This document shows positions 1-64,000 of a stretch of DNA of 64,000 nt, piece by piece (position 1 is the first letter of the stretch; each line of letters begins with the position of its first letter). The notes under the pieces are model-generated. The model had not been told where the DNA came from. It was given only the letters and a program-made list of their open reading frames with translations, and made no database searches. The stretch is taken from assembly GCA_963682135.1 (NCBI GenBank), contig OY821645.1:1120001-1184000 (forward strand), read 5' to 3'. The DNA is from Methanothrix sp. (GTDB taxonomy: Archaea; Halobacteriota; Methanosarcinia; Methanotrichales; Methanotrichaceae). Both the position numbers and the translations under genes were made by a program.

Positions 1-2559
1 GAAAGTAGACCCCTTGCCAACTTCACTCTCCACCCACATCTTTCCACCCATCAGCTCCGCCAGCCTCTTGCTTATGGCCAGTCCTAAACCGGTGCCACCG
101 TACCGGCGCGCTGTCGATGCATCGACCTGACAAAACGACTGGAATAGGCGTACCATCTTATCATCCGGAATGCCGATTCCCGTATCCTTTACTGCAAAAT
201 GAATTTCGTAGTTGCCGCCATCTACCGCTTTGCCTGAAACTGTGATTGTGATCTTGCCGTTTTCTGTGAACTTCACTGCATTATTGAGTAGATTGATCAA
301 GATCTGATTGATCCTGGTGGGGTCTCCCAGTATCATGGTTGGAACGAGTCCTTCCAAGGTGTACGCTGTCTCCAGACCCTTCCGTTTGGCATCCATGGAT
401 ACCATATCTAAAGACACCTCAAGGCAGTCATGCAGGTCAAATGACTGATGCTCCAGTTCCATCATCCCTGATTCGATTTTTGTGAGATCGAGTATGTTGT
501 TGATGATGGAGAGAAGAGTATCTCCACTGCGGCGGATGATTTCGACGTCCTCTTTCTGATTCGTCGTTAGATTCTCATCCAGAAGAAGGCCGGTCATGCC
601 TATTACTGCATTCATGGGCGTGCGGATCTCATGGCTCATATTGGCCAGAAATTCGGATTTGGCAAGCGTGGCAGATTCTGCTTTGTCTTTAGCCCTCTGA
701 AGATCCTCTTCCGCGTGTTTTCGCTCTGTGATGTCACGGATGGATTCGATTGCTCCCCAGTAATTTCCGTCTGAGTCATAGAGTGCCGATGCACTACCCA
801 GGAGATAGGTTTCATTTCCACGAAGATTAGGGATGTAGATTTCCGCGGCTAGAGTGCCGTCTTCATGCCTTTTTATAGCATTGTATTTTTTTTCTAAATT
901 TTGATGTAATCCGTGGACTGCATCAATGAGTATCGGCCTGCGTTCACCATAGAAGGGCAGAGCATATTCATAATCTCCTTTCATCAGGATCTGCTCGGCC
1001 TTGACACCGGTCATCTTCTCCATCGATTGGTTCCAGGATATGACTCTGCCTTCTTTGTCGATGACAAGTGTAGCATCGGGGAGAAAGTCAATTATGCCTG
1101 TAAGAAGACGCTCGGACTCTTTCAGAGCGCTCTCCGCTTTCTTGCGATCGCTGATGTTTAGAGCTACTTGAACCACTCCTGTAACCATCTCCCTTTCATC
1201 CCTGATAGGACTGCTTCGAGAAAGCCATGTCTTCTCGTCGGGGGTGATCAATTCACCTTCCTGGGATTTGCCGGTCTGCATGGCTTTGACGGCGGTGCAA
1301 CCTTCACAGGGCGTATCGATTCCCTGGAGAATCTCAAAGCAGTGTTTTTCCTTAATTTCGTCTTCAGGGATGCGAAGGTGATCTCTTACTGACGAATTGA
1401 CCCAGATGATGCGCATCTTAGTATCGAGATAAATGACCGCCACTTTTTTCAGGCCGCTGAGAATTGCACCTTTTTCCTTTTCCGATTCACGTAATGCATC
1501 TTCTGCCCGGCTTCGTTCTACTGTTTCTGCCAGGGTCATGGCTAGAAATTGATTGCTTTCATCAAAAACCACTTTCTGACGGATGAACATTAGGCCAATA
1601 AGGAGTGCGAAGGTAGCGGTTACAATAGAATAGTTGATGATATGTGAGAATTCCTGGCCCCAGACGAAGAGCAAAAAAACGGCACCGATCCCTAAGAAGG
1701 GCAAGTTATGGGTCCAATTTGCCCTCTTGCTTTGTACAAAGCCTAAAGCACCAGGCTGATCCGATGGTGAAATATTCATCTGCAGAATTCCTGCCAGCCC
1801 AAGAAGGAGGTAACTCACCACCCAACCGCTATCGAGGATGCTTCCGGAGACGAAAGTTCCCCGTTGTGTCTGAATGCTGAAGAATGCATCCGCTAATATT
1901 AATGTTGCAATGCCTAGTGCCAGAATGATGATCGGCCCCTGTCCACAAGAGGCAAGCTTTCTGAAGAGCAGCTCTATGAGGGCAATGAAAAGGACCAAAT
2001 CCATGACGGGGTAAGCCAGCGAAACCACAGAAACCCAATCAAGCGCTTCAATGGAAATGACAATTGGGGCTATAAGCAAGACCCAAAACACCAAGGCGAC
2101 CGATACAATAACGATCGCGGCATCAAGCAGGATTTTGATTTTATCCCGAGAAGAGAGTGATACATCCGGAAGAAGAAATATTCCCAATGCGAAGAGTGGG
2201 TAGAACATGAGGTAGCCGATATCCGCGACCGAAGGAAATGGGTCCTGGTGGAAGATCAGCTCGATCACTGACCAAGATAGATCCCCAAGAGTATTGAAGA
2301 ACAGGGCGGCGGCAATAACCATCCAGGCTTTTCTGGCCCTGCCCGTAGATCGGCATCCCGTGCAAAACAATGCGACTGCTGCAAGACCGCTGGTTAATGT
2401 TACAAATCCATCTCCAATTACAAGGAAGCTCCTCTCCGTCCCGCTAAGGGCCACCAGTGTCATGTGAAGCAGCGCGATTATGATCGCCAGAATGGCGGCG
2501 CTGCGAAAAGATAAATATGTATTACATCTTGCACAACCCAACATATTGATCTTGGTCAC
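1..2559 (-). CDS. Membrane-bound PAS-domain sensor histidine kinase (3' end runs off the window)
   Basis: Absent from the ORF track because it has no stop in the window. Manual translation gives hydrophobic N-terminal helices, a PAS-like segment, H-box SEFLANMSHEIRTPMN, N-box NLLNNAVKFT and G boxes DTGIGI and GGTGLGLAI. The N- and C-terminal parts share one frame (spot-checked, not every codon). GTG start 2559, alternative ATG 2544. Confidence 0.85.
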   Translation of the reverse strand, partial: MTKINMLGCARCNTYLSFRSAAILAIIIALLHMTLVALSGTERSFLVIGDGFVTLTSGLAAVALFCTGCRSTGRARKAWMVIAAALFFNTLGDLSWSVIELIFHQDPFPSVADIGYLMFYPLFALGIFLLPDVSLSSRDKIKILLDAAIVIVSVALVFWVLLIAPIVISIEALDWVSVVSLAYPVMDLVLFIALIELLFRKLASCGQGPIIILALGIATLILADAFFSIQTQRGTFVSGSILDSGWVVSYLLLGLAGILQMNISPSDQPGALGFVQSKRANWTHNLPFLGIGAVFLLFVWGQEFSHIINYSIVTATFALLIGLMFIRQKVVFDESNQFLAMTLAETVERSRAEDALRESEKEKGAILSGLKKVAVIYLDTKMRIIWVNSSVRDHLRIPEDEIKEKHCFEILQGIDTPCEGCTAVKAMQTGKSQEGELITPDEKTWLSRSSPIRDEREMVTGVVQVALNISDRKKAESALKESERLLTGIIDFLPDATLVIDKEGRVISWNQSMEKMTGVKAEQILMKGDYEYALPFYGERRPILIDAVHGLHQNLEKKYNAIKRHEDGTLAAEIYIPNLRGNETYLLGSASALYDSDGNYWGAIESIRDITERKHAEEDLQRAKDKAESATLAKSEFLANMSHEIRTPMNAVIGMTGLLLDENLTTNQKEDVEIIRRSGDTLLSIINNILDLTKIESGMMELEHQSFDLHDCLEVSLDMVSMDAKRKGLETAYTLEGLVPTMILGDPTRINQILINLLNNAVKFTENGKITITVSGKAVDGGNYEIHFAVKDTGIGIPDDKMVRLFQSFCQVDASTARRYGGTGLGLAISKRLAELMGGKMWVESEVGKGSTF

Positions 2560-2843
2560 CCTATCATCGTTGTAGAATAACTAGCCAAAAAAGCTTTTGG
2601 TATACAGCCTTCGTTGGTTAATACTACTAAACTAATAATATCTTAGAAATTAAGTATGATGGGTGGTTTTCTAGCTCAGGATAGAAGGAAATTGTGGATA
2701 ATTGCCCGTCTGATTGTTCCAACCGCATTTCTTATATTCAAGATATTGTCCCACAAGTTGTGCATACGATACTGTAAAAGAATAATTATAATGTACCCAG
2801 GCTCATCAGCTTCATGTATCACTCTATCACCAACAGGCATGAT

Positions 2844-3395
2844 TCATAGGGATAATAGCTTGCTTCTGCTGAAGCGAATCTTTGGCTCGGAGATGGGACT
2901 CAAGCCTGCCTGCCGAGCAATATCGATCGTCCTTTCAAAAGCAGATGCTGAAACATGGAACATGGGCTCAACAACCAGCAGCTTTCCTTTGGGTTTGAGC
3001 ACGCAGGCGATCTCCTTTAGGAAGGCTTTTGCATTGGGCACTTCATGAACCATGTAGAAAGCCAGAGCAAAATCAACCATTTCGGATAAGCCGATCCGGT
3101 CCGGATCGCTCTTATGGGTGAGTATTCTGGATACCAGTCCCTCCTGAGCCGCTTTCGTCCTCACTATTTCGAGCATTTCCTCCTGGATATCAACTGCAAT
3201 GACTTTTCCCGATTTGCCCACCATTTTCGCCATGGTGATTGTAAAAGTACCTGGTCCGCATCCGAGATCAAGAACGGTCTGTCCCGGTTTTATATGCTCG
3301 CCCAAGATTTTTTGAGGATTATGAATGAGCCTGCGAATTGGATTGTCCAGAGCCCGGGCAATCTTCCAGGAACAGATGCGTGATGTTTCACTCAT
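2844..3395 (-). CDS. Class I SAM-dependent methyltransferase
   Basis: VLDLGCGPG motif I, AVDIQ motif II, LKPKGKLLVVE. Confidence 0.9.
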   Translation of the reverse strand: MSETSRICSWKIARALDNPIRRLIHNPQKILGEHIKPGQTVLDLGCGPGTFTITMAKMVGKSGKVIAVDIQEEMLEIVRTKAAQEGLVSRILTHKSDPDRIGLSEMVDFALAFYMVHEVPNAKAFLKEIACVLKPKGKLLVVEPMFHVSASAFERTIDIARQAGLSPISEPKIRFSRSKLLSL

Positions 3396-3688
3396 TTAGG
3401 ACCCCCCTCGGATACTTCCCATCTTGCCATCGACCTTCTTTTGCAGCTTATCCTTCCGTCCCGATAATCTATCTATTACCGCTTTCATCTCAGTTCCTCA
3501 TGGTGGATTGCATCTCTCGCATGGCAAATACTCGTCCGTGTAGATAAAGTGGTTTGCCTTCGATGTGGACCTGATTCCAGTTTCCCAAAGGAGCAAATTT
3601 TCAAGCATCAGAGTGTAGGCTTTGGGCACTGTCAAGGCGTCAGGAAGATAAGCAAGGAACAGAAAGGAAGATCGGCGAGGGCATTGAT

Positions 3689-4354
3689 ATGAATCGTTGT
3701 TTGGGATTAATTATGAGAAAATCAGGGCTCCTGCTTATCCTCACATTTATGTTTGTATCGAGTTTTGCTCAAGCTACATTGGCGAATTGCCCGGCTTGCA
3801 TGGGAGAACAACCTGATTGGACACAAAGCGCTACAGCTTTTTTGGAAGGAAAGCCCATCCAAGACACGGCATCCACTCTGAGCGGCCCACAACAGGCTAG
3901 ACTGCTAAATGCACAAATCGATGCAAGGAAAAAAGCAAGTCAAGCTTCAAATACGGCAGGTGATACAACCGCAAAGCCGATGCAAAACTCGACTGCGTTG
4001 TTCGATATTGACCTGAATGACATACGCGCTGTGCCCAATCCCGCAAATTTCAATGATGAGATCAAAATAATAGCCGTTTTCGGGAATACCAGCTCTAACT
4101 TAACAACTCCGGATAAATCTTCGAAAATAATTGATCAGGCCAATCTTACGGTCTATGCCGACATCATCAACTCCGCCGGAATAAATGTTGGCAAGGTGAA
4201 TCTGAAACCATCATCTGAGAATGGATATTTTGGAATATGGAATGCCAGTGTAGAATCAGACATCTATAATGCAACAATCGAGGCATCTGGTCGCGATGGA
4301 GTAAAAACGTTTAATAACGCCCTGCAAATCGTAGTAGGCACTCCTGGTAAATAA
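3689..4354 (+). CDS. Hypothetical exported protein (signal peptide, N-terminal CPAC)
   Basis: 221-aa ORF with a hydrophobic N-terminus. Confidence 0.65.
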   Translation: MNRCLGLIMRKSGLLLILTFMFVSSFAQATLANCPACMGEQPDWTQSATAFLEGKPIQDTASTLSGPQQARLLNAQIDARKKASQASNTAGDTTAKPMQNSTALFDIDLNDIRAVPNPANFNDEIKIIAVFGNTSSNLTTPDKSSKIIDQANLTVYADIINSAGINVGKVNLKPSSENGYFGIWNASVESDIYNATIEASGRDGVKTFNNALQIVVGTPGK

Positions 4355-4621
4355 AGGTGAATGCTGCTGGCAACAAAGAGCGAGGATTCTATCCCTTTTA
4401 TAGAGGCAGCGGATCCGGACAACCCTTCAGACCAGGTGGGCAAATACAGTTTCCGTTATTGCATATTTTCCAGGGGGGGGCATTCCCCGCAGCATTCAGG
4501 CGTTTTCAGATCCAATCGCTTCTTTGGGCATCTTACATCATCCTTGAAGCGGTACGGAAAAATAATTCAGTCACCCATAGAAGAGATCTTTGAGAGCCAA
4601 ATAACTAAAATCGATAGGTAT

Positions 4622-4709
4622 TGGTGCGGGGGATGGGATTCGAACCCACGAACACCTTCGTGACTGGACCCTGAATCCAGCGCCTTTGACCTGGCTTGGC
4701 AACCCCCGC
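4622..4709 (-). tRNA. tRNA-Leu(CAG), CCA encoded
   Basis: GCGGGGGTTGCCAAGCCAGGTCAAAGGCGCTGGATT-CAG-GGTCCAG, long variable arm, GTTCGAATC, ACCA end. Confidence 0.95.
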
Positions 4710-4885
4710 AAAGGATGCAGCCAATCTCATGCAGTAGTAGTATTTAACAGTATTCATAGGGGCCGTCAAGAACAAGCCTCACAGTCCTTCGACCTATCGT
4801 AGAACCAATCAGCTTGGTCCTTGGCAAAGTTTATTTAGATGTCGCTAAACCTACATAATTGTATTGTATTGAGGTGTGATGAATT

Positions 4886-6490
4886 ATGCCAGATGCAGAT
4901 GACTATTTCGGGCCCAAAGCAGTCTACGACCACTTCATGAAGATAACAACCCTAAAACATCCCTCTCGTGATGAAGCCCATCCGGAAGAAGGCAATGAAG
5001 ATGAAGTGCGCCAGTATGTGGCAGATTGCGCCAACAAGATCGAAAATATTGAGACGCCCATTTTTTACGAAGCTAATGCAACGGATGCCGGCAAAAGGGT
5101 TATTGTTGTTCGCAGGAAGGGGTCGGGACAATATTCTGCGGCTCCATATGTCACCCTCCAGGCACACATGGATATGGTCTGTTTCCCCAAAAATGATATC
5201 TTTCCATTAAATGTTTTTGACTTTGAGATCAAGAAGGAGAATGGGGAGAATGGGGAGAAATGGATAAAGGCTGGAGACAAGGATAGCATCAGCAATCCAA
5301 AAAAGGGCACCACTCTGGGAGCGGATGACGGCATCGGCGTTGCAACCGCCCTGGCGCTGCTGGAGGATGAAACGCTAAAAGAGTACCCTCTGGAGTGCTT
5401 CTTCACCGTCCAGGAAGAGAATGACATGGGCGGAGCAGAGCACTTCGATAAGGCTCTGCTTCATGGCCGAAAATACATCAACCTCGATGCTGAGGATATA
5501 AAGACCATACTCTATGGCTGCGCAGGCGGTTGCGACTTCTCATTTTCGGGAACCGTTGAGCGGTCGGATATGGTGAATGATTTTGTTGCTCTGAAGGTCT
5601 CGATTTCAGGCCTTCGTGGCGGGCATTCAGGCGTCAACATCAATAATGGTAGGCTCAATGCCATTAAAGGTATAACGGAAATCCTCATTAACCTCAATGA
5701 GCGAATTGTTAATCGAGATGTTGGAGATATCGCCGGTTACGAACTGCGCCTTATTTCGATGGAAAGAGATGAGCAGACCAAGATGAATTCCATCCCCAGC
5801 AGTGCTAGTGCTGTGGTTGCCATCGCGAAGGATAAAAAGGAGAGTTTTGAGAATAATTTTGCTGCTCAATGCAATGCATTAAAAGCGCTTTATCAGCCTG
5901 AAGAGGATAAATTCAGCTGGCAGGTCTGCTGGCAGGGAGATGATCAGGCAAAGCCGCTGAGCAAGATCTCGACTGATGCGCTTCTTTGTCTGCTCAGCCG
6001 GATACCTCACGGCGTCATTCGAATGATACCGCAAAAGGATAACGCGAGCCTGGTCGAGACATCGAGCAACCTGGCGGGAATTGAGATTGGCAATGAGGCT
6101 GCTATCATCAAAGGATCAAACCGCAGCTCCAATGATGCTAATATGAAGGCTCTCAAGAATGTCCAAATTAACATAGCCAATTGCTTCGATTATTCAGTGA
6201 AATATACCGATGGGTATCCAGCCTGGCAGCCGAACGAAAAATCCGAGCTGCTTGCAATAGCCAAAGATGTTTATGGGAGCAAATATCCTGGATATAACGC
6301 GACTGTGATCCATGCCGGCCTGGAATGCAGCCAGGTAGTAGCCAAGTACGGCAGCGAGATAGATTGCATCTCCATCGGTCCCACCATAGTCGATCCCCAC
6401 TCGGGTGGCGAACGTCTCAAGACGTCAACCGTAGAGCAATTCTATGATGCGGTAGGGCAAATTCTTCATAAGATTTTCGAGAAGAAGTAG
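4886..6490 (+). CDS. pepD: Aminoacyl-histidine dipeptidase (peptidase M20C)
   Basis: LQAHMDMV, TTLGADDGIG, FTVQEE, GGHSG, IHAGLEC and HS.GE motifs. Confidence 0.9.
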   Translation: MPDADDYFGPKAVYDHFMKITTLKHPSRDEAHPEEGNEDEVRQYVADCANKIENIETPIFYEANATDAGKRVIVVRRKGSGQYSAAPYVTLQAHMDMVCFPKNDIFPLNVFDFEIKKENGENGEKWIKAGDKDSISNPKKGTTLGADDGIGVATALALLEDETLKEYPLECFFTVQEENDMGGAEHFDKALLHGRKYINLDAEDIKTILYGCAGGCDFSFSGTVERSDMVNDFVALKVSISGLRGGHSGVNINNGRLNAIKGITEILINLNERIVNRDVGDIAGYELRLISMERDEQTKMNSIPSSASAVVAIAKDKKESFENNFAAQCNALKALYQPEEDKFSWQVCWQGDDQAKPLSKISTDALLCLLSRIPHGVIRMIPQKDNASLVETSSNLAGIEIGNEAAIIKGSNRSSNDANMKALKNVQINIANCFDYSVKYTDGYPAWQPNEKSELLAIAKDVYGSKYPGYNATVIHAGLECSQVVAKYGSEIDCISIGPTIVDPHSGGERLKTSTVEQFYDAVGQILHKIFEKK

Positions 6491-6644
6491 CAAGGAAACG
6501 GCTGAGGATAATAATCGCCCTCAGCCCATTTCATGCAGGCCGATTAGCTCCATTAAAAACGAAGTAAGATCTCTGAATCAACTGGCTGGCGTATCGCAAT
6601 CCTGGCATTTGAGCGGATGAAGCCGGGCGCAAATAGCGATTGGG

Positions 6645-6818
6645 CTAGGAAGGAAGAAAACCTGCACATTGATAACAGGCCCCATTATTATATTGATCGC
6701 ACATCCCATAATAAGGAATTGGGCCAGCGGGTTTGTTATACTTGCACAAAGTAAGCACCATCTCTTCATCCGATTGTCTCACAACGACTGTCAATTCGGG
6801 TTTTATCCATGATTTCAT
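6645..6818 (-). CDS. Putative RiPP precursor peptide (W-x-K-P-E-L leader, Cys-rich core), 57 aa
   Basis: MKSWIKPELTVVVRQSDEEMVLTLCK-YNKPAGPIPYYGMCDQYNNGACYQCAGFLPS; GAGGT RBS-like site upstream of ATG 6818. Confidence 0.6.
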   Translation of the reverse strand: MKSWIKPELTVVVRQSDEEMVLTLCKYNKPAGPIPYYGMCDQYNNGACYQCAGFLPS

Positions 6819-6908
6819 CAGAATAACCTCTATCAAAGTGCAAATTGTGTGGCAAAACAGGAAATAAAAATGCAAGGAACTTGATGAGGCCCTTTTCCTT
6901 GCAATTAA

Positions 6909-6981
6909 CGCCCGGACCGGGATTCGAACCCGGGTCGAAAGCTCGACAGGCTTTCATGATGGGCCACTACACCATCCGGAC
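6909..6981 (-). tRNA. tRNA-Asp(GTC)
   Basis: AAAGC-CT-GTC-GA-GCTTT anticodon arm, GGTTCGAATCC T arm. Confidence 0.95.
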
Positions 6982-6991
6982 AGTTTTCAGA

Positions 6992-7099
6992 TCCCGCCTC
7001 CCAGATTCGAACCGGGGACATCGCGGTGACTGCGCGTAGCACCTCTACGGTGCGAGACATACTACAGCCGCGCACTCTACCAGGCTGAGTTAAGGCGGG
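6992..7099 (-). tRNA. tRNA-Tyr(GTA) with 34-nt intron at 37/38 (7028-7061)
   Basis: C1-G72 archaeal Tyr acceptor stem; CGCGG-CT-GTA-G [intron] A-CCGCG. Confidence 0.93.
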
Positions 7100-7220
7100 C
7101 CTCTCGCTACCAGGTTATTCCTTGTACTTAAGCCCTTCGACACTAACTTCCACAAAAGGCTTTTTGGAGGGTGGCAGCCGATGGCAAAATATAATTATGG
7201 GATGCGATTTTGGGAGGAGC

Positions 7221-7754
7221 TTGATGCTCATAGGAATTATGTCCGATGCCCATGACAGTATCCAAGGCGTCAAGGATGCTCTGCGGGTTTTTTCTTCCAG
7301 GAAAGTGGATCTGGTGCTCTTTGCCGGCGACATGATCGGCTCGGGTAACTGCTATACCTTCGAAGGCTTTGGCATTCCCCTCAAGCTGGTCTACGGAAAT
7401 AACGACGGAGACCGCGTCGGCCTGGCCCGCGAGTTTGCTCGCGTGGGCGGCGAGTACCTGGGCGACTTTGGGGAGATCGAGGCGGGCGGCCTGAAGATAG
7501 CACTCATGCACGGCACCGAGGAGCCGGTGGTAAAGGCCGTGGTAGCCTCTCAGCTCTATGATGTCGTGGTCCGCGGACATAACCATCGTGCTGAAGCGAC
7601 AAGGCACGAGAGGACGCTCCTGATCAACCCCGGCGAGATCTGGGGCCACTTCACCGGCCTCTCCAGCATCGCCATCCTGGACACCGCCCGCCTGGCTGTG
7701 GAGATGATCGAGCTGGGCCGCCACAAGACCTTCCGCGAGATCATCAAGGAATGA
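7221..7754 (+). CDS. YfcE/MJ0936-family metallophosphoesterase
   Basis: SDAHD, AGD, GNND, HG, GHNH and NPG motifs; GGAGG before 7221. Confidence 0.9.
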   Translation: MMLIGIMSDAHDSIQGVKDALRVFSSRKVDLVLFAGDMIGSGNCYTFEGFGIPLKLVYGNNDGDRVGLAREFARVGGEYLGDFGEIEAGGLKIALMHGTEEPVVKAVVASQLYDVVVRGHNHRAEATRHERTLLINPGEIWGHFTGLSSIAILDTARLAVEMIELGRHKTFREIIKE

Positions 7755-7760
7755 TAGTCT

Positions 7761-8207
7761 ATGACCTCCGGCGCCTTCGTTTCATCTTTGGACTGCTATC
7801 TGCTGGTAGATTGTCAGGACGGGAAGGTCGCCAGGATCTATTTCTCCCAGGAAATGCCCTCTGAGCCCTCCCTGCTAGCTGAAGAGATCGCCTCCCACCT
7901 GGTGTGGGGCGTGCCCTGCCCCGAAGCAGAGCTGGACATGTCCGGATGTACCGATTTTCAAAAACAGATCTACGCAATTGTGCAGGCGATACCGCGCGGC
8001 GAGACGGCGACCTATGGCCAGGTAGCTCTGCGCGCGGGCATGCCTGGGGCGGCGCGGGCCGTGGGCCGGGCCATGGCTGCAAATCCGTTCGCCATTCTCA
8101 TGCCCTGCCACCGGGTGGTCGCCAAGAAGGGCTTGGGCGGATATGCTTGGGGCAGGGAGATGAAGGAGAAGCTGCTACGCCTGGAGAGAGAAGAAGGCAT
8201 TTGCTAA
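7761..8207 (+). CDS. ogt: Methylated-DNA-[protein]-cysteine S-methyltransferase
   Basis: IPRGETATYGQVA, ARAVG and PCHRV active site. Confidence 0.93.
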   Translation: MTSGAFVSSLDCYLLVDCQDGKVARIYFSQEMPSEPSLLAEEIASHLVWGVPCPEAELDMSGCTDFQKQIYAIVQAIPRGETATYGQVALRAGMPGAARAVGRAMAANPFAILMPCHRVVAKKGLGGYAWGREMKEKLLRLEREEGIC

Positions 8208-8329
8208 TTCGAGTCCATCTGCACGAGGATGCCGCCCGGAGCCAGGCATGTGGTCGGGAGCAGGCAGCGAATGTCAGTCCAAAGATTCATATCCAACCAT
8301 CTGCACAATGGTAAGAGAGGCAGATTAGC

Positions 8330-8482
8330 ATGGCACGGCCAATAGAATTGGGTTTGATCCTGGAAGGCGAAGATGCAGAAGAGTTCTTAGAGGATATCAG
8401 GAACCCCAAAAAGCCCACCAAAGAGCAGATGGAGATGTTTCGAGAAGCCATCAGGATATACAAAGAACATCCCGTTTCATGA
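8330..8482 (+). CDS. Small putative antitoxin (50 aa) upstream of a GNAT relic
   Basis: MARPIELGLILEGEDAEEFLEDIRNPKKPTKEQMEMFREAIRIYKEHPVS; ATGA overlap with the next ORF. Confidence 0.65.
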   Translation: MARPIELGLILEGEDAEEFLEDIRNPKKPTKEQMEMFREAIRIYKEHPVS

Positions 8483-8604
8483 AGCCTTTTCCGCTCGATC
8501 AGCTTCGGGTAGAATATCTAAGAGAGAGTCATAACATCTCGTTTTTTCATTGCAGCAATGACGACCTGAACGATTTCCTGAAGAGTGATGCAAAGAAATC
8601 CTAA
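8479..8604 (+). pseudogene. Truncated GNAT acetyltransferase (toxin-like), N-terminus only
   Basis: HNISFFHCSNDDLNDFLKSDA matches the F-x-C...LNDFL start of GNAT toxins; stops after 41 aa. Confidence 0.65.
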
Positions 8605-8960
8605 ACATGTATCCAATAGTTTTGCAGATGCATCAAGAAGATTCCGAGAGTTTGGCATGATGTCAGATAGCTCGATGCCGATGGCCACGCTCGTCCCTTC
8701 TGCTCGAAGAGGCCGGGGCTAGCTTGCTCCCACACTCGCCCTGCTTTCCGGAGAACACAGATGCGTCCCAGCACGCCTCTCCCGCTCGTGCCTCACGCAG
8801 CCGCATGAGGCCGCCGCCGACCACACGCGCGCGCGGGCAGGTGCCGCCCGGAGCTGGGCCCGTGGTCAGGAGCAGGAAGCGAATGCTAGTCCAAATATCC
8901 ATATCCAATCATCACTAAGATTTATATCGTTAGAGCCCTATTATTTAAGCTGGTGAGAGA

Positions 8961-9287
8961 ATGAACAACACCGTCGAGGTATCCAGAGATGTCTTTGAGC
9001 CCATAGCCTTGCTCGTAAGAGAGGGCTTATTTAAGAACGAGAAGGATGCCCTGAAATGTCTCGTTCTGGATCAAGCTGCATCGAAGATCCACCAATTCGA
9101 TTTTAAGATATCGGAGATGTGTGCCAAACACAAAATGAGCTTTGTGGATTTCAAGAGGCGCATTGAATCAAGGATTGGGGAAGAGTCCTTTGAGGAGTGG
9201 GATGACTTCATAATTTGGGAGAGCTACGAATCGGCTCGAAGCTACTGGAAAAACGTTGAAGCCAGACTTAAAGGTCTCAAGGCATGA
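8961..9287 (+). CDS. Putative antitoxin, partner of the DUF6516 protein
   Basis: 108 aa, acidic C-terminus WDDFIIWE, ATGA overlap with the DUF6516 gene. Confidence 0.6.
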   Translation: MNNTVEVSRDVFEPIALLVREGLFKNEKDALKCLVLDQAASKIHQFDFKISEMCAKHKMSFVDFKRRIESRIGEESFEEWDDFIIWESYESARSYWKNVEARLKGLKA

Positions 9288-9631
9288 AAGCCCAGGAGAT
9301 TCTCGATGTCCTTTCAAATAGCGACATTGTTCTCGATCTCGCAATAATCGTATTAGTCCAAGAGCCAGGGAGACAAGCATTGCGTGCCATAGCCTCATTG
9401 AAGGGAGGATATGTTCTCCATATCAATGAGTCTCACGGTAGGGACTTCAGAAGCTACTCATACCACGTGAGAAAAGGCGAAAAAATGGTGCAAAGATGGG
9501 ATAATGCACCCCATTGGCTCAATATGAAGACCTTTCCGCATCACCTTCATCTTGGCAGTGAAAAGAATGTTTTTGAGTGCCGTGAAGTCTTCGTCAAGGA
9601 CGTATTAGATGAGATGAAGAAGATAATATAA
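9284..9631 (+). CDS. DUF6516-family (TumE-like) putative toxin
   Basis: YSYH...RWDNAPH...TFPHHLH motif. Confidence 0.75.
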   Translation: MKAQEILDVLSNSDIVLDLAIIVLVQEPGRQALRAIASLKGGYVLHINESHGRDFRSYSYHVRKGEKMVQRWDNAPHWLNMKTFPHHLHLGSEKNVFECREVFVKDVLDEMKKII

Positions 9632-9862
9632 AACACAAGACTCTGATCCATTTTAGCGATCCAGTTCGATTCGATACAGATAGCATTGACCGTCCCACTG
9701 TCAGGTTTGGCGAGCTGGCTCGCCTCAACTTGCCTGCTTTGCGGTGAATGCAGGGGCTCCTGATCACGCCCTCCCGCGACTGCTCGTGGCTGCCCACTCA
9801 CGCTCGAACCGAATGGAGCCGCACGGACTGAGTGAGTCAAAATATTACGAGGTACTTGCTCC

Positions 9863-10864
9863 TCACGTCTTTTCGGCAGAAGTCGTTGAATGGCTGAGAT
9901 TTATGGTCAATTCGCCGATGTTCATGATGTAGTCAAGCATGCGCTCCAGACTGCTGGCCAGGACCAGTCGAACCACCATCTCAGATTTGTCTTTGCTGTC
10001 TGATGAATTGGCTATTCCCTCGGCATGCTTCTGGATCTCCCTGATCCTGTCGATGAGCTCATTGGCCTTGTTGGAGTTGGTCTGCAGCAAATAGGATATC
10101 GAGTCGTCAAGCAGGCCGCACAGCAATGACTCCATGCGCAAAAGCTCCTCTTTCAAGTCTTCCGGCAGGTTGTAGCTTCGCTGGCTGGCAATCTCAGCAA
10201 TGCGATGGGCATGGTCAGCTATGCGCTCCAGGTTGGATGACGCCTGCATATAATTGAAGGCGGTGATGGGATTGAGCGTCTCTTGCTTTACAGAGCCCGA
10301 TCTCAGGATCTCGGTGAACTGGCGGGCGATGAGAAGATTGAGCCGGTCCACATCATTGTCCCTCTGGATCACATCCGCCGCCAGCTCCTCGTTATTATTC
10401 AGAAGGCTGGAGAGCGAATCGGATATCATGGATTTCACTACGGTTCGGATTCGCTTCAAGGCCCGCTCTGATTGAAGTTCCTCGGAGCTTAACAGGTCCT
10501 GAATGACCACCTTGTTAATGGTCTCCTCCAAAATCTCGGGGCCGATGAGCTTGTTGACGATCTGGTGCAGATCCTTTTTCTGCATAGAGGACATATGCCC
10601 GGATGTAACCTCAATGGTTCTATAGCCGCCCACATAGCATCCGATGATATCTCTTATAAGGTGTTCTCCCATTTTGTCGCCGATATCCAGGCGCACTCGC
10701 ATGTCTCGCTCCGAGCGATCTGTGGACAATGTGAGGGCCCCATTATCTCCCTGATTGATGTAAATTATGCAGCCGGCGGAAATGCCGTTCTTGGTCGCCC
10801 AGCTCTTGGGAAGTGAGACGATAAATGTCGACTTGCCGGTCCGCTGCACCTTTCGTGTGTCCAT
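9863..10864 (-). CDS. phoU: Phosphate uptake regulator (AbrB-like N-domain plus PhoU domains)
   Basis: RKVQRTGKSTFIVSLPKSW; DNDVDRL; LERIADHA. Confidence 0.9.
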   Translation of the reverse strand: MDTRKVQRTGKSTFIVSLPKSWATKNGISAGCIIYINQGDNGALTLSTDRSERDMRVRLDIGDKMGEHLIRDIIGCYVGGYRTIEVTSGHMSSMQKKDLHQIVNKLIGPEILEETINKVVIQDLLSSEELQSERALKRIRTVVKSMISDSLSSLLNNNEELAADVIQRDNDVDRLNLLIARQFTEILRSGSVKQETLNPITAFNYMQASSNLERIADHAHRIAEIASQRSYNLPEDLKEELLRMESLLCGLLDDSISYLLQTNSNKANELIDRIREIQKHAEGIANSSDSKDKSEMVVRLVLASSLERMLDYIMNIGELTINLSHSTTSAEKT

Positions 10865-10872
10865 AAATAGCC

Positions 10873-11532
10873 CTAGTTGAGATGTTCTCTTTTTGCTTCC
10901 ACCATATAGACGATGGTCTCACAAATATTGCAGATATGATCGCCGGTCCTTTCCAGATGTCTGTTCACCATGAGCAGAGCCGTTCCCTCGTTGATCACTT
11001 CGGGTCTCTCTATAATTATCTTCAGGAGCTTGGTTCTGGCTTTGACGTACAGCCCGTCGATTTCATAATCCCATTTGGTAACCTGCCTGGCCAGATCGGC
11101 ATCGCTATTCATGAGGGCCTCCATGGACCCTTCGAGCATCTTTTTGCAGATCTCAGCCATGCGGGGGATATACTCCAGCTTTGTTATCTGGATCTTATTT
11201 TGCGATTGCGTGGTGACTCTTGCTACATCTACCGCCAGGTCGCCGATCCTCTCCAGATCTATGCCGATCTTCAGTATGCCTATAATGCGTCTGAGGTCCT
11301 TGGCCATCGGTTGCTGCAAGGCCAGAAGCTCCATGCATAAATTCTCTATCTTCAGGCCAAGGTCGTCCATTTCTTGATCGTGTTTGATGACATCTCTCGC
11401 CAGATCTATATCACAATCACGCAAAGCTAATACGGACTTGTCTATAGCTTCGCCACCTCGAATTGCCTGATCTTTTGTGAGATTCTTCAGCTCTTTCAGA
11501 TCTCTGTGATACCGCTCTCGATACGGGCTCAT
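10873..11532 (-). CDS. phoU: Phosphate signalling protein PhoU
   Basis: LQQPMAKDLR, DLERIGDLA, LERTGDHICNICE. Confidence 0.95.
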   Translation of the reverse strand: MSPYRERYHRDLKELKNLTKDQAIRGGEAIDKSVLALRDCDIDLARDVIKHDQEMDDLGLKIENLCMELLALQQPMAKDLRRIIGILKIGIDLERIGDLAVDVARVTTQSQNKIQITKLEYIPRMAEICKKMLEGSMEALMNSDADLARQVTKWDYEIDGLYVKARTKLLKIIIERPEVINEGTALLMVNRHLERTGDHICNICETIVYMVEAKREHLN

Positions 11533-11579
11533 CCTACCACTCCTCTAAGCCGGTTGCTATTCATTTCCTGCCAAATCCT

Positions 11580-12326
11580 TTAGCCGAATCTTCCTGTGAT
11601 ATAATCTTCCGTGCTCTTTATTTTCGGCATCTCAAAGATGTGTCTTGTCTTTCCCACTTCGATAAGCTCGCCCAGCAAGAAGAAGGCCGTGCAGTCGGAT
11701 ATCCGAGCAGCTTGCTGCATGTTATGGGTCACAATCACCTGGGTATAGTTGTCTTTTAGAATCTCCATAAGGCTCTCGATCTTTCCGGTAGAGATGGGAT
11801 CCAGCGCACTGCAAGGTTCATCAAATAAAATGACATCAGGCTTCATGGCCAGTGTCCTGGCGATGCACAGTCTCTGCTGCTGACCACCGGATAGGCCCAT
11901 GGCCGGCTGGTCCAGCCTCTCGCTGACCTCTTCCCAGAGAGCAGCATCCAACAGACTGCGCTCTACAATTTTGTCGACATTTTTCTGCCCATGAATTCTA
12001 GGGCCATAGGCAATGTTATCGTAGATGGACATAGGAAAAGGATTGGGCTTCTGGAATACCATGCCGATCCGCTTGCGCAGTTCCACGACATCGACATCCT
12101 TTCCATAAATATCTATATCGTCATAGAGAACCTGGCCCTCAATGCGAATGTTTGTGACAAGATCGTTCATCCGGTTCAGACAGCGGATAAAAGTCGACTT
12201 GCCGCAGCCCGAAGGGCCAATTAGGGCTGTAATTTTTTTCTCAGGAATCTCCAGGCTTATATCCTTGAGAGCTTGCTTTTCTCCGTACCAGAGATTTAGA
12301 TTATTTGAGATGATCTTCGATGTCAC
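11580..12326 (-). CDS. pstB: Phosphate ABC transporter ATP-binding protein
   Basis: [38 protein letters not shown]. Confidence 0.96.
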
Positions 12327-12386
12327 CGCATATCCCTTTTAGACGTCGTTCGCTACTGGTATTTGCTATTTGGCTATGATCGAGAG

Positions 12387-12480
12387 ATGACTATATAGAA
12401 CTTCCTATATAGACTATATATATGTCATGCTGCATACAAATATGGCTTCTGATCAGGCGAATCTTTTATATAGAACTTCA
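12387..12480. promoter_or_regulatory. Divergent pstB/thermosome promoter region with repeated CTATATAG and TATATAGAACTTC elements
   Basis: tatatagaacttc occurs at ~12392 and ~12467; three ctatata units in 12391-12420. Confidence 0.45.
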
Positions 12481-12519
12481 AACTGGTAGTATGAAAAAAA
12501 GTCGGGGAGGACTATAGGT

Positions 12520-14160
12520 TTGGCAGGTTTGAGCGGCGTACCGATAATTATACTAAAAGAAGGAAGCAAACGAGAGACAGGTAAAGAAGCGCAGCGCAGG
12601 AACATCTTAGCTGCAAAGGCGGTCGCAGAGGCTGTTCGGACCACCCTTGGACCCAAAGGGATGGACAAGATGCTCGTCGCCGGCGAAGAGGCAACCATCA
12701 CCAATGACGGAGCCACCATTCTCAGAGAGATGGATATTGAGCATCCAGTGGCCAAGATGATCGTCGAGGTGGCAAAAGCCCAGGACGACGAGATCGGAGA
12801 CGGCACCACTACAGCGGTGATAATCGCGGGCAAGCTGCTGGAAAAAGCCGAAGCGTTGCTGGATTCGGATGTCCACCCCACAGTCATCGTGCAGGGATAT
12901 AAGCAAGCTGCAGCCAGGGCGCAGGAAGTGCTTTCTTCCATGGCTATTGACGTCTCAGGCGACGAGAGCGTGCTGCTAAAGATTGCCCAGACAGCCATGC
13001 GAGGAAAGGGCATTGAGATCGCCATGGATAAGCTGGCAAAAATCTCAGTGGATGCTGCACGTGCCGTAGCTGGTTTTGAGGGCAAGGACATTGAAGAAAA
13101 TGTCAAGATCGTCCTCATTCCGGGCGGCAAAATAGAGGACTCGGGTCTTAACTACGGCATAGTAATCGAGAAAGAGAGAACATCCCTGGAGATGCCTAAA
13201 AGCATAGCTGCAGCCAAGATCATGCTCCTGGAAGGCACTCTCGAACTAAAGAAGCTGGATACGGATGCCAAGATCACTATAACAGAGGCCAAGAATCTCG
13301 CCGGCTTTAGAGAGGGCGAAGAGGCGGTCATCAAGTCTCAGGTTGATGCCATTGTCGCAGCAGGAGCTAATGTTGTCTTCTGCGAGAAGGGCATAGGTGT
13401 TACAGCCCAAAACTATCTGGCAAGGCTGGGAATTCTGGCTGTTCGCCGGGTTAAGAGAGAGGATCTGAAGATGCTGGCCTTGGCTACAGGGGCAAGGCTG
13501 GTAGGCGACGTGATGGTCGTCACTGCCAAGGATCTGGGATCGGCAGCTCTTGTGGAAGAGCGCAAGATCGGCAAAGATAAGCACATGATCTTCGTGGAGG
13601 GCTGCGAGAAGGCCAAGGCGGTATCCATCATCCTGCACGGTGTCTCGGAGCAGTTCTTAGAAGAGATGGAGCGCGCCCTGGATGATGCCCTCAATGTGGT
13701 AATGGACGTAATTCGCTCCGGAAAGATTGTGCCCGGCGGAGGCGCTCCGGAGATCGTTGTGGCCGAGAACCTGAGACAGTATGCTTCCACCCTGGAAGGG
13801 CGAGAGCAATTGGCTGTCAGGGCCTTTGCCGATGCAGTGGAGTCCATCCCCCTGACTCTGGCTGAGAACTCGGGTTTCGATCCAGTGGACAGCTTAGCGG
13901 CTCTGAGGGCCAAGAGCGGTCAGGGCATGAAGAACTTCGGGCTGAACTTGATAACCGGCCAGCCCGCAGATATGCTGGCTCTGGGCATTGTGGAGCCGTT
14001 AAAAGTAAAGACACAGGCCATAAAATCTGCAACTGAAGCTGCCACCATGGTTTTGCGGGTAGATGATGTCATTGCAGCCAAGAGAGAAGAGATGGCACCC
14101 AAGCCCGGTCAGAGCCCGCATGACTACACCATGCCTCCTATGCAGATGCCTCACTACTAA
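12520..14160 (+). CDS. Thermosome (group II chaperonin) subunit
   Basis: TTLGPKGMDKML, ITNDGATIL, GDGTTT, VPGGGA. Confidence 0.95.
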   Translation: MAGLSGVPIIILKEGSKRETGKEAQRRNILAAKAVAEAVRTTLGPKGMDKMLVAGEEATITNDGATILREMDIEHPVAKMIVEVAKAQDDEIGDGTTTAVIIAGKLLEKAEALLDSDVHPTVIVQGYKQAAARAQEVLSSMAIDVSGDESVLLKIAQTAMRGKGIEIAMDKLAKISVDAARAVAGFEGKDIEENVKIVLIPGGKIEDSGLNYGIVIEKERTSLEMPKSIAAAKIMLLEGTLELKKLDTDAKITITEAKNLAGFREGEEAVIKSQVDAIVAAGANVVFCEKGIGVTAQNYLARLGILAVRRVKREDLKMLALATGARLVGDVMVVTAKDLGSAALVEERKIGKDKHMIFVEGCEKAKAVSIILHGVSEQFLEEMERALDDALNVVMDVIRSGKIVPGGGAPEIVVAENLRQYASTLEGREQLAVRAFADAVESIPLTLAENSGFDPVDSLAALRAKSGQGMKNFGLNLITGQPADMLALGIVEPLKVKTQAIKSATEAATMVLRVDDVIAAKREEMAPKPGQSPHDYTMPPMQMPHY

Positions 14161-14246
14161 AGAAATGAGGGACCAAAAAAGGGACCGGCAAAAGCCGGCC
14201 TATTCCTCCCTGTGATTTCGATTTGGCCAAACTTTGGGTGGATATT

Positions 14247-14735
14247 ATGGCGGATGCTGATGAACAATCTGAAACGAAGACGGATACTTCAGGCATGAAT
14301 GTCGAGGAGCTACAACAGCAGCTCACTTCTGCCCAGAGCTTGGCGGAGGAGCGGCTCGACCTCTTGATGCGTTGTCGGGCGGATCTGGACAATATCATGA
14401 AAAGATCGGCCCGTGAGAAGGAAGCTAATGTAAAATACGCCTCTGAGAAGCTCGCATCAAAGCTTCTTCCTGTGCTTGACAGTCTGGAAGCTGCTGCAAA
14501 GCATGAAGAAGGCTGCAAGGCACTCTACATTCAATTGCTCGATATACTATCAGGAGAAGGGCTCATGCCTATTGTTGCAAAAGGGATGAAATTTGATCCC
14601 TATCGCCATGAGGCTCTCTTTCAGATCGAGAGCAAAGATCTGGAAGAAGGTATTGTAGCAGAAGAGATACAGAAGGGTTATCTGTTCAATTCCCATGTCA
14701 TCCGCTTCTCAAAAGTTGCGGTGGCGAAAAGATAA
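14247..14735 (+). CDS. grpE: Nucleotide exchange factor GrpE
   Basis: RADLDN, LLPVLDSLE, FDPYRHEA, QKGY; directly upstream of dnaK. Confidence 0.93.
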   Translation: MADADEQSETKTDTSGMNVEELQQQLTSAQSLAEERLDLLMRCRADLDNIMKRSAREKEANVKYASEKLASKLLPVLDSLEAAAKHEEGCKALYIQLLDILSGEGLMPIVAKGMKFDPYRHEALFQIESKDLEEGIVAEEIQKGYLFNSHVIRFSKVAVAKR

Positions 14736-14781
14736 AATAATCGCCAAGTTGTGATAACTTTCAAATTCAGGAGATGAGATC

Positions 14782-16647
14782 TTGTCAAAAATTATCGGCA
14801 TTGACCTTGGAACCAGCAACTCGGCGGCTGCAGTTCTAATCGGCGGCCGACCCACCATAATTCCCAGCGCAGAAGGGACAAGCATCGGCGGCAAGGCGTT
14901 TCCATCCTACGTGGCCTTTACCAAGGAAGGCCAGGTTCTGGTTGGCGAGCCGGCCAAGAGACAATCAGTCACCAATCCCGACGGCACGGTCACGGGCATC
15001 AAACGCAAGATGGGCACGGACTACAAAGTGAGGGTCCACGGAAAGGAGTACAGCCCGGAGGACATATCTGCTCAGATCCTGCGCAAGATCAAGACGGATG
15101 CTGAAACCTATCTGGCCGATACCGTAGACAAAGCCGTGATTACCGTTCCGGCTTACTTTAATGATAATCAGAGGCAGGCGACCAAGGATGCAGGAACCAT
15201 CGCCGGCCTGGAAGTAGTTCGCATCATCAATGAGCCTACGGCTGCAGCTCTGGCCTTTGGCCTCGATAAGGTAGGCGAGCATAAGATCCTGGTCTTTGAT
15301 TTGGGCGGCGGCACACTGGACGTCACCATCATGGAGATAGGCGAGGGGGTCTTCGAGGTCAGGTCCACCTCCGGCGACACTCAGCTGGGCGGCAGGGACA
15401 TGGACGAAAGGCTGACCAACTTTGTCCTGGCCAAATTCAAGCAGGATTCGGGCATTGACCTGAAGGGCGACTCCATGGCCATGCAGCGCCTGAGAGAAGC
15501 AGTTGAGGTTGCCAAGATTGAACTGTCCAGCGTGATGCAGACGAACTTGAATCTGCCTTACATCACGGCAGACGCCAGCGGCCCCAAGCACCTCTCCATG
15601 ACACTGGACCGCTCCAAGCTCGATGAACTGGTCCGGGATGTCATTGAACGCTGTCGCGGTCCCATAACTCAGGCCATGCGGGACAGCAAGCTGGAGAAAG
15701 CCGATATCGGAAAGATCATATTGGTAGGCGGCCCCACTAGAATGCCTATTGTGCAGGAGTTCGTCAAGGGCTTCATGGGCAAGGAGATAGAGCGAGGCGT
15801 GGACCCCATGGAATGCGTAGCTATGGGTGCGGCCATTCAGGCAGGCGTTCTGGGCGGTGAGGTCAAGGATCTGCTCCTATTGGACGTAACACCTCTCTCC
15901 CTGGGCATTGAGACCCTAGGCGCAGTCACCACCAAGCTGATTGAGAGAAATACCACCATTCCTACTCGCAAGAGCCAGATTTTCACCACGGCTGCAGACA
16001 ACCAGACCAGCGTTGAGGTCAATGTGCTTCAAGGAGAGAGGCCCATGGCCAAAGACAACGTCTCTTTGGGAAGGTTCACATTGGTGGGCATACCCCCGGC
16101 TCCTCGCGGCATTCCTCAGGTAGAGGTCACATTCGACATAGACGCCAACGGCATCATTCATGTCTCGGCCAAGGATCTGGCCACCAAGAAGGAGCAGAAT
16201 ATGACCATTACTGCGCCTCACAAACTGAGCAAGGATGAGATCGACTCCAAGATCAAAGACGCAGAGCGTTTTGCTGCCGACGATCTGAAGAGGAAGGAAG
16301 AGATCGAGGTCAAGAATGCGGCTGATTCTCTGGTCTATGCTTCTGAGAAGATGCTCAAAGATGCTGGCGATGTGGCCACTGCCGAGCAGAAGGAGAAGAT
16401 CGAGAAGGCCATTGCCGACCTGAAGAACGCTCAGACGGGCGGTGAAATTTCCGAGATCAAGGCCAAGACCGAAGGATTGCAAAATACCATATACGAGCTG
16501 TCGGCGGCCATGTACCAGAAGGCTGCACAGGAGCAGCAGGCCAAGCAACAGGCTTCAGAGGGTGCGGGGCAAGAGCAAACCTCTGGGCAAGGGCAGTCGG
16601 ATCAGACTGTAGATGCCGACTACGAAGTAGTAAACGACAAAAAGTAG
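14782..16647 (+). CDS. dnaK: Chaperone DnaK (Hsp70)
   Basis: [23 protein letters not shown]. Confidence 0.98.
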
Positions 16648-16665
16648 ACTACAGGGAAATAAGAT

Positions 16666-17847
16666 ATGCCGGATAAGAAGGACTACTACGAGGTTCTGGG
16701 AGTACCCAAGGATTCGAGCGAGAAGGACATCAAGGGAGCTTATCGCAAGCTTGCCATGAAGTACCATCCCGACAGATCGGAAGAGCCCGATGCTGAAGAA
16801 AAATTCAAGGAACTATCCGAGGCCTATGCAGTCCTCTCGGATCCGGAAAAGCGACAGAAGTACGACCAGTTCGGTCACGCTGGAATCAACAGCCAGTACT
16901 CGCAAGAGGACCTGTTCCGCGGGGTAAACTTCGAGGATCTGTTGAGGGGCTTTGGCTTTGGCGGTGCCGGAGGCGGTGGCCGAGGTGGCGGCGAAGGCAT
17001 CTTTGATATGTTCTTCGGAGGCGGCGGCCGGGGCCAGCAGGCGCGTGGCCGGGATCTGCGTTACGATATAAACATCACATTAGAGCAGGCGGCCACCGGT
17101 CTGGAATCAACCATCGAGGTGCCTCGTACCGAGAATTGCTCCACCTGCCATGGCAGCGGAGCCAAGCCCGGTACCAGCCCCACCACCTGCAGCAACTGTC
17201 GGGGCACCGGCCAGATCACCCGCGCCCAGAACACTCCCTTCGGACAGATGGTCACCTCCTCGGCCTGTCCCAAGTGCGGTGGCAGGGGGCAGATTATCGT
17301 CACTCCTTGCGCAGATTGCTCCGGCTCTGGGAGGGTGCGAAAGAACCGCAAGATCAACATCAAGGTTCCGCCGGGCGTGGAGGACGGCCAGCACCTCAAG
17401 CTGCGTGGTCAGGGAGACGCCGCAGGAAAGGGAATGGAGAACGGAGACCTTTATGTGGTCATAAATGTCCGGCCCCATCCCCTGTTTCAGAGGGTGGAGA
17501 GCGATCTGCTCTTGGAGACGCCCATCAGCTTTACCCAGGCAGCTCTGGGCACCGAGCTGGAGGTCCCCACGTTAGGCGGGCGGGCCAAGATGAAGGTGCC
17601 GGCAGGGACGCAGACGGGAACCGTCTTCCGGCTGAGGGGAAAGGGCATGCCCAGGCTGCAGGGCCTGGGTGCAGGCGATCTGCATGTCAAGGTTAGGATC
17701 AAAACGCCTTCTTCTCTGACTGACCGGCAAAAGCAGCTCTTAGAAGCGCTGGCAGGGGAGTTTGGCGAGATGAAAAAGAAGCAGACTGAGAAAGAGAAGA
17801 GCCTCATCGACAAGATCGTGGATGAGGTGAAGAGTGCTGTGCAGTAA
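16666..17847 (+). CDS. dnaJ: Chaperone DnaJ
   Basis: J domain with HPD, G/F region, four CxxCxGxG repeats. Confidence 0.98.
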
Positions 17848-17952
17848 CGTTTTCTTCCTCTTTACTCTTCTTCCGGGGCAATTTTTTCTCAATCCCAATC
17901 CTTATACGCTGAGAAGTCGCTAATTATTACTGATTGATCAATATAGATCAGT

Positions 17953-18357
17953 ATGCATGTGGATGTGATTGCCATGAGAATCGAATTGCTAGTCTTTGGG
18001 ATTTGCCTGATTTCGTTGGCTGCTCCGGGATACGCCACACTTCCCAGCGATGCACAGGTCATAAATCTGGACGAGAGTGTGGTGGGCTACGCTCCGGGCG
18101 CTTATTATAAGGTAGAGATTTCCTCACCGGCAACTCTGCAGGTCATTTTAGAGGAAGTGCCGGCGGAGATGCAGACCAGGGTCGCCATCATAAATGAGGA
18201 AGGCAACTGGCTTGCCAGCGAAGACACGACAAGTCCCGGTGAGAAGATGACGGTGGAGGCCAATGCAGACGTCCCAGGTTGGTATTACATCGCCATCTTG
18301 GAGCTAAATGGGAAGACTCTTGCTGATCCCTATTCATTCCGGGTTGTCATGATGTAA
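17953..18357 (+). CDS. Exported protein, PPC-like beta domain
   Basis: Signal peptide; YYKV...PGWYYIAI...PYSFRV pattern. Confidence 0.6.
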   Translation: MHVDVIAMRIELLVFGICLISLAAPGYATLPSDAQVINLDESVVGYAPGAYYKVEISSPATLQVILEEVPAEMQTRVAIINEEGNWLASEDTTSPGEKMTVEANADVPGWYYIAILELNGKTLADPYSFRVVMM

Positions 18358-18409
18358 TTGAACCTGCGTGAGGATGAAATCGGGATAAAAAAGCAAAAAT
18401 AGAGGTTGT

Positions 18410-19384
18410 TCAGCACTCACATTTTTCGTCCAGATAAATGTAATACCTGATTGGATTTGCATCGTCAATGACGCCCTGATCTGCGGTTTTGATCCTGATG
18501 TCTCCCAACAATTCGGTATCTTTATTCTTGCTGAGCGCTATGCTGTTGTCCTTGTTGTCCATGACTATGGTATCGGCACTGACACTGGCGATCCTCATCT
18601 TGCCAAATTCGGTATCTATCTTGACCGGCGTTGGCGTATCGGAGATCTGCCATAATCCACTTACAGTAGCGACAGTTTGGTTTTGAATGGTTACCGCGTT
18701 CTTGAAGTGAACCGCAATTATGACCAATCCCTTCTGTTCACCCTCATCAGTTCTATAGAGGTAGGTCTTATCAGCCATTGTCGCACCATCTTTAGAGGGC
18801 ATCAAGACCTTCGAATCCACAACCGCATCATTTTTGATGAGATCAACGAGCATGCCATTGGTATCGATATATTTGACGGCCAGTACATAGCCCTCAGCCA
18901 GCATTAGAGGCTGGCTGGCAGTGATGGTCGTCTGCGTATCGCTATCCATCAATATTGTCTGGAGCTGCTCCTCTGTCAGGGGATTTTCGTCTGTGGACTC
19001 TCTGAATAGCACCTCATTCCAGTCATCAATATTTTCATTGTCAGTGTATCCAGCAAAGTACTTCTTGCCCAGGAAGCCTATGACATTGTATGTGCCCCAG
19101 TCCTCGAATTCAAAGTCATTCGCCTGGGCAGTTGTGGAGTAAACAACTCCATTGGGTTCCTCGAGCTTTTCATAGGTGATATAAGTGCTGATTCTTTCCG
19201 TGCCCAGATCTTTGTCGATATCATAATAGAACCCTGCGAAATTCTGGGCGTTCCATTCGAAGTCGCCATTAGCCACTTGACCGCGGACCTCTTTTGCATA
19301 TGTCGGTCCCGCCATGAACAATATTGCCAGCAGGATGACAGTGCATATCATACAATGAGATCTCAAATAAATTCCTCGATGCAT
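18410..19384 (-). CDS. S-layer domain protein (Methanosarcinales DUF1608 type)
   Basis: EVRG...WNAQNFAGFYYDID.DLGTE, YNVIGFLGKKYFAGY. Confidence 0.85.
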   Translation of the reverse strand: MHRGIYLRSHCMICTVILLAILFMAGPTYAKEVRGQVANGDFEWNAQNFAGFYYDIDKDLGTERISTYITYEKLEEPNGVVYSTTAQANDFEFEDWGTYNVIGFLGKKYFAGYTDNENIDDWNEVLFRESTDENPLTEEQLQTILMDSDTQTTITASQPLMLAEGYVLAVKYIDTNGMLVDLIKNDAVVDSKVLMPSKDGATMADKTYLYRTDEGEQKGLVIIAVHFKNAVTIQNQTVATVSGLWQISDTPTPVKIDTEFGKMRIASVSADTIVMDNKDNSIALSKNKDTELLGDIRIKTADQGVIDDANPIRYYIYLDEKCEC

Positions 19385-19499
19385 ATTATCCCGTTCAACA
19401 TATGAAAAGGTTTGCGTGGATACTGGATGGATTGAATTATCAAAAAGGGATTTTTATCACTTCTTCATTCAATTATGTTCTCGCAGTATTGAGTACGTC

Positions 19500-20117
19500 T
19501 TATCCCCAAAAACTCTTCTGAGAGATGTGGTGCTCGCCTTCACTGTCGTGCACGATGCATCTTCCTCCCTCTTTTGCCTCGCCCCTCTCAAAGTCCCGGT
19601 ATCTTTCCAGGAGATGGATGGCTTCCTGGATCTCGAAGAGATAGCGCTTAACTAGCTGCACTGCCAGCTCATCAGCCACTTCGGAACTGATCTTTGATCC
19701 CAGGCCCCGGCACTCCGAGTGCATCAAATTGCCGTTATCTAAATAGAAGGGGTAGGTGCGACAGAGCAAGGGCCGACTGGAATAGATATTGCACCGTTCA
19801 TCTTGATAAAATCGGCAGGATTCTCCCTCTTTTCTTAGCCTCCATTCCAGGGTATGAAAGCAGCCATCTCTATCCCACTCGCCTTCCTCCGGCGGGCAGA
19901 CAACCTCCAGCCACAAGAGGCCCGTGTCCGTCTGGATGCGCCTTATCTCCTCAGGAAAGACGACCACGCTGTTGTCCTCTCCCCGGCAGCATTCCCCGCA
20001 TCTCTGGCAGTGAAATCCCAACTCTCGTATCCGAGAGGCCAGCTCTGTCAAGGAGATCTCCTTTGCTGCCAAGAGGGCTTCCTTGAGCCCGGCAATCCTA
20101 TCTTGTAGATTGCTCAT
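19500..20117 (-). CDS. YkgJ-family CxxCxxCC cysteine-cluster protein
   Basis: CQRCGECC, CRFY, CNIYSSRPLLCRTYPF; start overlaps the guaAA stop. Confidence 0.85.
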   Translation of the reverse strand: MSNLQDRIAGLKEALLAAKEISLTELASRIRELGFHCQRCGECCRGEDNSVVVFPEEIRRIQTDTGLLWLEVVCPPEEGEWDRDGCFHTLEWRLRKEGESCRFYQDERCNIYSSRPLLCRTYPFYLDNGNLMHSECRGLGSKISSEVADELAVQLVKRYLFEIQEAIHLLERYRDFERGEAKEGGRCIVHDSEGEHHISQKSFWG

Positions 20118-20677
20118 CTTTTGCACAGGGCGATAAAGTTGTCCAGAAGCTCTGGGCCGTATTCGGTGTGCACAACCTCGGGATGCCACTGCACGCCGTA
20201 GAGCGGTCTTGTCAGGTGCTTCATGGCCTCGATCTCGCAGACATTCGACCTGGCCAGAATCTCAAAGCCCTCGGGAAGCAGAGAGACCTGGTCCATGTGC
20301 GAGGCCCAGGTCTTGAAATTGGCAGGTAGGCCCCTTAAGATGTCATCTTCCTTGAGTATCTCTACATTTACCTCAGCGTATCCGCCCATGCTTCCGGCAA
20401 CCACTTTTCCTCCAAAGGTGGTGCCCATAAGCTGCATGCCCAGGCAAATACCCAGAATGGGGATATCAAGATCTCTCAGGTAATCCGCGCAGCGCCCGGC
20501 ACGCTCCAGGGTGGGACCTCCCCCCAGGATGAGGCCGTCAGCGTCAATCTTCTCCGGCTTAGTCTCATTGGAGATGAGGTCCGTCTCCACCTTTTCCCGA
20601 ATGGCGCGCCGGATAAGGTGATTGAACTGTCCATAGTTGTTGACCACAAGTATTCGCATTGTTCCATCTTGATGCAT
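20114..20677 (-). CDS. guaAA: GMP synthase glutamine amidotransferase subunit A
   Basis: NYGQFNHLI, LGICLGMQ, WASHMD, QWHPEV. Confidence 0.93.
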   Translation of the reverse strand: MHQDGTMRILVVNNYGQFNHLIRRAIREKVETDLISNETKPEKIDADGLILGGGPTLERAGRCADYLRDLDIPILGICLGMQLMGTTFGGKVVAGSMGGYAEVNVEILKEDDILRGLPANFKTWASHMDQVSLLPEGFEILARSNVCEIEAMKHLTRPLYGVQWHPEVVHTEYGPELLDNFIALCKR

Positions 20678-20750
20678 ATTATAATGATATATCTTTTGGC
20701 GAAAGGCTTAGATTACTAATTTATATGAAAAATGATTCTAAGGTATATGT

Positions 20751-21257
20751 ATGACGCAACCTTTTGACAGCATACTGATTGGAGAAGCATTGGTAGGAGA
20801 GGGCCCGGAGATCGCCCATATCGATCTTGTAATCGGGCCGAAAGGCAGCTACGTAGAGCAGGCATTTGTTAATAGCCTGGCTTCGCCTGCAAAGGGGCAT
20901 ACTCCCTTGCTGGCGGTCTTGGAGCCCAACCTGCCTGCCAAGCCCGCCACCCTTATGGTAAACAAGGTCACCATCAAGGGCGCAAACCAGGCCATACTCA
21001 TATTCGGCCCTGCTCAGGCGGCTGTAGCCAAGGCCGTAATGGACTGCGTGGCAGAAGGGACTCTGCCCCAGGAGCTGGCAGAAGAGCTGAGAATAATTGT
21101 ATCCGTGTTCATAGAGTGGGATGCAAAAGACAAGAAAAAGGTCTACGAATATAACTATTCAGCCACAAAGCTGGCCATTGAGCGCGCTGTAGCCAAGAAT
21201 CCCAAGGTGTCGGAAATACTGGCCAAGAAAGACTCTGCGAAGCATCCCTTTGCTTAG
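20751..21257 (+). CDS. fae: Formaldehyde-activating enzyme (stand-alone)
   Basis: [39 protein letters not shown] end. Confidence 0.93.
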
Positions 21258-21481
21258 ACGAATATAAAAAATATTCCTCAGGCGAGGCACTGAGTGGCCA
21301 TGATGGTACCGCGGTGCCTCGTCGCAAAACTGGTTAATAGAGAATTCATATGAAATTGCCGATGGTGGCGGGGCGCTAATAAGTCATCAATGTGAAAAAA
21401 AGATTCATAAATGTCAGATCCAACTTTTTGTCATGAAATTTTCAGTAGCGAGTGGGATAATGAAGAAAGGAGAGTGAGGAT

Positions 21482-24400
21482 ATGAAAGAGATGGATAGCA
21501 AGAGCAAACGCAAGACCAAGCATAGCTGCAGGGATGTAATACTCGTCTTTGCAGTGCTAATGATAACAGGAGTGCTTCTGGCAGTAACCGCCTCAGCACA
21601 ATTCGATCAGCAATCGCCGGGAGCTTTGGGTCAGGGAGATTTATTCGCTCCGGATAACACGGGCGGCGCAAGCTCCAACCAGCAGCCAATGCTCACTGCC
21701 CTGGTGAGCGACAAATCCAGTCCCCAGGAAGCCGGCCTCTCCATAAAATGGACGGCCAACGCAGAGGACCCGGAAAATGATCCTCTGTCCTTCATATTCA
21801 AGCTAAAAGGACCATCTACGGGAGACGTTTGGAAGCCGGTAAACTCAGATCCCTCCGACAATACCTGGAAATGGGATACCAATCCAGAAGATGCCGGAAA
21901 TTACCAGATAAGCGTCTCGGTCAGGGATGAAATGCATGCCGGCCCCCAATTTACGCCGGACGAGAGAATAAGTGACTTTTCATTAACTGCCCCGCCGGTG
22001 CCAGAGGAAGCTCCCGTGCAGCCTGCGCCAGAGCCTTTGCCTGATGTGGCGGCCCAGCAAACTTATCAACCGCCTGCACAAGAGCAGCAAACTGCTGGGC
22101 AGGAGCCTGTTGCGCAGCCACAGGAAACAGTGCCTGCTAATCAGCCGCCCATCATGATCAGCTTGACACCGGATGCCGCCAGCCCTCAGGAAGCTGGAAT
22201 TGCCGTGACCTGGGAAGCGCAAGCCGATGACCAGGAAAGCGACAACTTGCAGTTCTTGTTCCTGCTGGACGATCAGCAGATATCTGATTGGCAATATCAA
22301 AATCAGTGGATCTGGTATACATCTGCTAATGAAATTGGAACACACCGCATAGAGGCAAGGGTTAGGGATGGGACACATAATACGGATGGCGATTCTTCCA
22401 AGAAGGCAAGTTTCACCATAAATAAGCCCAATGAGAAGCCAGTAATATCCGATCTGTCCTCAGATAAGCCCAGCCCCCAGGAGACGGGCAGCATTGTCAC
22501 CTGGACAGCTCAGGCCAGTGACCCAGAAAAAAATCCAATTTTATACAAATTCTTCTTGAATGGACTTCCTGCAACCGACTGGCAGTCCCGCAATGAGTGG
22601 GCCTGGACAGCAAGCGAGGGCGAAAACCAGATAGAAGTTCAGGTTAGAGACGGCAAACACGCTGAACAGGATGGATTTGATGACCAGAAGAGTGCGGCGT
22701 TCATCGTACTGCCTCCCAACCAAAAGCCTGCTATCATCAATTTCGGCCCAGACAAGCTCAGCCCTCAGGTGACCGGTTCGACTATCACCTGGACCGTGGA
22801 ATCCATGGATGCAGATGATGATCCCCTGCAATTCCAGTTCGCTTTAGACGGACAGGCAATGCAGGACTGGTCTGACAGCCCCGTCTGGATATGGACTGCG
22901 ACTAAAGAGCAGGTGGGAGCGCACGTCGTTGCTGCCAATGTCCGGGATGGAAAGCATAATGCAGACGGAGACGCCGCCGCCAGCGCCAACTTCGAGATTG
23001 TCCTTCCGCCCAACAAGGCTCCGGTGATGAGCAGTCTCTCGGCAGACAAAGAGAGCCCGCAGGTGACGGGCAGCGTGATCACCTGGACCGCATCAGCATC
23101 AGATACCGAGACAGATCCCCTGCAATTCCAGTTCGCTTTGGACGGACAGGCAATGCAGGACTGGTCTGACAGCCCCGTCTGGATATGGACTGCGACTAAA
23201 GAGCAGGTGGGAGCGCACGTCGTTGCTGCCAATGTCCGGGATGGAAAGCATAATCCCGAGGGAGACGCCGCCGCCAGCGCCAACTTTGAGATTGTTCTTC
23301 CGCCCAACAAGGCTCCGGTGATGAGCAGTCTCTCGGCTGACAAAGAGAGCCCGCAGGTGACGGGCAGCGTGATCACCTGGACCGCATCAGCATCAGATAC
23401 CGAGACAGATCCCCTGCAATTCCAGTTCGCTTTGGACGGACAGGTAATGCAGGACTGGTCTGACAGCCCCGTCTGGATTTGGACCGCGACTAAAGAGCAG
23501 GCGGGAGCGCATGTCGTTGCTGCCAATGTCCGGGATGGAAAGCATAATTCCGAGGGTGACAGCACTGCCAGCGCCAACTTTGAGATTGTTCTTCCGCCCA
23601 ACAAGGCTCCGGTGATGAGCAGTCTCTCGGCTGACAAAGAGAGCCCGCAGGTGACGGGCAGCGTGATCACCTGGACCGCATCAGCGTCCGATACCGAGAC
23701 AGATCCCCTGCAATTCCAGTTCATCCTGGATGGACAGGTAGCGGCAGACTGGTCGGATAGCCCCGTCTGGATCTGGACTGCGACTAAAGAGCAGGCCGGA
23801 GCGCACGTCGTTGTTGCCAATGTCCGGGATGGAAAGCATAATCCCGAGGGAGACGCCGCCGCCAGCGCCAACTTTGAGATTGTCCTTCCAGCCAACAACG
23901 CTCCGGTAATGAGAAGTCTCACGGCTGACAAAGAGAGCCCGCAGGTGACGGGTAGCGTGATCACCTGGACCGCATCAGCATCAGATACCGAAAGTGATCC
24001 AATTAGCTATCGCTTCCTGGTTAACGGCACGCCTGCCACCGACTGGCAAGCAGAGAATACGTTGACCTGGACTGCTATGCAGCCTGGTACCAGCCAGATC
24101 ATGGCGCAGGCAAAAGACAGCCAGCATGACGGACCGCAAGGCGAAGCCGGCAACATGAGCAGCGACTTTTCCATAATTGCCCCTGCGCCGGTAGTTGAGC
24201 CTGTGATAACCGAGGTCGTGCCTGCTGTTGTCGTGCCGGCCAAGCTCAATGAATCGCCGGCACTTGACGGCTTGACTGCCGACAGTATTAGCCCGCAGCT
24301 ATTGGGAACCTCAGTTACCTGGACCGCATCGGCATCCGATGCCGAGAATGATCCAATTAGCTATCGCTTCCTGGTCAACGGCACGCCTGCCGCCGACTGG

Positions 24401-27400
24401 CAATCTGAGGACCAGTGGACCTGGACTGCTATGCAGCCCGGTACCAGCCAGATCATGGCGCAGGTAAAAGACAGCCAGCATGACGGACCGCAAGGCGAAG
24501 CCGGCAACATGAGCAGCGACTTTTCCATTATCGCGCCAGCACCGGTAGTTGAGCCTGCTGCGGTTGAAAATGAAAACGCGCCGCAAGAGAATAAGACAGA
24601 ACCTGCTGTGGAGAACGTAGTTCCTCCTGTGGCAGGGGACATAACCACACCAGTAGCACCGGAAAATGGGACGCCGCAGCAAACCGTCAATGAGAGTGTT
24701 GCTGTGACGATTGCGCCGGAGACGGTTGTACCTCCCGCGGAAGAGAACATTACCACGCCCATTGCTCCTGAGAATGCGACGCCACAGCAGCCTGTCGATG
24801 AAACGAAGCCAGCAGAGCCTGTGATTCCTGCGGCTGTGAACCAGACACCCGTCTTGAATTCTCTGACCGCGGATGTCACCAGCCCCCAGATTCCCGGCAC
24901 CACCATAACCTGGACTGCTAACGCCACCGATGCAGATCAAGACCCGCTGTCCTTCCGCTTCTTCCACAGTGGACCGGCTACAAGCGGAGCCTGGCAGCCT
25001 GTAACTGAGTGGAGCGCTGCCGGCACCTGGACTCAGACGACATCCCCCACGGATGCGGGTGAAAACCAGGTCAAGGCCCAGGTAAGAGATGGAAAGCATG
25101 CGACTGAAGAAGGCTTTGACAGCGAGCTGTCAGCATTCATTACCATCAGCGAGCCTGCTCGAAACATCTCCGGCATAGCTTATGAAGATAAGAACGGCAA
25201 CTCACTCCTTGATAGCGGCGAGGCCCTCTCCGGCTGGACAATCCATCTTACCGGGCCAAACGGAGAGGTCAGCGCCTTAACTGCTGAGGACGGATCCTAC
25301 CGTTTCGAGAACCTCAAGGTGGGAAGCTACACAGTCGCCGAGACACTGCCCTCCGGTTGGAAGGCAATCAATCCCGATAGCGGATCTTATAGCGTTGATC
25401 TGTCGCAGGGCGATGCAGCAGACAAGAACTTCGCCAATAAGCTGACATCTTACAGCATATCCGGCATGAAGTATAACGACCTTAACGGCAATGGGGTCAA
25501 CGACGGCGAACCAGGAATGGAGAACTGGAAGATCACACTCTCCGGAACAACAGAGAGCAATGAGGCTGTGCAAAAGGAATTGACAACCGCAGCGGACGGA
25601 TCTTACAGGTTTGAGACTCTCCAGCCCGCAACCTATACCATCACAGAGGCCGAGCAGTCCGGCTGGGTCAGGACCGCACCCCAAGAAGGATCTTATTCGG
25701 TTGTTCTGGTGGATGCCGATGTGACCGGCAAAGACTTTGGCAACCACGGGTCCTGGTCCATCTCAGGAGCCAGTTTTAACGACCTGAACGGAAATGGTGT
25801 TAGGGATGGAGATGATGCTGCTCTTGGCAACTGGAATATTCAGATCGCCAAAGATGGCAGCATCATCAATGCCACGACCACCGGCCTGGACGGATCTTAC
25901 GCCTTCAAGAACCTGCCGCCCGGCAAATACACAGTAAGCGAAGTTGTGCAGGATGGATGGACCCAGACTCTGCCTCAGGGATCTTACAGCATCGATCTAT
26001 TGGATGCAGATGTCTCCGGAAAGGATTTCGGCAACAAGGGCAACCTGTCCATCACGGGCAAGAAGTTCTATGATGCCAACGGCAATGGAGTGCAGGACGA
26101 GAACGAGCCTGGTCTTCCCGGACAGGAAGTCAAATTGGTGGAGAACGGCAAAGAGCTCGCCAGCGTGACCACAGACCAGGACGGCAGCTATACCTTCAGC
26201 AACCTGGTGCCTGGGACCTACGAGGTAGATGACCCCATACAGGTTATTGTGACAACGCAGGTTCATGCCGTGGTGAACGTTCCCGCAATCAGTCCCAATA
26301 TCATCTCCGGAATGAAGTTCAACGATCTGAACGGCAATGGAGTAAAGGATGCAGGGGAGAGCGGCATCGCCAATTGGGAGATCGATCTGGTTTACGTAGT
26401 TCCCGGCCCGGCTACTGATATTCTGATGGCCCAGGCCAATACGGATGCCAATGGAGCCTACAAGTTCATCAACATCCCACCCGGCAACTACGAGATCAAA
26501 GAGCTGGCCAGACAGGGCTGGTATGCGACTACACCGACGGTCCGCTCTGTTCACATACCCGGCAGCTCCAGCAACCAGGATTTCGGCAATAAGCTGGCCA
26601 CACAGCCATCTAAGGGCTCGATCTTTGGGTTGAAATTCAACGATCTCAACGGAAATGGTGTCAAGGATAGTGGTGAACCAGGTCTTTCCGGCTGGACCAT
26701 TGAACTGAAGAACGCCACGACCCTGGCCGTTTTAAATACTACAAACACAGTATCAGACGGCTCCTATGCTTTCCTGAACATCACTCCTGCAAACTATGTT
26801 GTAAGCGAAGTAGCAAAGCCCGGCTGGACTCAGACCAAGCCGCCCGCAGGTCCTGGCGGACAGGTCTACTCCTTTGCTCTGGCTGCAGGGGAGAATAAGC
26901 AGGGAATCGACTTTGGTAACCGCAACAACAACCTGCCGCCCACCAACCCCACGCTGGTCTCAAACCTGGCCAGCCCGCGGATGGCAGGCACGCCCATAAT
27001 CTGGACCGCTGGTGCCAATGATCCCGAAGGAGATACCCTGAAGTTCAGATTTATTGTGCGCGGACCGGCTCCGTCCACTGCCGTAAGGGCCGACACCGGA
27101 TACTCTGAGAGCAACGTCTGGACGTGGAGCACCGTAGGATATGTACCGGGAACCTATCAGATTGATGTTTGGATAAGAGACGGCAATCATGCCGGACCAT
27201 CAGGCTTTGACATCATGAAGACGGTTTCCTTCAAACTCACCAGTGCCAACCAACCGCCACACGTCGACATGCTGTTCTCCGACCGGCCTGCTCCTCAGTT
27301 TGTAGGAAGCTGGATTAAGTGGACAGCACTGGCATCTGATCCGAATGGCGATCCACTGCAGTACAAGTTCTACCTGCGCGGGCCTTCGACTAACGGGTTC

Positions 27401-28879
27401 TGGATGGACCAGACCGGCTGGGGCAAGAACAATCGCTGGATCTGGAGAACCAATCCAATGGATGTCGGCTACAGTGAGGTGCTGGTGGCGGTTTCGGACG
27501 GCAGTCATGCCGGACCGGGTGGCTCAGACGATTACGAGATAGCATCCTTTGCCATTGTCAACCAGAATCTTCCGCCGGTAATCACCGGTCTGGCCAGCAA
27601 TGTGCATAGCCCCCAGCCCATAGGTGCCACAGTATGGTGGAAGGCATCCGCCATGGATCAGGAAGGAAACCCTGTGTTCTATAGGTACTGGCTGAAGGGA
27701 GCTGCTACCGGAGGATCCTGGAGGATCGTGCGGGACTGGTCTACCGACCCGACCTGGGTTTGGCCCACCTCGCCTGCTGACGCAGGAACAAGCGAGATTC
27801 AGGTGCAGGTGAGGGACGGACTGCACTCCAGCCCGTCCGGATGGGATGATGATGCCGGAGCACTGTTCACCGTGCTTAGGCAAAACCAGCCGCCAGTTCT
27901 CGTCTCCTTGACGGCGGATAAAGCCGGCTCACAAGCTGCCGGCACGCCCATAAGGTGGACGGCAATCGCCTCGGATCCGGATAGAGAGCCGATATTCTAC
28001 AAATTCTGGCTGAAGGGTCCGTCGACCGCAGGTGCCTGGAAGGTAGCTCAGGATTGGTCGACAAAGAACCAGTGGACCTGGACCAGTTCCGGCTATGATG
28101 TGGGGGCTTATACCGTCTATGTCTACGCCCGGGATGGAAAGCACAATCCTGCAACCGGTTACGATAGTGCACTGGGGGCATCTTATCAGCTTATGGTCAA
28201 TTTGCTTCCCAAGCTGACGACTCTTGCTTCCGACAAAAAGAGCCCACAAAGTGCCGGAGCGACTGTGAAATGGACGGCAACAGCCACTGATGCCAATAAA
28301 GATCCGATACTCTACCGGTTCTGGCTGAAGGGCCCGTCGACCGGCGGCGCCTGGAAGGTAGCCCAGGATTGGTCGACAAAGAACCAGTGGACCTGGACCA
28401 GTTCCGGCAGCGACAGCGGAGATTACACCGTCTACGTCTATGTTCGAGACGGATTGCATAGTCCTGCAACCGGTTACGATAGCGCACTGGGGGCAATGTA
28501 TCAACTCACGCCCAATATGCCGCCTCAGCTTACGACTCTTATTTCCGACAAGAAGAGTCCGCAAAGCGCAGGAACGACAGTGAAGTGGACGGCAACGGCC
28601 ACGGATGTCAATAAAGATCCGATACTCTACCGGTTCTGGCTGATGGGCCCGTCGACCGGCGGCGCCTGGAAGGTAGCCCAGGATTGGTCGACAAAGAACC
28701 AGTGGACCTGGAGCAATGCACCAACCGACGCCGGCAACTACAAGGTTTTTGTCTATGCCAGGGATGGCAAGCACGCCCCGGCAACCGGCTATGATAGCGC
28801 AGTAGGTCAAGACTATGCGCTTTTCAATCAGGTGGTGAGCAATAAGGCAGTGAGCAGGGTGGTCGTTGTAAAAAGATAG
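21482..28879 (+). CDS. Giant exported surface protein: many Ig-like/triple-Tyr-type repeats and SdrD-B-like domains with D-x-N-G-N-G motifs
   Basis: Signal peptide; ~100-aa SPQ..G..WTA.A.D...VRDG.H repeats; Pro/Glu-rich linkers; about six ISG.KFNDLNGNG-like domains. Confidence 0.85.
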   Translation: MKEMDSKSKRKTKHSCRDVILVFAVLMITGVLLAVTASAQFDQQSPGALGQGDLFAPDNTGGASSNQQPMLTALVSDKSSPQEAGLSIKWTANAEDPENDPLSFIFKLKGPSTGDVWKPVNSDPSDNTWKWDTNPEDAGNYQISVSVRDEMHAGPQFTPDERISDFSLTAPPVPEEAPVQPAPEPLPDVAAQQTYQPPAQEQQTAGQEPVAQPQETVPANQPPIMISLTPDAASPQEAGIAVTWEAQADDQESDNLQFLFLLDDQQISDWQYQNQWIWYTSANEIGTHRIEARVRDGTHNTDGDSSKKASFTINKPNEKPVISDLSSDKPSPQETGSIVTWTAQASDPEKNPILYKFFLNGLPATDWQSRNEWAWTASEGENQIEVQVRDGKHAEQDGFDDQKSAAFIVLPPNQKPAIINFGPDKLSPQVTGSTITWTVESMDADDDPLQFQFALDGQAMQDWSDSPVWIWTATKEQVGAHVVAANVRDGKHNADGDAAASANFEIVLPPNKAPVMSSLSADKESPQVTGSVITWTASASDTETDPLQFQFALDGQAMQDWSDSPVWIWTATKEQVGAHVVAANVRDGKHNPEGDAAASANFEIVLPPNKAPVMSSLSADKESPQVTGSVITWTASASDTETDPLQFQFALDGQVMQDWSDSPVWIWTATKEQAGAHVVAANVRDGKHNSEGDSTASANFEIVLPPNKAPVMSSLSADKESPQVTGSVITWTASASDTETDPLQFQFILDGQVAADWSDSPVWIWTATKEQAGAHVVVANVRDGKHNPEGDAAASANFEIVLPANNAPVMRSLTADKESPQVTGSVITWTASASDTESDPISYRFLVNGTPATDWQAENTLTWTAMQPGTSQIMAQAKDSQHDGPQGEAGNMSSDFSIIAPAPVVEPVITEVVPAVVVPAKLNESPALDGLTADSISPQLLGTSVTWTASASDAENDPISYRFLVNGTPAADWQSEDQWTWTAMQPGTSQIMAQVKDSQHDGPQGEAGNMSSDFSIIAPAPVVEPAAVENENAPQENKTEPAVENVVPPVAGDITTPVAPENGTPQQTVNESVAVTIAPETVVPPAEENITTPIAPENATPQQPVDETKPAEPVIPAAVNQTPVLNSLTADVTSPQIPGTTITWTANATDADQDPLSFRFFHSGPATSGAWQPVTEWSAAGTWTQTTSPTDAGENQVKAQVRDGKHATEEGFDSELSAFITISEPARNISGIAYEDKNGNSLLDSGEALSGWTIHLTGPNGEVSALTAEDGSYRFENLKVGSYTVAETLPSGWKAINPDSGSYSVDLSQGDAADKNFANKLTSYSISGMKYNDLNGNGVNDGEPGMENWKITLSGTTESNEAVQKELTTAADGSYRFETLQPATYTITEAEQSGWVRTAPQEGSYSVVLVDADVTGKDFGNHGSWSISGASFNDLNGNGVRDGDDAALGNWNIQIAKDGSIINATTTGLDGSYAFKNLPPGKYTVSEVVQDGWTQTLPQGSYSIDLLDADVSGKDFGNKGNLSITGKKFYDANGNGVQDENEPGLPGQEVKLVENGKELASVTTDQDGSYTFSNLVPGTYEVDDPIQVIVTTQVHAVVNVPAISPNIISGMKFNDLNGNGVKDAGESGIANWEIDLVYVVPGPATDILMAQANTDANGAYKFINIPPGNYEIKELARQGWYATTPTVRSVHIPGSSSNQDFGNKLATQPSKGSIFGLKFNDLNGNGVKDSGEPGLSGWTIELKNATTLAVLNTTNTVSDGSYAFLNITPANYVVSEVAKPGWTQTKPPAGPGGQVYSFALAAGENKQGIDFGNRNNNLPPTNPTLVSNLASPRMAGTPIIWTAGANDPEGDTLKFRFIVRGPAPSTAVRADTGYSESNVWTWSTVGYVPGTYQIDVWIRDGNHAGPSGFDIMKTVSFKLTSANQPPHVDMLFSDRPAPQFVGSWIKWTALASDPNGDPLQYKFYLRGPSTNGFWMDQTGWGKNNRWIWRTNPMDVGYSEVLVAVSDGSHAGPGGSDDYEIASFAIVNQNLPPVITGLASNVHSPQPIGATVWWKASAMDQEGNPVFYRYWLKGAATGGSWRIVRDWSTDPTWVWPTSPADAGTSEIQVQVRDGLHSSPSGWDDDAGALFTVLRQNQPPVLVSLTADKAGSQAAGTPIRWTAIASDPDREPIFYKFWLKGPSTAGAWKVAQDWSTKNQWTWTSSGYDVGAYTVYVYARDGKHNPATGYDSALGASYQLMVNLLPKLTTLASDKKSPQSAGATVKWTATATDANKDPILYRFWLKGPSTGGAWKVAQDWSTKNQWTWTSSGSDSGDYTVYVYVRDGLHSPATGYDSALGAMYQLTPNMPPQLTTLISDKKSPQSAGTTVKWTATATDVNKDPILYRFWLMGPSTGGAWKVAQDWSTKNQWTWSNAPTDAGNYKVFVYARDGKHAPATGYDSAVGQDYALFNQVVSNKAVSRVVVVKR
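22820..23995 (+). repeat. Near-identical 294-bp (98-aa) tandem repeats, about 4 copies
   Basis: gagattgt.cttcc units begin at ~22991, 23285, 23579 and 23873. Confidence 0.9.
27950..28805 (+). repeat. 315-bp (105-aa) tandem repeats, 3 copies
   Basis: gg.gcctggaaggtagc.caggattggtcgacaaagaaccagtggacctgg at 28031, 28346 and 28661. Confidence 0.9.
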
Positions 28880-29009
28880 CGAGATAGACCATGATGAATG
28901 AAGCGTAACGCATCGCCAAGAAATATGTACGCGAGACGGGTTTTGGTTCTGCCCGTCTCATCTCTTTTTCCAACAGGTTTAAATCCAACGGATGTCTGGG
29001 GGAGAAACT

Positions 29010-29408
29010 ATGATGAAATATACGATAGCTTTGGCTGTGCTCATGATGCTGGCCGGCACCTGCCTGGCAACGATGTGGACTTACGATGATCCCATGTTCT
29101 TCCAGATGAACTATCCTGTAAAGACGGGAACATTCGCACCAGCGGACATATCCATTCTGGAAATCTTAGATGCTCCCTATTTCCCGCTACTCGGGCAGAG
29201 CTTCTACTACAATGCCATTCCCTTTAAACTCAGCAACAGTACCAATGCCATCCAAATCGGCAGCAAGGCTCCCGCATCCATGTCTCCCGTCCAGGTAACC
29301 TTTGGCGGACATCTGGAAGATAACCTTAAGTATGCGCAGAGCAAGTCCTCGCTGAAGATCGGTTCGCAAGGTTCCTGGGGCACCTTAAATACTCCGGGAG
29401 TGCTTTAG
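29010..29408 (+). CDS. Hypothetical exported protein
   Basis: Signal peptide MMKYTIALAVLMMLAGTCLA; GGAG RBS. Confidence 0.7.
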   Translation: MMKYTIALAVLMMLAGTCLATMWTYDDPMFFQMNYPVKTGTFAPADISILEILDAPYFPLLGQSFYYNAIPFKLSNSTNAIQIGSKAPASMSPVQVTFGGHLEDNLKYAQSKSSLKIGSQGSWGTLNTPGVL

Positions 29409-29462
29409 AATATATAATTGAGCGGCCAAGACAGTAACCGTTCCGATAGCTCATTTTTTTCA

Positions 29463-30644
29463 TTAGTATTTTGTTTTATTCGACTCTCTGACGAACATGG
29501 TTACAAGGGTTATGGCAACAGCCAGTAGAGTAAAGGCTTTGACACAGCCCCCGACTCCATGCAGATCAGCCGTCAATCCCGCGATAAGCGGCCCGATCAC
29601 CACACCGCTCATGCGAGCCGTATTGAAGATGCCGTAGACTTCTCCTCTCCGGGAGGCACTGGTTGTATCAGCGATTAATGCTGCAGCTGCTGGGCTCGCC
29701 ATGCCGAGCCCCATGCCAAGACCTGCGAAGAGGAATGTGACGGTTATCATGCCTTCGGCCAGAGGCAGAGCAGCAAAGCTTAAGGCTCCCAGCAGGCAGC
29801 CGGTGAAGATGAGTCTCTTTTTGGCGCCCCGGTCTGCCTGGCGGCCAAAGTAGATATTAAAAAGAGCTGTGCTTCCCCCATAAACCAGGTAGATTACGCC
29901 TACATCCGTAGCATTAAAGCCCAGACCGGCTGCAAAGCTGGGCAGCATGGTGAAGTTGAAGCCGCCCACAACGCCCGCCCAAAGGACCACAGAAGAGCAG
30001 GCTAGAAATGTGAGATGGTAGCCTGGAGCAATAAGCGTTTCATTTCTCCGCGAAGGAAGTGCACCCATCATTACACTTATCTTCTCAGGCTCTTTAACCC
30101 GGAAGTAGACAACAAGAAATGAAATTGCTCCCAGAATAGCCCACAAATAAAAGGGAGCATTCAGTCCGAGATGATCATAGAGCATTCCTCCGATGAGAGG
30201 CCCTAAGGCTAACGCAAAGAAGAATGCCGCGTTGTAACGGCCCATGGCTGCCCCTCGGTTTTCTGCTTTTGCCTGATCGATAATCAGTGCCATGGCAATG
30301 GGCCAGACGGCAGATGCCCCCAATCCCCCCAAAGCTCTGATCAGGAGGAGGGCCTCGGCGCTTTTCGCATAGACGTAAAAAAGTGGCAGGAAGGAGAATG
30401 TGGCCAGGCCCAGGAGCAAGATCTTCTTTCGTCCCATCTGATCGGATAAGCGGCCTATGGGTATCTGGGTGAAAAGCTGCACCGCACCATAGACGGAGAC
30501 AATAAATCCCAGCATGGTATAAGATGCGCCCAGATCCATGACATAGTGAGGAAAGAACGGCGCAACCAGGGAGAATCCCAGGACTGCGACGAATACTGCC
30601 AGATAATGAGGTGCAAGCGAGCCGGAATCTTTGAGCGTGGGCAT
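29463..30644 (-). CDS. MFS transporter
   Basis: GRLSDQMGRK motif A; about 12 hydrophobic segments. Confidence 0.92.
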   Translation of the reverse strand: MPTLKDSGSLAPHYLAVFVAVLGFSLVAPFFPHYVMDLGASYTMLGFIVSVYGAVQLFTQIPIGRLSDQMGRKKILLLGLATFSFLPLFYVYAKSAEALLLIRALGGLGASAVWPIAMALIIDQAKAENRGAAMGRYNAAFFFALALGPLIGGMLYDHLGLNAPFYLWAILGAISFLVVYFRVKEPEKISVMMGALPSRRNETLIAPGYHLTFLACSSVVLWAGVVGGFNFTMLPSFAAGLGFNATDVGVIYLVYGGSTALFNIYFGRQADRGAKKRLIFTGCLLGALSFAALPLAEGMITVTFLFAGLGMGLGMASPAAAALIADTTSASRRGEVYGIFNTARMSGVVIGPLIAGLTADLHGVGGCVKAFTLLAVAITLVTMFVRESNKTKY

Positions 30645-30650
30645 TGATCT

Positions 30651-30884
30651 CTAGAACTTCAGCTCCATGCCAAGAATGGTCTGAGTATAGGTCACTCCAT
30701 TGATCTCTCTAACGCTCAGAACTGCTCTGTTCAGATCGGATATGCTCTCAACCTCTGCCAATGCTATGAAGTCTCGCTCTCCGTAGACCGGCACAACCTC
30801 TCGAATGCCTTTGATGCCCACCAAGCAATCGTGCACCGCCTTTTCCGTTCCAGGCTCAACGTTTATCATTATGAAGCCTTTCAT
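30651..30884 (-). CDS. Lrp/AsnC ligand-binding-domain protein
   Basis: FIMINVEPG...VYGERDFIA...GVTYTQT. Confidence 0.85.
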   Translation of the reverse strand: MKGFIMINVEPGTEKAVHDCLVGIKGIREVVPVYGERDFIALAEVESISDLNRAVLSVREINGVTYTQTILGMELKF

Positions 30885-31450
30885 AATATCGCTTTCCCTT
30901 GATCTTCCCGGCCTTGATTTTCTCTGAGAAGGGCTCTCTGATGAGCTATCTCCGGAGGGGCTTTCTTATCCGGAACGGGAATGCCTCTTTGCACCATGAG
31001 GCTCTTTACCATCTCAATCTCATCCTCCAGGCGCTTCAAAGGCATTGCCTCCCTGGCCAGGAACAGACAACTCAATGCCTCATCGAGCCTCCCTAAGGCC
31101 GTCAATACCGCCGCAGTGGATTCCATGTCATAAGCATCGCCACCTTTTTGGAGAACGCAGTCGTAGACTACAAGCGCCTCTTCCAGCTTCTTAAGGTTTC
31201 TCAGCAAAAAGCCCTTGTTCCTCAGAGCATCCAGATTTTCGGAATCGATGGCCAGGCATCTATCATAGCTTTGCATGGACTCCTCGAAGCTGCCAAGGCC
31301 GTAGAGGGCCACGCCTCGGTTGTTCCAGACCTCCGGGATCTCCTGGTTCATGGCCAGCAGACGCTCGAAGATCTCTAAAGCCTCCTCAAACTTCTTCTGC
31401 CTGACCTTATCAATGCCTTTGTTCAGCAGTACCTTCTCTTTATTGTTCAT
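30881..31450 (-). CDS. TPR protein
   Basis: WNNRGVAL and ALRNKGFLL TPR repeats. Confidence 0.85.
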   Translation of the reverse strand: MNNKEKVLLNKGIDKVRQKKFEEALEIFERLLAMNQEIPEVWNNRGVALYGLGSFEESMQSYDRCLAIDSENLDALRNKGFLLRNLKKLEEALVVYDCVLQKGGDAYDMESTAAVLTALGRLDEALSCLFLAREAMPLKRLEDEIEMVKSLMVQRGIPVPDKKAPPEIAHQRALLRENQGREDQGKAIL

Positions 31451-31457
31451 AGCCGCC

Positions 31458-31802
31458 TCACATGTATCCCTGGATCGCTGCCGACTCGCTGCCCTTCTTT
31501 GCGTCGATTGGACCTTGTGATACCGATCCCGGCCTCTTGATCTCTCCGAAGACCTTCTCGTAGTCCTTGATATGCTCTACCAGCCAGTTGGCCAGTTCCT
31601 TGGCTGCCAGAGGTGAGAGAATGATTTCCGTATCGATCTTTCTCTCCATGACTGTCATGCTCTTGCCGTCCTCGACCAGCGTCTTTGGCGAGTCATTGTA
31701 AAAAGCAATGCGAAAGTCGTAAGGGCTATGGCCTCCAATGGCGCCTATGGCATAGACCTGGCTAAAATCAGTGCTTTTTGAGATCTCTACTTTAACTTCC
31801 AT
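31458..31802 (-). CDS. Conserved hypothetical protein (DUF3467-like)
   Basis: VYAIGAIGG..PYDFRIAFY; ILSPLAAKELANWL...YEKVFGEI. Confidence 0.7.
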   Translation of the reverse strand: MEVKVEISKSTDFSQVYAIGAIGGHSPYDFRIAFYNDSPKTLVEDGKSMTVMERKIDTEIILSPLAAKELANWLVEHIKDYEKVFGEIKRPGSVSQGPIDAKKGSESAAIQGYM

Positions 31803-31887
31803 GCATGCGGGATAGGGTCTCCAGCTTAAAAAAGATGATGATATCGAAATGTATTTAGGTGACCTAGCTTCTTGTGTTGCCGATACT

Positions 31888-32994
31888 ATGATTGGGGTCT
31901 TAGGGTTAGAAGACGGTACAAGGGTAGAAGGTACCGGTTTTGGTGCGCCCGGTACGGTCTCGGGTGAACTGGTCTTTACTACCGTTATGTCCGGATATGA
32001 GGAGGCGTTAACAGACCCCTCTTACCACGGACAGATGCTCATGTTCACATATCCTCTGCAGGGTAATTACGGCATAAGCGGCGATGATATTCAATCTGAG
32101 CGGATGTGGCCGCGCGCCATGGTAAGCCGGGAATACTGGGATCGTCCAACACACTACCGTCATGCAAAAACGCTCAACCGTTTCCTCATTGATGAGGGCA
32201 AGCCTGGCTTATGTGATGTGGATACCCGCATGCTCACCTTGAAGGTAAGAGAGCTTGGTGTGATGAGGGCGACGCTTGCCGTTGGCGAGAGGAGAGATGT
32301 GCAGGACCTGGATGTGGTGGCGATGGCCCGGTCCCAGGCAGATATCTCGGCGCAAGATCTGCTGGGGGATGTGACCTGCAAATCACCTTATCGCATTGAG
32401 GGTCGTGGCCCTCGCATGACGGTACTGGATTTGGGCATTAAGAGGAATATTCTAAAAAGCCTTTCCTGCCGTGGATTCGATATAACTGTGCTTCCTGCGC
32501 ATGCCGACATCACTCAGATCGAGGCGACAGCGCCGCAGGCTCTCTTTGTCTCTAATGGGCCCGGCGATCCTGAAAGAGCTACCCAGGCCATCTCTGCTGT
32601 CCGACACTATGCGGGACAGATTCCCGTCTTTGGAATATGCCTGGGGCATCAGATCATATCCCTGGCTCTGGGTGCCCAGACCTTCAAGCTCAAATTCGGA
32701 CATCATGGCGGCAATCAGCCCGTCAAAGACCTGGAAAAGAAGATTGTCTACATCACCTCTCAGAACCACAACTTTGCCGTACGGCCCGGATCTGTGGAGG
32801 GCACGGATCTACAGATCACTCAACTGAATGCCAACGACGGTACGGTCGAGGGCATAAAGAGTGACAAGCTCGATGTTCTGGCGGTTCAGTATCACCCCGA
32901 AGCCCACCCAGGACCACTCTGCACGGAAGACCCATTCTTTGGATCTGTCTTGAGAATTATGAATGGCAAGAATGGAAAAGCCGGGAGGCGATAG
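31888..32994 (+). CDS. carA: Carbamoyl-phosphate synthase small subunit
   Basis: LTDPSYHGQ, SNGPGDP, GICLGHQ, QYHPEA. Confidence 0.97.
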   Translation: MIGVLGLEDGTRVEGTGFGAPGTVSGELVFTTVMSGYEEALTDPSYHGQMLMFTYPLQGNYGISGDDIQSERMWPRAMVSREYWDRPTHYRHAKTLNRFLIDEGKPGLCDVDTRMLTLKVRELGVMRATLAVGERRDVQDLDVVAMARSQADISAQDLLGDVTCKSPYRIEGRGPRMTVLDLGIKRNILKSLSCRGFDITVLPAHADITQIEATAPQALFVSNGPGDPERATQAISAVRHYAGQIPVFGICLGHQIISLALGAQTFKLKFGHHGGNQPVKDLEKKIVYITSQNHNFAVRPGSVEGTDLQITQLNANDGTVEGIKSDKLDVLAVQYHPEAHPGPLCTEDPFFGSVLRIMNGKNGKAGRR

Positions 32995-32996
32995 AG

Positions 32997-36212
<3,216 letters not shown>

Positions 36213-36215
<3 letters not shown>

Positions 36216-36260
36216 AATTTGCATAGGGCCGGGCACGATGCCGGCCCTATGCAAATTTCA
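36213..36260. terminator. Perfect 20-bp inverted repeat with 8-nt loop at the carB stop
   Basis: tgaaatttgcatagggccgg-gcacgatg-ccggccctatgcaaatttca. Confidence 0.6.
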
Positions 36261-36325
36261 GTTTAGCTATTTTCAAGTCTGGCCGAAGACTTTATATGCA
36301 AGTATGCGATAGGGAAGGTGCTTGC

Positions 36326-36399
36326 GGGCCCGTGGTCTAGCTGGTTATGACGTCGCCTTGACATGGCGGAGGTCATGCGTTCGAATCGCGTCGGGCCCA
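36326..36399 (+). tRNA. tRNA-Val(GAC)
   Basis: TCGCC-TT-GAC-AT-GGCGG anticodon arm; TTTATA box upstream. Confidence 0.95.
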
Positions 36400-36404
36400 C
36401 TTGA

Positions 36405-36477
<73 letters not shown>

Positions 36478-36486
36478 TGTATTTTT

Positions 36487-36660
36487 ATGAAGTTTATTTT
36501 CCAAACAGATACTGCCCTTTTTTTGGCGGAGGTATTCGGGGTCGGGCTCTCGGAAGTTGATGAGATGATCCTGAGTCGCTTTGAATTTGAATTTGAAGCT
36601 GAGGAGATGAGATCCAAAGAGAGTGGATTATGGCCTCAAGAGCTGTGGGTGGGGAGGTGA
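36487..36660 (+). pseudogene. Remnant paralog of the 41129-41395 ORF
   Basis: LAEVFGVGLSEVDEMI...SKESGLWP versus LAEVFGVGLPEVDEMI...SKESGVWP. Confidence 0.6.
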
Positions 36661-36785
36661 TTCCTCATTTCCAGAACCGCCACCATCCCTTTCCTGATCT
36701 CTTCCTCGACCGACTTCAGGGCAAACTGAGACCGCCTAGATTGAATCCTATGCATTTGCAGAAGGGTAAGATATTTTGCAGTTGA

Positions 36786-37124
<339 letters not shown>

Positions 37125-37359
37125 CCTATTAAATATTAAAATATCTATTCGTAATGATAATATTATTGTCTCACGAATTCTCTGATTTTGCTTTTCTTTC
37201 CGGCTCCGCAGGGATCGGGTACAGATCTATATATCTTGTCTCCATATCTCTTCAATTCAATCTGCTTCTTTCCTTCTTGCCGTGGTTTGGCAAGTATCAA
37301 GAGGATACGATGACGCGGAGACTGTGGATGGCTTGACATTTCCAGACTGTTGCCGCCTT

Positions 37360-38649
37360 TTATCTCATATATTTCTTAGCAAAGGTGGCAATAAAACCTG
37401 CCCACAAAAATGTTCCTACTATCGTCTCTGCCATTGCCACATATGTGTACAAATCAGATGTTGTCTTATAACCTGTAGTTCCTGGATTAATGATGGCGGC
37501 GATATATCCTGGAGCAATGGCAGTGACAAAGCTAATTTTAATACAGTCTAATAAACCTGCAGCAAATTCGTTAGCTCCGATTATTCGGACTATCCCTTCC
37601 CAATGCCAGAAAAAGAGGCCAAAAGCTAGTACTATTGCACCCCAGGAGATCATGAGCCTCTTTGGATGTACGCCATATCCGAAGATTCCTTGGATGAAGA
37701 TCCATTCAAATCCATCATACCAGAGATATCTCCATAGGGATCTTGGGAGAGACCTCCTGATAGGCCATACTTCAGTCTTCAGACAATCAACCAAGCTAAG
37801 CGGTGAATCCCATCTGATCCCTCTGATACCTTTCTGTATCCGCTTTGCCTCCATCTCCCGATAGAAGTGATATTCCTCCCCATCTCTGTCGCCTGCCCTT
37901 GCCAATACGTTCTTTGCCGTTCTGCACGCATCTTCTTGAGATTCCGCAAGGTTGAATACAGCCTTTCGGAATGTCACATGATTTCCTTCAAATCTGACTC
38001 CGCCAAAGGGGCCGAAGTAAGCATGGCCGTTTAACCTGGCTTCCATGAAAGAAGCATCCTGGCTGAATGTGGCTCCACTGAAGATGGTAAGCTCCATGAA
38101 CGTGGCTTTGGTGAAGCTGGCATTCTCGCTGAACTTGACATTTTTGAAGCTAACACTACTGCTGAATATGGCTTCCCTGAAGAAGGCATAACTGTTGAAC
38201 ATGGCTTTCTCAAATAAGGCAGGCCCTCTGAATGTGACCCCATTGAAAGAGGCATTATCGCCGCTGAATGTAGCTCCGTTGAAGTAAGCATTCTCGCTGA
38301 ACGCGGCTTTGTCGAAGAAGGCATTTCTGCTGAACATAGTTCCGCTGAAGTCGATTTTTTTTTGGAACAGGCATTTAATAAAATTGACATTTCTATCGAA
38401 CTTCGAATTTGTGATCGTTATCGAAGAGGATACAATTCTATATTTGGCGGGTTCATTTCTTATGTACTCGCCATCTGATTCGGCCATCAAGAATTTTCTA
38501 ACATAAAAATTATCATATGTAGGCGCAATGTCAAAGTTGCCTAGTACCCTAATGTGATCATAGTTGGCAGGCTCGCCTTTCTGGATCTTGTCTAATATCT
38601 CGCTGGCGGGAATTTCCGTTAGCTCTTTTAAGCAATTTTCTTCTGTCAT
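37360..38649 (-). CDS. Pentapeptide-repeat membrane protein
   Basis: Repeated A.F..A.F units; YHFYREMEAKR; GYGVHPKRL followed by TM helices. Confidence 0.88.
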   Translation of the reverse strand: MTEENCLKELTEIPASEILDKIQKGEPANYDHIRVLGNFDIAPTYDNFYVRKFLMAESDGEYIRNEPAKYRIVSSSITITNSKFDRNVNFIKCLFQKKIDFSGTMFSRNAFFDKAAFSENAYFNGATFSGDNASFNGVTFRGPALFEKAMFNSYAFFREAIFSSSVSFKNVKFSENASFTKATFMELTIFSGATFSQDASFMEARLNGHAYFGPFGGVRFEGNHVTFRKAVFNLAESQEDACRTAKNVLARAGDRDGEEYHFYREMEAKRIQKGIRGIRWDSPLSLVDCLKTEVWPIRRSLPRSLWRYLWYDGFEWIFIQGIFGYGVHPKRLMISWGAIVLAFGLFFWHWEGIVRIIGANEFAAGLLDCIKISFVTAIAPGYIAAIINPGTTGYKTTSDLYTYVAMAETIVGTFLWAGFIATFAKKYMR

Positions 38650-39177
38650 CAGCCATCACCGCTACCAGCTCTTAGCCTTGGCCTATTCCTGTGATGTGGT
38701 AATGATAGCTGAATGGTGCTTTGGGTGTGCTGCACACCTGGCCACGATTCATAGCCTCATTCCCCGCTTTATACAATCCTAATCACCTCATCAGTCAGCC
38801 CGCAAAGCTCGTAAACCAGGGTGTCTATCTGGCGGTCGGTGGCCTCGATCTGGCGCGGGATGGCAGTCTGCTCGTGGGGCGTGCGGGCCTCTTGGAGCTG
38901 CTTGTGGAGAGGGAGCATCAGATCCACTTGGGTTTCATTGTAATAGCCGGATCTGTCGGAATCCCTATTGCACTCAAACCTTTCCACAAGGTCTGCTATC
39001 TCTTTAGGTGACGCCAATTCTCTGCTCCTCCACGCAGTTATTCCCTGTTCAGGCGAAAAAGCTTGCGGAGGATTTTGAGATATTTCAATCTCGTCCTTTC
39101 GTAATCCTTATAGCCTAGCAGCAAGCAGTCTCTACCATGGCTGGAGCAAGTGAAAAAGTCATCATCCAGGATGCCAA
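38650..39177. repeat. ~530-bp diverged direct repeat, copy A
   Basis: Colinear with 42320-42851, e.g. shared ttattccctgttcaggcgaaaaagcttgcggagga and cagcaagcagtctcta. Confidence 0.9.
38769..39017 (-). pseudogene. Internally deleted type IIG R-M enzyme (N-terminus fused to C-terminus)
   Basis: PKEIADLVERFE.N...YNETQV joined to DLML.LHKQL...RQIEATDRQID.LVYEL.GLTDE.IRIV. Confidence 0.7.
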
Positions 39178-39295
39178 CGATGCCGCCCTGAAGAAATTTG
39201 AGGCGGGCCTCGCCAGGAGCATAAAACAGTATAAAGCTGGTGAAGTGGAAGCCTTTGATGACAAAGATGAGTTTATAAGAACTCTTATCGAGTAA
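39137..39295 (+). CDS. Putative antitoxin, 52 aa
   Basis: MAGASEKVIIQDANDAALKKFEAGLARSIKQYKAGEVEAFDDKDEFIRTLIE; TAATG overlap with the toxin. Confidence 0.7.
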   Translation: MAGASEKVIIQDANDAALKKFEAGLARSIKQYKAGEVEAFDDKDEFIRTLIE

Positions 39296-39543
39296 TGATA
39301 TATCACAATCACCGCACTCGGGAATTTAAAGAGAACTTCCAAAAGCTTACTCAAAAAAACAAAGCACTTGAAGTCAGGCTCGTTAAAAAGATCCTTCAGA
39401 TTCTCGATAATCCTTCGATCGGTGCTCCAAAAAGCCATAAACTGAGACATGCTCGCGGCTCGCATGTAGATCCTTATGTTATCGTTTATGGGATAAAGGA
39501 AGAAAGAATTCAATTTCTCCAATTGTGGAATTGCTATCTGTGA
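39295..39543 (+). CDS. RelE/ParE-superfamily toxin (C-terminus possibly truncated)
   Basis: TREFKENFQKL...ILDNPSIG...LRHARGSHVDPYVIVYGI. Confidence 0.75.
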   Translation: MIYHNHRTREFKENFQKLTQKNKALEVRLVKKILQILDNPSIGAPKSHKLRHARGSHVDPYVIVYGIKEERIQFLQLWNCYL

Positions 39544-39572
39544 ACTCTTTGAAATCAGATTGCTCAGAGCGA

Positions 39573-40007
39573 TTAGTCTGGTTTGGACAGTAACCAACCA
39601 TTGGCAGGTGTTTCGCTACCTTCAACAACTTTGATATAGCTGGGTTGTGGGTGGTTCTGAGCATCGACACAAATAGGCGAATTCTCTAATGAGTAATTCG
39701 CTATTCTGTTCAACTCATCCTCTCCAAGCATTTGCTCTATTATGCAATTATTCAAGCTCTCAAACGCCTCTACAAACATGGAATCGTCATTGATCGCATA
39801 GTAGTTGGCATTGCCGTGCCTGCTTGTAAGTTTCAGCACGTTCCATTTGATGAGCTTTTTTGTCACAGAGACCATGGTTTGGCGAGATATGCCTGTGCCG
39901 CGGGCAAGCTCGCTTACATTGAATTCCAGCCCCCGCAAAGGCAAGAGAAATTGAATTGCCCTTAGTTCGCTGGTGTCCCCCAACAGTCCTTCAAATGGTG
40001 CAGCCAT
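39573..40007 (-). CDS. Winged-helix DNA-binding protein
   Basis: FNVSELARGTGISRQT HTH; YYAIN wing. Confidence 0.8.
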   Translation of the reverse strand: MAAPFEGLLGDTSELRAIQFLLPLRGLEFNVSELARGTGISRQTMVSVTKKLIKWNVLKLTSRHGNANYYAINDDSMFVEAFESLNNCIIEQMLGEDELNRIANYSLENSPICVDAQNHPQPSYIKVVEGSETPANGWLLSKPD

Positions 40008-40079
40008 AGATCCTCCGATAATTAATCTTAATCTTACCTCATACTATTTAGTGATTTTGACATCGATGTCAACTTAGAT

Positions 40080-40382
40080 TTACAACTTATGAACTCTTCT
40101 CGTTAGTATTCTACCCTCAGTTGCATTATATCCATGTTGATTTAATGCATGACAAGCCATAGGTAGATCTGAGATGTAATATTTGGTATCCTTCTTTGGC
40201 ATCGGCGCAATATAGCCTTTTCTTTGGAGCCCCCTCGCGGTATCTTCAGGATCTTTGTTGAACTTGGCTCTAAACTGCTTGGCGATCTGCCCTAAATTGA
40301 AGCTTCTATTACTCCTTACGCATCGGTTCATATATAATACGTTGAGAATGAATAGCTCATCCGTCTCCAGGGTACAAACCAT
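40080..40382 (-). CDS. Hypothetical basic protein (possible winged helix)
   Basis: ~100-aa ORF, GGAGG RBS, LQRKGYI...KYYI. Confidence 0.55.
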   Translation of the reverse strand: MVCTLETDELFILNVLYMNRCVRSNRSFNLGQIAKQFRAKFNKDPEDTARGLQRKGYIAPMPKKDTKYYISDLPMACHALNQHGYNATEGRILTRRVHKL

Positions 40383-40484
40383 CCCTCCAACACCTACCAC
40401 ATCATCATAAATAAGTTTTGATGGGGAAAAGGCTTTGGGTATCGCCGAAAAAGCTGTTGAAATTAATACAAGGTATATCCTGCT

Positions 40485-40740
40485 TATTATTCCCAAACTG
40501 CGGTATGCACGCCAAATAGCCTCTTCTAGCCCCTTGAAGTCTATGTGGTCTTAGACGTCTATCGCTTCCCGCTTGAATCCAGCGAAGCGCCTGGATAAAT
40601 TCGCTCCTCGTCCCCCGAGCCTCAGACGAGTTGTGAACCAGTGATTGCAACAATGAGGACTGAAGAATCCCTCCATCCGCTCCGAATCGGGATTATGCAG
40701 GCTCACACGCGCTGCCACAGCCGTGACCGCCTTATAAGAT
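40485..40740 (-). pseudogene. Tyrosine recombinase/integrase C-terminal relic
   Basis: Across two frames: LHNPDSERME.FFSPHCC.HWFTT.LR, SEFIQALR, REAIDV*DHID, YLACIPQFG; frameshifts and a stop at the expected catalytic Tyr. Confidence 0.75.
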
Positions 40741-40743
40741 AGA

Positions 40744-40872
40744 TCAAATTCCTTCTTCCCGGCAGAACTCATCAAAGTCCATGTACTTGTCTTTCTCTTT
40801 GAGGAAACGCCTGTATTCCGCATCGGCATATTCTTCATCAGCAAGCACTTCGTTGGCAATTTCTGTTGCCAT
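40744..40872 (-). CDS. Small acidic antitoxin-like protein, 42 aa
   Basis: MATEIANEVLADEEYADAEYRRFLKEKDKYMDFDEFCREEGI. Confidence 0.5.
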   Translation of the reverse strand: MATEIANEVLADEEYADAEYRRFLKEKDKYMDFDEFCREEGI

Positions 40873-41128
40873 ATTTAATTCGCCGCCCTCTTTCCTTCTT
40901 CTTTCGGGATTCTCCATGTATTTCTGAGCCTGAAGAGATATCGCTATTTTGAATGCCACAAGACCACCACTCTCTCAAACCCTTTTTGTATTTCTGCTTC
41001 TTGACGTTTTCGCCAATCAGCTCATCTTCTCATTTGTATCTTGTTTATACTTTCTAATGTGTAAATATGTTTTATTGATATTGTTTTCCGGCCAAACTAC
41101 TTAACCTTACACGTAGAATCTGCTCTTC

Positions 41129-41395
41129 ATGGCAGGAGTCCTTGAGCAGCCATTCAGGCCGCAGAAAAGAGCCGTGGAGCATTGCCCAACCGAAATGAGC
41201 CAGAAGGCCCAGGAGCTGGAGGCGGCCAGGGAGATTCTGGCGGAGGTCTTCGGGGTCGGGCTCCCGGAGGTGGATGAGATGATCCGGGGCCGGCTAGAGG
41301 CTGAAGGCTCAAAAGAAAGTGGGGTGTGGCCGAGGAATTCTCACAAGAATAGTGCTTATTTCCAAAATTGCCACCAATGCTTGACCTCTTCGTAG
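41129..41395 (+). CDS. Hypothetical protein (LAEVFG family)
   Basis: 88-aa ORF; paralogous remnant at 36487. Confidence 0.55.
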   Translation: MAGVLEQPFRPQKRAVEHCPTEMSQKAQELEAAREILAEVFGVGLPEVDEMIRGRLEAEGSKESGVWPRNSHKNSAYFQNCHQCLTSS

Positions 41396-41829
41396 ATTTC
41401 CCTGCATCTTATACCATTGATACTTCTTTTATCTCTGTATTCAGTAAGTTCTTTAAATCTTTTTTTTGATTTGGAATTATCATAAAAGTAAACCAGAACA
41501 ATCAGCGTCAGTAATCCCAAGAAAATTGGCGTCGTACCTCTGGGCATATCTGGCACTTCAAGGATCAAGAAAATCCATATGCAAGCTTCAAAGAAAACAA
41601 ATGCATAAACATCAGTCAATCCTATATTTTGATTTTTATCTTCCAAATATATTGCGCATTATAGGTGATTGCATTCGTTTTGCTTCTTAGGCCTCTTCTT
41701 CCATTCCATGCCGCATTTTGTGACGAATTTTTTGAAATAACCATATTCTCCGCGGGGAGTCCAATCTTCTCCGCATGAGGTCCTGTATTCTTTTATCTCT
41801 CCATTTTCTGTCTGTAGTCGGACTACCAT
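41356..41829 (-). pseudogene. Two-TM membrane protein paralog with one in-frame TAA (41659-41661)
   Basis: MVVRLQTENGEIKEY...CGMEW...CNHL*CAIYL...WWQFWK, colinear with 41843-42307. Confidence 0.8.
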
Positions 41830-41842
41830 CCTTGTATCCTCC

Positions 41843-42307
41843 TTACCGCCAGAATTGCCACCAGTGTTTAGCCTTCGTTCCTTCCTGATCTTCAGAGATT
41901 TGGGTAGCCTTGATACCGTTGATTGTGCTCTTGTCTTGGTATTCGGTTAGATTTTTGAATTGTCTTATCGCACGGATTTCCCAGATTAAAAAGGCAAATG
42001 CCGCTAGAGTATAGAATCCTGATAACATAAGATAAAACTCTTGTCGTTCAAATCCAAATAGAATTAGCATGATTGCTGCAAACGTAATAAAAATCATAAA
42101 TATCACGAGCCCATGTTTCTTATTTTTTTCTGCTAAATATATTGCACAATCCAAATGATTGCATTCTTCATTTTGCTTGGGCTTATTTTTCCATTCAATT
42201 CCACATTTAGAAACGTATTTTTCAATAGGATAGTCTCCGCCGCCTATAATCTCTACGGTCTCGTATTCCTTGATTTTTCCTTCTGCAGTCTGTAATCGCA
42301 CCACCAT
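41843..42307 (-). CDS. Two-TM membrane protein with Cys/His N-domain and WWQFWR tail
   Basis: 154 aa; GGAG RBS; C..CNH.DC pattern; two hydrophobic helices. Confidence 0.75.
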   Translation of the reverse strand: MVVRLQTAEGKIKEYETVEIIGGGDYPIEKYVSKCGIEWKNKPKQNEECNHLDCAIYLAEKNKKHGLVIFMIFITFAAIMLILFGFERQEFYLMLSGFYTLAAFAFLIWEIRAIRQFKNLTEYQDKSTINGIKATQISEDQEGTKAKHWWQFWR

Positions 42308-42319
42308 TCTTTGCTCTCC

Positions 42320-42851
42320 TTATTTCCAGAACCGCCACCAGCCCTTTCTCTTGGCCTCCTCCTGGCTAGGTGGCAATGATAACGGGCTGATGCTTTGGGT
42401 GAGCTGCGCCACCTGGCCGCTATTCATGGCCTCATTTCCCTCCCTTCCACAATCCTGATCTCCTCTTTCGTCAGCCCGCAAAGCTCGTAGACCAGGACGT
42501 CTATCTGGCGATCGGTGGCCTCAATCTGGCGCGGGAGGGCGGTCTGCTTGTGAGGCATGCGGGCCACTTGGAGCTGCTTGTTAAGAGTAAGCATCTGATC
42601 CACCTTGGACTTTGTTTTAATGGCCGGATTTGTGGGACTCCTTATTGTTTTCAAACCTTTCCATAAGGTCCGCTATCTCTTCGTGTGCCGCCAATTCTCT
42701 GCTTCTCCATGCAATTATTCCCTGTTCAGGCGAAAAAGCTTGCGGAGGAAATTGAGACATTTCAATCTCGCCTTTTGTAATCCTCATAGCCTAACAGCAA
42801 GCAGTCTCTATCATGTCCGGAGCCACAGAGAGTGCAGCTATCCAAGATGCT
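42320..42851. repeat. ~530-bp diverged direct repeat, copy B (WWRFWK stub, deleted R-M stub, spacer, antitoxin 5' end)
   Basis: Colinear with 38650-39177. Confidence 0.9.
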
Positions 42852-43031
42852 ACAATCGGCGGGCACAGAAAGCTCCACTTGGAGACTCCCTCTCGTTCTA
42901 TTACACCGGCCATAGCAAACTGTATATATAATCATGATAGATCAGAGCCAGTCGGAGGGAAAGGCTATTAGTGCATCACCCACCATTCTAAGAAAGCCCG
43001 GCCGAAGACACCTGTCCTGGCCGATGGAGCT

Positions 43032-43271
43032 GTGACAAAATTGATCAAGAAAGCGAAGCATAGTGATGCCGTTATGACCGGCATTCTCGTTACCAAGTTC
43101 AAGATGGGCCAGATCGATGTCAAGGATCTGGAGCAGATGGCAGCCGATGCTACAAGAGTGGAGAGGTGCTCGGCAGCGAAGAAGGTGCTGGAGGCGTTGA
43201 GGGACTCGCCCGATTTTGTGCGCCAAGAAGCTTCGCAGTTGAACCGCAACGAAAACATAAAATTAGTTTAA
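43032..43271 (+). CDS. Hypothetical protein
   Basis: 79-aa ORF with GGAG before the GTG start. Confidence 0.5.
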   Translation: MTKLIKKAKHSDAVMTGILVTKFKMGQIDVKDLEQMAADATRVERCSAAKKVLEALRDSPDFVRQEASQLNRNENIKLV

Positions 43272-43314
43272 AATTTGAGGAATTAATTTGCGTACGACAA
43301 TAGGTGGAGAGATA

Positions 43315-44136
43315 GTGGAAATTAAATTGTCCAAACTATGGCCATTGCTGGTGATCTTGGCAGTCGTCGTAGTTGTGTTCTTTGGGCCGATCTATACAAT
43401 TGATGCAACCGAACGTGGTGTGCTTCTGACCTGGGGAAAGGTCAGCGATAAATCCATCGATCCGGGAATACATTTCCGAATTCCAATAGTGCAGAGCGTT
43501 GAGCGGTTCAATGTGAAGACCCAGAAATATGAAGCTGAGGGGACGGCTGCCTCCAAGGATTTGCAGACGGTCAATACCAAGGTGGCGGTAATCTACCATC
43601 TGAGGCCGGAAAGCGTGCCCAAGATCTATGCCGAACTGGGACAGTATTATGGCGAGAGCATTATCCAGCCCACCGTGCAGGAAGTGCTGAAGGCGAGTGC
43701 GTCCAAGTTCAGTGCCGAACAATTGATTACAAACCGGTCGACGGTGGCCAGCACCATCCAGGATTTGTTATCTTCGAGACTTCTACCCTACGGAATTGTT
43801 GTGGAGTCAACTGCTATCACTGACTTTAAGTTCAGCGATTCGTTTACCCAGGCAATTGAAGCAAAGGTGACCGCCTCGCAACAGATGCTAAAAGCGGAAA
43901 CTGATCTAAAGCGCATTCAGGTGGAGGCACAACAAAAAGTCACCCAGGCAAAAGCAGAAGCTGACGCATTGAATCTGCAAAAGCAAGCCATCACACCCGA
44001 ACTGATCGAACTGCGCAAAGTTGAGATGCAGACCAAAGCCGTGGAGAAGTGGGACGGCAAATTGCCAATGTACACAGGCGGCGCTATGCCCTTCCTGGAT
44101 GTGACAACGATAGCCTCGGCTGGTAAGACTGCCTAG
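43315..44136 (+). CDS. SPFH/prohibitin (band 7) family protein
   Basis: TM anchor, ERGVLLTWGKV, PGIHFRIP, SKDLQTV, AIEAKV, EKWDGKLP. Confidence 0.92.
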   Translation: MEIKLSKLWPLLVILAVVVVVFFGPIYTIDATERGVLLTWGKVSDKSIDPGIHFRIPIVQSVERFNVKTQKYEAEGTAASKDLQTVNTKVAVIYHLRPESVPKIYAELGQYYGESIIQPTVQEVLKASASKFSAEQLITNRSTVASTIQDLLSSRLLPYGIVVESTAITDFKFSDSFTQAIEAKVTASQQMLKAETDLKRIQVEAQQKVTQAKAEADALNLQKQAITPELIELRKVEMQTKAVEKWDGKLPMYTGGAMPFLDVTTIASAGKTA

Positions 44137-44179
44137 ATGCCTTATTGCCAAGGCTACAAGGACTTGCTCCGCCGGGAGA

Positions 44180-44950
44180 TCACCTCACCTCAGTATTCTC
44201 AAAGAGATATGCCCCCAAGAACAGCATGACTGCGCAGCAGATCGCCAGAACCGCCAAATCCACCACAGGGGAAAATGTGCTCGTGCCGATCAGGCTGTAC
44301 CTTAAGCCGTCCACGCCATAGGTAAGAGGATTGAGGTAGGCAAGGTACCTTATCAACTCAGGGAATCTATCCAGTGGATAGAGCGCTCCGGACAGAAAGA
44401 ACAATGGAAATATGAGGAAGTTCATGATCAGGCTGAATCCGGACATATCTTTCATCTTGGAAGAAAAGGCCAGCCCGATGCCAATGAAGGTCGCGGCTAC
44501 CAGGACCATGAATACCAGAGACAACAGGATTCCGGCAAGGCTTGGCATCCTCATTCCCATGATTATCCCTGCAACAAGTATGATCAAGGCTTGCAGAACT
44601 CCTGTAGTCAAGCCTCCTGCAGTTCGCCCCAGGACTATGGCAATTCTGCTTACGGGCGCGACCATTATCTCTTTTAAAAAGCCGAACTCCCGGTCCCAGA
44701 GGACGGAAAGACCTGCAAAGGTGGCTGAGAAGAGCAATGTCATACCTATGATCCCGGGAGTCAGGAAGCTGACGTAGTCTAAACCTGACGGGATGCCAGG
44801 CATGGTTGTGCTTCCGCCAAATCCGATCCCCAGAAAAGCCAGGAAGAAGAAGGGCGAAGCTATGGACCCAAAGAGGCGGCTCTTCAGACGGAAGAAGCGC
44901 AGCATCTCACGAAGCCAGATGCTGTAAATGGCATTGAGATCCTGCCTCAT
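44180..44950 (-). CDS. ABC-2 type exporter permease
   Basis: DREFGFLKEIMVAPVSR; FFLSGALYP; NPLTYGVD. Confidence 0.92.
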   Translation of the reverse strand: MRQDLNAIYSIWLREMLRFFRLKSRLFGSIASPFFFLAFLGIGFGGSTTMPGIPSGLDYVSFLTPGIIGMTLLFSATFAGLSVLWDREFGFLKEIMVAPVSRIAIVLGRTAGGLTTGVLQALIILVAGIIMGMRMPSLAGILLSLVFMVLVAATFIGIGLAFSSKMKDMSGFSLIMNFLIFPLFFLSGALYPLDRFPELIRYLAYLNPLTYGVDGLRYSLIGTSTFSPVVDLAVLAICCAVMLFLGAYLFENTEVR

Positions 44951-45999
44951 TTTCTCCTCCTTTGCATCATCATGGCCCCCATCAAGTTGGTTGCGCCTCC
45001 TGCCTCCCTTATCCTTCGACCCGTGTACTTAAGGAAAACATCTTCCAAAGTGGGCTTATGAAGTCCAACTGAGGTGATTACTGCTCCGCACTTATTTGCC
45101 TCTTGCATGATCTCGGGAATTCTCGATTGGGCATGGTCCACCATCAGCTCGATGGTCCCATTGACAAATGCGCTGGACTTGAGCCAGGGAAAGGATTGCA
45201 TGCATTGCATCAATGCTTGCGCACCACTTGCAACCTCCAGGCTGACCGTGTCTGATCCAATCATATCTTTGAGGTTTGCAGGTGTGTCCAGAGCTACGAT
45301 CTTGCCGTTATCTATGATGGCCACGCGATCGCAAAGAGCATCCGCCTCTTCCATGTAATGTGTGGTGAGGATAATTGTAACCCCCTTCTCTTTGTTCATA
45401 TCACGAAGGTACTGCCAGATGTGCCGCCTGGTCTGAGCGTCCAGGCCAAGAGTGGGCTCATCCAGGAAGAGAACATGCGGATAATGCATCAAACCCCGGG
45501 CAATCTCCAATCTCCGCTGCATGCCTCCTGAGTAGTCTTCCATCTTGATATCGGCCTTCTCAGCCAGATCCACCAATTCCAAAACCTCGCCAATTCTCTC
45601 CTGACGCAAAGAGCTGTCCATTCCGTACATCCTGCCGTGAAAGTCCAGGTTCTCCCGACCGGTCAGCATTCCATCCACTGCCGGGTCCTGAAAGACAACG
45701 CCAATCGAGGATCGCACCGCATTCCTCTCCTTAGCTACATCATGACCCCATACCCTGGCTTCGCCCTCTGTTGGCGTGAGCATGGTAGTAAGCATCTTGA
45801 TGATGGTGCTCTTGCCGGCTCCATTGGCCCCCAGGATACCGAAGAGTTCGCCTCTATTTATTTTCAGGTCTATGTGATCTACTGCAGTCATGCCGTTGAA
45901 TCTTTTAGTAAGTCCCTGCATAGAAATGGCAGCATCGTCTTTGACCGGGCCAGGATGAGGGCCAGCCACCGATCTAATTCCGCTTGTGATATTGTTCAC
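44947..45999 (-). CDS. DrrA-family ABC exporter ATP-binding protein
   Basis: GANGAGKST, YSGGMQRRLE, LDEPTLGLD, PTLEDVFL. Confidence 0.93.
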   Translation of the reverse strand: MNNITSGIRSVAGPHPGPVKDDAAISMQGLTKRFNGMTAVDHIDLKINRGELFGILGANGAGKSTIIKMLTTMLTPTEGEARVWGHDVAKERNAVRSSIGVVFQDPAVDGMLTGRENLDFHGRMYGMDSSLRQERIGEVLELVDLAEKADIKMEDYSGGMQRRLEIARGLMHYPHVLFLDEPTLGLDAQTRRHIWQYLRDMNKEKGVTIILTTHYMEEADALCDRVAIIDNGKIVALDTPANLKDMIGSDTVSLEVASGAQALMQCMQSFPWLKSSAFVNGTIELMVDHAQSRIPEIMQEANKCGAVITSVGLHKPTLEDVFLKYTGRRIREAGGATNLMGAMMMQRRRK

Positions 46000-46019
46000 C
46001 TTCTCAATTCATAGCTAAT

Positions 46020-46036
46020 TGACTTTCTCTAAGTCA
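46020..46036. promoter_or_regulatory. Putative TetR operator TGACT-N7-AGTCA upstream of the ABC operon
   Basis: Palindrome tgact-ttctcta-agtca; same arms as 46755-46771. Confidence 0.65.
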
Positions 46037-46070
46037 GTAATCAAATACGCATCCTTTGCTCTCCGGCAAC

Positions 46071-46724
46071 CTAAATCTGTAAAATGAACCGGTAATTGCC
46101 AACTCCAAGCATTCTGCCCAGGAGGTCCTCCATGGCCGCTCGCATATTTTCAAGAAATTTCAGGTATGTCTGATCAATATTTCTTGAATCGGCCAAGTCA
46201 TCATCTTTCTGATAGAACATATGATTGGCAGACGCGATCATCACGAGTAGGAGATAGGATGTCTCCAATGGGCGCTCTACATGAAAACGATCATTCTTGC
46301 ACCCCTGGACGATCACTTCCGCCATAAGCGGGGCGATAGTGGCAAATGGCCTCACGCTCATCAGCTTTTTATGCAGCGTGGCGCTTTTGACCTGGTGGAT
46401 ATGGCTAATGATCTTCTTTCCGGATGCAGAGATGCTTAGAAAGCAGTTGATCATGGAATTAATTTTGGCGGCCTCACCCAGACTGCCGTCTTGCGCAATC
46501 CGGGTGAAATCACTTTCCATCAAAGCGATCTGCTTCTTCATCACCGCTACCAGGACATCTTCTTTTGAGTCGAAGTAGTAGTAGAATGCGCCCTGAGACA
46601 CATTGACCTCTTTTGTTATGTCGCTTACAGAGGTCTGATCATAGCCCCGGGCTGCAAACAGGCGACAAGCCGTATCTATCAGCTCTTTTCGTCTCTCTTC
46701 TGGTTCTTTTACAATTCTGCTCAT
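46071..46724 (-). CDS. TetR/AcrR-family transcriptional regulator
   Basis: RRKELIDTA..LF...GYDQTSVSDI....VSQGAFYYYFDSKED. Confidence 0.92.
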   Translation of the reverse strand: MSRIVKEPEERRKELIDTACRLFAARGYDQTSVSDITKEVNVSQGAFYYYFDSKEDVLVAVMKKQIALMESDFTRIAQDGSLGEAAKINSMINCFLSISASGKKIISHIHQVKSATLHKKLMSVRPFATIAPLMAEVIVQGCKNDRFHVERPLETSYLLLVMIASANHMFYQKDDDLADSRNIDQTYLKFLENMRAAMEDLLGRMLGVGNYRFILQI

Positions 46725-46752
46725 ATTATCCCCTGTAGACCATGAACAAACC

Positions 46753-46773
46753 ACTGACTGAGTATTAGTCAGT
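46753..46773. promoter_or_regulatory. Putative TetR operator ACTGACT-N7-AGTCAGT next to the tetR TATA box
   Basis: Perfect palindromic arms adjacent to TTATATAC on the minus strand. Confidence 0.65.
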
Positions 46774-46786
46774 AAAGTATATAACG

Positions 46787-48226
46787 TCACTGCTTCGTGC
46801 ATTTGCCCAGAGCTACCAGGACTGAAGATCCCGATCTCTTCAGCTCTTCCCTGAGAATCTGTTCCACCTCTTTCTCTGAAGCGGGCAGCTCCAGGCGGAG
46901 CGTCGGCACCAGCGCCTCCAACAGGTGGGTCAGATCGGGCACATCCTGCCCGCCCGTCATGGCTGCTACATCATTCTTGAGAACGACGACAAGAACATCA
47001 CGCTTCTGCCAGACGGCATTGATCAGGCCCTGCAGGCCCGAGTGGGCCAGAGCATAGTCGCCCACCAGGGCAATGCCTTTCTTGGCAAAGCCCGAGGCTA
47101 CGCCCACCGATGATCCCAGGCCGTAGACCACGTCCACTGATTGGTAGGGATCACGGGTAGCACGGATGGCGCATCCTGCGTCCCCGGCCACGGACACATC
47201 GATTTTGCCCAGCGCCTGAAAAAGGGGTATGAAGGGACAGTCATCACAAACGCCCTTGTAGCCCCTCTCAGCCAAGCTCTCGTAGACCTGGGGCATTTTC
47301 TTCGGCGCCTCTTCCAGACACTCCAGCGCCTGGATGATGTCCGCCCTCTCCAGCGGCCCCCGGGGCAGGTGACCGCTGAGCTTGCCTTTGACTTTGGGGC
47401 TGCAGGCAATCTGCGATTCGATAAACGGCTCAGGCTCTTCTGCTACCAGAATCTGGCGATGACCATCAATGAAGCGGCGCAAGAGCTTTGCCGGCAGAGG
47501 ATTGCTGTAGCCCACAGAAAATAGCGAGACGCCTAGGCCTTGGGCCAGAGCCGCAGGCCGGCCGCTGGCGATGATGCCCACGTTCCCGGAGATCTCCAGG
47601 CGATTTAAGGTTGTGGACTCAGAGGCTTCCTCTGCAAAGGCCATAATTCGATCGTGATGCCTCTGATGCCGCCCACGCATGGTCAAATCCCAGCCGTCCC
47701 GATCATAATGCTGGGCTATACCCCGGATGGGTCGAGATAAAATCTCCGGCCCCTCGTCAGATAGAATACGAGCCGTCACCCGGACTATAACCGGAATTCT
47801 CAGCCATTCGGATACTGTGTAGCCTTCCAGAATAGATGCATGCAATGAGGTAGGACTGCTGGGATCGAGCATCGGCAGCTCTGCCAGCGGACCGAAGAAT
47901 CGGCTATCCATCTCCGCTTGAGAGCCCTTCGGCCCCAAATCATCTCCCGCCAGAATCACAATGCCTGAGCCGATGGTATGGGTAGCCGATATGACCAGCG
48001 GATCGGCCAGAATATTCATGCCCACCTGCTTGACGATAACCAGGGCGCGCCGGCCTGTAGCTGACGCCCCAAGGGCAATCTCCAGAGCCACCTTTTCGTT
48101 AACCGAGATCTCAGCCCCGAGCGCGGCGGCCAGATCGGTTATGGGATAGCCGGGAACATAGGTTCGAACCCTTGCTGCTGCATCCTCTACAGCCTGCACT
48201 GCTGCCTGCATGCCACTGGAATTCAT
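46787..48226 (-). CDS. Indolepyruvate:ferredoxin oxidoreductase alpha-like TPP enzyme (short form)
   Basis: VPGYP, SVNEKVALE, KQVGMN, GDAGC, GD...HSG...N..AMTGGQ. Confidence 0.8.
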   Translation of the reverse strand: MNSSGMQAAVQAVEDAAARVRTYVPGYPITDLAAALGAEISVNEKVALEIALGASATGRRALVIVKQVGMNILADPLVISATHTIGSGIVILAGDDLGPKGSQAEMDSRFFGPLAELPMLDPSSPTSLHASILEGYTVSEWLRIPVIVRVTARILSDEGPEILSRPIRGIAQHYDRDGWDLTMRGRHQRHHDRIMAFAEEASESTTLNRLEISGNVGIIASGRPAALAQGLGVSLFSVGYSNPLPAKLLRRFIDGHRQILVAEEPEPFIESQIACSPKVKGKLSGHLPRGPLERADIIQALECLEEAPKKMPQVYESLAERGYKGVCDDCPFIPLFQALGKIDVSVAGDAGCAIRATRDPYQSVDVVYGLGSSVGVASGFAKKGIALVGDYALAHSGLQGLINAVWQKRDVLVVVLKNDVAAMTGGQDVPDLTHLLEALVPTLRLELPASEKEVEQILREELKRSGSSVLVALGKCTKQ

Positions 48227-49122
48227 AGATTTGCGGGCACAATGGACTCATCAGGCCGGGCACAAAAGGGCAATGCCGCCACAGCCCCAATCAATCCCTG
48301 GCCATTCATCAAGATCTGAACTCCATTCTCCCGCGCCGCCTCCAGAGCATCCTCGTACTGCACCCTCTCTCGCTTGCACCTCTGGCCAAAGGGCAGAAGA
48401 GAAGATGGATCGAAATCTCGGAAGACTGCCATGCCCGTCTGCTTGGAGACCGAGTACTTGCTTAACAGGGCCTTGAAGTCAGAGAGCATGGCTTCAGCTT
48501 TACCCGGCAGGCAGGCGAACTCTACTGCCGTGGAGACGCAGTTTTGCGTCTTGGTTGGAACGGGAAAGAGCTGCACCAGGGAATGGGAGAGATAGCGTGC
48601 TTCAGGTCGATCGACCTTACTGGAGATGTTGTGAATAAGAGTCCAGGTGGCCCCCGTCGTCTTGGAATCGGTATCATCAACTCCAATGATCATTCTATCC
48701 CTTCTGGGCAAGACTATGGTGCCCCGAGCGACGCGCCCTCCGCCGCATTCTGTTACATCATAGCGCAAGACGTCCTCCGCTTTAGCTCGGGAAAGGGTAG
48801 CGCCTACGCCTCCCCCGCCCAGACCGGCGTAAGTCACCTCTACCTCCTTGCTGCCCACTATTACCGACTCGATGCCGGCCGATCTCTTGGAGGATACAAG
48901 ATCCAAATCGGCTTTGCCCGGCCTTATCATATAGCGGAACCATTCGCCCAAATTGCGGGAGCTTTTCACTAAAGGCCCATTGGAGTAATGGTATCTGGCC
49001 CAGGCCGATCCACCGTAGCAGCTGGAGCGTTCCATGAGCTCTACTCTTCGGCCCTCATCATCAACCACAGCATGTATCTGCTTGTATACTACAACATATG
49101 GATCAGCTAATTCTAGTTGCAA
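48223..49122 (-). CDS. Methanogenesis marker protein 11
   Basis: DPY..Y..I, CYGGSAW..HY, YAGLGGGGVGA, IGVDDTD, KTQNC. Confidence 0.85.
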   Translation of the reverse strand: MQLELADPYVVVYKQIHAVVDDEGRRVELMERSSCYGGSAWARYHYSNGPLVKSSRNLGEWFRYMIRPGKADLDLVSSKRSAGIESVIVGSKEVEVTYAGLGGGGVGATLSRAKAEDVLRYDVTECGGGRVARGTIVLPRRDRMIIGVDDTDSKTTGATWTLIHNISSKVDRPEARYLSHSLVQLFPVPTKTQNCVSTAVEFACLPGKAEAMLSDFKALLSKYSVSKQTGMAVFRDFDPSSLLPFGQRCKRERVQYEDALEAARENGVQILMNGQGLIGAVAALPFCARPDESIVPANL

Positions 49123-49125
49123 GGC

Positions 49126-50439
49126 TCATTCCTCGGCTAAATCATTTGATTGATTCTGAATATCATCAAAGCTCTTCATATACTCTCTCAATACTACCGT
49201 GGCATAGCTTCCTTTGGGCAGAATGAACTGCAGCGTTGCCAGGTTTTCCTCTAAGCGGATTTGCGGTTTGACATGACATAGAGCCGCGCGCCTCGTGCCT
49301 CTTGAACCAAGATCCGGGTTTTCTGAGACTCTAAAGTCCTCCGGAGAAATGCCTTCATCTCTGAGAATTGACCACTCCATCTCACCCTGTGCGCCTTCCT
49401 CTATTGTCGTCTCAAATCCGATCAAAGGCAGAGTGAGAAATGCTCTGCCTCTCTTGGCCAGACGGTCGATGGCCTCCAGGTTTTCCGAGGTGACCTTCTG
49501 CACTCTATCCATATCCGGCAAACCTTCTTTGGCAAAGCAGACCACATCGCCCACCACGGCCTTTTGTAGCGGCATTCCCGCAGCCATGCGGCGGCTGAGA
49601 ATCCTGTTGAAAATATAGGACTGGTAAGCATGCACAAAGAGACGCTTCAAATTGACGGAAAGAACATCAAAAGAGTGAGCATAATCACCGGGATGCTCCA
49701 CGAGATAGTTAAGCATGGCCAGCTCGTAGTGCAGGTACTCAGGGAACTCTTTTAAGGCTACAGGGATGTCTCGTGTCTCCCACAACGTTTCCCGAGCCAC
49801 TCTTGTCCTCTCCGGCTCGCCGGGAAAAGGCAAGGCCAGAAAGATGAAGGCAGCTTCTTTCGCCTTGCCTCTTGCCAGAGCCTCACCCACTTTATGGGTG
49901 ACGGGCCTCTGATCCCCAAACCTCTGTATTCCGAAGTAGTTGGGAACGCCGCCATATTCCTCTATCTCCGAAGTGATGGCGGCCAGACGGGCGGCTGGAT
50001 CCGGGCAGCTCAGATCCCTGATTACTATGTGAAAACGATTTCCCAGCAGATCTCCCAGACCCACCGCTCGATTCGTCTTGCCCAAAACCCTGATCTTCAG
50101 GTCGGGCAGATTAATTCTGGAAAGGGCCGATTCATCCAGGTTCATGATGCTTATGCGCTGGGTTGTTACCGCCTTCTTGTCTTTGGTGCCGGCCCAGCCG
50201 AATCTCTTCTGGCTGATGCAAAGCCGTCTCGCCATCTCTCGGATAAGGTGATGAGTATCCCAGTTGGTCTTCTCCACATCTAAGACCAGGTACCTTCCGC
50301 CTTCGTATCCCAGATCCTCGAATACTTCTGTTACCTGGAAATCCTCTGCACAGCTCTTGATGATGCCACCACAACCTGGGCTGTCAGTTATATAATAATC
50401 CATGCCCAGAGACCGGTCCCGATTACTTGCCGAAATCAT
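49126..50439 (-). CDS. truD: tRNA pseudouridine(13) synthase
   Basis: EDFQVTE, AGTKDKKAVTTQ, NYFGIQRFG, LPKGSYAT. Confidence 0.95.
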   Translation of the reverse strand: MISASNRDRSLGMDYYITDSPGCGGIIKSCAEDFQVTEVFEDLGYEGGRYLVLDVEKTNWDTHHLIREMARRLCISQKRFGWAGTKDKKAVTTQRISIMNLDESALSRINLPDLKIRVLGKTNRAVGLGDLLGNRFHIVIRDLSCPDPAARLAAITSEIEEYGGVPNYFGIQRFGDQRPVTHKVGEALARGKAKEAAFIFLALPFPGEPERTRVARETLWETRDIPVALKEFPEYLHYELAMLNYLVEHPGDYAHSFDVLSVNLKRLFVHAYQSYIFNRILSRRMAAGMPLQKAVVGDVVCFAKEGLPDMDRVQKVTSENLEAIDRLAKRGRAFLTLPLIGFETTIEEGAQGEMEWSILRDEGISPEDFRVSENPDLGSRGTRRAALCHVKPQIRLEENLATLQFILPKGSYATVVLREYMKSFDDIQNQSNDLAEE

Positions 50440-50471
50440 CTTACCCCGGAGTTTAAACGCCTTCTAGCTAT

Positions 50472-50825
50472 TCAGACAAGCTTGAGCTTGCCCGTCAATT
50501 TATCCATCTGCTTTCCATGGGCCGGACCCAGGCCCAGTGCGGTTATGGTGCCGGCAGGAATCTCGGTAAGCCCGGCATCGGCAACAATAGCGCTGGCTAT
50601 TCCCGCCCTCTCTGCATCAACTCTGAGTCGGAAGAGGTCAGGCACTCCTGCGACTTTCAGGACAACCTTTTTTTGGCCCTCAGCCTTCCATTCTGAGACG
50701 GTGGATCTGTCCATCTTTTCGGCTCTTTCCACAGCCATAACTGCAGCATGAGCCACCTGCACTGCCAGCTTTCCCGCGGAGAGCTTCAGATCCTCTCTAA
50801 TCACGATGCATTGCTTGAACTCCAT
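50472..50825 (-). CDS. pth2: Peptidyl-tRNA hydrolase Pth2
   Basis: GKLAVQVAHA, GQKKVVLKV, DAGLTEI. Confidence 0.95.
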   Translation of the reverse strand: MEFKQCIVIREDLKLSAGKLAVQVAHAAVMAVERAEKMDRSTVSEWKAEGQKKVVLKVAGVPDLFRLRVDAERAGIASAIVADAGLTEIPAGTITALGLGPAHGKQMDKLTGKLKLV

Positions 50826-50911
50826 CAGAAATAACCTCACTTACAAATAGAATCTTCTCGAAATCAATTATGCCAAAAATATACTAAGATTAAGGAGAAG
50901 AGGCGAGAATG

Positions 50912-52252
50912 TTACGCCTCTTTGGTTAGAACCTTGATGCAGGAAGGACTCTTGGCGATATTTCCCATCTTGGCGCCAATGAGATATTCCAGGCCCTTAT
51001 CTGCGGCGATGTCTAAGATGCGCTGCGTCACGACGCCATCGAAGATCACACCGTTTACGTCTCCATTTGTCTCCTTCAACTCTCTGGCCAGATCCCTCAC
51101 CGCCACCTCTCTTAAGACGTTTTGATTCCTATCCATTATCCTGGCGGATAGAGTACCATCCAGTTCATCCACATGCTGTCGGAACCATTCTCTCTGAGGT
51201 TCGGGCTCGGGCTGCGCAGCAGGTTCAGGAGCCGCTACAATTACTTCTTCTACGACAGGAGCCGCAGCGAATTTGGGCACAACTTCGCGGGGCACGACCC
51301 GACGCGGCGCGATAACCTCTGCCCTCTCCGTGGTATTTCGCACGCAGAAGGGCTTCTCACGGATGAGGCTCTTTCTCTTGGTAGTGATCTCGCGCCTTTT
51401 CTTGGGCTGGTTTTTGATCTTATATTGATCCAGCACCTGTTCAACGGGAATCTTTTGGCGCAGTGCACGGACAATCTCTTTTTGGGTCATGTCCTCTACG
51501 CTCTTTCCCTCCGGGGCCCTGGCCACAAAATCAATGTCAGCGACCTGGAGAAGCTCTTTAATGATCAGCTCTCCTCCTCGGTCACCATCTGTGAAAGCGG
51601 TAACTACCTTCTTGGCGCAGAGATCGGCGATGGTTGGCGGCACATTGGTTCCGCCTACAGCCACGGCATTCTTGATACCGTACTTTAGCAGATTGAGCAC
51701 ATCCGCCCGACCTTCAACCACCAGGATAGCATCGGAGTCGAGTACATTGGGCCCGGCTGGCAAGCTGTCTTTGCCCAGGTGAATTATCTCCTCCACGCGA
51801 ACGGACTGCTTTATCTCCTCGGTGATTTCTTCCGTTTCCAGGATGTTCTCGTCGAACATCTCCACCAGTATGCGCTTGGCCCGTTCTATGACATATCTTC
51901 TCTTGGCAGCACGCACATCTTCGATGCGGTTTACGCAGATGCGAGCGATGCATGGTCCCACCCGGTCGATGGTCTCCAGGGCAGCGGCCAGTATGGCCGT
52001 CTCGACCTTATCAAAGCTGGAAGGAATGGAGATGGTGCCGCTGGACTTTCCGCCGCTGGATGTTATTTGAACATCGATCCTACCCAACCGTCCCGTTTTT
52101 TGGAGATCCCTTAAATCGAGGTCGGATCCCAAGAGACCTTCGGTCTGGCCGAAGATAGCGCCGACCACATCCGGCCGCTCCACTATCCCTTCCGCAGTTA
52201 TATCCGCATAAATAACATATTTAGTTGTATCAACATTTTGCATATAAGACAC
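50912..52252 (-). CDS. dnaG: Archaeal DnaG (TOPRIM)
   Basis: [29 protein letters not shown]. Confidence 0.95.
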
Positions 52253-52652
52253 CTCTTATTTTAAAATAGATAGATAAAAGTCACACCCATACCCAAAGAG
52301 CCGACGCTATCTGCGGCCTACAAAGGCCATTTCGCGACTCATTGTCGCAATTGTAGCCATGCCGTATCAAAGGCAGGCAGTGAGCAGTGAATGATGATGA
52401 ATATGAGGTCCATCTAACTATTTCAGTGTCCATTTACCAATATCATGGAGCATCTGATAGAAATGCCCACACATGAGCCATTTTATCTTCATTAGCTGGC
52501 ATTTCATCGCCCATAGTTCCACTCAGGGCTTAATTATCATGAGACTTGTTGCCCAAATGCGCGCTTCTATCAATTAAAATTGTGCGAAACTAGTTTAAGA
52601 ACCTTGTGGTGGAAAAAGAGGCTGCAAACTTATTTGCAGATGACGAAAGTTT

Positions 52653-53693
52653 CTACAATACTATAAATCCGTCCGCTGTTCTTACTACCTTTACCTCTTC
52701 TCCCGGCCCAACCCGCAAATCCCTAGGACGAGCCGCGAAAGCTGCCCGGTAAGTCTCTGGGTCCATGATCTCCAGCACGTCATCATCTTCAGAGACCACC
52801 ATTGCTGCCTTTGCATCCGCTTTATTTCCTAAAATCTCCACGATCTCTGAGTTCTCCTCGCTCATGGAACTCCTGCGGCCATCTCTAAGTGAAGTGATAA
52901 GTGTTGTTTTGCCGTCAAAGCCAGAAACAAAGACGAGCACTCCCCGGAAGGATATAATGTCACCGCGCTTGAGCCTGGGAAACCTGACCAACAGGGTAGA
53001 GCGGAACACATCACGTGAGTCCTTCTTGCCTACCAGTTTGGCTGTTTCCAGTAGCTTGCCGCCAAAGCGCTCGACAAATACACGGGCCATGCGTCTGCCT
53101 AGCTGTGTTGAGCCCAGGATGATATCCAGGCCGCCTTTGACCTCCTTCATCTCCTGGATAAAGGATAGATGATCTCCCCCGTGATACCCGGAGTCGGCCA
53201 TATCCTGGGCAGTCTTCTTGCACTCTTCAATCTCACTTTTGGTCATGGATCTGACAGAATTTCCGCGTAGCTGGACCGTGGACTGGAAATACTTGCCAGC
53301 CATGCGACTGCATCGATCGCAGGCCACAAGTTTAATGCGAATGGGAATCTCACACTGCTCGCTTACGCCCTGGCCTCTGAAACTGCCCTCGATATTGATA
53401 TTTGCCAGATATCGAGTGGCCCCAACTTTTCTGAGGTCTAGCTCAATATGCGGCTCGACTAGCTCTTTGTGCAGGCAAAGAGCATCTGCTGCAGCCTGAT
53501 GGGCCAGCTCCTCCACACAGCTGCTGTCCGGAAGCTGCCATCTGCCTTTTATCTGCCGGGAGCCGCAAACCGAACAGATGACCACTTCCACCTGATCAGG
53601 GCAACTGACCAGCTTTGTCATTTCCAGGGTGCATTGGGGGCAAAGCCCTTCTACCGTGGGCTGGCCGCATCGATGACAGATGGCTTGCATCAC
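52653..53693 (-). CDS. NMD3-family protein
   Basis: Four CxxC pairs; CSRMAGKYFQSTVQLR. Confidence 0.9.
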   Translation of the reverse strand: MMQAICHRCGQPTVEGLCPQCTLEMTKLVSCPDQVEVVICSVCGSRQIKGRWQLPDSSCVEELAHQAAADALCLHKELVEPHIELDLRKVGATRYLANINIEGSFRGQGVSEQCEIPIRIKLVACDRCSRMAGKYFQSTVQLRGNSVRSMTKSEIEECKKTAQDMADSGYHGGDHLSFIQEMKEVKGGLDIILGSTQLGRRMARVFVERFGGKLLETAKLVGKKDSRDVFRSTLLVRFPRLKRGDIISFRGVLVFVSGFDGKTTLITSLRDGRRSSMSEENSEIVEILGNKADAKAAMVVSEDDDVLEIMDPETYRAAFAARPRDLRVGPGEEVKVVRTADGFIVL

Positions 53694-54016
53694 ATTCGCA
53701 CCATCTGGGCATAGAGAACTCCGTCGATGGAGAGGGTGCAGTCCCTCTCCACGTAGCCCAGGGAGATGGCATGCTCAACAGCCTTGCAGCCCACAAAATT
53801 AGCCATTGTGGCTTTTGCGAGTGCCCCGGCAACCTCGGAACAGGATGCCTTTTCGCCTCCGAAAAAATCAACAGTGACTTCTATCTTAAGGTGGCCCTCG
53901 GTGAACTTTTTTCCCAGAATATCGCAGTCACAGACTGCAATAAGGGTCTCTGCTCCATGTTGGTGGGTTTTCAAATACATCTCTTTCTTTTCCGTATCTT
54001 GAGAAATATCAGACAT
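53690..54016 (-). CDS. DUF424 family protein
   Basis: IAVCDCDILGKKF.EG; ANFVG...V..AI..G. Confidence 0.88.
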   Translation of the reverse strand: MSDISQDTEKKEMYLKTHQHGAETLIAVCDCDILGKKFTEGHLKIEVTVDFFGGEKASCSEVAGALAKATMANFVGCKAVEHAISLGYVERDCTLSIDGVLYAQMVRM

Positions 54017-54041
54017 GATAATCATTTTGCATTGCTTGTAT

Positions 54042-56636
54042 TTAAGGCAGCTTCAGCATTCCCGGTCGGGGCTCAAATACGTCTCCATCTCTTCTCATAC
54101 GATCAATGATCTCTTCCGCTTTAGCTCTTTCTATGCCCACTTCCACAGCTCTGTCCAAGACCGCATCTCTGGATGCCGGGCCCTGCTGCTCGCGGCTCAC
54201 ATCCCGTATGATATCCATCACCGATTTAGTTCGATCTCTGGTGCTCTTGGTAGTGCCTGAGGCAATAATATCCGCATCCAAGAAGCCCGTCTCTGGATCA
54301 ACGCCTACTTTTCTCAAGCATGCCTCCAGGATCTTGACCACTCGCTTGGCATCATCCAATGTGACCTTATCGGAGAGGCGCAGGCGAGCACTGGCCTCAC
54401 CCAGACGGATAAGCGCCTCAAGTTGCCGGGCGGTGACGGGCACAGGCTTGTTGGTATCCTGCCCCTGGCTGCGGAGACCGACGTAGTACTTGAGGAAGTA
54501 CTCCTTGGCCTCATCACTTAAGGTAGGAAAGATGTTCTTGCGGGCATAGGCCACGTACTTTCGCAGCAGCTCCGGATCAAGGACCGGCTTTATTACTACC
54601 AGAGCGTTGTCGATGTCCTCTTGAGAGATATCCTCGTTCCAGGAAGCTTGAGTAGCCAGCTCGCCGGCATAGTTGCTCTTCAGGATATGCTGGGCGATGG
54701 CCGAGTCCCTCTTGGTGTCCGGATCGTCGGTCAGGACGAAGATCAGATCAAACCGGGACATGAGCGCAGGAGTGAGGTTGATCTGAGGAGCGATGGGCTC
54801 GTACTTGTCGAAGCGGCCCAGCTTGGGATTGGCAGCGGCAAGCAGTGAGCAGCGGGACTTGAGAGTGGCCATGACACCGGCCTTAGCGACGCTTATGGTA
54901 TTGTGCAGAACAAGGCCTTGCGAGATGAATGTGTGGGTCGGCTCGACGGTTACATCATAAACGTAATCTGCAAAGCGCTCGCCCTGATTTGCGATAACTT
55001 TTACATCTACGACATTCAGAGAGCCAATCTCATCCGTTATACCAAAGTTCGATTTCAGCGCAGGGACAATATCTCCTGCTCTTACCTGGCTGGCTGGAAC
55101 ACAAGCGAGCCCATCTTTGGTGACATATACTGGATGTTCGGGAGTAACCAGGATCTCTTTGCCGTTGGAGTAAATGATACTGATGAAATGGTCTGGGGCC
55201 AGATGCCTGCTCACCCTATCAACCGGCAGATCGAAGACGCGGCTCATGTCTGTGCTTATTATCTTAATATTCTCACGGAGCGGTAGAATCTCGCAGTCCT
55301 TTCCGGCAATTATCTCCGAAGGTCGATCCTTCATCAGCCTGTCCACAAATTCACCGATGCGCACCTTTCGCCCATCGGCAAGTTGGATCTCTGTCAGAGG
55401 ATGATAGCTCTGCTGCTCCATCGCCTCGTGCAGCGCGCTTTTGTCCTCGTTGTCCATCTTGTCCATCTCATCTATGGCGGCGATACCCTTGTCCGCCAGG
55501 ACCAGTGCTCCGGCCTCGATGGTCCAGCGACCGTCGCCCAGCTCGTCTTTTACGGCGGTGGCGGTCAGGCCGGCGGAGGTGGAGCTCTTGCCGGAGGTGT
55601 AGATGCCGCGCGGCGAGATCTTAATCATGTAGCGCAAAAGCTGAGATTTGGCGATGCCCGGATCGCCCACCAGCAGGATGTGAATGTCGCCACGAATACG
55701 CGCTCCATCCGGCAGATGCTTCTCGAAGCCGGAGACAAGCTGCAATCCCAGGGCCTCTTTCACATCGTCGTATCCGTAGATGGAAGGAGCGATGGACCCC
55801 CGGATCTTTTCGTAGATCTGTGGATCACAGGACATTTCCAGGAGCAGTTTTTCCTCCTCTGGGTCGATCTCGATCTCCTCGAACTCCTGCTCAGTCATCT
55901 CCACCGAGATTCCTTTATGAAAGAGGTCGAAGTAGGTGCTTTTGCCCTGCTGGGGAGAAGAGCGCTGGTATGATTTGAGTATGCCATTGACGATTACCCG
56001 GTCGCCTGGAAATATCTTGCCTGCCAGGTCGTCCTCCAGTTCCACGTCGAGCGTCTGCGGCTGCGCTCCGCCCCGCAGGTCCTCGGGCGATTCCTGCACC
56101 CGGATCTTTTGGGCATCCACGAACTTGGACTGGGCCAGCATGAGCTTGAAGGGGCCGCCCCGATCGCAGGCCTGGTTCATGCACTTGAGGTTCTGATCCT
56201 CGAATTTGTTGCCGGTCTGCTCTTTAAAGAAGGTGAAGCCACACCTCTGGCACTGGAATGCGGCAGAGATGATCTTGGGCCGCACCTCGGTGGCGGTGCG
56301 CACGAGGCCATCGATGGCCAGCAATTTGCTGATGTGGTCACTGCGCAACTCCCTGGTCTTGAAATGGCGGGGAAGCTCAATAATGCGCACATGGGCCCGG
56401 TCCATGTAAACGTCCATGGGCAGGTCCAGCTCCAGAAGGGCGGCGTGGGCCGCTTCCAAAATAGTCTCAGGATTTTCCAGCAGCTCCTCGGCGAAGTCGG
56501 GATCGAACTTGTCAATGTCTGAGAAGCGGATCTTCAGGCTGCGCTCGTCCGGGTAGGAGTCGGCCAGCTCCAGCAACTCATCCCAGTAGCGAGAGCGGAG
56601 GAATTCCTCCCATTTGGCGACAGGATCGGCGGGCAT
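54042..56636 (-). CDS. mcm: MCM replicative helicase containing a mini-intein
   Basis: GDPGIAKS Walker A, IDEMDKM Walker B, SRFD arginine finger. Confidence 0.96.
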   Translation of the reverse strand: MPADPVAKWEEFLRSRYWDELLELADSYPDERSLKIRFSDIDKFDPDFAEELLENPETILEAAHAALLELDLPMDVYMDRAHVRIIELPRHFKTRELRSDHISKLLAIDGLVRTATEVRPKIISAAFQCQRCGFTFFKEQTGNKFEDQNLKCMNQACDRGGPFKLMLAQSKFVDAQKIRVQESPEDLRGGAQPQTLDVELEDDLAGKIFPGDRVIVNGILKSYQRSSPQQGKSTYFDLFHKGISVEMTEQEFEEIEIDPEEEKLLLEMSCDPQIYEKIRGSIAPSIYGYDDVKEALGLQLVSGFEKHLPDGARIRGDIHILLVGDPGIAKSQLLRYMIKISPRGIYTSGKSSTSAGLTATAVKDELGDGRWTIEAGALVLADKGIAAIDEMDKMDNEDKSALHEAMEQQSYHPLTEIQLADGRKVRIGEFVDRLMKDRPSEIIAGKDCEILPLRENIKIISTDMSRVFDLPVDRVSRHLAPDHFISIIYSNGKEILVTPEHPVYVTKDGLACVPASQVRAGDIVPALKSNFGITDEIGSLNVVDVKVIANQGERFADYVYDVTVEPTHTFISQGLVLHNTISVAKAGVMATLKSRCSLLAAANPKLGRFDKYEPIAPQINLTPALMSRFDLIFVLTDDPDTKRDSAIAQHILKSNYAGELATQASWNEDISQEDIDNALVVIKPVLDPELLRKYVAYARKNIFPTLSDEAKEYFLKYYVGLRSQGQDTNKPVPVTARQLEALIRLGEASARLRLSDKVTLDDAKRVVKILEACLRKVGVDPETGFLDADIIASGTTKSTRDRTKSVMDIIRDVSREQQGPASRDAVLDRAVEVGIERAKAEEIIDRMRRDGDVFEPRPGMLKLP
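54900..55409 (-). mobile_element. Mini-intein, 170 aa, no homing endonuclease
   Basis: Inserted at MEQQ|TISV; block A SYHPLTEI, block B VTPEHP, block F VYDVTVEPTHTF, block G VLHN followed by Thr. Confidence 0.93.
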
Positions 56637-56728
56637 TTTCTGGCGTACGGTAGGAAGGCCAAGTATCTAAAGGTATGCGGTGCGGGGCGAAGGTAAGTTA
56701 TTAGATCATAAAGTTTTATTCATCCATT

Positions 56729-57337
56729 TCAGCTTCCGTGCCTGATGGCGAATGCTATCCTCTGCAGCGCCGTAGCATTGGCCAGCACTACGGTTATGGC
56801 TATTACTATTACCAGCCACTGGGTATTGAATAGTCCCAGAAACATTCCCATATAAAGCAGCATGAGCCTCTCAAACCGCTCCAGTAGTCCGCCCATCTTC
56901 TTAAGCTGTGCCTCGCCCTTCACAATCCCACGGTGATCGGCATAGGCCCGCACAAAGGTGGTCATGAGCGATCCGAAGAAGAGCAGCATAAACCAGACCT
57001 CATAAGCCAGCCCCAGAAACTCGCCTCTTCCCAGATAGAAGATAAGCCCCAGATAGAGCAGGAGCTCCACATACCTGTCCACCACTCCGTCCAGGAAGGC
57101 GCCCTTGGCCGTGGACTGGTGAGTAACCCGGGCCACCGTCCCATCCACGATATCGAGAAAGGCAGACAGGGAGAAGAGCGCCAGGCCCAGGCCCAGCCGC
57201 CCGTGCATCAGCGCGGCCATTCCTCCCACTGCCGGCACGAGAGAGAGCAGCGTCCAGGCATTGGGTGAGAGGCCCAATGCTGCCAGCCCGCCTGCCAGTT
57301 TGTCCGTCTGCTCTGATTTAAATTTGGCTTTAAGCAT
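56729..57337 (-). CDS. CDP-alcohol phosphatidyltransferase
   Basis: DIVDGTVAR...GAFLDGVVDR motif. Confidence 0.92.
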   Translation of the reverse strand: MLKAKFKSEQTDKLAGGLAALGLSPNAWTLLSLVPAVGGMAALMHGRLGLGLALFSLSAFLDIVDGTVARVTHQSTAKGAFLDGVVDRYVELLLYLGLIFYLGRGEFLGLAYEVWFMLLFFGSLMTTFVRAYADHRGIVKGEAQLKKMGGLLERFERLMLLYMGMFLGLFNTQWLVIVIAITVVLANATALQRIAFAIRHGS

Positions 57338-57350
57338 TTTTTATCGTCTC

Positions 57351-58550
57351 TTAAAGGCCGGAGAGGAAGGTCTCTATCCTGTCCAGCGCCTCAATCAGCT
57401 CCTCACGGGATGTGGCATAGCTGCAGCGCAGCAATCCTTCGCCGCTCGGCCCGAAGACGCTGCCCGGCACAACTGCTACCTTCTGCTCTTTGAGGAGCCT
57501 TTCTGCGAATTCATCTGAAGAAAGCCCCCAGGCTTTAACCGAGGGGAAGGCATAAAAGGCTCCTCTGGGCTCGAAGCAGTCCAGGCCGATGCGATTTAAG
57601 CCGGAGACGAACATGCGCCGGCGCAGGTCGTACTCGTGCTTCATATGCAGCATCCCTTCCTCGCCATTCTGCAGAGCCTCCAAAGCCGCCACCTGGGCCA
57701 TGGTCGGCGCACTGAGCATGGTGTACTGATGCACCTTGGTCATGGCTCCCACCAGTGACGGATCGCCCAGCACATAGCCTACGCGCCAGCCGGTCATGGC
57801 ATGCGACTTGGATAGGCCGTTGAGGATGACCGTCCTATCCTGCATGCCCTCCAACTGTGCGAAGCTGGCATGGCTGCCTGAATAGGTGAGCTTGCCATAA
57901 ACCTCGTCGGATACGACGAGAAGATCGTTCTCGACAACCACATCCGCCAGATCCTCCAGATCGGAACGGGTCATTATCGCTCCTGTGGGATTGTTGGGGT
58001 AGCTGAGCAGCAGGGCACGGGTCTTGTCCGTAACTGCCGCAGCAACATCCTCCGGTTGCAGCCGGAACTCATCCTCCAGGCGGGTGGGAACTGTTCTTGC
58101 TACTCCTCCTGCCAGAAGAATGTCCGGTGTGTAGGCCACATAGCAGGGCTCGGGGACGATGACCTCATCACCGGGGTTTAGCGTGGCGCGAAAGGCCAGA
58201 TCAACTGCTTCGCTGACACCAGTGGTGATGAGTATCTGTTGGGCAGGGTCGTAAGTAAGGCCCAGGTCCCGGCTCACCGACTCGCTTATAACCTCCCTAA
58301 GTTCGGGCATGCCTTTGTTGGAGGTGTAATGAGTGTTACCTGACTCCAGCGAATATATGCAGGCCTCGCGCACATGCCAGGGCGTGACGAAGTCCGGCTC
58401 ACCCACACCCAGTGATATTGCTCCTTGCATCTCGCTCACCAGATCGAAGAACTTTCTAATGCCCGAAGGAGGCATGCCATTGACAACCTGATTTAAATGC
58501 CGCTCGGCATTCCAGGCGGATATTGATACGTTTTTCTGTCTCAGTTTCAT
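57351..58550 (-). CDS. Class I/II PLP aminotransferase
   Basis: LGVGEPDF, PNNPTG, SDEVY, SKSHAMTGWRVG. Confidence 0.94.
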   Translation of the reverse strand: MKLRQKNVSISAWNAERHLNQVVNGMPPSGIRKFFDLVSEMQGAISLGVGEPDFVTPWHVREACIYSLESGNTHYTSNKGMPELREVISESVSRDLGLTYDPAQQILITTGVSEAVDLAFRATLNPGDEVIVPEPCYVAYTPDILLAGGVARTVPTRLEDEFRLQPEDVAAAVTDKTRALLLSYPNNPTGAIMTRSDLEDLADVVVENDLLVVSDEVYGKLTYSGSHASFAQLEGMQDRTVILNGLSKSHAMTGWRVGYVLGDPSLVGAMTKVHQYTMLSAPTMAQVAALEALQNGEEGMLHMKHEYDLRRRMFVSGLNRIGLDCFEPRGAFYAFPSVKAWGLSSDEFAERLLKEQKVAVVPGSVFGPSGEGLLRCSYATSREELIEALDRIETFLSGL

Positions 58551-59026
58551 GGAGTAATCACCAATCTCTGGGGCCTCTGCTTTTCGGTGAGAATGACGCC
58601 GTGCTCTTTGTAGCTCCGGAGGATGAAGTGAGTGCAGGTTGATTGAACGCCTTCCAGGGGCGCGATCTTCTCTGCTACGAAGTAAGCGATATCTTTCATG
58701 GACTTGCCCCGCACGGTGACGGATAGGTCATGATCACCTGAGATAAGCCGCACCGACTCTACCTCTGAGAAGTTGGCGATTCTCTCCGCTACAGCGTCGT
58801 AGCCTGTCTTTCGCTGCAACGCTACCTTCAACTCCAAAACGGCGAAGACAAAACTCTGATCGAGCTTCTCCCAATTGATCAAAGTGATGTACTTTCTTAT
58901 GACGCCAGCGTTTTCCAGCTCCCGGATCTCTCTGGCTACATCCGCCTCGGATTTGCCCAGCAGTGCCGCGATCTCGGAAGAGGTTGCCTTGGCGTTTTCG
59001 GAAAGAATCTCCAAAATCTCGTTCAT
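58547..59026 (-). CDS. Lrp/AsnC transcriptional regulator
   Basis: N-terminal HTH; SGDHDL; overlaps the aminotransferase start. Confidence 0.92.
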   Translation of the reverse strand: MNEILEILSENAKATSSEIAALLGKSEADVAREIRELENAGVIRKYITLINWEKLDQSFVFAVLELKVALQRKTGYDAVAERIANFSEVESVRLISGDHDLSVTVRGKSMKDIAYFVAEKIAPLEGVQSTCTHFILRSYKEHGVILTEKQRPQRLVITP

Positions 59027-59139
59027 GAAATTCTGTATTTACCCAGTCCATCCAATTATAGGCTTTGCGCTTACTAGAGTAGTACGGATAATCATATACA
59101 ATCGAAAGTTATTAATACTCTTATTACAACTGTATTAAT

Positions 59140-59256
59140 ATGAAACAGATGAGATGCCCAAAATGCCATTATGGATGGGAGACGAGAGTAAATAAACCAA
59201 AGGCCTGCCCCAGATGCAAAACCAGGTTGGATATGAAGAAGGTAAAGAAGGCCTGA
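59140..59256 (+). CDS. 38-aa zinc-ribbon microprotein
   Basis: MKQMRCPKCHYGWETRVNKPKACPRCKTRLDMKKVKKA; TTATTAA box upstream; hairpin at the stop. Confidence 0.75.
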   Translation: MKQMRCPKCHYGWETRVNKPKACPRCKTRLDMKKVKKA

Positions 59257-59367
59257 ACCAAAGATTCAGGCCTAAATCCCTATTGTTCATTGCGTGGATC
59301 TCTGTAATAAAACAACCAAAGACTGCTAATCTAAAAGGCGATCTTGAAGATTATATGGCAAGGAAAA

Positions 59368-59442
59368 AGCCCCGAGCGTGATTCGAACACGCGACCTATT
59401 GATTACAAGTCAATCGCTCTGGACCAGCTGAGCTACCGAGGC
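59368..59442 (-). tRNA. tRNA-Thr(TGT)
   Basis: ATTGA-CT-TGT-AA-TCAAT anticodon arm. Confidence 0.95.
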
Positions 59443-59453
59443 ACTAGGTTCGA

Positions 59454-60281
59454 TTATTTTCCATCTTTACTTAAAGGCTTTGCCCTTGTCGGCCCTTTCA
59501 TATGCCGGACCTTTTCCAGGCCGCGCAGCAGAGAATAATTGGTGCCGGGATGCCGGCAGTCAAAGTCGCATAAGAGCCTCTTTGCCTCACTGCGCAGGTT
59601 ATTGGTATCAGGCATCTCGCCGGCATCATCAAATCCTAGATGGCGTCCCAGGGCATAAAGCCGCACCTCTTTTTCGGGAATACGTCGAAGCGGCTTTATC
59701 CAGGCAACGGTTTGCTCTTCACTCTCTGGACCTCTTGATTCTTCTCTCCCAGAATTTTCCGATATGACTGCATCCGCGTCGCCCTGCAATAAGCTCATGA
59801 AGATATTTCGCGCCTCATCATCCAGGGTATCGCCGGTAACGAGAATTCCGGCTTGATTTTCCTTGGCAGCCTCAAGAAGCAGCCCCATCTTCCTGGCAGA
59901 TCGGACAATGTCGGGCGTCTCTTGATCCTGCAAAGGCGGCAAGCTCTTTACAGCATAGGCAATTTCCAATTGCTTTGCCACATCTGCGGCCCGGTCGGCG
60001 GTGGGGCACATCATCTTCCCCTCATCGATGATGACTGCCGACAGGTCAATGTCTCTTCGGGCAATGAAGAGATTCTTGAGAACAAATGCGAGCGTAGCGC
60101 TCTTTCTCCCGCCGTCCAGTCCCACGGCTATGCGTGATTCGCGACCGAAGAGACCGGTTTTGCGCAGCTCCTCCCTGATCTTGCGGTGCACATCTCCTTC
60201 AAAATGCTCACGGCATAGATGCATGCCCGAGTACCTTTGATAGATAACGGCATGCCTTGGGCATTTGTCGCACTTGGTCAT
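59454..60281 (-). CDS. Ncs6/TtuA/TtcA-like PP-loop protein with degenerate motifs
   Basis: N-terminal CDKC...HLC..HF zinc finger; DGGRKS in place of SGGKDS; TGDTLDDEA; IKPLRRIPEKEV. Confidence 0.8.
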   Translation of the reverse strand: MTKCDKCPRHAVIYQRYSGMHLCREHFEGDVHRKIREELRKTGLFGRESRIAVGLDGGRKSATLAFVLKNLFIARRDIDLSAVIIDEGKMMCPTADRAADVAKQLEIAYAVKSLPPLQDQETPDIVRSARKMGLLLEAAKENQAGILVTGDTLDDEARNIFMSLLQGDADAVISENSGREESRGPESEEQTVAWIKPLRRIPEKEVRLYALGRHLGFDDAGEMPDTNNLRSEAKRLLCDFDCRHPGTNYSLLRGLEKVRHMKGPTRAKPLSKDGK

Positions 60282-60300
60282 CTTCAGCTCACATCTTAAT

Positions 60301-61338
60301 TCAGACAATCTTGAATCGAAGCAGTGCCGCTACGCCGCCCAGAGAACGCAATCGATCCCCCGGCTCAAACTCCGAGCTGAAGATCACCACCTTCCCCCTG
60401 GCATCAGCCACTTCGCGCATGATATCATCCACTTTTCCCCTACGGGCCAGCTCATCCAATACCAGCAGCTTTTCAATCGCGCCGTAGTTTCGGGCGGTCT
60501 CAACCTCTTTTATGCCGTAGGCGGCTTTGCCGTCCGTGGCGATCTCCCGGAAGAGATCCTCGATGAGCAATGCTTCGCGGGCGATGCGGCTGGACTCCAG
60601 AACGCTCTTTACCGAGCCGCGACGCAAGACCTCCTGAAATCCGGATCTTCCGATGGACGAGGTATCATCCATAGCAATTCTTTTGGCCAAATCGGGAAGG
60701 CTGGAGTCGATAACCTTCTTTAAATCCTCTTTGGTGAACCCTGGCCCCGCGAGGATTACCTCTGCGCCGTCCTTTGCCGTCGTATCAATCGCACGCGCCA
60801 CATCCCGCATAAAGCCGCCGCGCGTGTCTTCTCCGCTTCCTTTGTTGCTACCCTGGCGCAGCTCTGCGGCCATCTGCACCCCGAACTGGCGCAGGACTCC
60901 GATGGTGGCCTCTCCTTCCTCCACCAATGCAATGACCACTCGCGGTCTCTGCGACTCGGCTACTGCCTCATCTATGCGCGCCAGAAGGTCCGGCCTCCAG
61001 TGGTATTTGAGGATGGATAGATCTGTTCCGATCTCAATATTCAGAGTATGGTATGCGCCGACATCCATGCCCGACTTGATAATACCGTGCAGCCGCAGCC
61101 AATTGGAGTACATATGAAACTCTACATCCTCTACCTTGACTCCCAGACGCACCGTCTTTCTCTCCATCTTCTCAGGGCGCGCCTTGTCGGCAATGGCTGG
61201 AACCTTTCGGTGCGTGAGGGCAAAGACAAGATCGCCCCGGGAAATCAAGTGCTGTAGATGCCATAGATCATCTAAAGACTCGGGGAGCAAGGCAATCTCC
61301 CCTTCATCGCCTCGCAAATTCTTCTTCAGGATGCGCAT
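60301..61338 (-). CDS. pelA: Pelota (ribosome rescue factor)
   Basis: ESLDDLWHL, YHTLNI, AGPGFTK, LGGVAALLRF. Confidence 0.95.
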   Translation of the reverse strand: MRILKKNLRGDEGEIALLPESLDDLWHLQHLISRGDLVFALTHRKVPAIADKARPEKMERKTVRLGVKVEDVEFHMYSNWLRLHGIIKSGMDVGAYHTLNIEIGTDLSILKYHWRPDLLARIDEAVAESQRPRVVIALVEEGEATIGVLRQFGVQMAAELRQGSNKGSGEDTRGGFMRDVARAIDTTAKDGAEVILAGPGFTKEDLKKVIDSSLPDLAKRIAMDDTSSIGRSGFQEVLRRGSVKSVLESSRIAREALLIEDLFREIATDGKAAYGIKEVETARNYGAIEKLLVLDELARRGKVDDIMREVADARGKVVIFSSEFEPGDRLRSLGGVAALLRFKIV

Positions 61339-61395
61339 GAAATCTACCTTCTAATCAAAAGGCTTAAATCATTGTGCATCGAGGGAGGGTGTCGA

Positions 61396-61486
61396 GCCGC
61401 CATAACTCAGTTGGTAGAGTGTCTGGCTGTTAATTGCAGAGAAAGCAGTAACCAGAATGTCACAGGTTCGAGCCCTGTTGGCGGCG
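61396..61486 (+). tRNA. tRNA-Asn(GTT) with 18-nt intron (61433-61450)
   Basis: TCTGG-CT-GTT-A [ATTGCAGAGAAAGCAGTA] A-CCAGA. Confidence 0.92.
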
Positions 61487-61496
61487 CATTCTTTTT

Positions 61497-61571
61497 GGGC
61501 CTGTAGCTCAGTCCGGTTAGAGCGCTCGGCTCATAACCGAGTGGTCGCCGGTTCAAATCCGGCCAGGCCCA
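61497..61571 (+). tRNA. tRNA with CAT anticodon, probably tRNA-Ile2
   Basis: CTCGG-CT-CAT-AA-CCGAG; GGGCC acceptor stem typical of archaeal Ile tRNAs. Confidence 0.85.
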
Positions 61572-61583
61572 TGCGGCCAAATT

Positions 61584-62285
61584 TTACAGATCAGTAGTAG
61601 ACAAGACCTCATAGCGCAGCCATACAACTTCGCCTTTTAGCTGCTCTACCTGCATGAGCTTAAGTGAGATCACCTTCTTCTGGCTTTCCAGCTGATCCGC
61701 AGCCGCCGCCAGGTCAGGAGCGACGAAGATGCCTCTCTGCATTTCGCCGCCGACGAGGCTGGGATATATGAGCAGGCTCACCTCGGCCACCAGGCCCTGG
61801 CTGAGAAGAAGGCCGTTCAGGGTGCCGCCCGCGTCCACGCGCACCACCAACACGCCGTAGCGGGAGTTCATCTCCTGCAAAGCAGCCCGCAGGTCAACGT
61901 GATCCTCGCCTGCGATAATGCAGTCGATGTGTCTCTCTTTGAGGTAATGCAGATAATCCTGGGGCGTGGACTGGGAGCACAGGGCCACAAAGCCGCGCCA
62001 GTAGGGCAGGCTTCTCAGGTAATGCCAGGTGCGTATCCGTCCGCGGCTGTCGGGCACGGCCAGCAGGGGACGCCGATCGTTGGGATCGATCTTGGGCGGG
62101 AGAAAGGCGCTCTCATCCTCAGGAGGAGCCTCGCTTGCAGCTTTGAGAAAGGTGTCTGAGCCGGCAAGTGTGGCATCCTCCTTCCAGGTAGCAGCCAGCT
62201 CATAGTATTGGTACAGATCGATGGGAAAGCCGTCAATCTTTCCATCCAGGCTGACGGCGTTATGCAGAATTACTCTGGGCAGCAT
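61584..62285 (-). CDS. RibD C-terminal-like pyrimidine reductase (DHFR fold)
   Basis: HNAVSLDGKI, DSRGR, VDAGGTLNG, PSLVGG. Confidence 0.88.
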   Translation of the reverse strand: MLPRVILHNAVSLDGKIDGFPIDLYQYYELAATWKEDATLAGSDTFLKAASEAPPEDESAFLPPKIDPNDRRPLLAVPDSRGRIRTWHYLRSLPYWRGFVALCSQSTPQDYLHYLKERHIDCIIAGEDHVDLRAALQEMNSRYGVLVVRVDAGGTLNGLLLSQGLVAEVSLLIYPSLVGGEMQRGIFVAPDLAAAADQLESQKKVISLKLMQVEQLKGEVVWLRYEVLSTTDL

Positions 62286-62295
62286 GAATTGCCTT

Positions 62296-62580
62296 TCAGT
62301 TGCTCTTTGATTTGATCTTTTCTTCCATTTTTTTCAGCCATGCAAAGAGCCGTTTTCGCCAGTTGAAGTCTCGATATTTGGCCATCGCCTCTCTTCCCAG
62401 GATGAGAACTGCGAGCCAAAATGACCCTTCTCCCAGAATGACCAGAGCGGCGGAAAGGGCAATCTTTCTTTCTGCGGGGAGAGAAGAGAAGGGCACGAGC
62501 AGCAAGCATCCGTAAAAGGCGAAGGAAGCCGCGACCAGAGCTATGCCGAGCCATTTCTTCCGGGGAAAGATTTTTTGCAT
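62296..62580 (-). CDS. Small two-TM protein (transporter-suffix-domain-like)
   Basis: Two hydrophobic helices, GEGSFWLAVLILGRE, basic tail. Confidence 0.7.
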   Translation of the reverse strand: MQKIFPRKKWLGIALVAASFAFYGCLLLVPFSSLPAERKIALSAALVILGEGSFWLAVLILGREAMAKYRDFNWRKRLFAWLKKMEEKIKSKSN

Positions 62581-62946
62581 TATAAATCGGAAATGACTGT
62601 ATCGTAAAGAAGATGGCGATTACGAGGCCTAGGCCAATCTCCCTGCCCTTGCCCAGGGGCGGGCCCACGGGTGCGTGCAAAATTTGCGAGTTGTTCATAG
62701 TGCTGTGTGCAATCTCCCAAAACTGGCCTAAATCCTCATTGACCTAACTACCCGTTCACGTAGTCTAGGTAAAATTGGGTTAACAATCGGAGGATTGCGA
62801 TTAATCGGCACCCGTGATAGCAAATAAATAGGGCTTCAGCTTTGTAGAAGCCAAAAAAAGGAAGGATTATTTTACAATTTATACAGACTCATGGTTGAGT
62901 AGGATCTTCTTGTATACCCCGGATGATACTAGTATTCATTAATTTC

Positions 62947-64000
62947 TTAACTTACGCATATATACTGGCCTGTAGGGGGATCTTGATAGCAGCCATTCTG
63001 TGATCCCCCTTGACCATTTGAAGATTCTCCACGGGAGCCAGTACAGACAGTCTCGCCAGTCTCGGGATCTTCATAGCATAGACCCTGTGATCCATCGCCT
63101 TGTATTCCTTTCCGGTAACCTTCAGGCTTTTCATTGGAGCCAATGCAGGTTACTTCGCCTGTGAGTGGATCTGCATAGCATCCTCCTTGAGAGCCTTCTG
63201 GTACTGAATCCTTGGGGATAGAAGTTTCATCTCCAGTAGTCTGGTCACCTGTGGTTGGTCCACTTGAGCTGCTGCCAGACGTTCCGCTCGATATTCGTCT
63301 GCCGCTTAATTGGCTGAAAGAGCTATTAAACATAGTAGTACCGGAGCTCCACGATCCTTCAACCTCGTTGCAATCATTTGGAAAGTTTTTAAAATAGAGC
63401 TTAATTAAGCCATTAGCTGTTGAGGGATATTTTTCTGGCCAAGGAGTAATGCCATTGAATCTAGCTTCCATATCATTGCCATTATAGGCTACAGTTCCGT
63501 AAACATCTATATCATTATATTTTCCATGGACAGTCGTTCCATCTACTTGATTTAACTGAAGGATAAAACTAGGTCCATCTTCGCGTCGTTGTGCTCCTAT
63601 TTTTTCCTCGTAATACTGATTGAATTCATAGGCTCCAGTCCAGCTACAGCCAGGCGTTTTAGGCGCTTTTTGGCCTGTCCATCTATAGGATAGTGATCCA
63701 ACACTACTACGTAACCATCCCTCAAAGTTCGCACAATCCTTATCACCACTAAGCAGTTGCATGGTAAAAGTCCCTAAATCGGTCCCCCCGTTCCCACCCA
63801 GTGTATATCTACCTACAAGGTTGTTTGCAGCCCTTCCAGCAAAATAAGAATTGAATATTTTCCCGCTTTCTCCAAGAGTGCCTTCAGCGCCGCATTCATT
63901 CATGCGAAGCACCATATTCTCCTGCGTAATCTGGTTTGTGGGATTACCATTTTCATAAAGCTCTCTGCTGGTAATCCATTCTCCATCCATATCTGAGCAG
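62947..64000 (-). CDS. Hypothetical extracellular protein with three C-terminal CYxDPxTGxxxC repeats (probably 5'-truncated by the window)
   Basis: Frame open toward the window edge; Ser/Thr/Gly linker followed by the repeats. Confidence 0.7.
   Translation of the reverse strand, partial: CSDMDGEWITSRELYENGNPTNQITQENMVLRMNECGAEGTLGESGKIFNSYFAGRAANNLVGRYTLGGNGGTDLGTFTMQLLSGDKDCANFEGWLRSSVGSLSYRWTGQKAPKTPGCSWTGAYEFNQYYEEKIGAQRREDGPSFILQLNQVDGTTVHGKYNDIDVYGTVAYNGNDMEARFNGITPWPEKYPSTANGLIKLYFKNFPNDCNEVEGSWSSGTTMFNSSFSQLSGRRISSGTSGSSSSGPTTGDQTTGDETSIPKDSVPEGSQGGCYADPLTGEVTCIGSNEKPEGYRKGIQGDGSQGLCYEDPETGETVCTGSRGESSNGQGGSQNGCYQDPPTGQYICVS

Follow-up and report, generated by a model that had tools for sequence, protein, structure and literature searches.

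Behind the tRNA-Asp gene of a Methanothrix sp. genome lies a short open reading frame (ORF) whose product resembles the precursor of a RiPP-type modified peptide. The locus raises the question of whether this ORF is a genuine precursor gene and, if so, which enzymes would act on its product.

The ORF and its reading frame

The window (the whole stretch of DNA that was analyzed, 64,000 nt in length) was translated, and a minus-strand ORF encoding 57 amino acids plus a stop codon was found at 6645-6818. The features of the locus, in window coordinates, are as follows.

6645..6818, minus strand: RiPP-type precursor gene, 57 aa, sole copy in the genome (family profile, 84.7 bits, E 1.6e-23)
6747..6818, minus strand: leader, residues 1-24 (column conservation; putative boundary before C25-K26)
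6792..6809, minus strand: WxxPxL motif, a type described in PMC13381572 to which free RRE/PqqD proteins bind (182 of 186 peptides, partly by construction of the search pattern)
6648..6746, minus strand: core, residues 25-57, with C25, G32-P33, C40, C48, C51, and S57 (family alignment)
6826..6830, minus strand: GAGGT, a ribosome-binding-like word, present also before the nearest relative in G364
4886-6490, plus strand: PepD-like M20 dipeptidase gene, convergent with the precursor gene
6491..6902, no strand: variable spacer from the PepD-like dipeptidase gene to tRNA-Asp (unrelated DNA without the peptide gene in G010 and G379)
6908..6982, minus strand: tRNA-Asp(gtc), upstream neighbour and likely insertion landmark (tRNA scan)
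6992..7099, minus strand: tRNA-Tyr(gta), which contains a 34-nt intron and was not picked up by the default tRNA scan

The GAGGT word is 7 nt from the ATG, and S57, six residues past the last Cys, is the C-terminal residue of the peptide. A sequence-only reading of this DNA had described a W-x-K-P-x-L leader start, an EE-x-VL-x-x-CK junction, and a C-x7-C-x2-C core, and these were located at residues 4-9, at residues 18-26, and at C40/C48/C51, respectively. The tRNA-Asp(gtc) gene that it had placed next to the ORF is on the same strand, 89 nt upstream. It had also stated that no radical SAM/SPASM or PqqD gene lies in the window, and the window indeed contained no ORF with the radical SAM motif CxxxCxxC and no match to PF05402.

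A profile built without the window's peptide and its nearest relative gave the window's peptide 55-57 bits; the next-best ORF of the genome scored 14.5 bits (70,425 six-frame ORFs), and the best of 70,425 shuffled ORFs scored 18.9 bits. With the single peptide as query, no match was obtained in a word-indexed protein search or in scans of viral and metagenome contigs, and a search of 41 relatives returned only the peptide itself below E 0.1; homologs were recovered only by HMMER over all representatives and by profiles. The ORF is short, no Pfam or NCBIfam family covers it or the other precursors, its exact sequence was not found in the protein collection, and it is absent in 56 of 58 congeners, all of which could suggest a chance frame in an intergenic spacer; however, the probability of this is negligible, as it is refuted by the profile scores (55-57 bits, with no shuffled ORF above 18.9) and by the 69%-identical copy in the congener G364, with a dN/dS of 0.34.

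The site and its tRNA neighbours

Some stretch of window 6300-7760 is matched in every one of the 58 congeners, and among the matches listed the ORF was matched in G364 only. The dipeptidase gene and tRNA-Asp also lie next to each other in G010 and G379. The nearest relative is the copy in G364, a genome of the same genus in which the maturation cassette is present. It is 69% identical at the amino acid level and 78% identical over 199 nt, and it sits about 950 nt behind a tRNA-Val/tRNA-Phe pair, beside a second precursor. The tRNA-Val/tRNA-Phe pair of the host genome (G000), at window 36326-36477, is without a precursor. The location of the G364 copy behind another tRNA pair indicates that the small gene moved from one tRNA site to another, separately from the cassette.

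Several further observations concern the surrounding DNA. The region behind tRNA-Val/tRNA-Phe (window 36500-43000) is variable and contains numerous short ORFs, fragments of genes, and a repeat protein of 429 aa; synteny with G364 breaks at window 36484. A similar ORF of 70-90 aa is repeated behind tRNA-Phe (window 36448-36660 and 41129-41395, and L142:10111-10338, beside the G364 precursors). An element of about 1,370 bp at G000:C1:1910501-1911876, probably an insertion sequence, has six near-identical copies elsewhere in the genome. In run X5, about half of the depth leaves the ORF at window 6695 and joins an unrelated gene midway along its length, at G000:1912480; this branch was taken for a chimera or a rearrangement. 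A stem-loop behind tRNA-Asp was rejected as a terminator, as it was no better than shuffles (z 0.11), and a sigma-70 promoter scan was set aside as inapplicable to archaea.

The precursor family

HMMER over 1.84 billion representatives gave 49 matches at E <= 0.001, 45 of which were peptides of 55-94 residues; the four long matches (P0003, P0012, P0018, and P0036) were excluded as repeat or composition matches. W4, P7, E19, C25, K26, C40, and C51 were invariant columns in the homolog alignment, the family leader was WxxPxLxVxxRxxxEExVLxxCK, and each peptide carried three to four Cys. These short homologs support the earlier proposal that the peptide is a RiPP-type precursor whose leader is of the RRE type and whose Cys core varies, and the profile search that the same reading had suggested found a large family in which the leader is kept and the core varies.

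The leader DNA pattern was found in at least 131 genome stretches among GTDB genomes, across many bacterial phyla. The matches listed came mostly from uncultured Desulfobacterota, Chloroflexota, Acidobacteriota, Actinomycetota, Omnitrophota, Aminicenantes, and Chlorobiaceae, with two from Methanotrichaceae, and among them the family is mainly bacterial, not archaeal. The leader residues were fixed by the DNA pattern, so that leader conservation in that set arises by construction; core positions lay outside the search pattern. Among 186 aligned peptides, C40 was conserved in 98%, C51 in 97%, C48 in 69%, and S57 in 87%. The terminal residue was Ser in 164 of 187 complete peptides and Thr in 9, and 51 of 578 neighbouring genes ended in Ser. 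For 156 of 178 peptides, the last Cys stood six residues before the C-terminal one, a spacing that the window's peptide fits. The residue before the core Cys was small (A, G, T, V, or S) in 141 family peptides; in the window's peptide it is Leu, as in 5.

Arrays of precursors were also seen: G316 held 11 matches and two cassettes (L145 and L148), G364 held 8 matches (L143), and about a dozen copies surrounded one cassette on the Dehalococcoidia contig L076. All named homologs were annotated "hypothetical protein", and three unnamed bacterial clusters of the Atlas, at 0.90-0.91, serve as a lead only. A description of the family was not found in the literature searched; most subscription journals were outside this scope, and radical-SAM RiPP atlases or supplements may list its clusters. 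The accessible text of PMC10288494 and PMC12710340 held nothing relevant to the family.

The usual gene cassette in relatives

The cassette of relatives consists of three radical SAM/SPASM paralogs (about 397, 381, and 650 aa), a free PqqD/RRE protein, an S24/S26 peptidase that is stand-alone or fused to GNAT, an NTP_transf_5 protein, and an MsbA-like ABC exporter. The 650-aa radical SAM enzyme ends in a 300-aa HprK-like kinase domain, often a separate gene, which has an HxAG..GHSxAGKST..DD pattern and weak matches to ScmC, HprK-related kinase B, and HPr kinase. The SPASM-type motif CxxCx5CxxC was present in 40/40, 44/44, and 26/27 members of the three radical SAM families, and GxSMxP and HR were kept in 33/33 members of the main peptidase groups. 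For the marker radical SAM enzyme, AlphaFold gave a model of low quality (pLDDT 54.8).

Variants of the cassette were also seen. In one peptidase type (L027:5102-6052 and four similar proteins), GxCMxP was present in 5/5, with Cys for the catalytic Ser, and there was no HR motif. Two further genomes of the host's class, G245 (L170:2513-9628) and G280 (L171:4487-9030), carry a simpler related cassette in which a single radical SAM gene accompanies PqqD, kinase, S24/S26 peptidase, and nucleotidyltransferase; that of G245 also includes an exporter and a precursor of 50 aa whose last residue is Ser, and in G280 no precursor was recognised. Beside the cassette of G359 (L149:4109-6377) lie two additional radical SAM genes, and beside that of G364 (L143:14288-16505) lie an FAD-dependent oxidoreductase and a 361-aa protein without a Pfam match, in both cases for possible further tailoring.

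We distinguished 122 precursor loci, and the 33 with at least 12 kb of DNA were used for neighbourhood counts. The sequence-only reading had asked whether homologs sit beside rSAM/SPASM and PqqD genes, and they do: radical SAM genes were found at 25 and PqqD genes at 26 of these 33 distinct loci. Of the parts that lay beyond the view of a sequence-only reading, the kinase was found at 25, the peptidase at 22, and the nucleotidyltransferase at 18; the exporter was found at 15. At least one cassette gene was present at 26 loci and none at 7. A further set of 10 genomes was picked because the precursor lies apart from any cassette gene (the 7 empty loci and 3 shorter loci). When these genomes were searched in full, 10/10 had both the marker enzyme, with E no higher than 1.1e-170, and a minimum of three family matches. 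The data showed that a precursor far from the cassette is normal for this family in cassette-bearing genomes.

The marker enzyme was present in 18/18 other precursor-bearing genomes tested. Among 392 genomes of the host's class, the peptide was found in 9 and the marker enzyme (E < 1e-169) in 8, the same 8; the host genome is the exception. These genomes are kin rather than independent samples. Within the genus the cassette is patchy (2 of 58 other genomes). In a quick tree of 40 marker enzymes, the archaeal members fell into three supported groups, and one origin is possible; on the basis of this quick tree we claim no donor or direction.

Absence of the cassette from the host genome

The host genome is a single contig of 3.04 Mb and is 99.87% complete. 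The profiles of the three radical SAM families gave at best 97, 80, and 88 bits on its ORFs, compared with 502, 255, and 754 bits for their weakest members (in-sample values). The peptidase and nucleotidyltransferase profiles had no match among its ORFs, the PqqD profile reached at best 13 bits and the kinase profile 25 bits, and the exporter profile reached 245 bits, compared with 632 bits for the weakest member. Cassette genes used as tblastn queries against the genome revealed no fragments; the best identities were 23-34%, to other radical SAM and ABC genes. PF14907 and TIGR04249 were not found in this genome either.

The sequence-only reading had reasoned that any maturation would take place in trans and had suggested looking for a maturase elsewhere in the genome. 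That search returned no cassette orthologue: the three radical SAM enzymes, PqqD, kinase, S24/S26 peptidase, nucleotidyltransferase, and exporter all had no orthologue in G000. Maturation in trans is thus unsupported, as a 99.87%-complete genome holds no orthologue of any cassette gene. A plasmid or an unassembled element of the strain could hold the cassette.

In G364, G359, and G316, the cassette sits in a nucleotide-sugar/glycosyltransferase locus, which the host genome has without the cassette. The flanks of the G316 cassette match the host genome up to 1299764 and from 1299925, and those of the G364 cassette match it at 1293745 and 1293741. Loss of the cassette from the host genome and separate gains in G364, G359, and G316 both fit these data.

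Another radical SAM/RRE system of the host might mature the peptide in trans, either the cluster at 2302517-2313050 or the SPASM enzyme at 1197028-1198206. The genome does have SPASM-type enzymes, and it has one RRE, the sole PF05402 match (23.5 bits), which is fused to a metalloprotease in this separate cluster (G000:2302517-2313050); the cluster thus offers an RRE-M50 protease, a SPASM enzyme, and four B12-type radical SAM enzymes. However, the resident enzymes scored at most 35 bits on the family profiles or fell outside the top matches, the cluster carries a small precursor of its own that belongs to another type (about 2306400-2306650), and the family kinase, S24/S26 peptidase, and nucleotidyltransferase were all missing from G000, which makes maturation by a resident system improbable. 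As an observation in its own right, the cluster G000:C1:2302517-2313050 combines the RRE-metalloprotease fusion and a single SPASM enzyme with four radical SAM genes (products of about 515-535 aa), a small precursor, and what we take to be a MinD-like gene.

Comparison with known systems

One of the nearest known systems is that of the linear polyphosphorylated peptides (LPP), which are made by LppA/K/B/S/D/N of Bacillota (Popov et al. 2026, PMC13381572). Judged against the accessible text of that paper, both systems have a free RRE, an archaeal-type signal peptidase, an HprK-like kinase, an uncharacterised NTP transferase, plus an MsbA-like exporter (on our side in the cassettes of relatives, not in G000), as well as a [Y/W]xxPx[L/V] leader, one or several precursors whose tails vary, and clusters that often lie in polysaccharide loci. 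In contrast, LPP is a linear product made without a cross-linking enzyme, and "radical" and "rSAM" occur 0 times in the main text of PMC13381572 as available, whereas the family cassette adds three radical SAM/SPASM paralogs. The LPP consensus given there, YxxPxVLxHQxIxFETxxS, was matched by 0 of 186 family peptides, which have Trp for Tyr, invariant Cys, and a terminal Ser. LPP come from Bacillota, whereas the family comes from anaerobes of many phyla and from methanogens.

The phosphorylated lasso peptides (paeninodin with PadeK; pseudomycoidin with PsmK and PsmN), as far as the accessible text of PMC6993621 describes them, share with the family a WxxP leader, a free RRE, a terminal Ser, an HprK-type kinase (P-loop and DD motif), an NTP-transferase family protein, and an ABC exporter. 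However, the family has a Cys-rich core and radical SAM enzymes, and neither a lasso cyclase nor a B2 protease was seen. That the window's gene encodes a lasso-peptide precursor is very improbable: the leader motif is common to paeninodin-type precursors, and 2 and 1 of 46 family members weakly match lasso precursor models (E 0.0012 and 0.012), but this reading is contradicted by the gene neighbourhoods, which hold radical SAM enzymes instead; neither an asparagine-synthetase-like cyclase nor a transglutaminase-like B2 was seen in the cassette families or in 42 of 63 other listed ORFs scanned at seven archaeal loci.

The SynChlorMet system (TIGR04248-TIGR04251: ScmD, ScmC, ScmE, and ScmF) likewise has several radical SAM/SPASM genes, PqqD, and a ScmC-like P-loop protein, and ScmC was the best NCBIfam match of the kinase domain in 4/4 proteins tested. 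However, all scores were far below the cut-offs (ScmE at most 92/400, ScmF 100/400, ScmC 43/125, and ScmD 28/100), and SynChlorMet has two radical SAM enzymes, whereas the family cassette has three. The sactipeptide and ranthipeptide systems (StsB, AlbA, and PapB) resemble the family, not G000, in the action of radical SAM/SPASM enzymes and an RRE on Cys-containing substrates. Their models also scored far below cut-offs (StsB 95/625, AlbA 66/850, and PapB 53/340), and the family differs in that the RRE is a separate protein and that a kinase, an S24/S26 peptidase, and a nucleotidyltransferase are added. Thioether chemistry of the radical SAM/SPASM type occurs in methanogens, as described for CrpC in the accessible text of PMC13692751; unlike the short family precursors, the CrpC substrate is a large protein (TIGR04463).

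We place the family outside the LPP, lasso, SynChlorMet, and StsB/AlbA/PapB groups because the LPP consensus fails in all 186 peptides, no lasso cyclase was seen, and the model scores are far below cut-off. By analogy, it would be like LPP and the phosphorylated lasso peptides in recruitment, phosphorylation, and cleavage, and like the sactipeptides and ranthipeptides in cross-linking, while being a member of none of these groups.

Proposed pathway in cassette-bearing genomes

In genomes with the cassette, the free PqqD protein would bind the WxxPxL leader. A folding model of a G364 PqqD with the window's peptide gave weak support for this binding: it scored 0.48, compared with 0.01 for the best control, with contacts agreeing at 55% or more and a partner pLDDT of 44. 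Of 78 solved pairs, 51 reached the folding mark, as did 2 of 108 mismatched ones, and passes at or below 0.60 included only 5 of the 78 solved pairs but all 4 mismatches that passed. RRE-leader complexes have solved structures. In view of these structures and the low score range, the PqqD model shows likeness only.

The radical SAM enzymes may well cross-link core cysteines as thioethers, with somewhat better than even prospects, and other radical chemistry is possible. The basis for this analogy is given by the sacti- and ranthipeptides, in which radical SAM/SPASM enzymes form thioether links at Cys. The kinase would probably phosphorylate the terminal Ser, as PadeK and PsmK do according to the accessible text of PMC6993621. 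The nucleotidyltransferase could, at slightly less than even prospects, build on the terminal-Ser phosphate, for which the PsmN-dependent addition of a hexose described in the same text is a precedent. The accessible text of PMC13381572 counts against the terminal-Ser reading, as the residue on which the LPP kinase acts is core Ser3 rather than a terminal Ser, and no effect was seen for the nucleotidyltransferase. An S24/S26 enzyme would quite probably cut off the leader, less certainly near VLxx/CK, by analogy with LppS, which with its RRE removes the leader in LPP (PMC13381572, accessible text). The ABC transporter would then export the product. Export, often from a polysaccharide locus, leads us to speculate on a role at the cell surface or in competition.

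Selection or drift of the window's copy

The start, stop, ribosome-binding word, all four Cys, and terminal Ser of the window's gene are intact. Comparison with the G364 copy gave 14 synonymous and 23 non-synonymous differences, so that the dN/dS of 0.34 rests on few sites. In an environmental contig from run X6, 6 of 6 indels lay in the 243 nt of spacer and 0 in the 174-nt ORF, a pattern with a chance probability of about 0.04. For the same run, 7 ORF substitutions were listed (27 of 28 differences being listed), all in codons 29-37 and 0 in the leader; the changes comprised K29L, A31T, I34T, and two silent codons. Run X7 had a similar set of substitutions plus Y49H among the differences listed, and run X5 had the identical sequence. 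The pattern in X6 and X7 could reflect selection that is still acting, or selection in cassette-bearing lineages.

Three leader residues of the window's peptide are rare or absent elsewhere in the family. V12 occurs in 10 of 184 other peptides, with Leu in 157; Q15 occurs in 0 of 184 and L24 in 4 of 184. The G364 sister has the common residue at positions 12, 15, and 24. The summed log2 ratio of the window's peptide was -13.9, which ranked it 163 of 186.

Many archaeal relatives have, by eye, an AT-rich box 50-60 nt upstream. The BRE/TATA pattern had no match upstream of the window's gene, which is a weak test. RNA run X17 covers only 6903-7165, that is, the tRNAs, and is uninformative on the ORF.

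Discussion

We conclude that the window's gene is a member of a widespread precursor family and probably a stranded copy. It would be a satellite precursor of the kind that is kept away from the cassette in cassette-bearing genomes, either left behind the tRNA after loss of the cassette or carried in without it. As no cognate enzyme for any step was found in G000, the peptide, if made, most likely stays unmodified. The copy would thus be unmatured in this strain and probably starting to drift.

The main alternative is that the copy is still selected, either because the cassette comes and goes among strains of the species and, where it is present, matures this satellite precursor, or because the unmodified four-Cys peptide is useful itself, for example as a metal or disulfide peptide or as a decoy for the family's machinery or target. 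The intact frame, Cys, and terminal Ser and the dN/dS of 0.34 are in its favour, as are the indels that avoid the ORF, the substitutions that cluster in the variable core of related populations, and the patchy cassette (2 of 58 other genomes of the genus), which occupies sites that are empty in G000. However, G000 alone among the 19 tested precursor-bearing genomes lacks the marker enzyme, three leader positions depart from the family, and the upstream BRE/TATA test, weak as it is, gave no match, so we regard continued selection as possible but unlikely.

A broader proposal, which we put forward tentatively and think rather unlikely to hold as a whole, is that the family represents a RiPP class not yet described, found in anaerobic bacteria and in methanogens. 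Its three diverged radical SAM enzymes would each act on a different invariant Cys within the same short core, and the kinase and nucleotidyltransferase would cap the terminal Ser. Its precursor genes would move alone between tRNA sites, which would leave a methanogen population with a stock of variants, the window's gene included, that are matured only in cells acquiring the mobile cassette.

Returning to the reading of a probably stranded copy, what is new here is the archaeal distribution of the family and the orphan status of this gene. The locus points to a large family in which the recently described LPP toolkit is combined with three radical SAM/SPASM enzymes and which extends to the methanogens, in 8 of 392 genomes of the class and with up to 11 precursors in one genome. 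A lone precursor is no proof of maturation in trans; the window's copy illustrates cleanly how a precursor gene can outlive or outrun its machinery.
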